Positions 1-64,000 of a stretch of DNA of 64,000 nt are shown piece by piece. A program made the position numbers and the translations under genes. The stretch is from Octopus vulgaris (lineage: Eukaryota). Within the stretch, counting starts at the first letter, position 1. Every line of letters begins with the position of its first letter. Location: contig OX597814.1 of NCBI GenBank assembly GCA_951406725.2, positions 153,512,001-153,576,000 on the forward strand, in the 5' to 3' direction. The notes below the pieces were generated by a model. That model made no database searches and was not told the DNA's origin. It saw nothing but the letters and a program-made list of their open reading frames with translations.

Positions 1-224
1 ATAAAATAAGAAAAACTATATATAAGTCAGTCGAAACATTAATAAAAAAGAATTATAATTTTGCAATGAAAATAAGAAATATTTAATGGGATATTCTTGT
101 AATGTATCATCTTCATCATGTCGTTAACATGATGGATAGAATTAGTTCCAGCAAATATATATACATGTGTGTGTGTGTGTAGGCATGTATGCATGTGTAT
201 ATATACATACATGTATACACACAC

Positions 225-345
225 ACACATTTATGTTTTGCAAGATTCTTGATGTGAAATTGTGTGTTGAAATAGATATCGCAATATTTGGGAATGTTCA
301 TCTTTTGCCATTAAACACACGCACTATTTATTTAATCTTCACCTT
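225..345 (-). mobile_element. Terminal fragment of a Penelope-like/HHR-type repeat related to the 44.8-45.6 kb element
   Basis: tgcaagattcttgatgtgaaattgtgtgttgaaatagatatc...tcatcttttgcca...aaacacacgcacta resembles the reverse complement of 45500-45610; abuts a CA/TA microsatellite. Confidence 0.55.
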
Positions 346-364
346 AGCTTTATTATTATTATTA

Positions 365-582
365 GTTCTGGTAGAAACGTTAGCATGCCGGGCAAAATGC
401 TTAGCAGTATTTCATCTGTCTTTACGTTTTGAGTTCAAATTCTGTTGAGGTTGACTTTGCTTTTCATCCTTTCAGGGTCAATAAATTAAGTACCAGTTGC
501 ATACTGGGTCAATCTAATCAACTGCCCCCTTCCCCTAAAATTTCGGGCCTTGTGCCTAGGAGTAGAAAAGATTATTATTATT
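365..582 (+). mobile_element. tRNA-derived SINE, family B (tail variant B2)
   Basis: ggtagaaacgttagc...gagttcaaattc (A/B-box-like), gactttgcttttcatcctttc body, tail tttcgggccttgtgccta...(att)n; many copies in window. Confidence 0.85.
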
Positions 583-842
583 AGTTGATTTGTCAGAGTC
601 TTTTTGTCACATTCTGTGACCTCTACAGCAACTTTCTGCATCTTGTGTCTCCTCTTCTCTCTAGTCTTCTCCTGTCTATTCCATTTTGTCTTTCTGTGGT
701 ATGCACCCCTATCTGCATGTGTGTTTACATTTACAACTGTTGTGTGTGTCTCTGTGTGTTTTGTATGTGTATGTGTGTCTTGTGTGCATGTATATAAGTT
801 TGTATATTACACTGTTTGTACCTGAATCTTTTTTTCTCTTAA

Positions 843-1523
843 TGCACAGGGACAATAGACACCATAGACACCACAGATACTCAGAAAACAGATTCCATCA
901 CACTCCAGGGGAAGAAACTAGAAGTAGTTGATAGTTTCCGCTACCTGGGTGACCAAGTTAGTAGTGGAGGTGGATGCTCAGAGAGTGTCACCACTAGAAT
1001 AGGAATAGCCTGGGCACAGTTTAGAAAGCTCTTACCCCTACTGGTGACAAAGGGTCTCTCACTCAGAGTGAAAGGTAGATTGTATGATGCATGTGTGCGA
1101 ACTGCCATGCTTCACAGTAGTGAAACATGGGCTGTGACTGCAGAGGACATGTGTAGACTTGAAAGAAATGAAGCTAGCATGATCCGCTGGATGTGTAATG
1201 TCAGTGTGCGCACACGACAGAGGGTAAGCACCCTGAGAGAAATGCTGGACATAAGAAGCATCAGATGTGGTGTGCAAGAGCGACGCTTGCGATGGTATGG
1301 TCATGTACTGCGGATGGATGAGGAAAGATATGTGAAGAAGTGCCGCTCCCAAACAGTTGAAGGTATCAGGGGGAGAGGTAAACCCAGGAAGACATGGGAT
1401 GAGGTAGTCAAGCATGACCTCAGAGCGTTGGGCCTCACAGAGGCAATGACAAAGGACCGAGATCTCTGGAGATATGCTGTGACTGTAAAGACCCGGGCTG
1501 CTTCCTGCACCAGTCCTGCATAG
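843..1523 (+). mobile_element. RTE-clade LINE, 5'-truncated 3' end of the RT ORF
   Basis: LEVVDSFRYLGD upstream, then KGRLYDACVRTAMLHSSETW...RRLRWYGHVLRM...RGRGKPRKTW, typical RTE C-terminus. Confidence 0.9.
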
Positions 1524-1949
1524 CCCCTGCCCATACAAAGTACCTTGGATTCCAGAACATCCCGCTGTACTTGAGGAGACCTATTGAGTCAAGTACATGA
1601 ACATCGAAATAAATATCAATGGAAATAGTAGTTGTGATACCTGTGCCGGTGGCACATAAATAGCACCATCCGAAAATGGCTGATGCCAGCACAACCTTAA
1701 CTGGCTTCCGTGCCGGTGGCATGTTAAAAGCACCAACCGATCGTGGCCGATGCCAGACTCCCCTGGCACCTGTGCCGGTGGCAAGTAAAAAGCACCCACT
1801 ACACTCGCAGAGTGGTTGGCATTAGGAAGGGCATCCAGCTGTAGAAACACTGCCAGATCATACTGGAGCCTGGTGCAGCCTCCTGGTCGAACCATCCAAC
1901 TCGTGCTAGCACAGAAAACGGATGTTAAATGATGATGATGATGATGATG

Positions 1950-1950
<1 letters not shown>
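1524..1950 (+). mobile_element. RTE 3' UTR / family A repeat ending in (GAT)n
   Basis: Directly follows the RTE stop codon; contains gtgccggtggca subrepeats and aggaagggcatccagctgtagaaac, ends gttaaatgatgatg. Confidence 0.8.
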
Positions 1951-1997
<47 letters not shown>

Positions 1998-2272
1998 TTA
2001 TTGACCCAAAAGGATGAAAGACAAAGTTGATCACAGCAGAATTTGAACTCAGAATGTAAAGAATTCTGCTAAGTGCCTTACCTGGCATGCTAATGATTCT
2101 GCTAGCATGGCGGCATTTTCTCTTTTAATATTACCCTGCAGAAAACAGAAAGGGTTTGTATACAGTAAATGCCATGAAATAAAAAAAAAAACAAACACTT
2201 AGACATTATACTGCTTGCAGATCTGTATAGTCCTATAACACAGCAAAAAATATACACAATAAGGAACTTTCT

Positions 2273-2668
2273 CTTTTACTCTTTTACTTGTTTCAGTCAT
2301 TTGACTGTGGCCATGCTGGAGCATTGCCTTTAATCAAGCAACTCGACCCCGGGACTTATTCTTTTGTAAGCCCAGTACTTATTCTATCGGTCTCTTTTGC
2401 CGAACCGTTAAGTAATGGGGACATAAACACACCAGCATCGGTTATCAAGCAATGCTAGGAGGACAAACACAGACACACAAACACACACACGCATATATAT
2501 ATACGATAGGCTTCTTTCAGTTTCCGTCTACCAAATCCACTTACAAGGCTTTGGTCGGCCTGAGGCTATAGTAGAAGACACTTGCTCAAGGTGCCACGCA
2601 GTGGGACTGAACCCGGAACCATGTGGTTGGTAAACAAGCTACTTACCACACAGCCACTCCTGCGCCTA
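2273..2668 (-). mobile_element. tRNA-derived SINE, family C, near full length
   Basis: Minus strand ggcgcaggagtggctgtgtggtaag...gggttcagtccc...ggaaactgaaagaagcc...aaacaagtaaaag. Confidence 0.85.
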
Positions 2669-5369
2669 CTGTTTGAAAATCTTTTAATTCCCAAATATGA
2701 AATGCAGAATGAAGGTTGCAACAGTCATGATAACAGTCAGTTAGGTACAACTAGTAAAATAATAAAAAGGCAACAAAGATATTTAACTTATTAATCCAGG
2801 ATTTTGATTAAACTGACCCCACTAAGATTTGAACTGAGATATAAGCTACAAGATATATCAGAATTCAATCAGTGGTTAATCAGTCTGATCTATATCCATT
2901 GTGTTGGATATAGTTACTCTTTGTAAGCATTTAATTTTATAATTCATATTGGTTTCAGATTTTGGCATAAGGTCAGCAATTTCAGGGGTGAGGAAATAAT
3001 TTTATGATTTATATTACCTCAAGAATTGAAAGCTTAGAATCTAGCCTTGGCATCATCTTTATTGGCATTCCATGCTGTACCTCACACTAGTCCATCCTTG
3101 AAGACTTCCAGTTGCATCTCAGGTATTTTTGTTAGAAGGTGGCACCGGATCTTTACTCAACTCTTTTTCATTTCTGAAGAAAGGGATGCTATGCTGTGAA
3201 ACATCCCTAATGACCCTTCACATTGTACAGCATATCAGAGTCAACAAAAATCAACTGGTACTCTATTTATCATCTCTAGAAGGATGTGAAGCAAAACTGA
3301 CTTTGATAAGATTTGAACTCAGAGTTGGAACATATAATGCATGGCATTTTATCTGATACTCTAAAGATACTGCTAATTTCCCACCTTATTCTGCTGAGCA
3401 TTAAGATTTGATAAAGAGAAAATAAATTTAGCTACTGCATTAATAAGTTGAGTGACATATATAGAAAGTCTCTAATTGTCTTTGAAGTTATGCTGCTAAC
3501 TTCAAGAAATGCTTTAGTCAGCAATTTACTGAAGATACATAATAGAAAAATAAAGAAATTTTATAGATATTTCATATAACATTTCTTCAGAAATCATTCT
3601 TTCAAAACTGTATGCGGAGATATTTTGAAAATGTACTGCTGTTTCTCATAATAGAATTTAACTTAGCTTGCGTATGCATTAATTTATTTCGTATTGTTAT
3701 TATTCAGCTCCAGATCAGTCCTGATCAAACAAACCCAAGATCAAAGACAGTCCATTCATGATCAACTCGTATTTTTATTTTCAGTCTTTAAGATGGTAGA
3801 CAGTGGTTTGAGAGAAATTTGGCTGCTATTTCTAGCGGACCAAACGACCACATAGAGGCTCCTTTGATGGCTTGATTTACTTCATAAAACTTGTTCTAAT
3901 GAACAATCTTACTCATAGATTGAAAAGGGTTTTGTGTAGTTAGAAATGTGGAAACACAGCATAGCAACATAGTCGAGGCTTGACTTAAAAATGGTGCATT
4001 AACCACACTAGTATTCTATGCTATTGATAGCTCACAATACATTTACAAAAAGGAGCCATGACAATACATTACATCACACACCATAAAATAAAGGTAGATA
4101 GCAGGATTAAAAACACATTTTACCCAAAACAATGAGATTAATCATTGAAGCTATATGAATAGCACAATGCAAGGCAAAATTCACATGCATATATTGTACA
4201 GTGATAACGAAAAAAGACCACTCGCTGATATAGGATAAAATAAGAAGGGAGAAATATCAATATTTAGCCCCAGGCCAATCAAAGCCTTGTGAGTGGATTC
4301 AGTAGATAGAAACTAAATGAAGCTTGTCACGTGTGTGTGTGTGCATGACAGTGTTTGTGTCTTGTGACTGTGTGATTATTCACCATAATACCAAGCATCA
4401 CCATAATACAAGCAGTTTTGTTTGTTTCCCATCTTCCATGGAAACATATTAAGCCATGGAGAAATACTAGCTTAATTGGAAGTAGGTGTTGGTGACAGGA
4501 AGAGCATCTGGCCTTAGAAAATCTGCCTCAGCAAATTCCATCTGACCCATTCAGGCATGAAAAATAAGCATTAAAATGAGGATGATGTTTATAATGATGA
4601 TGATGATGTTGATGACATGCACACTCATACGTAGCTAAATATGTATAGAGTGTAGTCAAACATATATATGCATGTCATCATGTTGCATGTTTGCTTATCT
4701 TTCCAGCCTTAGATCCAACTTTTCAAACATTTTTCATTTTTTGCCTTGGAAACAGTGACCATAGCATATCCCCCTCTTTAAAAAACATCTATTATATAGA
4801 GTGCATTCAAATTTGATATGTAGATACCAATGATATCAGGGCGTGTATAAGTCTTGAAAAAATTACAAAAATCGATTCCAGGTGAGAATGCGATTGAAAA
4901 AGCCATGGGAACATGCATTTGTACGTGCAAGTACATCAGCTGTTGTGATCGATACTATGCGTACGTGAGAAAAATGCATGGTGTCTCAAATTTAGGTTAA
5001 ATCAGTGTTTCTCAAAGGGGATGCCTATGGGATGGTCAGACAAGTTGTTTTGAGAAAATTTGGTTTAAATGTTTGACAACTCAGCATCGTCCATTGGACT
5101 GGGAGTGTTTTGCTCGTATAAAATATTACAGTTCCTCATTCTAACAACTGTGAGTTTCCTTTTTTTCCTGAAACACAAATGCTCCTACTTTTCAACAACA
5201 ATATCATTAACATTACAGAGGAATCCCTTATGTGGCTGTTAAACTCACTCTTATCTTATGCTACTGTCTTCAAATAAGAAAGACATGTTATAATAATGAT
5301 AGTGAAATTATTGTGTATTGTGCTTAGGTGCACTACAACTCATCAAAGGAGTGTCTATAATACAGAGAA

Positions 5370-6056
5370 TTATGTGCAAAAGTCAGGAAAATGAACAGTG
5401 TATGAATCATGATATACATGTGTGCATGCATAAGGAGGGTATATATCAGATGTAGTGTTGGCAAATTTCAGGAAGCATGGTGGTTTTAAAGGATGTAATG
5501 TCTCAGCAGCTAACAACTGATGCAGGTAATTTGCTCCATGCTTCAGCAACTCTGAGAGTGAAAAAATGTTTCCAAAAGTCATGAGAGCTGTGCTGTTTTC
5601 AGACTTTGTAGGCATGCCTATGTGTATTAGACACATAGAGTTAAAAAAAGTGCTCAAGGTGGTTGTTGGCTTGAGGGTTATTAATTTTGTCGGTGTTTAC
5701 CAAGTCAGTTGCCAGACGTTGGAGCTTCAATATATCTATGCCCAGAGATATGCCTGGTGGAGGCAATTCACTTGGCTGCATGTCTCTGAACAGTTTCCAG
5801 GAGGTCAATGTCCTGAGCAAGTTAGGGGTTCTAGACTAGAGATGCAAATTCCAAGTGTGGCTACACCATAGCCATATACAGCCTTAAATAGATAACTGGA
5901 GAGTGGCTGACAAACATCTTGCTGAGTGATGCCAAGACACCCTCAGCCTTCTTGACAATTTTAGAGATGTGCTTTGCTCAGCACAAATCGCTGTTGACAG
6001 TAATGCCCAGATCACGTTCACAAGAAGACTTCTTGATAAACAAGTATGTCATTTTT
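5370..6056 (-). mobile_element. CR1/L2/Jockey-group LINE 3' remnant
   Basis: Minus translation with stops: LYMAMV*PHLEFASLV*NP*LAQDIDLLETVQRHAAK and FFTLRVAEAWSKLP, matching LY..LVRP.LEYA..VW and FF..RV...WN.LP motifs. Confidence 0.8.
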
Positions 6057-6119
6057 CTACATAGGCTCCTTCTTCTTTGATGCACTTGCTATAGCAGTCC
6101 ACAAGCTTGCATATTTGAG

Positions 6120-6620
6120 TCTCAAAAGAAGGGTTAGCATCACCTTTCCCATGGAAGACTGAGTTTTTAATTTCTTTGTTGCTGGTAAGCCAGGATGTTT
6201 CCACTCCATACTCTGTCTTTTAGATTCTGCCTCATAATGACAGACCCATGTTTCATCTCCTGTGACTATTCTGCTCAAAACCTCTTTGCCCTCATTATTG
6301 TAGTGATTGAGTAAATGTTGGCAGAGCTCAAGACGTTTACACTTGTGCTCTGCAGTAAGCTCTCTTGGCACCTATCTTGCACAGACTTTATGGAAGCTGA
6401 GCTCATCATGTATGATTTGATAGGCAGAACCATGACTAATCAGCAGAAAATGAGCTACCTCATTGATGATAGCCAGTTCACTATTACCATCTTTTGAGCT
6501 TGCTGAATCTTCTTGTCAGTGGTGGAGGTTGACAGGAATCCTGACACACCTGACACACCTTCTGACCAGAGAAATCAGATCACTACTCTTTGTTTTTCTT
6601 TGGTGCACATTGCTAGTGGA
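6120..6620 (-). mobile_element. mariner transposase remnant
   Basis: VPRELT...IVTGDETWVCHY...KRQSMEW...GKVMLT, including the first catalytic Asp motif. Confidence 0.9.
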
Positions 6621-6894
6621 GCAGCCTTGCCTACACTGTAAATTCAGAAAGAAAAATGGCGTGATCTGGCTTAAACTTCTATAATGTAACCACAATAGTA
6701 TCAACTATAAATACACATGCACAGGGGGCAGTATGACAATAATAAAGATATGCTATGGTGAAAGTATGGATAATTTTTGACTTCCTCTCATATATATATA
6801 AATATATGTGTGTGTTAAAAACATATACATATACATGCATATATGTACATATACATGCATATATGTACATATATGAAAGTTCCTGTGTGTTGTA

Positions 6895-7081
6895 AAGTTC
6901 CTGGTTTTGAGTAAAAGAAAATACAGGAGGATCAGCCAACATATTCCCCTCTCAGAATCATGCACTTATTGCAGCAGTCCTTCAATTTTTCTAATCCCTG
7001 TATAAGAACTTGAAAGGTTGGACCTCCTCCCAAGCCTTTCATGATACCCTTAAAGTCAGGAATTTTCAGCATCCCCTCGTA
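6895..7081 (-). mobile_element. mariner-derived MITE / internally deleted copy
   Basis: Minus strand starts TACGAGGGG...; encodes GLEKLKDCCNKCMILRGEYV, like a mariner C-terminus. Confidence 0.65.
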
Positions 7082-7117
7082 CATATACACACATACATAC
7101 ATACAAACATACATACA

Positions 7118-7150
<33 letters not shown>

Positions 7151-7499
7151 GTATATATGTATATATATGTACATATATATGTATATATAATATACATATA
7201 TATATATGTTCATATATATATATGTGTATATATATATACACATATATACATACATGCATGGGTGCACACACACATGCACACACACTCACACACACAACAC
7301 ACTCACACACACACACACACACACACACACAAATGTTGTTTGCTTGACACGAACACTCACATACTGATAATCCACCAAAATTTATTGTAAAATAAGGACA
7401 TTCATTTTCATTTATAAAATAACAACGATCTAAAATTTAATTTCTACATTTTACATTGAAATTCAATAACGGTTTCAAAACCTTTCTCTGATTAAAAAT

Positions 7500-7830
7500 A
7501 TTGGTTCTGGTAGAGAGAACAGAGAGACTCCCTGATTTCGTTAGATAACTTTCCTGATTTATTAATGGTCAATGTAAAGGTAGTTATTAATGGAAATTGC
7601 CTGTGGCTCATATTGAATCCAGTCACTCTAAAATATTCCTGGAAATAAAACCATGCACCTCTTTATCACTTCCTATATTGATTCTTGCTTCAACAGAGTT
7701 TGGCTGTAGGTATTTTTACTACATTCTTATACAATTCTGAAAACCATTTTTGATGTGAGGATTTCAAGTTCCTCAGTTCCGCATAACAAAGGCACCACAT
7801 TTTACTTTATGTCAATAAATTGGTATTCCA
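7500..7830 (-). mobile_element. Helitron Pif1-type helicase remnant
   Basis: Minus strand HRQFPLITTFTLTINKSG resembles RRQFP....FAMTINKSQG; upstream LRNL and VEARI-like segments, heavily degraded. Confidence 0.6.
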
Positions 7831-8209
7831 GATAGACGTTGTTTATTCACTAATTCTATCAGAATTTCAAATAAGATTTGGGTCATCGTATCATCATATA
7901 AATGACTAAATTAACATTCCAAATTGACTTCCTACAATTAATTAATGAATTACATTATCATAGATTCAATTTCAGACATTGGATTATTTCTTCAATACAT
8001 TGGTGAAATTAATTTTTTTTTTTCCTTTTCAGTAAGAAACATCAATAATAATTCCTGGTTATCTAAATGTAAGTCATATGTATTCTTTTCTTTATTACAT
8101 TTCTTTCAAAATGATCCATGAGAGAGCCTCAACTTGACCTGTAAGAAATACCAGTGAAGTCTCCCTCAAAACCACTGTATCATCTTAACTCATTTGTTAC
8201 CATATTTCT

Positions 8210-8441
8210 TTATTGCTTTATTGCCCACAAGGGGCTAAACATAGAGAGGACAAATAAGGACAGACAAAGGGAAAAAGTCAATTACATCGACCCCAGTGCA
8301 TAACTGGTACTTAATTTATTGACCCTGAAAGGATGAAAGGCAAAGTCGACCTCGGCAGAATTTGAACTCAGAACATAACAGCAGATGAAATATTGCTGAG
8401 CATTTCGCCCGGTGTGCTAACGTTTCTGCCAGTTTGCTGCC
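8210..8441 (-). mobile_element. SINE family B with 16-bp TSD
   Basis: ttgttaccatatttct at 8194-8209 and 8442-8457 flanks the SINE; the host sequence looks like a TTAA-bounded MITE (about 8186-8635, related to 57400-57604). Confidence 0.85.
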
Positions 8442-9644
8442 TTGTTACCATATTTCTGTTAAGATGAACTGTCTTTGTTTCAATAAATTTTGAAAATTAT
8501 GAAGAACTTAATAAAATAACATTGTTATTAATAAGCTGTGTTTGGAATATAAGTTAATATAGATCACTTTATAGCAGAAAGTTTGTATCCTAAACCAAGG
8601 GTAATTTTAGGCTTGTTGATATTAAAACAGTTAAGTAAACATTTGAAAGTATAGCCCTAAATGCCTCTAAAAAGAGGAGATAGTCATGCCTGGAATGCTT
8701 TTGATCACGTGACTGCATGATCAGGATTCACCTGAGGCTGGACAAAATGACAACTGCCAATATTCATATTTTAAAATATAGACAGTAAATTATCAAAATC
8801 ATCGTCGTCGTCATCATCATCATCATCACCACCACCACCACCACCACTGCCGCCACCACCGCAGCTGCTGCCACTGCTGCTGCCGCCGCCACCACCACCA
8901 CCGCCACCACCACCATCACCACCGCCACCATCATCATTTAATGTCCATTTTCTATGCTGGCATGGGCTGGATGGTTTGACAAAAGCTGGCAAGCTTGATG
9001 ACTGTGCCAAGTGCTATTGTTTGTTTTGGCATGGTTTCTATAGCTGGATGCTCTTCTTATAGCTAATCATTGCAATATTGGATAAAGTACTTTGCAGTAG
9101 TAAATTACAGCACTTAATATTCTGAGTTCAAATTCTGCCATGGTCAACTTTATTTTTCATCTTTCTGTAGCTGATAAAATAAAGTACCAGTCAAGTACTC
9201 CAATGAATTTAATTGATTATACATTCCCTACAAAATGTGTGGCCCTCTACCAATGTTAGAAATCATGGCTATGTGATTAAGAAGTTTGCTTTCCAACCAC
9301 ATGGTTTTGGGTTCATTCTCACTGCGTGGTACCATGGGCAAGTGTCTCCTACTATAGCCTTGGATTTGACAGATGGAAACTGAAAGAAGCCCATTATATA
9401 TGTGTGTTTGTGTGTGTATGTGTCTACTTGTCTTGACGTCACATGATAGTTGTAAGCAAGTGTCACCATCATGCTTGTGGTGTCGTTTATTTCCAGGAAA
9501 ACATTTCTTGCTGAGAGGAAACATCTTACTTGGAAACAGATGAGGGCTGGCATCTGACCATTGAAAATCTACTGCAGCAAATTCAATCTGATCTATGCAA
9601 GCATGGAAAAGTGGACATTAAAACAATGATAGTGATGAAGACAG

Positions 9645-9773
9645 CATATATAGGAAAGATAACAATATTAGTTAGGACATGTAATGTAAGTGAATGATTT
9701 ATTCATGACATAAATGTATACTTCAGGTATATGGCTGACAAGAAATGAGTTGTTACTATTACTACTACTACTG

Positions 9774-9845
<72 letters not shown>

Positions 9846-11900
9846 TATGTTGATATCAAATCTTTACCCAAGGCTGCCAAAGGAAACGCATACCTTGACT
9901 AATAAAGCAAATCTCTGAGATATATTAATAATATAAGCTAATGTTTGAGAATGATCCATTTTCAAAGCAAATGTGAAATTGTCTTGCCATTAAAGGTATT
10001 AAGCAATTCTTACAATAAATAATTACATTAGCTAGGACATCCAATGTAAATGGATACTGCATTCCTGATGTAAACAGGGAAAAATTACAGTGGATTGTTG
10101 ATGAAAAGTTTTCAAGGTGGAAACAAATAAAGGAAATCCTTGGCTGAAGTAGGTAGAGTAGACTTCGGAATGTTGGGCCTTACAGAGGATGTAATTTAAG
10201 ATCAAGATGCATGGAAAGATTATATAACATAGGCTTATTCAATCTTGTATTGAAGGTGGGTTTTCTTGATACATGTGGTGAACTATTCTGGGTGTTGTTG
10301 AATCATCTGTATATTTTGTTTTGTGTGCACTGGTATGGTCATGTACTACAGATGGATGAGGAGAGATGTGTTAAGAAGTGCCACTCCTAAACAGTTGAAG
10401 GAATCCGGGGTAGAGGTAGACCAGGAAGACATGGGATGAGGTAGTCAAGCATGACCATTGAACTTTGGGCCTCACAGAGGCAATGACGAAAGACCGAGAT
10501 CTCTGGAGATATGCTGTGACTGCAAAGACCCAACAAATAACGTGAGTTCATGGCTGTTTCCTGCACTAGTTTCACATAGCAGCTCCAGCCCATCCAAAGT
10601 ACTTTGGATTGCAGAATGGCCTGCTGTGCTTACCTTGGATTGTAGGGCAACCTGCTGTGCTTGAGGAGACCTATTAAGTCAAGTACATCAACATCAAAAT
10701 AAAAATCACATGGAAATTGTAGTTGTGATACCTGTGCCAGTGGCACATAAAAATCACCATCCAAACGTGTCCGATGCCAGTGCCGCCTTGACTGGCTTCC
10801 GTGCTAGTGGCACGTAAAAAGCACCAACCGATCGTGGTCGCTGCCAGCCTCCCCTAGCACCTGTGCTGGTGGCACATAAAAGCACCCACTACACTCATGG
10901 AGTGGTTGGCGTTAGGAAGGGCATCCAGCTGTAGAAAAACTGCCAGATCAGACTGGAATCTGGTGAACTGGTTGAACTGTCCAACCCATGCTAGCATGGA
11001 AAACGGATGTTAAACGATGATGATGATGTTTAGTCAGAGTATGAAGGGCAATGCTGATGAATTTTTCAGTGGATTTTTTTCTTTCACCATCGTAATTTAA
11101 TGACTGCTTTCCATGCCGGCCATGGGTTTGATGGTTCAACAGGAGCTGGTAAGATTTAACATTGCCATCTGGTCCATGGAGCCTTTAACAGTGTCCATTA
11201 AGTTGCATGTGTTTCAATCAACACTGGTTTGAAAATAACATGCTCACCCTTTTTCCAGAACTCCTAAAAATAGTCATCAGTACTACCTTTCATCCTCTGA
11301 CTAAGCCATAAAAACAAAATATACAGATGATTCAACAACACCCAGAATAGTTCACCACATGTATCAAGAAAACCCACCTTCAATACAAGATTGAATAAGC
11401 CTATGTTATATAATCTTTCCATGCATCTTGATCTTAAATTACATCCTCTGTAAGGCCCAACATTCCGAAGTCTACTCTATCTACTTCAGCCAAGGATTTC
11501 CTTTATTTGTTTCCACCTTGAAAACTTTTCATCAACAATCCACTGTAATTTTTCCCTGTTTACATCAGGAATGCAGTATCCATTTACATTGGATGTCCTA
11601 GCTAATGTAATTATTTATTGTAAGAATTGCTTAATACCTTTAATGGCAAGACAATTTCACATTTGCTTTGAAAATGGATCATTCTCAAACATTAGCTTAT
11701 ATTATTAAGATAACTCAGAGCTTTGTCTTATTAGTCAAGGTATGGATCTATTTTGGCAAACCTGGTGAAAGATTTGATATAAACACGAATAATAACTCAT
11801 TTGCCATCAGCCACACTCCTAAATTATACATTTATATCATAAATGAATCATTAATTTACATTACATGTCCTAGCTAATATTGTTGTTTATCCTGTATACA
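9645..11900. repeat. Long inverted duplication (arms about 9645-10322 and 11311-11900)
   Basis: 9925-10322 is the reverse complement of 11311-11708 with one visible mismatch; outer parts clearly diverged. Confidence 0.95.
10328..11030 (+). mobile_element. RTE 3' end plus family A tail inside the inverted-repeat loop
   Basis: tggtatggtcatgtactacagatggatgag matches 1293-1490; ends (GAT)n. Confidence 0.85.
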
Positions 11901-12465
11901 TTGTCCAATACCATCGATGCCTTGACATTTTTGCAACTCACTTTACTTTCACTTTTCCTTTTAAATCAATATTGCATGAACCAATGAGAGGGCAGTTACT
12001 AAAACTGCTAGAAACAGCAGTTGAATCTTCCTTAAGTCACATCGTACTGTTTGAATAAAGAAAGTGGTCCTCAATATACACAAAGATGGAATGGTCATAG
12101 CTATAATGGCTTTAATCAAAGGTCTACTCAATCAAGGGTGATCTCCAATGAACAACAATAACAGCATCAACATTACTCATCTTCTGGATCATGCACAACT
12201 CATTATTCTTCAACCTCTGTAGATCCAATGAATTCAGAGGCCATTTCTCACTGCCTTATAATATTCTTCCACATGCTTCATAGATTTAGGAGATAATAGA
12301 ATATATCTCTTCCTACTAAACTATCTGAGCTGACCATAGCCTTCAGTTAGTGGCTGATCATATGATTAGCTTCTGTAGTGCACCTAGAACTTTGATGTCT
12401 TTGAAATGAATTATATTGCCTGATTGGAGTGCTTCTACCAGCACTGCTTCAGTAGCATTCTCAAG

Positions 12466-12710
<245 letters not shown>

Positions 12711-13417
12711 TAATGGAAAGAATGCCAAATTGTTGAGTCTAGAAAATATTTTTCTCAACTGATCAGTATGTCTTTCAACAACCTGATAAATCTATCTTAT
12801 TTAACAAAATTTTCTTTCATTTTCTGGTTTTAAGTTATGATTTCTACATTGAAATCTAGTCCCTGTGTAACATGGTTAAATCTCTAGTTTTAGGAAAACT
12901 ATTGAAGACAATTGTGAAAATCAATGAAATGTATTATCAACAGATAATACAGAAATTAATCAAGAATCTAATCTTGAAGGTTTTGCATAGTAGGATAGCA
13001 CTGTACATGTAAAATTTCTAAGCCTTGTTTATTCACAGAACTGGATTTTAAATTTTCTGGCGATGAAAGTAATTCTTGTCTTGAGTGCTTTGGTTTGTGG
13101 TAAATGAAAGTATGGTGCCAAATAAACTAAATTGCCATTTTACCTCCAAACACAATGATTTGTCAGGAAAGCCATTAAAATACTTCATGAAACTTTCAAA
13201 ATCCATTAAGAAGCAATCACCATTATTTACCAAGAAAATGAAAATATCAGATAAATCTCAAGTGGCAAGTTACTTGCTTGCTCAGATAATAGCCAAAAAC
13301 AAAGAGCTACGTTCATTTTCAGAAACTACCTTCATAGAATCGTGTTGTGCAATAGTTCAAATGGTGTTTGTGTCTGAATTTAAGTCCCAAATTAACAAAT
13401 AAAGATTCTACTATATT

Positions 13418-14365
13418 ATGGGAGGGTCATTATGCCAATAATAAATATGTGCACTGGTTATATTTCAATTCTTTATTTCTATTATTCAACAGGTTAATCA
13501 TTTAACCAATTAAATGATTGATTGTTTGATTTTTTTTTATCAGCTATCATCATCATCATTTAACGTCCATTTTCCATGCTAGCATGGGTTGGACGATTTG
13601 ACTGAGGACTGGTGAACCAGATGGCTGTGCCAGGCTCCAATCTGATCTGGCAGAGTTTCTACAGCTGGATGCCCTTCCTAACGCCAACCCCTGCGAGAGT
13701 GTAGTGGGTGCTTTTACGTACCAGTCTGGCAGTACTGGCAACGGCCACGCTTGAAATGGTGTATTTTTACATGCCACCTGCACAGGAGTCAGTCCAGCAG
13801 CACTGGCAATGACCTTGCTCGAATGTTTTGTTCATGTGCCACCACCACAAGTGCCAGTAAGGCGACGCTGGTAACGATCATGCTCAAATGGTGCTTTTTA
13901 CATACCACCGGCACTGAAGCCAGATAGCTGCTCTGGCAGTGATTCCGCTTGGATGGAGCTGTTAGCGCTCCACTGGCACGGGTGCCAGTCATCAAATTTG
14001 TTTCAATTTCAATTTCACTTACCCCAACAGGTCTTCACAAGCAGAGTTTAGTGTCCAATGAAGGGAGGTTGGTATGGGTGCCAGTCGTCGAATTTGGTTC
14101 GTTTTCGAATTCAAAATCCTCTTGTCACTGTTTGTGATGTCATCAATGATATGCACCCTCTACCCAAGATCTACTTTAGGAATGAATGGTGATGAAAGGA
14201 CTTTGATAAACCTAGCTGATTGATTGAGTGGTTGATTGGATGAAATGATTAATAAAAAAATTGATCAATTAACTGGTTAAATGGTTAACCAACTGATTAA
14301 TTAAAGCAAGAAGTTAAATAAAACCAGTGCATGTGTATTTATTAACATGCATAATGATCCTCCCA
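13418..14365. mobile_element. Diverged MITE with long TIRs inside the hAT fossil, itself holding a family A repeat (13548-14110, minus)
   Basis: gggagggtcattatgc...gcactggtt...ggttaatcatttaacc mirrored by ggttaaatggttaacc...aaccagtgca...gcataatgatcctccc. Confidence 0.65.
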
Positions 14366-15284
14366 AGATGCAACAAAATATGTTTTAACATATGAGTTAA
14401 TGTTAAGAATCTTGCAAACTGAATACAAAATCAGAAATAGATTCTTTTAGCAGACAACACAAATGGTAAATGAATTGAAGATATATCTGAAGATATTAAA
14501 TTCAAATGAAGGATATTTTCACAAATGACGAGATGTTTGCATTGTAATTAGATGAGTCAACAGATGTAAGTGGGTTAATAGAATTATTAATTTTCATATG
14601 TTTGCTCATAATGACAGAATTATAAATTGTTTCTTAATCATGAGACCTAGGTTCAGTTCCACTGTGTAGCACCTTGGGCAAGTGTCTTCTATTTCAGCCT
14701 CAAGCCGACCAAAGCCTTACAAGTAGATAAGTGAATTTGGTAGATGGAAACTGAATGAAGCCCATGATGTGTATGTGTGTTTGTGTGTAATCTTGTCTTG
14801 ACATCATATGAAAGTTGTAAATAAGTGTTACCATCATACTAGTGATGTTGTTCATTTCTGCTCTTCAATAAAAAAAAAATCACGGGGAAATATTACCAGA
14901 TTTGGAGATAGATAAAGGGTGGCAAAACAAAGGGTATCCAAGTGTAAAAAAAAAGTGCTTCAGCAAATTGTCTGACCCATGCAAGCATGGAAAAGTGGAT
15001 GCTAAATTATGACGATGAGGATGATGAACTCATGCTGCCAAAAAAGATACAATAAAAACTATAAATGAGGAAATGTCTAAAACTTGAGAAAGCTTTTATG
15101 AAGGAAAACAATTTCATCATCATCATCATCATCATCATCATCTTATTTAAAATCCGTTTTCCATGCTGGCATGGGTTGGACAGTTTGACAGGAGTTGCAC
15201 CAGGTTCCACAGTCTATTTTGATTTGGTTTCTACAGCTAAATGCCCTTCCTAACACCAATCACTTTACAGAGTGTACTGGGTGT

Positions 15285-16297
15285 TTCTTATATGGTGCCA
15301 GCACCAGTACCTTTTATGTGGTACCAGCACCAGTGCTTTTCATGTAGTACCAGCACCAGTGATTTTTATGTGGCACCAGCACCAGTGATTTTTATGTGGT
15401 ACCAGCACCAGTACTTTTTATGTGGTACCAGCACCAGTGCTTTTTATGTGGTACCAGCACCAGTGCTTTTTATGTGGTACCAGCACCAGTGCTTTTTATG
15501 TGGTACTAGCACCAGTGCTATGTGGTACCAGCACCAGTGCTTTTTATGTGGTACCAGCACCAGTACTTTTTATGTGGTACCAGCACCAGTGCTTTTTATG
15601 TGGTACCAGCACCAGCGCTTTTTATGTGGTACCAGCATCAGTGCTTTTTATGTAGTACCAGCACCAGTGCTCTTTATGTGGTACCAGCACCAGTGCTTTT
15701 TATGTGGTACCAGCACCAGTACTTTTTATGTGGTACCAGCACCAGTGCTCTTTATGTGGTACCAGCACCAGTACTTTTTATGTAGTACCAGCACCAGTGC
15801 TTTTTATGTGAGGGACATTGGAGATGGTGAGAATAGGTAGTATGTGGTACCAGCACCAGCGCTTTTTATGTGGTACCAGCACCAGTGCTTTTTATGTGGT
15901 ACCAGCACCAGTGCTCTTTATGTGGTACCAGCACCAGCGCTTTTTATGTGGTACCAGCATCAGTGCTTTTTATGTAGTACCAGCACCAGTGCTCTTTATG
16001 TGGTACCAGCACCAGTGCTTTTTATGTGGTACCAGCACCAGTACTTTTTATGTGGTACCAGCACCAGTGCTCTTTATGTGGTACCAGCACCAGTGTTTTT
16101 TATGTGGTACCAGCACCAGTGCTCTTTATGTGGTACCAGCACCAGTGATTTTTATGTGGTACCAGCACCAGTGCTCTTTATGTGGTACCAGCACCAGTGC
16201 TTTTTATGTGGTACCAGCACCAGTGCTTTTATGTGGTACCAGCACCAGTGTTTTTTATGTGGTACCAGCACCAGTACTTTTTATATGGTACCAGCAC
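15285..16297. repeat. 26-bp minisatellite (tttatgtggtaccagcaccagtgctt), roughly 37-39 units, within a family A element
   Basis: Contiguous near-identical units with no unique spacers; one interruption at about 15807-15840. Confidence 0.95.
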
Positions 16298-16660
16298 TGC
16301 TACGGACACCGAGTACCTTGCAAAAGAAAAAAAACCTTCAACTGGGAGGGGGAAGTAGTATTGAGGGTGTGTGACTTTGTGCCAGCTGAGAGATTAAAGA
16401 TATAGAAGGACAGAGATAGGCTGTTGAGTAGACACATGTTGGAAAAGAATAGTGTGCAAGTTAGAGAATAAAATAAAGGGAGCAATAGTGAGAGAGAGAG
16501 AGAGAGAGAGAGAGAAATGATGGTAAAGATGTGTTGGGACATTCATGTGAGGGACATTGGAGGTGGTGAGAATAGGTGAGGTGATACAGAGGTTTGGACT
16601 GGGAGAGTGGGCAGGACTGAGGTAATTAAAGCAAATGATGGCGAAATATATAAAGGAGGA

Positions 16661-16890
16661 TAGGCGGTGAGCTGGCAGAACCATTAGCATGCCGGGCGAA
16701 ATGCATAGCCGTATTTCATCTGCCGTTACGTTCTGAGTTCAAATTCTGCCGAGGTCGACTTTGCTTTTCATCTTTCGGGGTCGATAAATTAAGTACCAGT
16801 TATGCACTGGAGTCGATGTAATCGACTTAATCTGTTTATCTGTCCTTGTTTGTCCCCACTATGTTTAGCCCCTTATGGGTAATAAAGAAA
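16661..16890 (+). mobile_element. SINE family B, full length
   Basis: ggcggtgagctggcagaa...ctgagttcaaattc...aataaagaaa; imperfect TSD atatataa(a/g)ggagg. Confidence 0.85.
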
Positions 16891-17099
16891 CATATATAAG
16901 GGAGGCTTGGGGGTGTGGGGAATTTATAGAAATGGTCAGTCCGACAACTGGAGCATATGCATTACTAGTCTTAGCTTAATGGGTGTCCAATCACACACAC
17001 ATTTCTCTGCAAGAAGAATACCCATTCTGCCTAATCTATCATTGCTGCCCACCAAGAAAAATTTGTATGTATGTTCCTAACCCACAAGCAGTCTAATGT

Positions 17100-17210
17100 G
17101 CAGATGCGTGTACACAGCACACATCTACATGTCTCTGTTCAAGCATTTCAACCATCTTGCCAGATCTACCTTTAATTGTACCAACATTGATTGTTGCAGC
17201 TCTGGGCTTG
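17100..17210 (-). mobile_element. RTE AP-endonuclease N-terminal remnant
   Basis: ATINVGTIKGRSGKMVEMLEQRHVDVCCV resembles T.NV.T..GR...L..R.VD.CC.QE. Confidence 0.7.
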
Positions 17211-18814
17211 TGACTGTGGGAAGCCTGGGAGGGTATGGGGGGGATGTTTTCAGCAACTAGAAAGAAGATCTTTGCGATCACTTGGAGGCAGCAGGTTCAT
17301 GTACTTAGTGTAAGCACACATTGGTTGCAGCATGAATTACAATTTGTAGGAGATAAATTGGATAGCACTATGTACAGATAGTGCACCATCAATGACTGGT
17401 TTATCAAAAAGCTTTAAAACTTTGGCAAAAAAAAAGAAAATAGGACGTACATATTCTAACTACTCATTGCTTTTTATGTCATGAAGCTTGTGTTGTGCAA
17501 ACAACTGGGAGTGAAGCAAAATTAGTTCTGGAACAAGTCAGTAAAATGATCAGTTATATTTAAAGTGGACCTCTTAAATTAAGATTATTTACTCAGCTTT
17601 TTTAAGAGATGGGAGCAAGGTTTTATGACCTTATTTTACATCCTAAAGGTCATTGGCTCTCAAGAGGTCAAGTGCTTTGTTGTGTATATATATCTTGACA
17701 ATAATGTTTAAACTTTTTTTCAAGAGAATCAAACTGTATTTCATGATTTTATCCAAAATGAGCCTTAATGCACAAAATTGGTATATCTTTCTAATATGGG
17801 GAAGCCCGTGTGTGTGTGTGTGTGTGCGCGTGCACACCCGTGTGTATGTGTTTGTGTATTTCTATTTGTATTTGTTACCCCACCTTCTACTTCATGACAT
17901 CTGGTGTTAGTTTCTTCACATCCCAGTCACTTATTGGGTCAACAAAAGAGGCATCAATTCAAATTTATCATAACATGATATGATGCATTGTTAATTATTC
18001 ATATCTAGTGTCCATTTTTCATGCTAGCATGGGTAAGACAGTTTGACTGGGACTGATAAGCTGGAGAGCTGCACAAGGCCCCAGTCTGTTTTGGTTTCCA
18101 CAGCTTGGTTTCTACAGCTTGGTTCCTGGCTTGGTTATCAACAGATAGATGCCCTTCCTAATGTTAACCCCTCCACAGAGTGTACTGGATATTTAAAAAA
18201 AAATTAATACTAAAATGCAAAGGAAGGGAGACTGTATCTTAATGTCATTTGATAAAATTTGCATGGTGGGAGACAAAATAACAATTTGGAAAAGAAAACC
18301 TAAAGAAGAAAATTTTTCAAGTGTTATCCAGAACTGATGAATGCAACTTAAAACGTGATATTAGTTTTAAATCTTTCATTGTTTAACATAACTTGAAAAG
18401 AGAATACATAATTACTTTACAGATATCGAAATAAAAGAAGATGAGTGGATCAGAAAGCCATTTGTTTCAGCTGCATCAAACAACTTTTCACTGATTAAAG
18501 AAGAATTGGTTGAAATAAAAAAACATAATTAGAGTTTATAAATGATATATAAAGAGGATAAATTAGTTTCTGGATTTATGTTTCAGAAAAGAATTCCAAT
18601 ATAGCTAAAGAGGTATTAAAATTACTTCTATGGTTTTCTATTACATACATTTAAATGTAATTTTAACTCTGACATATAAAAAGAACACACTGAAGCACAG
18701 GAGTTAAAAATTGTAAATGATGAAATGCTGGTGTCTTGAATGTCTTCTACTATAACCCTGGGCTGATCAAAGCTTTGAGAGTAAATCTGGTTGATGGAAA
18801 CAATGGGGAAGCCC

Positions 18815-18851
<37 letters not shown>

Positions 18852-19827
18852 CTTTTTCTGTTTGTCCCCCCCCCCCATCTTCTACTGCTTGACATCTGGT
18901 GTTGGTTTGTTTACATCCCTGTCACTTATTGGGTCAGCAAAAGAGGCATCAATTCAAATTTATATAACATGACTATGATGCATTGTTAATTATTCATATC
19001 TAGTACATCTTCAGCTGGATGCCCTTCCTAACTTGGTGTGGTTGGCATTAGGAAGGGCATCCAGCCATAGAAACCGTGCCAAATCAGACTGGAACCTGGT
19101 GCAGCTCTCTGGCTTAACAGTTCCAGTCAAACCATCTCGCCCATGCCAGCATGAAAAGCAGACATTAAATGATGATGAAGATGACGATGATGATGATGAT
19201 GATGAGTATAATTGTGACATCAAAATGATGGTGTATAAGGATTTGCTATTTTATTAAGTAATATGCTGGTTTCGTATTTTGGCACAAGGTCAGTAAGTTT
19301 AAGGAAGGGAGTAAGCCAATTACATTGACCCCAATGCTCAGCTGGTGCTTATTTTATCGACCCCCAAAAAGATGAAAGTCAAAGTCAACCATGCCAGATT
19401 TTATCAAGTAATATGTTGTAAAAACATTTATTTTTAAAATGTATGTCACCAATGCAAACATTTTGGGAAGCTCTGCTCTATGTAAAAGCACATAAATTGG
19501 ATATTCAATGAATAAAAAAAAAATATAATAAATACCAGTCTGAAATAAGCAATGAGGTTGATGTGGTTGATTAAAATCCTTGTAGTCATTGCCCCAGTGT
19601 AGTGGTCACAAGTAGATCACTGAAATGAGTAAAAGACTAAATCTCATCCTTAACACTTAAGCATTCAGATTACTCTGTTAAGTGTAATGTTTATGCATGC
19701 AGTTCCATTATTTAGGCAATGCAGAAACAATATCCCTGCATATCTCACATCTATTTTCATTCCTCCACTTCACTCTCTATTTCATATCTTTTCTAGAGTA
19801 ACTATTGCATAACCATTATCTCACACT

Positions 19828-19875
19828 GTCTCCAATGAAGGGATATATAAAATATCCCAGAAACAGCTGTAAGAC
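19828..19875 (+). ncRNA. Degenerate minimal type I hammerhead ribozyme
   Basis: GUCU | CCAAUGA (from CUGAUGA) | A GGGAUAU-AUAAA-AUAUCCC A | GAAA | CAGCUG palindrome | UA | AGAC. Confidence 0.7.
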
Positions 19876-20092
19876 CTTCTATTTATAAATGTTCTGAAAT
19901 CTTTCACAGCCTTGGATTTTTATCTCATTCTGTTAATTTTTATATATATATACACATACTGATACATGACCTATGTTGACTCCTCATTTGCATAATCACC
20001 GAACCTGGAGCTTAACTATAGTCTGTCCATAGCACTTACTCAGCATTACCTGACACCTTTGGGTCTTCTTGATACCATTACCTCTCATAACC

Positions 20093-20125
<33 letters not shown>

Positions 20126-20174
20126 ACACACGTTATACATATATATATAAATTATATATATGTGTGTGTATATA

Positions 20175-20224
<50 letters not shown>

Positions 20225-20248
20225 TTATACATATATATATAAATTATA

Positions 20249-20287
<39 letters not shown>

Positions 20288-20457
20288 GCATGGCTATGTG
20301 GATAAAGTGTTCACATCATAACCACTTGTTTTGGGGTTCTAATCTTCTGTATAGCATCTTGAATAGGTATCTTCTACCATGCCTGAAGCTGACCACCACT
20401 TTGCAAGCAAAATTTATAAATTCAAGGGAAACTGTATGGAAGCTATGATATATATAT

Positions 20458-20955
20458 ATCATCATCCTCATCATCATCGTTTAACGTCCGTTTTCCGTGC
20501 TAGCACAGGTTGGACGGTTCGACCGGGGTGTGGGAAGCCAGGGGCTGCACCAGGCTCCAGTCTGATCTGGCAGAATTTCTACAACTGGATGCCCTTCCTA
20601 ACGCCAACCACTCCGCGAGTGTAGTGGGTGCTTTTTACGTGCCACCTGCACAGGTGCCAGGTGGGGTCCGGCATCGGCCACGATCGGTTGGTGCTTTTAA
20701 CGTGCCCCCGGCACGGAAGCCAGCCAAGGCGGCGCTGGCAACGGCCACGTTGGGATGGTGCTTTTTATGTGCCACTGGCACAGAAGCCAGTCGGGGCGGC
20801 GCTGGCATCGGCCACGTTCGGATGGTGCTTTTTATGTGCCACCGGCACAGAAGCCAGTCGAGTCGGCGCTGGCTACGGCTACGCTCGGATGGTGCTTTTT
20901 ATGTGCCACCGACACAGGTATCACAACTACTAATTCCATTGATATTTATTTCGAT
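20458..20955 (-). mobile_element. Family A repeat, young GC-rich copy with about 5 internal subrepeats
   Basis: Closely similar to 44360-44750 and related to 25927-26340; (CAT)n tail at left. Confidence 0.85.
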
Positions 20956-20958
20956 ATA

Positions 20959-21042
20959 TATAATCAAAATAAGCAACAAGAATGACTCCGGTAATTTGGT
21001 ACAATATTATTGGAGTCATTCTTGTTGCTTATTTTGATTATA
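20959..21042. repeat. Short perfect inverted repeat (31-bp arms)
   Basis: tataatcaaaataagcaacaagaatgactcc / ggagtcattcttgttgcttattttgattata. Confidence 0.9.
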
Positions 21043-21434
21043 ATCACCCCACAGATATTTATGGATAACACCATACAGAATTCTGGTGCATCTAAATTAA
21101 GTACCATATTCATTTGAATCTAAATTTTTGCTGAACTTATATATATATATATATTCTACATCTTGCGAACCAGCTGTCATATTTCCTCACTGCTGTCAAC
21201 TATAAAACATTCATTTACTCTTGGTCTTCAGAACCAACTGCTACTTCCTGACTGCTATTAACCTCAAAAACAATCTTTTACTGAATGAACATTTTCTTAT
21301 TTCTTTACTGTTATCAACCCAAAAGCAATCTTTTACTCTATATCTTTAGAACTACTTTCTTACTGATATCAAACTCTTGCGCACTTTCTGTTTCATTTTT
21401 TTTTCATTAATTTACACAGACACACACACACACA

Positions 21435-21465
<31 letters not shown>

Positions 21466-21798
21466 TCTCTCTCTCTCTCTCTCTTTTGCTCTATAATTTT
21501 CTGTCATACTCTTTCTTTAACATACTCTCTCAATCTTTTTCTCTCACTCTCATTGTCTCACTCATTAATCTGATACACATCCTCTCTCATACATGCACCA
21601 TTTATTAATAAATCATAATTGTTATATAAATCTTGCTATATTTCCTTTCCATATCTTAAGATTGTTTCCTTTTTATGTCCACATCCACGTTATCTTTTAA
21701 TACACATAAACACATATATAAATATACATTCTTATTCATATTTCGTTTTTGGATTTGGTTTGCAAGATTCTTTATATGATTTCGTGTGTTGAAGCATA

Positions 21799-22089
21799 TT
21801 CTGTTGTGTCTGGGGAGAGTAATTTTCTTTTTGTGCCTTATTATGTAACACACTCACCGGTAAAATATCCACTTTTTTCTTATTTTCATAGTCCTAAAAT
21901 TTTCGTTGCATCTTGCAACCTTTTCAATAGTTTTGACTCTCAATAGTTTTGAGTCAAAACTATTGAAAAGGTTGCAAGATGCAATGAAAATTTTAGGACA
22001 ATAAAAATAAGAAAAAAGTGGAAATTTTATCGGTGAGTGTGTTATAATAAGGCACAAAAAGAAAATTACTCTCCCCAGTCACAACAGAA
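21799..22089. repeat. Near-perfect palindrome (about 140-bp arms, 11-bp spacer) with an HHR-like motif in each arm
   Basis: 21799-21939 vs 21951-22089; right arm GUC-AAAA-CUA|UUGAAAA|G GUUGCA-AGA-UGCAAU|GAAA|AUUU|UAG-GAC. Confidence 0.85.
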
Positions 22090-22498
22090 CATTCTTATTT
22101 AAGATACATATTTACATCTATCCTTATTTAATAGACACACATATTCTCTTTTAATATCTATAAACACATTTCAATTTATTACAAACTGGTGTCCCGTGGG
22201 TTATAACAATGAGAGTTCCAGTTGATTCTATCAATGGAACAGCCTGCTTGAAAAATTAGCATGCAAGTTACTGAGCACTCTACAGGCATGTGTGCCCTTA
22301 AGAAGATTCAGTGTAACACAGAATGTGACATAGCTGGCCCTTTGAAATACAGGTACAACTTATTTTTGCCATTTGAGTGGACTGGAGTAATGTGAAACAA
22401 AGTGCCTTGCTCAAGGATTCAATGTACTATCAGAAATTGAATGCCCTGACCATTAAACCACATACCTATACATTTAGCACAAACATACACAAACATAC

Positions 22499-22733
22499 TT
22501 ATTTCTTTATTGCCAACAAGAGGTTAAACATAGATGGGACAAACAAGGACAGACAAAGGGATTAAGTCGATTACATCGACCACAGTGTGTAAGTGGTACT
22601 TAATTTATCGACCCTGCAAGGATGAAAGGCAAAGTCGACCTTGATGGAATTTGAGCTCAGAACGTAACGGCAGACGAAATACCGCTAAGCATTTCACCCG
22701 GCGTGCTAACAATTCTGCCAGCTCGCCGCCTTC
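22499..22733 (-). mobile_element. SINE family B with 14-bp TSD
   Basis: tacacaaacatact on both sides. Confidence 0.85.
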
Positions 22734-23369
22734 TACACAAACATACTATCACTTAATACATGCAAACATATACAGATTTTCATTCAAGAAGCTTGCTTCC
22801 CAACCACATGGTTTTGAGTTCAGTCCCATTGTGTGGCACCTTGGGCAAGTGTCTTCTACTATAGCCTTGGGTCAACTAAAGCCTTGTGAGTGGATTTGGT
22901 AGACAGAAACTGAAAGAAGCCCATCATATATATCTATATATGTATACACTTATGTGTATGTGTCTTTGTGTCTATGTTTGTCCTGCCATCATTACTTGAT
23001 AACCAATTTTGTTATGTTTAGCAGTTCAACAAAAGTGACCAATAAAATAAATACTAGGCTTACAAAAAATAAGTCCTGGGGTCGATATATTCAACTAAAA
23101 AACCCTTTAAGGCAGTACTCCAGCATGGCTGCAGTTAAATGACTGAAACAAGTAAATGAATAACAGAGTAAAAGAATGTGTGTATTTCTCCTGATTTTTC
23201 CACCAGAAGAGGGCAATATATGTTCTACTTTCAAAGTCTCTAATACTAGAGTGAGAAAAAGGGGAAAGAAACTGGAGATATGATCTGAATGCTTTCAATC
23301 TTGAAGGGAAGTGTAGTGTGATGGATGAAGAGGACAACAGAAGAAGAAGCAATGGGAGAAAGAAATACA

Positions 23370-23640
23370 AAAGGCCTTACCTCGGCGATGATCAGCGGTC
23401 TCTCACGAATTCGACATGTCCTGTCGCTTCATCGTCTATGCTCGAACTGACCCTTCGTCGATGACCACACATGCATCCTGCTTGTCGTCTTCTGCTTCCT
23501 GCGACACATGCACCCTGCAGTATTCTGCCGGCCCCTGCAAGCCCTACTTCCACCCACCTCATCTGTCATCCTCTCCACCAGCACCACATAGCTCATCACA
23601 TCCCATAACAACGACTGCCAACACCACAGGAAGGAAGTAA
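23370..23640 (-). mobile_element. Probable LTR fragment related to 41500-41720
   Basis: GC-rich island; minus strand gtgagagaccgct...gag|gtaag parallels gtgagagaccgct...cag|gtaag at about 41685-41718. Confidence 0.4.
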
Positions 23641-24054
23641 GATGGATGAAACCTACCATTCAGAATACACACAGTCTATCTGATAGACTCTCTGTACAAT
23701 TTCTGTCTATCCAATAATGAAATTGGACAAACCAAAACTTTGTTGCGATAAGTCTATTACAGAGGAATTTACCCAAGGTGTCACAGAATGGGATTAAGCC
23801 TAGAAGAATATTATTGCAAAATAAACTTCTTAACCACACATGTATCCTCTGCCAATATATATGTACAAATTAAAAGATTTATAGAAGAAAATGAAATTGT
23901 GTGATATTCAGATATTTTTTTTAAAATCATTATGAATGAGAGTTGAAATAAAAGTCTACAACCAAGAATTGAACTTGGGTTAGAAACTTGCAAACTCATC
24001 ATCAGGAGGTTACTTAACTTACATCGCACTTGTATTGGTAAATGTGGATATTAA

Positions 24055-24491
24055 TCTATACATATAAAGCTGAAGTTGTCTGTGTGTGGCAGGTTTGGTA
24101 GCCTTCAACTAGCACTATCTCCTCCGAGACCCTGCGGCGGAAGTTGACCAAAATTGAAAGTATGATAGAAAAAGGCTTGCTCTTCATTCCGTAGAAAAAA
24201 ATTCAAATCGGATCATGTTAAGACCAAGAATTATTTACGTCAAAAAGGTGCTTTTTTTTCTATGAAAATCCCTATTTTTTACGATTTTTTGACTGCTGTG
24301 TTGCCATTTTTCAGTATATTTTAACCAGAAAAATTTTTACTTAAAGAGAATAACAAGCTATATAATGCAAAATTTTTACTTTTCAAAAAAAGATTGAAGC
24401 TATGTCAAAACTTTGTTAACGCGACATCAAAGTCTGTCGTTTTAAATGCAACTAAAAAACAAACCTGAGCAACGCCGGGCTATACTGCTAG
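24055..24491 (+). mobile_element. Non-autonomous Helitron
   Basis: 5' a|TCTATACATATAAAG; 3' hairpin cctgagcaacgccggg followed by ...CTAG. Confidence 0.8.
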
Positions 24492-24946
24492 CATAAAATA
24501 TTCATGAAAATGTTTCACTATCAGAGACAAACTACCTTGATGTAAAATAGTAATGGAATCTATTTCTTCTGTTCTCTTAATGAAGCAAGTTGTGTTATGT
24601 TCCTTACCTAAGGTTTGAAGTCAATATATTATCAATAATAAGCTTCACCTTGTACTTATATAAATTACAAAAATTGTATGATTTTTGTCTTTCAGTCTTG
24701 ATTTTCATTTTTGTAATTCTGTTTTTTATGTCCACTTTTCAATGCTTGCATAATGGGTCAGACACATTTCATTGAGGCAGATTTTTCTGTGGCAGGATGC
24801 CCTTCCTATTACCAACCCTTACCTCTTTCCAAACAAGGGGATATTTCCCTATGGCCTGGCATGTTTTTGCAGAATACTAGAAATGAAGTACATTCATTTT
24901 GCAGCAATCACACAATGTCAGAACAAGGAGACACAAACATATACAC

Positions 24947-25071
<125 letters not shown>

Positions 25072-28019
25072 ACAGGTTTCTTTTAGTTTCTCTGAGCCAA
25101 ATCCATTCATAAGGCTTTGGTCAGCCTAGGGCTCTAGTAGAAGTTAAATTCTGGTTGCATATCCTCAGGAAAACATTCCCAATATAAATAAGGGATGGCC
25201 ACATCAGATATAATGTTTAAAAAATAGCATTCAATCTATAACAACAACATGGAAAACAGGAATACCAAATGGGTTATATAAGATGTACGAAGAAAACTAA
25301 ATGATTATGTAAGCTCTTATAGGATAATGAAATGGTGTGTGTGTGTGTGAGTATATATATATATATGTACATATGTGTGTATATATATATGTGTGTGTAT
25401 ATGTGTGTGTATATATATATATATATGCATACATATATATCTATACATGTATATATATTCTTTTATTCATTAATTCTTTTACTTGTTTCAGTCATTTGAC
25501 TGCGGCCATGCTGGAGCACCAACTTTAGCTGAACAAATCAACCCCAGGACTTATTCTTTGTAAGCCTAGTACTTATTCTATCAGTTTCTTTTTGCCAAAC
25601 TGCTAAGTGATAGGGATGCAAACACATCAACATCGGTTGTCAAGCGATGGTAAGGGCTTCTTTCAGTTTCCATCTACCAAATCCACTCACAAAGTCTTTG
25701 GTTAGCCTGAGGCTATAGTAGAAGATACTTGTCCAAGGAGCTATGGAGTGCAACTGAACGTGGAACCATGTGGTTGGGGAGCAAGCTCCTTACCACATAG
25801 CCACTCATGCACCTATATATATACATATATACACATATATATACATATGTATATATGTATATATATATATACATGTATATATACAGATATATATATATCT
25901 ATATACATATGTATATATATGTATATATCATCATCATCATCATCATCATCATTTAACGTCCGCTTTCCATGCTAGCATGGGCTGGACGGTTCAACTGGGG
26001 TCTGGGGAGCCCGAAGGCTGCACCAGGCCAGTCAGATCTGGCAGTGTTTCTACAGCTGGATGCCCTTCCTAACGCCAACCACTCCGAGAGTGTAGTGGGT
26101 GATTTTATGTGCCACCGACACAGGTGCCAGACGAGGCTGGCGAACGGCCACGCTCGGATGGTGTTTTTATGTGCCACCGACACAGGTGCCAGATGAGGCT
26201 GGCGAACGGCCACGATCGGATGGTGTTTGTTACGTGCCCACAGCACGGAGGCCAGTCGATGCGGCTACGGCCACGTTCGGATGGTTTTCTTGTGTGCCAC
26301 CGGCACTGGTACCACAAAGATACAAATTCCATTGATGTTCATATATACATAATATATATTTATACATATATACATATATAATATATATATTATATATAAA
26401 TTCTATATATATATGTATATATATATATATAAATAGCACCCATTACACTCTTGTGGTTGGTGTTAGGAAGGGCATCCAGCTGTAGAAACCATGCCAAATC
26501 AGTTCCAATCAAATCATCTAACCTGTGCCAGCATGGAAAGTGTAAGTTAAACAATGATGATGATAGTGGTAATGATGATGATGATGATATATATACATTA
26601 CAAGTAAGTGGACAAATGAAGGAAAGAGGCACTCAACATATCTTATAGGAGTTACACATATTATTATTTAAAATGGTTTGACTTTTTGGCACCATGTGAC
26701 TTTAAGTCAAAACTGTAAGTTGCATGGAACCAAATCAAACTGTTTTAAATAATAATAAAATATAACTGGAAGATCAACTAATCTATGTAAAAATATAAAT
26801 GAAAGATCAACTGATCTATGTAAAATAAAACAAGGAAACAAAGTGGTCTATGCAAGATACAACTGGAAGGCCAAATGGTCACTATCATCAGTGTAGTGAT
26901 GAAAATACCATGAATGATTACACCTCAAAACAGCCCATCAACCAAAATCTAAATAAATGCAGCATTCTTTGAAAATGTGTGTGATGCATTGGAACTATCT
27001 GATAACTCCATTCAATTCAAATAGATACGACTGGGGTCAGTAAACAACAACAATAGGTTTATACTTTAATCATTCATCACTATGCTTAAAGTGTGCATAG
27101 TTTACATTTATTTATGGCTTTATTTTCAAATTCATTGTAACTATGTGTTGGGGTTTACTAAAGAGTATTATTTTCTCGAATGATATATTTTCTCTTTATA
27201 TCTGGCAAGAGGTATCTCAGTGGTATGATAAGGCAGCAGACATAAGAATAGAATAATAAATCTTATAGCAGAGCATTAAAAGTGTTGAATTCTTAAATAT
27301 ATCTTCATGAGCCAGAACCAAAGAGCTATAAAAATAATCTTTGAATCATGTTTTCACTTGATGTCAGTGTCAGGTAGAATAAAAGATTGTATTTCTTTCA
27401 CATAATAAAAGATTTTTATCATCTATGGATTTAAACCCAGAAATTCAATAAATATAGTTTGATAGGTTAATTTTATGTGTTTATTCTTAACAATTTTAGC
27501 TTAATTGCAACATAGACACACCATGCTATTCCTTTACATCTTTTGTTCTCACTGGGACAATGTTGCCATTAGTTATGCTACCTCAGTGTTTGGCTTTAGG
27601 TAGCTTATTTCACAAAGTCTTGAACACCTAGTGTAAAAGCTGTAAGGAAAATAGCTTCATCCAAAGTGACAACTTTTACAGGAGGGAAAGATATAATATG
27701 ATATTGCATGGCGAGATAAATATCTGCTGAAGAAGCTATCTCCCACTAAGTCTTCTATTTCTATTAATATAGAAATAGAGTTAGTGGGAGATGTGGAGTC
27801 TAGATTATTACATATTTGTGATTATTTGGCAGGATATAAAGCTGTCTGTATATCAAAGCAAAAGTGAAAAGTAAGGCAACTAATTTCTAAGAATCAAAAT
27901 GATATTTTTTTTATTGCATCATAGTTTATGAGATACATCCATACATACACACACACACATACATATATACACATACACACATGTATGTATGTATGTATGT
28001 ATGTATGTATGTATGTATG

Positions 28020-28063
<44 letters not shown>

Positions 28064-28977
28064 TACAAACACATACACACCACACTTTATCTTCATGGTT
28101 TGTCTGCACTGTTGTTCCTTGCTCCCTAAATGACGTACGAAAATGTTTAAGATTTAACACAAATAAAATTAGAAATAATTTTGCATTTTTTCATAGTTTA
28201 TATTCATTATTTGAAGCTATTATTAAATAGATTATTCAATGCACTTAAGCTGTCAAAGGTTTTGAAAATTTCCACCACTTTCATTTACCAGCCTTGTCAT
28301 TAATTTGACAAATTTGTTTGGAAAATATTAAATAGTTTGTCAAAGTTTTACAGCAATTAAACACACCAAGTTAAACTCAATTTCATGTTAATAAAATTTT
28401 AAAATAATCGTGATTGTTATAGTTTTCAAAAATTGGCTTCAGTTTTGAAATTATTAAAACAATGAAATTTAAACATGTCTATGAAATATGTATGGGTTAA
28501 AGTGAAGTTTATTGTCAAATGATTTATAAAAGTTGCATGCCACAAAAAATTCTTTTTTTTTTGTTTTCATTCATAATCTGATTGTATTATATGTTGCTAC
28601 AGTTGGTGTTGTTATATAGCTCCAGATAAGCTCTGACTGAGCAGACCCACAATCAAAGGCATCCTAGTCATGACTATCCAATCATTTTAGACATAATTTA
28701 TTTTGGAATATCTTATTAAATTTAGTGCAGCCACCATGTAAAAATCAACATATTGATGCCATGTAAAAAAGGAACCTGTGCCCATTCCACATGAGAAGCA
28801 CCTGTGCTGGTGCCATATAAAAAGCACCCAGCACACTTTGTAAAGTGGTTGGCATTAGGATGGGCATCCAGCTGTAGAAACCAAGCCAAACCAGACTGGA
28901 ACCTTGTGCACTTCTCCAACTTGCCAACTCTGGCCAAACTGTTCAACCCATGCCAGCCGGGAAAACAGATGTTAAAT

Positions 28978-29210
<233 letters not shown>

Positions 29211-31836
29211 GTTCTTTTAAAAATAAAAATGATATGGTGTAAGATTTGGCTGCTGTTTCTAGTAGTTATGTAGGTGTTTCTTGATTGGCTCTTGTATTAT
29301 ATATGTATTGTATATTGTTGTTGGTTAGCCATAATACTAGCTTGAGTGAGTAGTCCTATAATCAGCAGTGATATGTTTTCTTTTTTTTTATTTTGTATTC
29401 TTCTTTATTTAAGACAATACAGTGAGTGATTTGAGGGAGATTTGGCTGCTCTTTCTAGTAGGGTGAATAATCATGTAAAAGTGCCCTCATTAACTAGTAT
29501 AGCATAGGTATTTCTTCATGATAGCTGCTTACTTTTACATTACAGAAACTGTGTGTGTCAGATCTGCAATTTACAAGCAACAATTATTTGACATTAGTTG
29601 GTTGTTTAGACACTTGGCAGTTATTTTTGTGAACATTGGCTAGTATAGTTCATTAATAACGTATTGGATCAGTCTTACAGTTTGTGTTAAAACTCATAAA
29701 AGACCTAAAAATCCAACAGTCAAGATTTGCATCTCCTGACTAACAACAAGAACTAGTGATTGCTAATAACTATAGCAACTAATGAATGCAAATGAAAAAA
29801 GAAAATAAAATATATAAAATTTGTTTTGATCTTGAATTGATTTTTACACTACTTGCGGTTGTTATGAAGATAAAAAAAAAGTTATAAATTGAAACTCTTT
29901 AAATTGAAGTGGAATTTCAGAATAAAATAGAACTAAATGAAGTTAGCTTCCACTAAACTTTAGATGATTGCTCTAATATGTGTGTTTCTTTCAATTGTTA
30001 TTTGTATCTTAAGTTTAAAATACAGTATTAAAAGAAAGTAGCTGTAATATTAAACCTTCATACTCTCGGCTTTAAATGTTGTTGAATTATTAAAACTTCC
30101 TTTTGTATTGTCAAAGACTTTTGAGGTTGGTTGGTTTCCTACAGTAACTAGGAATTTATGTATTTAGAAGAGAAAAAACAAAATATTTTCAAACCAGTAA
30201 GGAGGAAGCCAAAATATTTCTCTTCATTATCATAGACACTTAAAGACAATGTAATTTATTTTGATGTCAGCACATTATAATGAAAAGGCATTAAGTTTTC
30301 TAATGATTTTTCAGGGCATTTTTAATTATGAAAGACTCCAAATAATTACTCATTCTGTGTATTTTTCAATTTAAGCTCCTTAAAAGAATATTTTTAAAAA
30401 ATCAAGTAGAAAAATTTTCTTTTGTTTTCCAATATTTCTTTTTAATTTGTCTTCTTATAAAATATGTATTAAAAAATTTTAATATATTTTTTTAGGAAAG
30501 ACTGGCTAGTATTAGCTCAGCTTTCTACAAGAATAAAGAATGAGGATTACTCATTGTTTTTCCAAAAATATTAACTAGGTTAGTTGTTTTCGTCTCAATT
30601 CAATCTCCAATGTACAACAGAGTGCTATTGAAATTATAAACTTTAGCACCTTAGCATTTAGGAAACCATTTTTAATGGATTATATCTTTTATATATGTAT
30701 GTGTATACATGTATATATCTGTCTCTTTATTACCCACAAGAGGCTAAACACAGAGGGGACAAACAAGGACAGACATAGGTATTAAGTCAATTACATCGAC
30801 TCCAGTGCATAACTAGTACTTAATTTATTGACCCCGAAAGGATGAAAGGCAAAGTCGACCTCGGCGGAATTTGAACTCAGAACGTAACAGCAGACGAAAT
30901 ACCGCTGTGCATTTCGCCTGGTATGCTAACCTTTCTGCCAGCTGGCCATGTATATATCATGTATTCTAACATGTATATATCTGCCATGTATATATCTGCC
31001 ATGTATATATCATCCTCATCATTTGACATCCATTTTTCCATCTGGCATGGGTTGGATGGTTTGACAGGAGCTGACCACTTGTCAGTTTTGGCATGGTTTC
31101 TACAGCTGGATGCCCTTCCTTTACAGAGTATACTGGGTGCTTTTACACAGCACTGGCATGAGTGCTTTTTAAGTGGCACCAGCACCTATGAGCCTGGAAT
31201 ATTAGGGATGCACAGCTGAAAAGGTAGGGGATGAACTTGTATGCAAGGACAACCATGCTTTTACTTAACTTGACATATCTCATCAAGCACAGCAAACCAC
31301 CATTGCTTGCATGGGTCAGACAGAATTTTGTTGAAGAATATTTTCTCTGCCCAGATGCTTTTCCTGTTACCAACCTTCACCTGTTTCCAAGCAAGATTTG
31401 TATTTTCCCATATCTAGACATGTTTTTCACAGAAGACTGGAAAGGAGCTATCTCACTTGATGCACATTTACAATTATCATGTGCTGGTAATGTGCTGACA
31501 AAGATACACATACACAGACACAACACAACATACACACTCACACACATGTGCAGGTACAAACACACAGAGACACACACTCACACATGCAGGCACACACACA
31601 CAAATACACAGGCACATGCACACACACACACATGCATGCATACACATACATATAGACACACACATTATGGGCTTCTTTCAGTTTCTGCCTACTAAATTCA
31701 CACACAAGGCATTAGTCAACCTGGACCTATAGTTAAAGACACCTGCTTAAGATGCTGCACAGAAAGACAGAACCCAAGACCACATGATTTGGAAGCAAGT
31801 TTCTAAACCAAACAGTCAAGTTAACATATACTCTGT

Positions 31837-31900
<64 letters not shown>

Positions 31901-34255
31901 GTGCGTTAGGAGGAAATGCATCAAATGGCTAATGTTAGGAAAAAATGTGAAAAAAAGAAACATTTTCAAAATTATTTTAGATGTTTAAAAACTAATTTGA
32001 ACATGAATTTAAAAACAAGTTTTAAATGTTGAAACCAAATTTAATGGAATCAAAATCAAGCCAATAACAAAAGACATTACAGACATTCCATCATTTTGTA
32101 TTTCAAGGTCTATACTGCTCGATGTATCCTTTATGTTACAAGGTAGGATGTGATATGCGAGAGACTTAGTTGCTATTTCTTGTAGGTTGAAGAACCGTAT
32201 GATGGTCTCCTCCATTGTTAGCTGTTAGAATATTAAGGCATTATGAATAATGTCTGCACTACATCCTTGACATCTGGTGGCTGGACAAAAGTACTAGCCA
32301 GGTACTGGGGTTGATGTAGTTAACTTGCCTTCATCTACCTCCTCAAAACTGTTGGCTTGGCGCCATACTTAGAAAAAATTATTCCTGATATTTCTCTAAG
32401 TGGGGTAATGATTGTTTTATAGACATTGTAAACACAATGATTTGAATTCTAGAAGAGAATATATAATAAGTTTGACGATAATTCTTTTACATCTTTTATG
32501 AACCTAGAAAAAATTTGTACACACTCCTTGAAATAATTCCCTATTTTTTCCTTATATCTTGTGTAGAATAATTCCTTTGAGTATAAAAATATTATTTGAC
32601 ATGTTATTTTCAGAAATAATATGAAACAGAAATCCCCTTGGTTCTTCTTTTCCCTATTTTCACAGTCTTACATAATATATATGTATATATGAAAGATCAA
32701 CGTCTTTTCACACTCCACTTTTTATCCTCACTCAGAACAAGAACTGAGCTGAAAGAACAAACATTTTTCTATTAATGTTTACCATCAGAGGATAGTTTGC
32801 CCAAAATGATAACAGAAAAATTGTATTTTTTTCTTTCTTTTTCTAATTTGCATGATGTGAAATTACAATTGAAAGAAAAGTATATATATATATTCCCATA
32901 AAATATGCTTCAGAATATAATTTTGTCAGCAAGGCCCTTGGGAACAAATTTGGGGATGAAAATAGGGTAGGAAAAAAATATTTCACATGTGTTGTGCAAA
33001 GTATAATTAAAACTTCTATATAAGATATGGTGTCTTACATTGTGTTCTAAAAACTTGTTCAACAGACACGTAACATTTGTATTTTCAAATCCTTATTTTT
33101 TTAAGCTTAATATTTATTACTTGAAGAGGTTTATCAAAACTTGTTAAAAAGAAATAAAATTCCGTTGTGCTTTTAACAATTATATTTCTTGTGACAAGAA
33201 AATAACAGAAATATATGTTTAGAGATATACTCTTTTTCACTTTTAGTTGTTTCTTTTATTGGATTGTAGTGATGTTGGGCACCATCTTTAAGGGTTTTGT
33301 CTAATATAGACCTCAGTACTTATTTCAGCCTGATACTTAATTCATCGGTCCCTATTTTTGAACTATTAAGGTGGTGATCTGGCAGAAATGTTAGCATACC
33401 AAGCAAAATACTTAGCAGTATTTCATCCATCCATACATTGAGTTTAAATTTCCCTGAGGTCAACTTTGCTTTTTATCCTTTTGGGGTTGATAAAATAAGT
33501 ACTAGTTGTGCACTAGGGTTGAGGTAATCAACTTAACTACCCCTGGGTATGAGTATAAAAACTGCATCTCCCTGTCAAGCCATGTCAAGCCATGTCAAGC
33601 CAGTGTGGCCGGGTAGGCTCATCAAACTAGCATGATCTCAAGCTCAAATTCCCAGATTCCACATCTGATCATGCCTTGTGGAGAAAACATGCTGAGGCCT
33701 TCACCCTGCAGTGGGCTGAACACAGGCAATCCAATCCAATTTATGGGACAGAGTAGGATTCATAATAAATAACAGGCTTTTAGATCATTGTAAAAATAAG
33801 CACAAAAATGCAGACACTAGCTACATACGCCCACCCACTCACAGACACACATCATTCTTATTTTTTTATGAACCATTTTCATGTTTATATGGGTTGAGCA
33901 AGACTTTATCAAGCCATTATCTATGGCTGGATTCCTTGCCTGTCACAAACCATTATCTGTTTTCCAAGTAAGGATTTTTCTTCTACTAGCTACCACCATT
34001 TTAAAAATATTGAATTATATAATATATTGTTTATGAAAGATCATTGTGATCACATGATATTACCATCATTCAAATTATGTCATATGAATGAAACATGCTG
34101 AAAAACATATTTATGTACATGCACAATCACTCAAATCAGTAATGGAACAGTCATGTATATTTATACAACAGGCTTTCACTCAGTTTCTATTTAGTAAATT
34201 CTACTCAGAAGATATTGATTAACTTAAGGCTACAGATGAAGGCACTTTCTCAAGG

Positions 34256-34568
34256 TTGTTGTTTGTTCTTTCAAAATGAGCCATGCCTTGCTCATAAGGG
34301 CCAGTTTCCCGGTTTCCTTGGAGTATAGGTTCCCCACCTGGACGGGACACCGGTCCGTTACAGGTGAACTGCAAGATGCAGGAGGAAAGAGTGAGAGAAA
34401 GTTGTGGCGAAAGAGTCAGCAGAAGTTTGCTATTACCTTCTGCTGGAACCGCGTGGAACTTAGGTGTTTCGCTCATAAACACACACATCGCCCAGTCTGA
34501 GATTTGAACCCATGATCCCTCAACTGCGAGTCCGCTGCTCTAACCACTAGGCCATATGCCTCCACCAC
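34256..34568 (-). mobile_element. tRNA-derived SINE, family D
   Basis: Minus strand tggcctagtggttagagc (A box)...gggttcaaatc (B box), tail (aac)n; nested in a family C copy. Confidence 0.8.
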
Positions 34569-36309
34569 TTTCTTAAGGTGCAACAAGATGGGATTGAATT
34601 CAGGTTCACATAGTTGTGAATCAAACTTCTTAATCACACAGCCACATCTCATCAGAGTTCACCATTTTTGATAATCTTTATTTTAATGAATAAACAAAAA
34701 ATGATAGCTCTCCACTTATTCCTTATATAGAAAAGAGTGTAAATAAAATAATTATAAATTGACTGCTAAACCACTGAAAGCAAGGAAGTTTGTTACTCAA
34801 AGCATATTTTACTCCATTTTTAAAAATTCTATATTGTCTACATGTTGACGTTTTTCCAGTTGCACTGTTTCTAGGTCAGTATCATTCGACGTGCTCCTTT
34901 TTTAACGTACTAAGATGTGATTAAAGAGAAATTTGACTGCTATTATAACTTGTAGGTTACTGTGCAGAGGCTCACTTACTGAGTTATGTCTTCTATAGTG
35001 AATCCAGAAAAAGAACAGTCATTTTCATAATGCACATTCTTAAGAGAATCCTACCCTAAATTCTATTGAAAGATTTACATTCTATCCTAAATTCTATTGC
35101 AAGAGTTTTAATTATTTACAAACTAATTTGTGCCAACTGAATTATATTCTTTAAGGAGTGTTTAAATTCTTGATTGGAAAAGGGAGAATAAAGCAACTGA
35201 TGTTTAATATTCAATGCTTATTTCTACTGGTAAGTATTTCACTTCACTTTCATTGCAGTTGAGAAAGGCATAAGCACTATACAATCTCAGTTTTTTTTCT
35301 TTCGTAAATCTGATGCCTTTTATCCAATGTAAGGAATGTGTGTGACATAATGCAACAACAGACTCCATATGGGGTCAATTCAGCTACAAGAAATAGCAGT
35401 CAAATATCCTTCTAATCATATCCTATAGTCTTAACAAAGAAACGACACATTAGATAATCCTGTCTACTAAAGGCACATGAATTGAAATTTTTTTTTTTGG
35501 GGAGGGGTCTAGTTGATTACATTTTCCCCAGTACATAAATGCAAGTTAATTTATGAACCCCAAAATGATGAAAGGCAAAGTCAACCTCAGCGAAATTTGA
35601 ACTCATAACATTAAGACAGAAGAAATACCACTAAGCATTTTGTCCAGTGTACTAATGATTCTGCCAGCTCATAATCCCAGATATGCTGTAGCTGAACAAA
35701 CAATGGGAGAAAGAATTGTTATGGTTGGAACTTTGTTGTTGAATTTCGATTTTTGGTTTGCTAGACCAGGTTTGTTTTAGGGTTATATGACAACAGCATG
35801 AAAAACTGAAAGGATCTGTCTTATGAAAATCTAAACAATTACATTATTAAATGCCTGCTTTTTAAGATTACACCTGATGGAGCTTCTCTAATGTGAATGA
35901 TTCCTCTTGAATAATCTACTGAATATCTATTTTATATCATTTAGGTACTAATTATAGAATTTAAAAGCAGACATTTAACAAGTTCGGAAGAAACAACAAA
36001 GACTTTAATGTTTGTTGATTGAAAGGAGTATATAATAGACATCCAACTTTGTCTAAAAAAATATTTCTTAATGTTAGACATAGCACGTTAACATGTCCCC
36101 TAAATACAAAGTACAAAGCTATAACAGATTCATATATACTGAATATTTTTCTACTGTAGCTGTGTGGTAAGAAGCTTGCTTCCCATGCACATGGTTCTGA
36201 GTTCACTGCACATAACACATTGGGCAAGTGTCTTCTACTATAGCCTCAGGCTGACCAAAGCCTTGTGAGTGGACTTGGTAAACAGAAACTGAAAGAAGCC
36301 TGCTGTATA

Positions 36310-38345
36310 TATATAGCAAGATTGATTACATTCTTGCTAGGTGAGGGTATGCACAGTTGCTCTTAAATACAAAGACCTTCCCTGGTGAAGAATGTATCCC
36401 CCAGCATAGACTAGTCATTAGTGATTTTAGACTCTGGGCCAGAAGGATGCCAAGAAGCTGACCAATCTGGAAAAGAATGATTTGTAAGTTTAAGAACCCA
36501 CATGTGCTCATAGATTTAGGGACATCTTAATTGAGAAATTTGATGAAAAGGAGGAGGATCTACAAACTTGTGGCATATAGGGCAACTGGTAATTCCTGCA
36601 GGACAGCTTTCTGAGTGCCACAGACCAAATCTGTGGGTGGTGCAAAGTCCTAACCAGGCCTAGGGTAATGTAGTGGTGGAACAATGCGGTAGACAGGGCC
36701 ATTAAAGTAAAGAAACAGGCCTGGAAGGACTGGAAGAGTGAGGGTAGCAGAGAACTGTATTAGATAGCCAGGAAGGAAGCTAGGAGACAGGAATATCTAG
36801 TCAAGGGAGAAGCAGAAAAGAAGTTTGCCTATGTTCAGTGATGTGAGAATAAAAAAACTGAAGTGCTTCAGATTGCAAAATAGTGTGTAACAAATAATCA
36901 TGATGTCATAGGAGAAAAATGTGTCCACATGGATGATAGTGTACTTGCATTAAATGATTCTGCAAAGAAAGAGTCTTGGAAATGCCATTATGAAAGACTG
37001 CTGAATGTGGAGAATGAATGGGAAGAGGAAAGTCTGCCAAATGTTGACCCAATTGAGGGACCAGCTACATGAATTGACAGTATCTTGGTAGATAAAGCAA
37101 TTAAGGATATGAAGACAGGGAAAGTCCCCAGTCCATCAGGTATCGTTGCTGAGATGCTTAAAATATCTGGAGGTGTGGATTATGGTCTAGTCATCCATAT
37201 TGTAAATCAGGTGGCCCACAAAGGAATCATATCCAATGACCGGTGCAGCAGCACCATAGTCAACTGCTACAAAGATAAAAGTGGTGTCTTAGAAATAATT
37301 ACAGAGGTATCAAATTGTTGGATCAGGTGATGAAAGTTATGGAGAGAATCATAGCTCAAATAATTAGGGAGCTAGTTAGCCTAGATGAGATGAAGTTTGG
37401 TTTTGTGCCAGGAGAAGCACCACTGATGCCTTTGACGGGGACTCCGATCCCTTATCTGGTGGTTACTTTACTGCTACAGGTAAGGTGAGGGTTGGCAATG
37501 AGTACAGCGAAGAATTCAGGGTACAAGTAGGGGTTTACCAAGGATTGGTTCTCAGCCACCTCTTGTTCATCATAGTTCTCCAGGCAATAACAAAGGAATT
37601 TAAGACAGGCTGCCCCTGGGAGCTCCACTATGCTGATGACCTTGCTCTTATAGCTGAATCCCTACCAGAACTAGAGAAGATGTTCCAGGTATGGAAGTAA
37701 TGTCTAGAATCGAAGGGCCTTAGAGTTAACCTAGCAAAAACCAAAGTCTTAGTAAGTAGGAAGGCTGACAAATCACAAATCCCTTCAGGTAGATGACCCT
37801 GCTCAATCAAGTTAGTAGTGGAGGGGGTGCTCCAAGAGTGTAGCTGTGAGAATAAAATTAGGCTAGGCAAAGTTCAGAGAGCTCCTACCTCTGCTGGTAA
37901 CAAAGAGCCTCTCTTTCAGAGTGAAAGGCAGATTGTACAATGCTTGTGTGTAAACAGCTATGCTACATGGCAGTGAAACATGGGCTGTGACAGCTGAGGA
38001 CATGCGTAGGCTTGAAAGAAATGAAGTCAGTATGCTTTGCTGGATGTGCAATGTCAGTATACATGTTCGACAGAGTGTTAGCATCTTGAGAGAAAAGTTA
38101 AGCATAAGAGGTTTCAGATGTGGTGTGCAACAGAGACGACTGTGCTGGTATGGTCATGTGATGCATATGAACCAGGACAGCTGTGTATAGAAGTGCCTAT
38201 CTCTAACTGTGGAGGAAACCTGTGGTAGAGGTAGACCCAGGAAGACATGGGACAAGGTGGTGAAGCATGATCTTCGAACTTTGAGCCTCACAGAGGCAAT
38301 GACTAGTGACTGAGACCTTTGGTTATATGCTGTGCTTGAATAGAC
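36310..38345 (+). mobile_element. RTE-clade LINE, long decayed copy with RT domain
   Basis: AIKDMKTGKVPSPSGI..EML, FGFVPG, VGVYQG..LS.LLFIIVL, ELHYADDLAL, MLHGSETW, WYGHV; many stops and an internal deletion near 37430-37480. Confidence 0.92.
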
Positions 38346-38438
38346 CCATCAAGCCAAGTGAAATTGTTGTCATGGCTCCTGTTGGTGTCACAAAACTGAC
38401 ACCCATACCAGTGGCATGTGAAGAGCACTGTTGGAGCT

Positions 38439-38755
38439 TTGGGCCTCAGAGAGGCAAAATGGCTGAGTTCCTTTCAAGCATTGGGCCTCACGGAGGCAAT
38501 ATAGCTGAGTTCCTTTCGAGTGTTGGGCCTCATGGAGGCAAAGTGACCAAGTTGCTTTTGAGCATTGGGCTTCACAGAGGCAAAGTGACAGAGTTCCTTT
38601 CAAGTGTTGGGCCTCACGGAAGCAAAGGGGCTGAGTTCCTTTTGAGCATTGGGCCTCATGAAGGTAAAAGGGCAAAGTTCCTTTCATGGAGGCAAAGTGG
38701 TTGAGTTCCTTTTGAGTGTTGGGCCTCATAAAGGCAATGACCGAGACCTTTGGCA
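38439..38755 (+). repeat. 42-bp tandem repeat, about 7 units, derived from the RTE ORF end
   Basis: Units begin ttgggcctca at 38439, 38481, 38523, 38565, 38607, 38649 and 38719; compare ttgggcctcacagaggcaatgac at 1428. Confidence 0.9.
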
Positions 38756-39514
38756 TTATGTCGTGCTTGAGAAAAAGACCCATCAAAGCAAGCAAAATTG
38801 CAGTTGTGACAGATACCAGTGTCACGAAAAAACACTCATTACACTCTCAGAGTGATTGGCACTAAGAAGGGCATTCAGCTATAGAAAACTATGCCAAGAC
38901 AGACTGGAGTCTGGTGCAGCCTTCCAGCTTACCAGCACTGATCAAACCATCCAACCCATACCTGCATGGACAATGGATGTTAAATGATGATGATGTTGAT
39001 GATCAATATATATGTGCATATGTGTGTGTGTGTGCGTGTGTGTGTGCGTGCATGCGTATATCTATGTGTGTGTGTGTGTGTGCCTTTCTGTCTGTGCTTG
39101 TCTGCCCCATCACTGCTTGACAACTGGTGATGGTGTGTTTATATCCCCATAACTTAGCAGTTCAGAAAAAGAGACCAAAAGAATAAGTTTGAGTCTTAAG
39201 AAATAAGTCCTGGCATTGATTTGCTCGACTAGAACCCTTCAAAGCAGTGCTCCAGCATGGCCACAGTCAGATGACTGAGACAAGTAAAAGAATAAAAGAA
39301 CATATCTTTTTTTACATTGTTCTTTTAAGTTCTAGGACTCATAAGGCCTGATTACCCAATTTCTATGATGTACAAGTGACTGAGATGACAACATTCCCCC
39401 TGAATGAGACAACAGTCCCTTGCAGGGATACTCATTTATAGCAGGGTTGACTTGGAGAACATGAAATGAAGTGTATTGGTCAAGAATGCAATGCACTATT
39501 TCGGAATTGATAAC

Positions 39515-39895
39515 AGGCACAGGGGTGGCTGTGTGGTAAGAAGCTTGCTTCCCAACCACATGGTTCCAGGTTCAGTCCCACTTCGTGGTACTTTGGGCCA
39601 GTGTCTTCTACTACAGCCTTGGACCGACCAAAGCCTTGTGAGTAGATTTGGTAGACGGAAACTGAAAGAAGCCTGTCGTATATATGTGTGTGTGTGTTTG
39701 TCACCCCACCATCACTTGACAACTGATGCTGGTGTGTTTATGTCCCTGTAACTTAGTTGTTTCACAAAAGAGACCAATAGAATAAGAACTAGGCTTACAA
39801 AGAATAAGTCCTGGAGTTGATTTGTTTAACTAAAGGAGGTGCTCCAGCATGGCCACAGTCAAATGAGTGAAACAAATAAAAGAATAAAAGAATGG
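39515..39895 (+). mobile_element. SINE family C, full length
   Basis: ggctgtgtggtaagaagcttgcttcccaacc...gaataaaagaa; further copies near 9265, 22785, 25475, 45645, 59710, 61890. Confidence 0.85.
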
Positions 39896-41139
39896 TTTGG
39901 CTATTGTAAGTGCAGCACCCTATTCACCTTGGTATACACTTTTATTACATGCAACACAGTTTTCACTATATATTTTACTTTAACTGAATTATGTTAGGAT
40001 ACTGTATTATACTAATACAGTATAAATAAATTAACTATTAACGTAACTAGCAGTCTCTCTTTCTCTTTCTCTTTCTCTCTGTTTGTCTAAACCCCCCGCC
40101 CCCCAGAAGAGATAACTTTGACCACTTAGGATTTATCTCCCTTGATTATGATATAGCAACTACGTTGCTATCCAGCATGTGCAGAATGAGATGATCGGGA
40201 GTAGCTGTTTGGATAATGATGATTTGGCATGTTTTGGCAACAGTACATTCTAGTGTTGAAAGAAAACACACAGAGACACACACACACATGCACATGTATA
40301 GAAATATACACATACGCAAGAGGGAGAGAGAGCGAGATAGAAAGAGAGAAAGAAAGAGAAAGAGAATGATATTGCACATATATAAAAATATAACTATATG
40401 CTCATAAATACATGTAGAGAGAGAGAGAGAGAGTGGGAGAGAGGGAAAAAAACATTCAGATGTCTGATGTCAAACAAGTCAGTGTTGAATCACCTACCCC
40501 AAACAGGTGGTGCCAAAACATCGCATATCCCATTATATAATGCTGGGACAGTTTTGCCACTGTTGTTAATATCTAGTAATGTTAAATCAATAATTGATTG
40601 ATAATTAAATTATTATTATTATTGATCGCATATTTATTGCAAGCATACAAAATTTTTTTTAATTTAGTTATATTTTAGTTTAATAAATGTATTTATTTTG
40701 AAAGTTAGTTTTCATTACATTATTTTGTATGACTACCATGAAATTTGGTAAAAGAAAAGAATTCCATGATTGCATTTATGTAACATTTCTTGATATTAAC
40801 TTTGTTTTTATCTTTTAGTCAGGAGAGAAGGTAGTGCCCATGCCATGTTGAAGAGCTCCCAAGACTGGTGGAAGGCAAGGAAGAAGGTATCATCAAACTG
40901 GAAATCTGGCTGCAAACTTGCAATGCAGTAGATTCTACTAAACGCATCCAAGATGTTAGAAGGTAGCATTGAATCAGGTGACAGCTTAAATCTACCATCC
41001 AAGTAGGCCAAGGTAAGATTTGAACTTAGAATGCAAAATAGTACAAGACATCCAGTTAGATGTTCTTACAGTTCTGCCAATCCACTACTTTGGATGAAAG
41101 GCAAAGTTGACCTTGCAGGATTTGGACTTGTGTTTAGGT

Positions 41140-41720
41140 ATGAATGGAGACACCCGAGTGTGGAACCGCAGCCCTTTGGGGAAGAAGAACAATCAGTAAG
41201 TGTTCAAATCGGGGAAGAAGTATAGGTGAAACCCCCCGACATGCGGTGTACAACTCAGTGGGGGAAAGGAATAGTGACAGCAGTGAACTCTCATAACAAT
41301 GTATCAGTGGAAGGAATATCGTGTCATGTCCTAGATGTCAGGAGGGTCGTGAGCTCCTCCAATGATGAAGAACAAAGAGAAGGAGACGTTGGTACTGCAT
41401 CCTTGCAACGAGCCTGAAGAGAGCGTCATCCACCTAAATGGTTGGAAGACTATGAAAGGGATGTAAGTGACAGTGACTGTTAGATCAGGGGGTGGTGGTA
41501 TTGAGCTGAGGCTGTGGTGAAGGCGGAAGTGGGAGAGTGAATAGGCCCTGTCGGGAGTCCGTGAGGATGGAAGTGCTGAAGAGAGCATGTGCAGCAGTCA
41601 CAGGAAGAAGTCAAAAGGCAACCAGACAGCATGAAGGCAAGACATGCGTGACATGACCAAGAGAAGAGAACGTCCGCATGGGTAGTGAGAGACCGCTCCC
41701 TCCAGATCAACAGGTAAGAA
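41140..41720 (+). mobile_element. Ty3/Gypsy 3' remnant (integrase C-terminus, polypurine tract, partial LTR)
   Basis: IGEEV*VKPPDMRCTTQWGKGIVTAVNS...; RERHPPKWLEDY (R.R.PP.WL.DY motif); purine-rich agggggtggtgg at about 41487. Confidence 0.7.
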
Positions 41721-42835
41721 AGCCTCAATTCTCCTTTATCCTAATTTCCTCTTCATACCACATCAATTTTATTACTTTTTTTTTCAAAATCTATCAAGAT
41801 TTTCTCACCTTTCTTTACCAAATTCCTGATGGCATTAGCCAGTGGCTACTTATTAAAATATAAACAGATACATGTCTAGACACAAACTCATTTACATAAC
41901 TGCAAATCGTATAGATTTTATTCATTTTATTACCTATGCCATATAACTAATTATTTTATTTATTTACTTTTTTAGTATCGAACCATGAAATCCAGTAACG
42001 ATTATTATATATATTATGGGTTTCTGTATAGTCCCCATTTACTAAATTCCACTCACAAAGTATCCGTTGACCTGGTATAGTCTGGCTGTTGACCTTACAC
42101 TACTAAAAGCACTGTCTTTTTTTGAGTTATACTATGCACTCAACTTAACTAACTTACATGTATATTGAGTTGTTGTGTAGGGAAAAGAAAGCACAATTCA
42201 TTTACCTCTCTGGTTCTCTCATAGCATCAATCCTTTTCAGCCAGGTTATATCTGTAGGTGCTCTGCTTAACTAACCTCTGGCAAGAACCTAATGACAAAT
42301 TCCCTGTACTCCACATGACTAACACATCCATCCCCTACAACCACACCAAGCAAAAACAAGGCCATACTAGTCCTACTTCCACTCAAGTGACAATCCTCGG
42401 TCCTCTCCTTCTGGCAAGAGCCTCATCCATCACTGACCCTATACTTCCAGCAAGAACCCTCAGTCATTACTGACCCTATGCTTCTGGTTCACCTCATCCC
42501 TACAGAAACCTTATGTAATTGTACATATATTATATATATCATGTACAATGGTTTAATTTACTCAAAACCTTCAGACTAAGAACCTCCTCATTTCCTATTG
42601 TAAAAATCACATCCCACGGTCAAGGTCTGTAGTTTTGTAAGCTGTGTGGCAACCTCACAAATGCTGGTGGTACAAAAAAGCATGCAGTTCACACCGATAA
42701 ATGGTTGGTACTAGGAAAGGCATCCAGCTGTTGAAGCCATGCCAAAGTAGGCACTAGAGTACAATGTGTTTCTTGGACCCATCAATCTTATCCAACTGGC
42801 CAACTTATGCCAGCATAGAACATAGATATTAAGTA

Positions 42836-42883
<48 letters not shown>

Positions 42884-43032
42884 GATGATGATTGATGATG
42901 ATGATGATGACGACGACAACAATGATGATGAAATAAAGTATATAATATAAAATTTTGTAAACATTTTACTAAAATTCATAATTTTTCTAAATTTCTAAGT
43001 TTTTATCCATCCTCCTATCTGTATCATAAGTA

Positions 43033-43100
<68 letters not shown>

Positions 43101-43484
43101 GATGTATCAATTGAAATTAAAGTGTTATTTTGCAGAGATGACTATGATCTAGAAACGTACCGATAGTGTAATGTAATGTGAGTTCATGGACAACAGTTAA
43201 GACTTAGTAGTGTCCAACAGAGAAGCGATCAAAGTAATGGTTGAATTGGTGTTTGGATTGACAGAAACAAATATATCTTAAGGAAAAGATTGTATAGAAG
43301 AAATATATCAATGTGATTTGTTTAATCCATGGAAGTTCAATGAGATTTGCTGATTGAAAATTATTAGCTCTCGGAAAGCTGATGACTTGATTTAAAACTT
43401 CAATCATTAATAGATTTTCTTATTAGGTTTCAGCTGCTCTCAGCATGAATTATTCATAATGATAATTTAATATCCAAGGATCAA

Positions 43485-43515
<31 letters not shown>

Positions 43516-43541
43516 CTGGGATGAGTGTTGGTGTATATGTG

Positions 43542-43690
<149 letters not shown>

Positions 43691-44267
43691 TTTATTTTAA
43701 GCAGCAGAAAATTCAACAAAATCTGTTACTCTGAGTTTCTCGTTGCCGTTCATCAGACAGTTTTTGCTATATATATATATATATGTATGTCTCAAAACAT
43801 ACATGTATGTGTATACATGGATATGTACATACATGCATACTCACTCTCTCTCTCTCTCACACGCGCACGGTTCGTATACATATATAACGTCATCATCATT
43901 TAATGCTTGTTTTTCATGCTGGCATGGGTTGGACGGTTTGACAGGAGCTGGCAGACCAGAGGACTGCACCAAACTCCACTGTCTATTGTGGCATGGTTTT
44001 ATGGCTGGATGCCCTTTCTAACACCAACCACTTTACGGAGAAAGCTATATATTCTTTTATTCTTTTACTTACTTCAGTCACTTGACTGCACCACCTTTAG
44101 TCAAACAAATCAACCCCAGGACTTGCTCTTTGTAAGCCTAGTACTTATTCTATTGGTCTCTTTTGCCAAACCAGTAAGTTATGGGGATGTAAACACACCA
44201 ACATCGACTGTCAAATGATGGTAGGAGAGACAAACACTGACACACTCACACAAATATACACACATAG

Positions 44268-44361
<94 letters not shown>

Positions 44362-44747
44362 CATCATTATCATCATCATCGTTTAACGTCCGTTTTCCGC
44401 GCTAGCACAGGTTGGACTGTTCGACCGGAGTCTGGGAAGCCAGGGGCTGCACCAGGCTCCAGTCTGATCTGGCAGAGTTTCTACAGCTGGATTCCCTTCC
44501 TAACGCCAACCACTCTGCGAGTGTAGTGGGTGCTTTTTACGTGCCACCTGCACAAGTACCAGGGGAGTCCGGCATCGGCCACGATTGATTGGTGCTTTTA
44601 ATGTGCCACCGGCACAGAAGCCAGCCAAGGCGGCGCTGGCATCAGTCACGTTCGGATGGTGCTTTTTATGTGCCACCTGCACTGGAGCCAGTCGAGGCAG
44701 CGCTAGCTTCGGCCACGTTCGGATGGTGCTTTTTATGTGCCACCAGC

Positions 44748-44800
<53 letters not shown>

Positions 44801-44806
<6 letters not shown>

Positions 44807-45615
44807 ATATTTCGGAATGATCATTTTGCCATTTTAGCCAATAAAAACACATGCACTATATATTTGATGTTACTTTGCTTCAGTGTTATTTATTTTTTAC
44901 ATTAATCTTAATCTTATTGTCTGACAAATTACAGAAGCTACACACATAATAGAAAATAAACCTAGCATGAATAGAAAACTAGAATGGAACACTAGCACAC
45001 ACCACAACATATGACGGTAGAGGATCCCGAAAACATAATAAATACACAGATAAATAAACAAATAGAAATAAATAACTATATTATTATTTTTTTTCCGATT
45101 TATTATTATTATTACTAGTATTGTTGTTATACATACATACATACATACAAGCATATGTAATGATAATAATAAGTGGATGTAAACACATGAACAAAATAAG
45201 AATAAACAAAAACAACAACAAAAACAAATTACATGAACGTATATAAACAGAAGATACAAATATTACAGGCATCCCCCCCACACACTAAATAAACATAGAC
45301 GCACATAGAGATATAAGCATGCGCAAATGAAGACATACAATAGAAATACAAAATGGCTGACGGTTAGTAAGGAGAGACACAAATAAGAAAGAAGAAAACA
45401 AAAGACCACTGATGTGGTCACAGGAGTGTGACGAAAGAACTCTGGCCGAAATAAGATTAAGATTAATGTAAAAAATAAATAACACTGAAGCAAAGTAACA
45501 CCAAATATATAGTGCGTGTGTTTTTATTGGCTAAACTGGCAAAATGACCATTCCGAAATATAACAATATCTGTTTCAACACACGACTTCACATAAAAAAT
45601 CTTGCACAACAAATA
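44801..45615 (+). mobile_element. Fold-back Penelope-like pseudo-LTR element between (TA)n tracts
   Basis: 44801-44918 is the reverse complement of 45450-45568; HHR motif just upstream of the right arm. Confidence 0.75.
45404..45447 (+). ncRNA. Minimal type I hammerhead ribozyme, slightly degenerate
   Basis: GACCA | CUGAUGU | G GUCAC-AGGAGU-GUGAC | GAAA | GAAC | UC | UGGCC. Confidence 0.75.
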
Positions 45616-45999
45616 TATAAACGTATATATATATTTATTTATACAATGGGCTTCTTTCAGTTTCTGTCTACCAAATCCACTCACAAGGCTTTGGTCAGCC
45701 CAAGGCAATAATAAAAGATACTTGCCCGAGGTGCCACACTATGGGACTGAACCTAGAACCATGTGATTAGGAAGCAAGCTTCTTACCACACAGCCACACT
45801 GTGCCTATATCGCTTCTTACCACACTGCCATACTGTGCCTATATATACATGTGTGTATGTGTATGAGAAAAGAATGGAATTTACATAATTACCTTCATTA
45901 AGTTACAGACAGACACACATTTTTTATTTTGAGCATTTTGAATAAGTTGTATGTGTGTCTGCCTCTCTGCATGAATGACAAATGATGTGGTTTTTTCTC

Positions 46000-46951
46000 C
46001 CTTAATTACTGACAAGTAGGCTCCAGCAGCCACAATCAGCCAGCTGTCATGCGGTACACTCCATCATCCAATGAATGAGAAGGGCGCGTAATTTTGACAA
46101 TAAGTGTCCCGGAGGTGAAATTTTTTCCCCACAAGAGTTCCAGACCCCAGTAATGAACTCATTTACATACAGCCAATCGGAGCTCACCTTGAAAATCTAC
46201 ATACTGTGTACTAGTACAGCCAGTCAGGCATAGAATGGTGTATGTCTCTCTGTGAGTACAGCATAGCAGGTCTCACATAAGCACCACATCCCCCACCATT
46301 GTCATAGATCAATGAGCACCATCTCTATATGGAGCTAACGTTAGGTACCTATTCTCAGACTGACATTAGTGATACTGCATGTACCCATTGATATAAACAA
46401 GGAGGGTACAATACAACACAATGCCATATCGATTACGATGTTTCCAGATCAACACCAACATTTTAAATTAGGAATGTACAAAATCAGTCAAAAAATTTGG
46501 AAACTACACTCATTTACATTTTCTAGTAAATTACACAAATTGGCAACACTTATGGCATCATAGGTGAGCAGCTCTCCATTCACTTTATACGCTAAATTTC
46601 ACATTTGTCACCCATATTAACCCGTTTAGAACAGTTAGATTTTGCTATAATGTAAATTTTCCACTGAACTCAACCAGAGTATTTTCTTGACTAGGTGGGC
46701 ACTAGTTTGAAAGTTGAGCTCTGATTGGCTGTATGCAAATGAATTCAAAACTGGGGTCTGGAACTCTCATGAGTAAAAAAATTTTGCATCCTGGAGCCTA
46801 CTTTTTCGTTTGAATGATAGTGTTATGTTGTAGGCTCCAGCAACCACCACCAGCTACTACATATTTATTGATCTATTTTTGGAAGATGGAGTGTACTACA
46901 TGATAACTGGCTGGCTGTGGCTGCTGGAGCCTACCTGTCAGTAGTTAAGAG
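46000..46951. mobile_element. Non-autonomous DNA transposon with long diverged TIRs (about 200 bp)
   Basis: cttaattactgacaagtaggctccagcagccac...gagttccagaccccag...cagccaatcggagctca mirrored at 46705-46951; TTAA at both ends. Confidence 0.75.
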
Positions 46952-47598
46952 TGAAAAAATAAAGAACACTTCTTTTGGTCACTGCCGCTTGTTGACACTT
47001 TAGGAAGAAGCAGCATCAATTGGATTCATTAAGTGAGAGTTTGGATTTATTAAATGAGTGATTTTATGGTTAAAAATTCCGTCCCAACCCATTTTGGATA
47101 CATTAAGCAGGTGCATTTATTATCAGCGGATTTATAAAGCAGGATCTACTGTATTTGAAAAAATAAGTAGAGATGGCTTTTTTGAGGGATAAGTTTTATT
47201 TTAATCTTAATAATAATGTTTACAGTGAGTTGCTCTGATATGAATTTCAAGCTTCAAGTAGCTGCTTTCAAACTGAAAAATGTATGTTTTACATGTAGAA
47301 GAAGAAGAAGAAGAAGAAGAGTAAAAACCATATATGAAATAAAGAAAAAATAAACACAAATATATAAATAAAAATAAAAATAAGAATAAAGATAAGACTA
47401 TTAGTAATTGAGAACAATGGAGGAGGAAAGTTAAATCCATCAAGAATAAAGAAATGGAATATTTTGGAGTGGTCAATATTGTTGTGTTCTTGTCAAAAGA
47501 TGATCTGTGTGGTGCCTATTGATTTGAGGTCACCCATTCAGTTCTTACAGGTGGTATGGAGTACATATATATATATATACACACACACACATATACAT

Positions 47599-47636
<38 letters not shown>

Positions 47637-47828
47637 CGTTATTAAATCTCAGAACGAGATGTAAACAGTAAGCCATCTTAATATGGCTAACCACAAAGGG
47701 GGGGGTGGTGTTACTGTAGCTTTTTAGCCCCAGGAGATCATCGTCTCCAGGTGGCTTTAGACACACTTTCTGTGCCCTTAAAGTATTTGCAAAGGGAGGC
47801 CATCCCTTTCTCGTAAGCCTGAGTGATA

Positions 47829-47874
47829 CGCACCGGACCAGTTTCGAGATTATTGTCTCTTATCAACGGGCGGT
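47829..47874 (-). ncRNA. Minimal hammerhead ribozyme, U3-A8 core, copy 1
   Basis: Minus strand GCCCG | UUGAUAA | GAGA-CAAUAA-UCUC | GAAA | CUGG | UC | CGGUGC. Confidence 0.75.
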
Positions 47875-48187
47875 AATCACCAGGTCACGATGAAAGACAA
47901 GGCCTGTTTGCAAAATATATAAGAGTTTTTCTAGTGACGTCTGCCACTGATTTCGAAAAACTGACTGTAAGCATTATTAAATCTCAGAACGATATGTAAA
48001 CAGTAACCGCTCGACAATGTAAAATATAAAAGCCATCTTAATATGGCTAACCACAAAGGGAGGGGGGGTTACTGTAGCTTTTTAGTCCCAGGAGATCATC
48101 ATCTCCAGCTGGCTTTAGACACACGTTCTGTGCCCTTAAAGTATTTGCAAAGGGAGGTCATCCCTTTCTCGTAAGCCTGAGTGATAC

Positions 48188-48230
48188 GCACCGGACCGGT
48201 TTCGAGATTATTGTCTCTTATCAATGGGTG
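48188..48230 (-). ncRNA. Minimal hammerhead ribozyme, U3-A8 core, copy 2
   Basis: Minus strand CACCCA | UUGAUAA | GAGA-CAAUAA-UCUC | GAAA | CCGG palindrome | UC | CGGUG. Confidence 0.75.
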
Positions 48231-48429
48231 GTAATTACCAGGTCACGATGAATTCTCTTTATTATAGGCACAATGGCCCGAATTAAGAGGGGACATTACA
48301 ATACAGGACATGGGGTACATATAATAAAAAAATCGAAAAGTATGGTATGACAATGAATTATTTATAATGAATTAATGAAATGTCTTACGGGTTCCCCAAG
48401 CTCACAGTTTCATTTAAATTACCATTGTG

Positions 48430-49785
48430 TTATTCGGGGCGTTCATCTGTTATGTATTCGAGTACATCCTCCTGCTCTATAATCCCTGGCAAACTCTCGT
48501 ACCGCACGTATTGCATTATGCATATACATGTATACACCTTGCTCAGTTTCATCACTGTCTCTCTTTCCACAATCGCCGCCTTCACCTTGTCATCAAACAT
48601 TTTCGAATTTAATTTTACTCTGGTTAAACTTTTTATGTTTGCCAACTTCTTCTCAATTTCCTTGTCCTTCTTGTACAACATTACCACTTTCAGATTTTTT
48701 TCTTTTGGTCTACTTCCTTCCCTACATACTCTCAGCCAATCTTCCACTTTACTTTCCCATTTTTTCTCCTCCTGCCGCCTTGAAACTTCACTCGCTTTCG
48801 TTTCAGTATCTTCCTCTTCGTGCGTTCGAACCTCTATCTTGTCGGTAGTCTTCTTTTTGTTTTTTTCTTTTTTTTTTGTTGTACTTTAGGTGGTGATTCC
48901 ACCCGCATTCTCTTTCTATCTTCTTTTCCTTCTGTTCTTTCCTTTTGTTCCTCCTTCACCAACTTGTCACCACTTTCCACATTATCTATATTCACACTTT
49001 CTTCTTCTACATTCGCCATTTGCAATTCCTCTGTCAGAGCCTCCAATGTTATCATCTCCTCTTGTACTTTTTTTTGCGGACACACATCCTTCATGTGGCC
49101 TCTAATCTTACATGTGTAGCACACTGGGGGTCTCCCCTCTACCACGACTCTGAGTCGTGTCTCGTCGGGGAACACCAACTCTTCTGGGCTGTTATACATG
49201 TCTGGCATGGTTATGTGTACCAAAGCCTGTACTGCATAACCCCACCACTTTACTTCCTTCGACCTTTCTATCTTCAATATCTCGACATTCTCCTTGCAGT
49301 TAAATATTTTTGCTGCTATAATTCTCTCCATTTTCAATTCTGGTGAAATTTTGCTGATTCTTATTCTCACCGCTCGTCTTCCACAATAGCTTGGTAGTAG
49401 TATCCATTTTTAATTTTTCAATATTTTCGTAGCGTTCCTCTTTGCTTCAGCTTAGTTCTCAAAATGAACTACCACCGTCGCATACTTTCTACCTCTATTA
49501 TAGAAGGTAGCTTTTTCTTCAATCTCCTGCAAACACCTTGATTTCCTCCACCTCTGCCACTTCTATTTTCTTTGAAGCCATGCTTCACGTTCTATATGTC
49601 ACAATACGCCTCTCTGCCTCCTTCACCTTGTCTTCTGGTAGTGTGACTCTCAGGGAGTCACCCTCCTTCTTGAAACTGTTGAAGTATTCCTTCAGGCTCT
49701 CCTTCTCGACGACCACTTCCTCCAACTGCAGCTCGCTTGCAGCCAGACCCTTGCCTGCTGCTCCTGCATAAGTTTAGGTTTGCAT
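48430..49785 (-). pseudogene. Disrupted ORF1/gag-like nucleic-acid-binding protein with CCHC zinc knuckle (L1/Tx1-type)
   Basis: MQT*TYAGAA N-terminus; RLRVVVEGRPPV-CYTCKIRGHMKDVC (CX2CX4HX4C); E/K-rich C-terminal part; stops and frameshifts; no RT or endonuclease. Confidence 0.8.
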
Positions 49786-52700
49786 ATTCGAAAAAAAACT
49801 CCCACAATTCACCACGCCGCAGCAGCTTCCACCAACAAACTCAAACTCACAACCGTGATACACAATAAACGTAATCCAAAATATCCGACACAAACAAAAA
49901 AACCACCAGGTCACGATGAAAGACAAGGCCTGTTTGCAAAATATATAAGAGTTTTTCTAGTGACGTCTGCCACTGATTTCGAAAAACTGACTGTAAGCAT
50001 TATTAAATCTCAGAACAAGATGTAAACAGTAACCGCTCGACAATGTAAAGTATAAAAGCCATCTTAATATGACTAACCACAAAGGGGGGAGGGTATTACT
50101 GTAGCTTTTTAGCTAAAAAAAAAGCTACAGTAACACCCCCTCCCCACAGACTGCATATTTTCAATGCTTTCACAAATGGCATAGTCTTATGAAAACTCTT
50201 CCCATAATGGTTACTCAGTCTCCTAATTTGGCTTGTTAAATTTTGTGGAATTTTTTTTGTCAACATGTCTCAGTATATATATTATGGAATAACTTCAGTG
50301 TGCTTAGTGCAGTGACCAAAACAGGTAACTAAATAAAGAGGAATTCAATAAGTGATTAAGTGATCCAAACAAGTTTGGACAAAAGATGATAATGATGATG
50401 ATGATGATGAAGTAAATAAATACAAAATAAGAAAATAGTATATGATTAAAGTATGAATGTTGAGTTGAATGATAGTTAAATAAAGAAAATAGTTGAATAA
50501 ATATGAAAAAATTAGAGATGTTACATGAACAAACTATAAGGAGTTGTAAGTAATCAAATGATATTATTGGTAGAGTCTTTGTGACTTGGATTTAAATTAT
50601 GGGATGAATTTCATTTTATCTTTGGATAGAATTATGAGTTTATTGTAGAAGTAAGATTTACACAAGAAAATCTTTTTGTTATATTCATTTAATAGGCAAT
50701 CTGCAACAAATAGAATAGCTATAATTTCTTAAAACATAAATTGCAAGCTCTCTTATTTTGGGTATCGGATTCGATTCTATGCCAAAAATCAATTGCATTT
50801 GAGTGTAGTTTGTAGTGTTCTTTAGCTCCTAAGTAAATGTAATTTTGAGAGTGATGTTTCCTTTTCTTTGTTTAAGTTTCTGAATGTATGAGTGTGGTTG
50901 TGAAGTATAGTTTAAAAGGTGTAGAGGTGAAACGTGTGTGTGTATGTGTGTGCATGTGTGTCTGTGTGTGTGTGTGTGTGTGTAATAATGAGATAAAAAA
51001 ACAAAATTCACAACATGTCAAAGAATCTATACATACATGCACATATATTGAAAGAGAGGGTAGAGAGAGAGAGAGAGGTGAGGCAGGAAGGAGAGAGATA
51101 CACATGCACATGTAGACACACACACATACACACATGTGCATGTGCACACTGATATAAAGGAGTCAACCTGATTATGTGGCTGGTACATTTTATACATACA
51201 TTTGTGTATGTGCACATGCACACAAACCTCTCCACCACCACATAAATATCTATGTTTACTATCAGTAGAGGATATACAATTTCTTCAGTAAATAACATAT
51301 GTATTTAATAATTTCACATAGGAAATAATGTGACTCTGCAAATATTTCTTGGCTGCTCTCTTTTCATACCAGAATGAAATGTCAAGTTAACAATTATTCA
51401 AAACTCCTGGCATGCTCAAATGAATGTTCAACTTTTATTTCCTCTATACTGCTGCCAACTGATGAAAAAAAAAAATACTTTGTTTCATATAAGCCTGATA
51501 AAATCTGCTTATATTAATGTTGAGTTAATTGTGAAACAATTTTTATTTTAGACTTTGATGTGAGATAACATTCCGGGAGTGTGGAAATATGAAATTATTC
51601 TACCTGTGTATCAGCAAACAGTTCTTTATTGCATATTATTTTCATTTTAACCAGCACCCCCTTCCTCCCTCTCTCTCTGAAAATTTAAAAAAATAAAAGA
51701 AAAACTATTATCTTCAGGAAAAAAAGAGATTCTTTAAAAAGAACTCTTTGAAATTGTGTTTCAAAAAGAACTGCAATATTCATTTTAAAGATACAAAGTG
51801 ATACTGAAAAGATGGCCATATCCTGTTCAGACATCTCATTACATAGCTAAAAATCATCTAACAATTGGATATTTTTTCTTCTTACAAATAAAACTGCCAT
51901 TATTTTTTCAGTCTTTAGTTCAGTTTTGGGTTGTGTCCTCCACATTACCTTATTTACAACAACTGATGCTGTTTATTCTTCTGAGTTTACTAACCATTCC
52001 ATTATTATTATGTTTCTACTATTATAACTGTTTGTGAAGGCATGTTGCTTGGTTGTTAGGGTGTCACACTCATGATTGCAAGATTGTGGTTTTGGTTCCC
52101 AGAAAAGGTGAAGCATTGTGTTCTTGAGCAAAAGAACCCCCCCCCATTTTATTTCATGTTGCTCCAGTCCACTCAACTGTAGACAAGTAACCCTGCAATG
52201 GACTGGCATCATATCCAGGGGGAATGTTGTGATCTCGGTCACTTAGACAACATGGAAACCAGATAACTGGTCCTATCAGTCCTAGGACTTGAGATAGATC
52301 TTACTTAGTTTGCAGTCCTTTTTGCTTCATTTGTGTTATAATCCTGATGAACTCAAACAGGTTATGAGTTTTAACTTACCACTATCACAATCATCAGTGT
52401 TGGTTATAACATCATCATCCTTTATTGTCTGTTTTCTATGTTGGTATGGATTTATGTAGATTATCACAGTATGATTCAGTTCCCATTCAGAAAAACAGCC
52501 CTTCAAGATGGTTTGAAGAACATCTCATTCATGTGCTACTTTTGGCTTGGACTTTTTTTATGACTGGAAGTCCTTCCTAACAATAACAATTTTACAGAGT
52601 GTATTGGATGTATTTATCATGGCACCAGCACAAGAGAAGTTGTCATGTCCTTAACAAAACTAGAATATCCTCTCCACTCCAAGTGGACAACCACTTGTTG

Positions 52701-53272
52701 TTAACCTCTTTAGACAATGCACCGAGTGCACTACCATTAGTGGTGTAACCAGTAAGATTAAAGAGTTCTCACCACTTTATCAATTAATTTACAAACCAAG
52801 ATTTTTATTCATAACTGTTGATTTTTCTGTTTAATGATTTTCATCACAACTTATTTGAAACTTCTTTTGTTTCTATGATACCTAACACCCAGTTTTAATA
52901 TGTTTGTATATAAATTTAAATCTTCCCTCATAGATTTAAGTAAGGTCCTTTATTTAAGTTATGTTCCAAACTCCAGCCTAGAACATATTACTGAAAGAAA
53001 ATGAACTACTTTGCTAAATTTTTCCAAAATTTATTCAAACATATAAGGAAGCATGTTTTTGTTAAAAGTATTGAAACAAAAATAAAATGGAATTAAAATA
53101 AAATATGATTTATTTTCTTTGTAGCCTTTGTTCTCTGACTGAGATCAAAATGATACATTACTATACAAATGGGATTTATTTAACAATTTTTTAGAATTCT
53201 GAAGTATGATCATAGCAACCCTTGTAGATCAAAACTTCTCATCTGGTTGAAATGGCAGAACAGGTAAAAACA

Positions 53273-53331
<59 letters not shown>

Positions 53332-54281
53332 TGAAATAACAAGGGTCCTCTGAGTGGTTATTGTTATTTAAACATGGCTCAGTTTTGATTAAAGGCATTC
53401 TAGGTTTGACTACCCTTTCTCAATTTTTTTTAGTTATTCATAGTCAGTAGAGTATAATTTAGGAGAGATTTGGCTGCTGTATCTATCATATCAAGCAACC
53501 TCATAGAAACTGCCTCATTGGCTTGTCCCAAGCTGGTTGCTTGGATTATTGTTAAGAGTAGTTGAATCTTCAGATCATATTCTACAATTTAAAAAAAATG
53601 GAAAGTCACAGGGTCACATAGTCACAACTACAGGATATAATGGAATGGTCATGGCTGGAATGCCTTTGAACAGATGTTTGCTCAATCATAGCTGATATGG
53701 AAATAAACAACAGCAACAACAATGACAGCAATAACAACAACACAAGCAAATAATGAGATCACATGGTGAGCAAGACTGACAACTGCATTTAAAACAGTTT
53801 AAAGAGTTGTCAAAATAATCTACTGGGGCAAAGATGACCCAGATATTTGAAATTTCTTGGAACAAAATTATCTAATGGATGCTTTCTCTCTCCCCCACCT
53901 CTTTCTCTTCCTCTTTCTCTCTCCTACTTCCCACCTGGGATTCTATATGCTTTTTAATTCTAAAAAGCATATTGTTCTGGTAATTTAAGGTGAACCAGAT
54001 ATTTTTTTCTTTAATGTCTGATGTGTAGCAAAAACAAAACAGTAACAAAAAAAAAATGAATAAAGTAGAAAAACTGCAAGAAACCATGGTATTTGTTTGT
54101 TTACAATGTATTTCTTTCAAAATAAAATAGAAATTTCTTTACAAGCAAATTATATGTTGACTCCTACTTTGTGTCTGTTTAACTAATACATCATAATTTT
54201 GAGAATCATAACAACAGTATGTGTGAGTGTGTGTATGTGTTGTATGTATGTGTTGCATGTATGTGTGCATACGTGTGTTTA

Positions 54282-54766
54282 TGTGTGTATTATCTTGTTA
54301 ATCAGTTGGAAGATATCAGTACAGATCAGTGAACAGTTTGTTAGCAGAAATTATAAACAAGACCATCAGCTCTTGTTAGCTTCATTGGTGACCTCATTCA
54401 CAAGGCTCAATGTTTTGAGATCAGGCTTCAATATTTCCTCCCATGTTTTCCTGGGTCTCCCTCTTCCACAACTTTCCTAAAGTTGTTATCTCTACAAGCT
54501 CTCGTGAATATGCTCATCATTGTTGTGCTTCATCAGAAGTGAACAGTTTCTCCTTTATGATGAACATGTGTTCATAATACAATAGATCCATTAATACAAG
54601 AGATTCCTGGTATACCATTGTTTCAGCATGTATCTTGTTAGACAGAAGCACCCCTGGACCAATGAAGCTAACAAGAGCTGATGGTCTTGCTTATAATTTC
54701 AGCTAACAAACTGTTCACTGATCTGTACTGATATCTTCTAACTGATTAACAAGATAATACACACAC
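54282..54766. repeat. Inverted repeat (about 108-bp arms) between (TG)n and (CA)n
   Basis: 54282-54389 vs 54658-54766, few mismatches. Confidence 0.9.
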
Positions 54767-55717
54767 ACATACAAGGTACCATGTAAAAAGCATTGGTGTT
54801 GGTGCTGGTACCATGTAAAAGGTACTGGTGATGGTGCCATGTAAAAAGCATCCAGTACACTCTGTAAAGTGATTGGTGTCAGGAAGGGCATCTGGCTGTA
54901 GAAACTAAGCCAAAACTCACTATGGAACTGGCGTGGCTCCTGTCAAACCATCCAACCTCTGCCAGATGGAAAACAAGCATTGAAATGATGATAAAGATGA
55001 ATTGCATTAAATTTATTTTATGACAACTGATAAAGATAACTGCTTATTTGAATAGACCTCATTCTATATAAGACTTGTATAAAATGTATAATTAATGTTG
55101 CTTTAGAATATAACTGATAATCAACTGCAAAATGTATTTTTAGAACTTTTAAAATTACATCACAGTTAAAATACATAGCGATGGTCGATATATTGAAAAT
55201 TTACAATTTCAGGAATATATTTATTTAAAAAGTGTCATAAGTTCCTTCACTTATCCTGTTCATTGATTAATTCTACCATGCACAGAATTAAAGTCATACA
55301 AATTTATAACTGCGCAAGGATTATATATTGACCCTAGTAATAAGATATCAACAACATAGTAGCTTGTTTCTCCTTAGCAACTCTGGGCTGCATTAAATAT
55401 ATTGAAATTATTTTAGTTTTTAGTATGCAGAAGGGAAATATTAGCTGTTTTAAAGATTGTTCCAAACAGTTGCAAGAAATTGGGAGTGCGAGGGCAAGAG
55501 CTAGTTGATGATCGGATATCATAATTAGATGTGTGTGTGTATGTGTGTATTGAGAAACTAAAAAGAGGAAGAAGAACATGTGTGTTGTAGGATGACTAGC
55601 TGTTTGAGAGAGGAAGTGAAAAACATAAAAAAAAAAGGATGCAGAAACAAAGAGGTGACAGTGGAATATAGACAACTCAAATGTAGCCTGAATACCCTTA
55701 TATATATATATATATAT

Positions 55718-56042
55718 AGGCTGACCCCCTTCGGTCATGAATGACCATGGAATTGCACCTAGAAAGTTACCCTCCAAGGCACAAGTCTGGGCAAGGTTGT
55801 TTATGGAAGAGCAGCAGTCAGCCATACATACCAGCCTCTCCTCTCCATGCCGCCAATGTTATCCAAGGGAAAGGCAAAGGCACCAGTGACATCACAACTC
55901 ATTTCTACAGCTGAGTGAACTGGTGTAACATGAAATAAAGTGTCTTACTCAAAAACACAACACACAGCCTGGTCCAGAAATCGAACTCACAATCTCATGA
56001 TCATTAGCTCAATGCTTTAACCACTGAGCCATGCACCTTCAC
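55718..56042 (-). mobile_element. tRNA-derived SINE (family D-like head)
   Basis: Minus strand tggctcagtggttaaagc...gagttcgatttc. Confidence 0.75.
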
Positions 56043-56051
56043 ACACACACA

Positions 56052-56410
56052 ATAACACAGATGAGTTGAGGTTCACTACAGCTGTTTTGAATATATTCTT
56101 CATTGATAAACAAAAACGTTACATCATGCAAAAACAGAGTTTTCATCAGGTGAATTAAGAGTAAAATTTAACACTTCGGATTCTTCCCAAAATTAGAACA
56201 CAATGCAAGTTAACCACTCCCACCCCCATCTAGGTTACAACTAAGAGAGTACATTATGTTCTATTTTTGTGAAGACTCCTCAGTGTTAAATTTTACTCTT
56301 AATTCACCTGAAGAAAACAGTTGTTTTTTTTTTGTATGATGTAACATTTTTGTTTATCAATAAAGAAGACATCTGAAACAGCTGTAGTGAATTCAATCCA
56401 TCTGTGTTAT
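56052..56410. repeat. Fold-back (about 125-bp arms) with an HHR-like motif in each arm
   Basis: 56052-56175 vs 56282-56410; right arm AAUUCAC|CUGAAGA|...|GAAA|CAGCUG|UA|GUGAAUU (56301-56393). Confidence 0.8.
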
Positions 56411-57175
56411 CATTTATAGTTCACCTCACTCTGAACCTTTCCTGCATTGGATCTGGGGCCTATAGTTGACTGTGGAATGTATGCCATGAGTGCACTCCTG
56501 TGAAACTTTGCATACATATTGTGTATTTGGTTAGTACTTGTGAATGTGTGCATAACTGGAGTGACAAATCTATATTTACTTTAGTAACTATGTATATGTC
56601 CATATACATTGTTAGTGCAAAGGTACGCTATCCCTGACTCTACATTGGTGTCTTTGCTATTTAAGTACTTTGATTCTATAGGATCTTGCAAATTTTATAT
56701 ATACATATAATAGATAGTATATAAAAAATAGCATATGATAAATAGAGGCAGTTAGTGCTCACATTGGACCAGGTACCTAAAATCTAATGTTGAATGGAAG
56801 GAGATAGAATTGAGGCAAACCAGAGTTGGATACAGGTAAAGTACTGATTGAGTTAAAGTAAGAACAATAGGATAAAAGATGGACAGGTGTTGTTAAAGGC
56901 ATCAAAATATTCATAAAATAGATATGAAGGAGTGATGATAAATATAATTAAGCAGAAATACAAGAAAATCAGAAAATTGGGAAAGCAAGAGTTCATAACC
57001 TGAAAGTTCATACTCTAATATCACAGGTAAAAGAGAGGAAAACCCAAGTTCTTCATAGGTAGATATCTGGAGAGTTCATATTCAAACCTCACATATAAAA
57101 GAAAAGAGAATATGGGTAATCCTTTACAACTGTTTCTGAGGCATGGTGCTCAATTAGTGGAGTAGTGTGAATAGA

Positions 57176-57208
<33 letters not shown>

Positions 57209-58187
57209 GTATTTAAGCAGTCTATTAAAGAAAGTTCCTGGATATTTCTGAATACAAGAAAGGCTAAAAAAATGAAATAGGGTATTTAATGAAACTGAAA
57301 TATTCTGCAAAGCTTGTAAGGTTTTAATAGAAGTGAGTGTCTCCTCCATCACTCATCTATTATTATCTATGGTTTGTCCATTTTGATGCCATCTTATCTC
57401 CAACAACCCTTGATATATGATACAAACATCCTGTTTTAAAGTGACCTAAAAATCAAATCTTTCATCATAATTTCATGTTAATTTATGTTCCAAATACCAA
57501 TTTAGTAATCACAGTTTTTAATTGAATGAATCAATTTTTTTCCCCAAAATTAATTGAATAAAAGGCAGTGTGTTTCAATAGAACAATGGTAACAAAAAGG
57601 TTAATGTCATTTATTTGTCTCTAACTTAAATCATATTACCCAGCTCTACTATCATGGAATGATGGTGTCTTCTCTTAATCCTGACATTTGTATTTCAGAA
57701 ATCCTTTCACTTGGTTTCTTTGTGATGATATAAAGATCTGTGTAATGTCTGAAGTTACATTTTACACAAAACGAAAATTCTAAAGCTTTCATAACGTTTC
57801 CCAATAAACAATATTTTCAGTCAATCATATATTAGGAGTTAATAATATATGCATTTTAATTCCACTACCTACTGCTAAACAAAGCCTGGCAGGAAACAGT
57901 AGTCTCTTGAGAAGGAGTAGTTGCTGGAGGCCAGATATGCATTCATTTCTAGAGACCCTGCTGCTGGTGTTCTCATACAATTTCCCAATATTCTGACAGG
58001 TGACCTGCACTGTATCTGTCTTCTGGTTCCTGGCAATATTTGACTTCTAGGAAGTTATGTTTCTCTTTTGTCTTAGTATCATGTGGCTAAGTAAAAAGAA
58101 AGAAAATAACGATAGAATTCAAAATCTATCACTTCAAAGAACTAATCACCATAACAGGTATATATTTCTATAATAATAATAATAATG

Positions 58188-58284
<97 letters not shown>

Positions 58285-59065
58285 TAACATATATGTGTGT
58301 GTCTGTGTGTGTATAAATCATATTTTCACTCATACACATATTTATGTTTATATATACGAGTGTGTATGTATATACATATATACACACACACATACATATT
58401 CACACTCAGACACACACACACACACACACACGCACACATACACACACATAAAGCTAAACTTGAACAAACTGAGTTAAGAATTATATGGATGAAAGGCAAT
58501 AAAAGTTCAAAACACAGTAACGTGATGGAGAAATGATTGAAAACAAACATGGCATTAAGTCTGAGCACATTTGATTTGGAGGACAAACATGGAAAATAAG
58601 AAAGCCAAAACAGAATTTGTAAAATGTCAAAGAGATTGATATGTGTGTGAAGATCTTAGAAAATTTAAGTTTGTTAAATTTCTATTCACGTATAAAGTCT
58701 GTTTTGACATTGATTTCTTTAAAATCTATATAATGACAAATATGAATTTCAAAAATATTAAGACTAATTATAACTGCAACTGAAATAGTTTCTTTATTAT
58801 AAGAATGATCTACAATGAAATAAGTTAAAAATGAAGAAAATCTATGTATAGATGCAGACATGGCTGTGTGGTAAGAAGCTTGCTTCCCAACCACATGGTT
58901 TCAGGTTCAGTCTCTGACTATAGCTCCATGCTGTTGAAATCTTTAATAGATCACGTACATGGAAACTGAAAGAAGTATGTTATATATATATATATATATA
59001 TCGTGTGTGTATCGATGGCGATTTTTTTTTCTCTGTCTTCCCTTCCTTGGACCTTTCCATTTTCT

Positions 59066-59103
59066 ATGTTTCTGATGAAGAGCTCCGCTCAAAACTTTAA
59101 ATC
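59066..59103 (+). ncRNA. Inactivated minimal hammerhead motif in a microsatellite-bounded repeat (about 59002-59620)
   Basis: CUGAUGA A GAGC-UCC-GCUC AAAA(C); GAAA apparently mutated to AAAA. Confidence 0.6.
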
Positions 59104-59665
59104 CTCCTTCTTTCTTTCCTTTCCGGAGCATCCAATAGCACTATACTTGTTCCACATCCTCGCATTGTTGTATTTTCTCTTTGTTCATGTTTGGATTAAC
59201 TATAAAAATATATATATATATATATATATATGATAAACTTACTTGGAAATGGATGCATGGTGTTCGATAAAATAATAATAAAAATAATGTATGCATATAT
59301 ACACACACACATATGTATGTAAATGGGTACAGGGCATCATAAAATGTAAACAACATGAATGCAAAAATAAAGTTGGGCACGCAAAGAATGAGAAAAACAA
59401 ATGGAAAACAAGACAAGTGACATAAAAAACGACCCTTCATAAGTAGTTGGCTGTCCTTCTACTCCTTATTTTGAGCAATAAACGACAATATGAGACTTTG
59501 AAGGCAGTTGCTCCTGCGAGCCAAATTAAAAATTTGGGATTTGCGGAGAGTCAAAGTTAGTAACAAAAACAGGACAGACAACAAACCAGCCGAAACGAAG
59601 ACAAAAATTTAATATTATACACACACACACACACACACATATATATATGTATATATATATATATA

Positions 59666-59711
<46 letters not shown>

Positions 59712-60116
59712 TGCAGAAGTGGCTGTGTGGTAAGAAGCTTGCTTCCCAGCTACATGGACCTGGGTTCAGTCCTACTGCATGGCACCTTGGGCAAGTGTCT
59801 TCTACTATAGCGTCGGGCCAGCCAAACCCATGTAAGTGGATTTGGTAGGCAGAAACTGAAAGAAGTCTTTTGTATATATATGTGTGTGTATGTATGCATT
59901 TGTGTCTTTTTGTCCCCCCACCATTGCTTGACAACTGAAGTTGGTGTGCTTATGTACCCGTAACTTAGCAGTTCAGCAAAAGGAACCAATAGAATAAGCA
60001 CTGGGCTTACAAAAAATAAGTCCTGGGGTTGATTTGCTTGATTAAAGGCACTGCTCTAGCATGACCACAGTTAAATGACTGAAACAAATAATAGGATAAA
60101 AGAATATATATATATA

Positions 60117-60258
60117 CCGTAAATCCTCGAGTATAATCAGCATTTTTTTCCTAAAATTTAAAGGTCAAAATCCCTGTGCATACTATATACGAGGTTAAAA
60201 ATGAAAAATATTTTCTAAGCAATGTCCAAGTCTGGCAATGTTTATTCAGGATTTACGG
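60117..60258. mobile_element. Tc1/mariner-pogo type MITE with TA TSD
   Basis: TA|ccgtaaatcct ... aggatttacgg|TA. Confidence 0.8.
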
Positions 60259-60259
60259 T

Positions 60260-60290
<31 letters not shown>

Positions 60291-60392
60291 CAACTAATAA
60301 GGGTGAGAAAATTGGATACTAATTTAATAGTACCATCAATTTAACACCAAGTGGCTTAGTGCATAAAAACTGGGAATACAATAAATTTTATA

Positions 60393-60942
60393 CTTAAATA
60401 TAAGAGAGTGACCACTATGTGGTCGACTCTAGCACTAAAAATTGATCCGATACGGTTTAGCCATGAAGAATTGTTTCCGATGAAAGTTAGCACAACTATT
60501 AGCGTAAACGAGTCGGGCAAATAAAAAATAACAAAAATGTAGATTAATTCAGGACAATTGTTTCGCTATTAATAAATTATGTAATTTTACTCACATAACA
60601 GGGCTTTGGTGGGGGCACTTGAATTATAACGGCGAATGCAATCGACTGAACCACATGTGTGTTTATCGTTATGGTAAAATCTGGCATGCAGTTGAGTAAA
60701 TTGTATTCTAGACAAATTCAGCTGAGGAGCTACAGATATGTTATGTGAGTAAAATTACATAATTTATTAATAGCGAAACAATTGTCCTGAATTAATCTGC
60801 ATTTTTGTTATTTTTTATTTGCCCTACTCGTTTACGCTAATAGTTGTGCTAACTTTCATCGGAAACAATTCTTTGTGGCTAAACCGTAGTGGATCTATTT
60901 TTAGTGCTAGAGTCGACCACATAGTGGTCACTCTCTTATATT

Positions 60943-60945
<3 letters not shown>
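60393..60945. mobile_element. Fold-back Penelope-like pseudo-LTR element (about 207-bp arms) between (TA)n tracts
   Basis: 60393-60600 is the reverse complement of 60739-60945 with few mismatches. Confidence 0.85.
60715..60793 (+). ncRNA. Intact minimal type I hammerhead ribozyme
   Basis: Stem I AAUUCAG/CUGAAUU (7 bp), CUGAGGA 60722-60728, stem II GCUA/UAGC, GAAA 60775-60778, palindromic CAAUUG, GUC cleavage triplet ending 60786. Confidence 0.88.
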
Positions 60946-60992
<47 letters not shown>

Positions 60993-61214
60993 TAAAAAGC
61001 ATTGGTGAAGGTGCGACATAAAAAGTACCCAATACTCACTGTAAAGTGGTTGGTATTAGGAAAGACATCCAGCTATAGAAACCATGCCAAAACAGACAAT
61101 GGAACCTGGTGCAGCTTCTAACCTTGCCAGATTCTGTCAAACTGTCCAAACCATGTTGGCATGGGAAATAAATGTTAATTGATGATGATGGTGAGGACGA
61201 CAATGATGGCAGTG

Positions 61215-61264
<50 letters not shown>

Positions 61265-62009
61265 TGTGTGTCTCTGTGTGTGTATTTATGTGTGTGCCTT
61301 TGTGCTTATGTCTGTCCCCTATTGCTTGACAGCCAGTGTTGATTTGTGTACATCTCCATAGCAATTTGGCAAAAGATACCAACAGAATAAGTGCCAAACT
61401 TTAAGAAATAGTACTGGGATTGATCTATTTGACAAAAACAAAAAAAATCTTCCAAGGTGGTGCCCCAGCATGACTTCGGTTTAGTGGCAGAAACAAATAA
61501 AAGATAAAAGACAAAGTCAATGTTACAAGCTGTTGTTTAGCTCAACATCAGGTCTGCCTGGTTAGATTTAGTATCAAAAGCACTTCAGAAGTGACCAATT
61601 CATCTTTTCCTTGGGATGCAATTATTTATGATTGATGGAGGACAACTGAACTGAGAGAAACCCCCACCCACTGGACGCAAGAAGAATCATATGTGGTGTG
61701 CAAGAGAGAAGACTGCATTGTTACTGATAAGCAATGTTTATGGAGGACATCAGCTGTATAAAGAAGTACTAAGTGGGTGGAGCCTGTGGAAGAGACAAAC
61801 AGAAAGAGAGGGGGGAGGTAGAAAGAGAGAGAGAAATTATATACATCACAAAAGTACTCAATTTCTGGAACTTTACTTTAACAAAGACACAGGCCTGGCT
61901 GTGTGGTAAAAGTTTTCTACCCAACCATATTATTCTGGGCCCAGTCTCACTGCATGGCACCTTGAGCAAGTGTCTTCTATATTTGGTAGATGGAAACTGA
62001 AAGAAGCCC

Positions 62010-62121
<112 letters not shown>

Positions 62122-63119
62122 TATATATATATATTTATCTATGCATGAGTGTCTTTGTGTCTGTTTGTCCACCACCCCCACTGCTGCTTGATAACTGGTG
62201 TTGGTGCATTTATGTCCCTTTAATTTTGAAGTTCAGCAAAAGTGACTGATAGAATAAGTACCAGGTTTTTAAAAAAATAAGTACTGGGGCCAACTCATTT
62301 AGCTAAAAATTCTTCAAGGCTGTGCTCCAGCATGGCCACATTCTAATGACTGAAAGAAGTAAAAGATAAAAGAGAGAGTTCAAATCCCGCTGAGGTTGAC
62401 TTTGCCTTTCATCCTTTCGAAGTCGATAAATTAAGTACCAGTTGTATACTTGGGTCGATCTTATTGCCTGCCCACCTCCCCCAAATTTCAGGCCTTGTGC
62501 CTAGAGTAGAAAAGAAAAGATAAAAACGGTATAAATAACTGAGACATTATTTCTACCTGTAATCATATCTACTGCAAACTAAATGAAGAATTTGTAACAT
62601 GCTTCAAAAAGAGCAAATATATATTCAGTGGTTAGGTTGCATATCAGACAAATGTTTTTTTTATATAAAAACACAAAAAGGTGGTGAGCTCGTAGAATTG
62701 TTAGCATACCAGGTAAGATACTTAATGGTGTTTTGTCTGTCTTCATGTCATGAGTTCAAATACCACTGAGGTTGATTTTGCCTTTCATCTTTTCAGAGTT
62801 GATAAAAGTTGAGCACTGAAGTAGATGTAGTTGCATTAACTTCACCCCAAAATTGCTGGCTTTGTGCCAAAACTTTGAAACACAAGAAAACATACACACA
62901 CACACGCGCGCGCACACACGCATGCACGCACAAAACACACATGATTGCAAAAACATGCATCTCTATGTATATCCATCAGTTTATCTATCCATTGCAGTAT
63001 GTGTGTGTGTGTGGAGCAGCTCTATTTCTCTTATTCCTCACAGGTACAGATACAGCAAAACAGTGATCAACCAAGCAACCTTATTACAGATGGCAGACCA
63101 CTTTTTTTCTGTAGGTTCC

Positions 63120-63745
63120 AAAACATGAGGACAATGACTTTAAATGTAGGCATAAAGAAAGGTAGATCAAGTGAGATTACACAGATACTGGAGTGAAAGG
63201 TGACTGGATGTGTGCTGCATGTGGCGAGCTGGCAGAAACGTTAGCACGTTGGGCGAAATGCTAAGCAGTATTTCATCTGCCGTTATGTTCTGAGTTTAAA
63301 TTCTGCCGAGGTCAACTTTGCCTTTCATCCTTTCGGGGTCAATTAAATAAGTACCAGTTACGCACTGGGGTCGATATAATTGACTTAATCCGTTTGTCTG
63401 TCCTTGTTTGTCTCCTCTGTGTTTAGCCCCTTGTGGGTAGTAAAGGAATTGGTATTTCGTCTGCTGTTACATTCTGAGTTCAAATTCTGCCAAGGATGAC
63501 TTTGCCTTTCATCCTTTCGGGGTCGATAAATTAAGTACTAGTTATGCACTGGGGTCGATGTAATCACCTTAATCCCTTTGTCTGTCCTTGTTTGTCCCCT
63601 CTATGTTTAGCCCCTTGTGGGCAATAAAGAAATAGGATGTGTGCTGTATGCAAGAGGTAGATGGTGGGGATCTTCAATTAAACCCCTCACAGGTAGAAGA
63701 TGTTTCAAACTCTTCTGGGTGAACAATAGTGATGGGAAGGATACT
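63120..63745 (+). mobile_element. RTE endonuclease N-terminal remnant split by a partially duplicated SINE B (63222-63634) with 16-bp TSD
   Basis: TMTLNVGIKKGRSSEI; ggatgtgtgctg(c/t)atg at 63206-63221 and 63635-63650. Confidence 0.8.
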
Positions 63746-63792
63746 GGTGGCCCAGACATTTTAAGCATCTCTGGCTGTTTCTACTCCATATC

Positions 63793-64000
63793 CTATCTTT
63801 TGGATTCTGGCTCAAAGTGATGGGCCCAATTCTCACATCCAGTAACTATTCTCTCTAAAAAAGCTTTGCCTACATTGTAATGGTTGAGTAAGTGTTGATG
63901 GATCTTGACATGATTGCACTTATGTGCTTCGCTAAGCTCTCTTGGCACCCATCTCGCACAGACTTTATGGAAGAAGCTTGTCATGGATGATTTCATATGC
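63793..64000 (-). mobile_element. mariner transposase remnant (same family as 6120-6620)
   Basis: KVCARWVPRELS...FLERIVTGCENWAHHFEPESKR. Confidence 0.9.

Follow-up and report, generated by a model that had tools for sequence, protein, structure and literature searches.

An ORF1-only LINE family lies at a fixed position upstream of octopus hammerhead ribozymes and is probably directed to Pol II start sites

What brings a 1.65-kb segment encoding a zinc-knuckle protein into an array of hammerhead ribozymes, and what does it recognize there? We addressed this question at a locus within a 64,000-nucleotide stretch of Octopus vulgaris contig OX597814.1 (the window), where all features described below lie on the minus strand. 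The segment, of 1652 bp (48253–49904), is flanked by a 16-bp target-site duplication, whose 5′ copy lies at 49905–49920 and whose 3′ copy, at 48237–48252, starts the 5′ arm of hammerhead stem I. A third occurrence of the 16-mer (47879–47894) represents the empty target site in an uninterrupted repeat unit; the window contains exactly these three occurrences (beginning at 47879, 48237 and 49905) and zero on its other strand. The insert has the same orientation as the ribozymes and ends (48253–48263) in AATAAAG (48263–48257) plus a 4-nt tail without poly(A), an end in common with the autonomous partner described below; AATAAAG is located about 34 nt upstream of the core of hammerhead copy 2. The original prediction, made from the letters of the window, had proposed a duplication around a 1.65-kb insert, the same site uninterrupted in repeat copy 1 and an insert co-oriented with the hammerheads just upstream of copy 2, all of which were borne out.

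The target repeat is retrozyme-like: it consists of short non-coding units in tandem, and every unit contains a type I hammerhead for which self-cleavage is predicted. The downstream part of the array spans 47637–48252, with a unit of ~358 bp, and the upstream part is a truncated unit (49905–50145) composed of a tandem unit (49905–50113) and a 27-nt inverted piece (50119–50145). The two minimal type I hammerheads, copy 1 at 47818–47886 (core 47866–47860, predicted cut after 47836) and copy 2 at 48176–48244 (core 48224–48218, predicted cut after 48194), have a U3-A8 core variant, a 4-bp stem II and a 2-bp stem III, and the fold of the uninterrupted copy gives z = −2.9. Since an Rfam search of the window returned no hammerhead at E ≤ 1, the ribozyme identification rests on motif and fold. 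Non-LTR retrozymes are similarly organized, with ~360-bp tandem units, a type I hammerhead, no ORF and a Penelope-like tandem/inverted layout (available portions of PMC7229834 and bioRxiv 10.64898/2026.07.22.740005). We considered that the hammerhead repeats might be Penelope pLTRs, which flank an RT/GIY-YIG ORF; units A, B and C were in the pLTR position at none of 12 long and 30 shorter Penelope loci (families related to one query); the repeats are termed retrozyme-like because the Penelope link was not found in these sampled loci. Partial tandems and inversions of a Penelope-like kind are present in the insert flanks.

The insert itself belongs to a large, old family of ORF1-only non-autonomous LINEs (half-LINEs), of which it is a dead copy. 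Its ORF1 remnant (48430–49785; ATG at 49785, stop at 48430) contains four in-frame stops, at codons 4, about 67, 112 and 126, and changes frame near aa 82 and aa 300–315. It retains a CX2CX4HX4C knuckle at about 49121–49080, and its sole Pfam match is zf-CCHC, too weak (E 0.0095) to pass the curated cut-off. The claim that the insert encodes only a CCHC ORF1 stands, with the correction that this copy is dead. ORF1 comprises two RRM-like domains, the CCHC knuckle, a charged linker and a C-terminal alpha/beta domain; tandem-RRM folds were matched with a best E of 9e-5, and a PDB sequence search returned knuckles only, with no match to L1 ORF1p. None of 7998 candidates from a single-sequence protein search reached E ≤ 0.001; a profile search gave 1554 proteins at this threshold, partly by the knuckle alone, and the named relatives that were checked are octopods. 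The protein is under purifying selection, as judged from dN/dS among copies, a comparison that had been suggested at the outset (median 0.12; 132 of 171 pairs, 19 copies). In a tree of ORF1 sequences, the ORF1-only family forms a clade of its own, separate from 14 autonomous ORF1s (L119_4603 is an autonomous ORF1 under a wrong label). The family has at least 137 scored ORF1 matches, many with intact frames, in a sample biased to the best-scoring copies (137/13487 and 135/21760 first-look candidates). Among 193 ORF1 matches, 110 end 1.35–1.9 kb past the ORF1 start; the others comprise 45 without a recognised end, 22 truncated or at an edge and 16 duplicates. None of the ORF1 loci examined had ORF1 followed directly by a Tx1-type RT frame of ≥180 aa.

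We then tabulated the flanks of the scored copies of clade H. Sixty of 66 occupy the same position relative to a hammerhead, with its core 19–39 nt downstream: in 47, pattern matching finds the core 19–39 nt past AATAAAG, and by eye another 3 show a mutated core and a further 10 form stacks at the same site, leaving 6 elsewhere. The repeats hit in this way belong to no fewer than three distinct retrozyme-like families, and in every family the 3′ junction coincides with, or falls close to, the point at which the 5′ arm of stem I begins, with the AATAAAG-to-core distance differing by subfamily within the 19–39 nt range. Duplications of 10–24 bp agree with the local target variant and score ≥10 in 51 of the 66 copies. 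At family-B sites (n = 22), the duplication pair is identical over 9 nt in 13 cases, as against 7.6% across loci (0/20000 permutations as low), which speaks for independent insertions. This fixed position excludes random flanks. The proposed site-specific hyperparasite is thus supported by the 60 copies at the retrozyme site and by duplications that reproduce the local variant; its specificity proved broader than one 16-mer or array.

A search for relatives carrying RT, also suggested originally, identified a candidate helper: an autonomous L1/Tx1-type LINE of 5.3–5.5 kb with the same tail and sites as the ORF1-only family. It has two ORFs, of which ORF2 (APE+RT+zf-RVT) has human L1 ORF2p as its nearest solved structure (E 7e-63). 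None of the 120 matches listed for the helper was a named Tx1 reference, and we keep the label at L1/Tx1-type. The helper shows target specificity with long duplications: among 30 ORF2 loci, 24 end at the hammerhead-repeat site and 4 at U2 +1. Helper and ORF1-only copies meet at no fewer than 9 direct junctions and in mixed tandem stacks, and in L078 and L051 the entire tail and duplication are shared with helper copies L141 and L174. An initial impression that the newest copy always lies at the 5′ end of a stack was dropped, as both orders were seen. These observations suggest that the helper likely supplies RT in trans, an assignment that is circumstantial because BLAST of the insert against the helper gave no significant DNA similarity, the common 3′ end (the AATAAAG tail and two short motifs) was spotted by eye and the ORF1s of the family and of the sampled helper are only 21–26% identical.

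What, then, do the targets have in common? At U2, the full gene starts 3 nt inside the duplication, placing the junction at U2 −3/+1. By analogy with U2 +1, the predicted start in the window lies near 49917, with a TATA-like element at 49940–49947, 27 nt upstream of the duplication (copy 1 counterpart, 47921–47914), and a putative PSE-like upstream element at 49970–49978, near −57, common to a U2 gene target and defined post hoc. The helper also inserts some 30 nt downstream of TATA boxes: across 28 target clusters, TATAWA starts at −38 to −20 in 12.0, as compared with 1.2 expected, and in 10.8 of the 23 remaining after removal of hammerhead clusters, as compared with 0.9 expected; neither value was reached in 200000 simulations. 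The pattern was noticed before testing, 16 of the 28 clusters have no strict TATAWA in this interval, and the clusters are not independent (L260/L264/L275 are related, as are L196/L108/L096); L198, L091 and L104, with doubtful duplication calls, were counted as misses. Only a minority of the non-hammerhead targets have been identified. One is followed, on the same strand, by an exon encoding 12 C2H2 fingers, and the intervening sequence contains donor and acceptor motifs. The L207 target, initially taken for a coding first exon, proved to be another ORF1 element, and that of L274 is located 1.9 kb upstream of ORF2 in another LINE; many non-hammerhead targets may, on this account, be promoters of other transposons. 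Relics of earlier targets are found as well: the U2-inserted copies L171 and L172 carry the start of the retrozyme-A site after their own duplication, and L014, L096 and L173 are similar. Such leftover leaders support promoter borrowing. Most likely, the feature common to the targets is a transcription start, at positions predicted from sequence, and not the ribozyme. Given targets as varied as several repeat families, U2 +1 and TATA promoters, the ribozyme is probably a bystander 19–39 nt downstream of the predicted start.

We conclude, with a probability of roughly 0.7, that an old ORF1-only LINE family inserts forward-facing at a fixed position upstream of hammerheads in several repeat families, likely mobilized in trans by an L1/Tx1-type LINE and with Pol II start sites, not the ribozyme, as its likely target. 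Such an element would have no promoter of its own. The target promoter would fire within the 5′ duplication, yielding an RNA with ~12–17 nt of target leader at its start and AATAAAG at its end; the element's own ORF1p would coat this RNA, and helper ORF2p would nick the start site and then reverse-transcribe. Pairing of the copied leader with a matching new target could account for family fidelity and a mismatch for a relic, and repeated use of one site would build mixed head-to-tail stacks. The downstream hammerhead might at most trim read-through RNA. The start site might be recognized through contact with the initiation complex, through open DNA or by a loose endonuclease preference.

A stronger reading, which we offer tentatively and at odds below even, is that the LINE lineage docks at Pol II initiation sites irrespective of promoter class and inserts on +1, the captured 5′ leader serving as a short, switchable target guide. 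The ancient ORF1-only satellite would keep ORF1p and its additional C-terminal domain as a means of steering or hijacking the machinery. The promoter classes concerned would be snRNA-type (retrozyme and U2) and TATA, including that of the C2H2 zinc-finger gene.

The usual explanation for target-specific LINEs is an endonuclease with a fixed recognition sequence. An explanation of this Tx1 type, which we consider rather unlikely here, would have a subfamily endonuclease, together with RNA–DNA pairing of read-through flanks, read a short target, the match to start sites reflecting descent from a U2/retrozyme target. The helper RT tree tracks target class, with 6 changes over 73 rows (minimum 4, shuffled 28), as a sequence-reading endonuclease would give; U2 +1 and retrozyme-A sites have a common ATCG core and are used by copies whose RT segment is identical (L171 and L173); and Tx1 target choice is credited to the endonuclease in the available portion of PMC4494074. 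Against it, a young helper clade of 39 copies, nested among retrozyme-A targeters at an RT divergence of only a few percent, occupies many unrelated target sequences that have TATA spacing in common.

The original prediction had also offered a composite mobile unit of ribozyme repeats and ORF1. In the form considered here, hammerhead-to-hammerhead ORF1 RNAs would be excised, possibly circularized, and reinserted by a Penelope-type RT, so that repeat and insert move as one; we regard this as improbable. In its favor, L015, L017 and L019 have a same-strand hammerhead on either side of the insert, the flanks have the Penelope-like layout noted above, and several family-B pairs show equal insert and flank identity (e.g. 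L003/L005, 96.9/96.5/96.8%), so that some co-mobilization of insert and repeat may have occurred in family B. However, no hammerhead lies upstream of the insert in the window, and its nearest copies, at 95–97% identity, occupy other repeat variants or families; their flanks match those of the window copy for only 15–197 nt at 78–93%. Moreover, duplications follow the local target, and the autonomous LINE uses the same tail and site and also U2, where a hammerhead is absent. Explaining the targets on the tree of the 66 copies takes 15 changes (minimum 3, shuffled 24.5; by eye, two labels are wrong, L056 being family C and L076_3993 family B), and the clade of the window copy includes both family A and family B sites. 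Because of these changes and of near-identical inserts in different families, the composite unit is unsupported; the accompanying idea of RT supplied in trans is retained in part, with a LINE rather than a Penelope element as the most likely source. Recognition of the hammerhead fold itself, as RNA structure or as a stem I DNA hairpin, would fit the 3′ junctions at or near the stem I 5′ arm, but is very improbable given that the core distance varies by subfamily and that U2 +1 and TATA sites lack a hammerhead. Chance nesting, despite the abundance of the target repeat (3258 first-look candidates), or a single deletion event in an ordinary LINE has a negligible probability in view of the fixed position in clade H and of a multi-copy family with many intact frames, purifying selection and its own ORF1 clade.

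The individual ingredients of the start-site reading have precedent in HAL1, Tx1-Mar and TRE5-A.2. The LINE Keno has its site ~37 nt inside U2. The octopus junction differs in lying at U2 −3/+1, and U2 accounts for a minority of targets, 4 among 30 ORF2 loci. Keno is similar in being an APE LINE in U2 snRNA genes (PMC4494074 and PMC4640811, in part). HAL1, HeT-A and Ag-Sponge are non-autonomous LINEs in which ORF1 is present, according to the available text of PMC5753468 and PMC5786205, and the octopus family resembles them in encoding ORF1p only, in its LINE-type ends and, probably, in relying on a partner ORF2. Unlike them, it is site-specific at predicted start sites, belongs to an invertebrate L1/Tx1-type lineage and has an ORF1 that is only 21–26% identical to that of the sampled helper, with a C-terminal domain of its own. 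It shows features of the HAL1-like class (ORF1p alone, duplications, movement via RNA) but is not HAL1 proper, a derivative of mammalian L1 ORF1, its CCHC/tandem-RRM ORF1 having no L1 ORF1p match in the PDB. Members of the class arise from the autonomous partner by internal deletion and keep both of its ends; between the octopus family and its candidate helper, the AATAAAG tail and short 3′ motifs agree by eye, BLAST similarity is not significant and the ORF1s fall into separate clades. In Dictyostelium, as covered in part of PMC5391098, the APE LINE TRE5-A.1 moves the ORF1-only derivative TRE5-A.2 in trans, position is set relative to a transcription start, and ORF1 is reported to contact TBP in vitro. 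TRE5-A inserts ~47 bp upstream of genes transcribed by Pol III and carries a promoter module of its own, whereas the octopus family faces forward on predicted Pol II starts and appears to use its target's promoter. Tx1 families that target transposons (Tx1L in Tx1D, Tx1-Mar, Tx1-9_AMi, Tx1-8_Crp) likewise are target-specific APE LINEs nested in mobile elements, with tandem stacking around the duplication and non-autonomous riders (SINEU), as described in the same portion of PMC4494074; the octopus targets are instead hammerhead repeats, U2 +1 and unrelated TATA promoters, and the rider encodes ORF1. The available parts of the two retrozyme reports (PMC7229834; bioRxiv 10.64898/2026.07.22.740005) describe neither LINE insertion into non-LTR retrozymes nor mapped start sites. 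For Octopus vulgaris, 13 L1-Tx1 families are given as recently active in a paper on its repeats (PMC13282606), whose available text does not contain the words "promoter", "TSS" or "nested". At the level of titles and abstract openings, the literature searched has no LINE that targets hammerhead repeats or Pol II starts in cephalopods; Repbase reports or supplements may describe these families.

In the start-site reading, one lineage uses unrelated sequences with a common position, the predicted +1, and relic leaders record its earlier targets, which opens two testable questions: how elements switch targets, and why ORF1-only elements retain a protein that could be borrowed. The insertions would flag where octopus retrozymes probably have their promoters and start sites, and those on gene starts, such as that of the C2H2 zinc-finger gene, could silence host genes. 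If docking proved true, it would amount to a three-level parasite chain, a half-LINE on a LINE on a retrozyme promoter, and possibly to a start-site-directed gene writer.

Both the repeat and the insert family are covered at ≥90% by RNA contigs (X7, X8, X9 and X1), although contigs cannot show starts. Two copies are hypermutated from A to G on the sense strand (168 of 176 differences in L101 and 167 of 177 in L108), with depletion after a 5′ G, which points to an RNA intermediate.

Within the window, the 16-mer is present at 47879, 48237 and 49905 and nowhere else, and its copies at 48237 and 49905 bound a 1652-bp minus-strand insert (48253–49904) inside a ~358-bp tandem repeat, which bears out the original observation of a 16-bp-flanked insert in a ribozyme array. 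On the minus strand, each full repeat unit has a minimal type I hammerhead with a U3-A8 core variant, a 4-bp stem II and a 2-bp stem III; this window hammerhead received no Rfam score. The insert starts with a G/T run and closes with AATAAAG followed by 4 nt, the hammerhead core lying ~34 nt further on, and its coding content is a single, broken ORF with a CCHC knuckle, in agreement with the earlier claim that it codes for a CCHC ORF1-like protein only. We conclude that the insert is real but dead, and belongs to a site-specific LINE family that is ORF1-only; it sits nested where the start site of a retrozyme is predicted. We give a probability of roughly 0.7 to our best explanation, that this family is likely mobilised in trans by a LINE and likely aimed at transcription start sites rather than at the ribozyme. 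The right flank (50146–50599) is covered by a 1013-nt contig present in runs X7 and X9, whose first 200–360 letters lie off the array, which hints weakly that those samples lack the array at this locus.

A search of the 2.8-Gb genome with the insert DNA gave at least 53 matches (40 of 325 candidates scored), and an intact copy (449 aa) used as query gave at least 137 scored matches, many with open frames of 440–490 aa (13487 first-look candidates). Among 193 ORF1 matches (loci L001–L120), 110 had a recognised 3′ end 1.35–1.9 kb downstream; the remainder comprised 45 without a recognised end, 22 that were cut short or lay at an edge, and 16 duplicates. Classed by 3′ end, 66 of the 110 copies are type H, the window copy among them, and 44 are type S, for the most part in head-to-tail stacks. 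At L061–L070, L100, L112, L129, L132–L134 and L137, two or three ORF1-only families (55–60% and ~35% to the intact protein P0001) form long head-to-tail stacks; some of these end in an autonomous LINE, and they have their own 3′-end type. At L323, copies of a further ORF1-only-like family, more distant and bearing a CCHC knuckle, are stacked.

The ORF1-only element is site-specific and inserts INDEPENDENTLY. The hammerhead core lay 19–39 nt past AATAAAG in 47 of the 66 H copies, 3 had a mutated core, 10 were stacked on the same site and 6 were elsewhere; with 60 of 66 at the hammerhead-repeat site, the proposed site-specific hyperparasite is supported. The target repeats make up at least three families (A, B and C), plus further variants. 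At family-B sites, the two duplication copies were identical in 13 of 22 cases (12 sequence variants), compared with 7.6% across loci. The tree of the 66 copies needs 15 target changes, against a minimum of 3 and a shuffled mean of 24.5, and therefore implies both target fidelity and target switching. The alternative reading, a composite unit in which ribozyme repeat and ORF1 travel together, is not supported: the nearest copies of the window insert (95–97% identical) are located in A variants and in B, a distribution that argues against a travelling composite, although equal insert and flank identity in a few family-B pairs may reflect some co-mobilisation of insert and repeat.

The ORF1 median dN/dS was 0.12 (132 of 171 pairs, 19 copies); with many copies and open frames, chance nesting or a one-off event can be dismissed. 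Modelled ORF1 (mean pLDDT 73.6) shows two beta/alpha domains matching tandem-RRM structures (best E 9e-5; the fold matches listed for P0001 were RRM-type proteins throughout), together with a knuckle, a linker that is disordered, and a confidently modelled C-terminal domain whose alignment with the ORF1s of the candidate helper LINE described below is poor. This alpha/beta domain (P0001 residues 334–449; window ~48430–48790, minus strand) is a conserved feature of the ORF1-only lineage and cannot be aligned to helper ORF1s. The Atlas lead was to CCHC and ZCCHC3-type clusters (0.90–0.93), and all eight named relatives, of ten looked up, came from Octopus vulgaris, O. bimaculoides, O. sinensis or Argonauta, which makes an octopus host very likely. 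In a fast tree, for which long-branch joins were warned of, the ORF1-only ORF1s form one clade separate from 14 autonomous ORF1s.

The target repeat (3258 first-look candidates, in partial-tandem and inverted layouts) fits the published non-LTR retrozymes, as far as the available parts of those reports describe them (PMC7229834; bioRxiv 10.64898/2026.07.22.740005), and was not found as a pLTR in the Penelope families sampled. A very young Penelope-like family (L311–L319) has a 1312-aa ORF (RT, with a GIY-YIG-like region at the C-terminus) and tandem or inverted pLTRs, in which a hammerhead pattern search found none; by eye, window positions 44799–45640 match its 3′ end, with a 120-bp inverted piece (44799–44918 and 45450–45569). 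Two further stretches, 45991–46959 and 44529–44771, contain MITE-like inverted repeats (80 bp, nested) and a tandem repeat of 67 bp.

RT frames lying immediately upstream of two ORF1-only copies led us to a candidate helper, a young 5.3–5.5-kb LINE with ORF1 and an ORF2 of 1134–1148 aa containing APE, RT and zf-RVT domains (at least 135 scored; 21760 candidates). Among thirty helper ORF2 loci the end falls directly before a hammerhead in 20, at the first bases of U2 in 4 and elsewhere in 1; 4 more are stacked on the hammerhead site, and one has no end. Helper and ORF1-only copies are directly joined, in both orders, at nine or more junctions, and two ORF1-only copies have the entire tail and duplication in common with helper copies. 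RT supply in trans, as originally proposed, is favoured by the shared sites of an APE- and RT-bearing LINE and by these junctions; against it, the insert has no significant BLAST similarity to helper DNA and ORF1 identity is 21–26%. This LINE is likely the helper. ORF1-only copies L006 and L007 have a 5′ end like that of the helper, a possible 5′ swap.

As outlined in the parts of the sources available, the ORF1-only element would work like HAL1, HeT-A or Ag-Sponge (PMC5786205; PMC5753468), with a Tx1-like target-specific LINE as its carrier; the helper is likened to such LINEs (PMC4494074) on grounds other than RT phylogeny, and the closest functional parallel of the pair in the material consulted is TRE5-A.1/A.2 (PMC5391098). 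The system is neither HAL1 proper nor Keno proper, and we found no description in the literature searched of such LINE targeting of hammerhead repeats or start sites.

Another 80 helper loci yielded 73 with a recognised end. In the RT tree of the helper, target class switches just 6 times across 73 rows, and the clade with targets other than hammerheads branches from within the retrozyme-A targeters. Combining helper and ORF1-only copies, we counted 104 non-tandem sites, grouped into 28 target clusters; these are partly related, so that independent targets are fewer. Counting TATAWA starts that lie 20–38 nt upstream of the duplication gave 12.0 of 28 clusters, where control windows at the same loci predict 1.2, and 10.8 of 23 once the hammerhead clusters are left out (0.9 expected); a relaxed TATA motif scored 20.1 (5.5 expected). 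None of 200000 simulations reached any of these counts. TATAAA was found in sense in 11 clusters and in antisense in 2, and the start of a complete U2 gene falls 3 nt inside the duplication. From sequence, the feature common to the targets is thus probably a transcription start site. A motif at −68 to −50, defined after looking, is present at the U2 target and in four of the hammerhead clusters (17/21, 25/30, 6/7 and 1/1); the fifth hammerhead cluster and all 22 other clusters have none in that interval, a distribution that would fit an snRNA-type promoter in the hammerhead repeats. One TATA target has a same-strand exon of 12 C2H2 fingers downstream, 1.9 kb from the helper copy L324. Others may be promoters of other transposons, with identity assigned for a minority. 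On contig C27, helper copies occur repeatedly in one region at a related TATA site (L264/L324, L194, L255, L257, L260, L268 and L269).

As regards leader relics and RNA INTERMEDIATE, U2-inserted copies carry their own duplication followed by the start of a retrozyme-A site, from the base equivalent to U2 +1. Similar donor-type leaders occur at L014, L096 and L173, and one subfamily keeps in its 5′ duplication a donor variant missing from the local target. If the RNA began in the 5′ duplication, such leader relics and donor variants would be expected. At least 3 of the 110 copies show dense sense-strand A>G changes depleted after a 5′ G (L101, 168 of 176 differences; L108, 167 of 177; L111, 129 of 183), an ADAR-like pattern that points to an RNA intermediate. 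Milder A>G hypermutation was seen in L114, L072 and L016. L101 and L108 have 71 of 139 changed sites in common, compared with 37 expected if uniform, which points to hot spots or a partly shared history.
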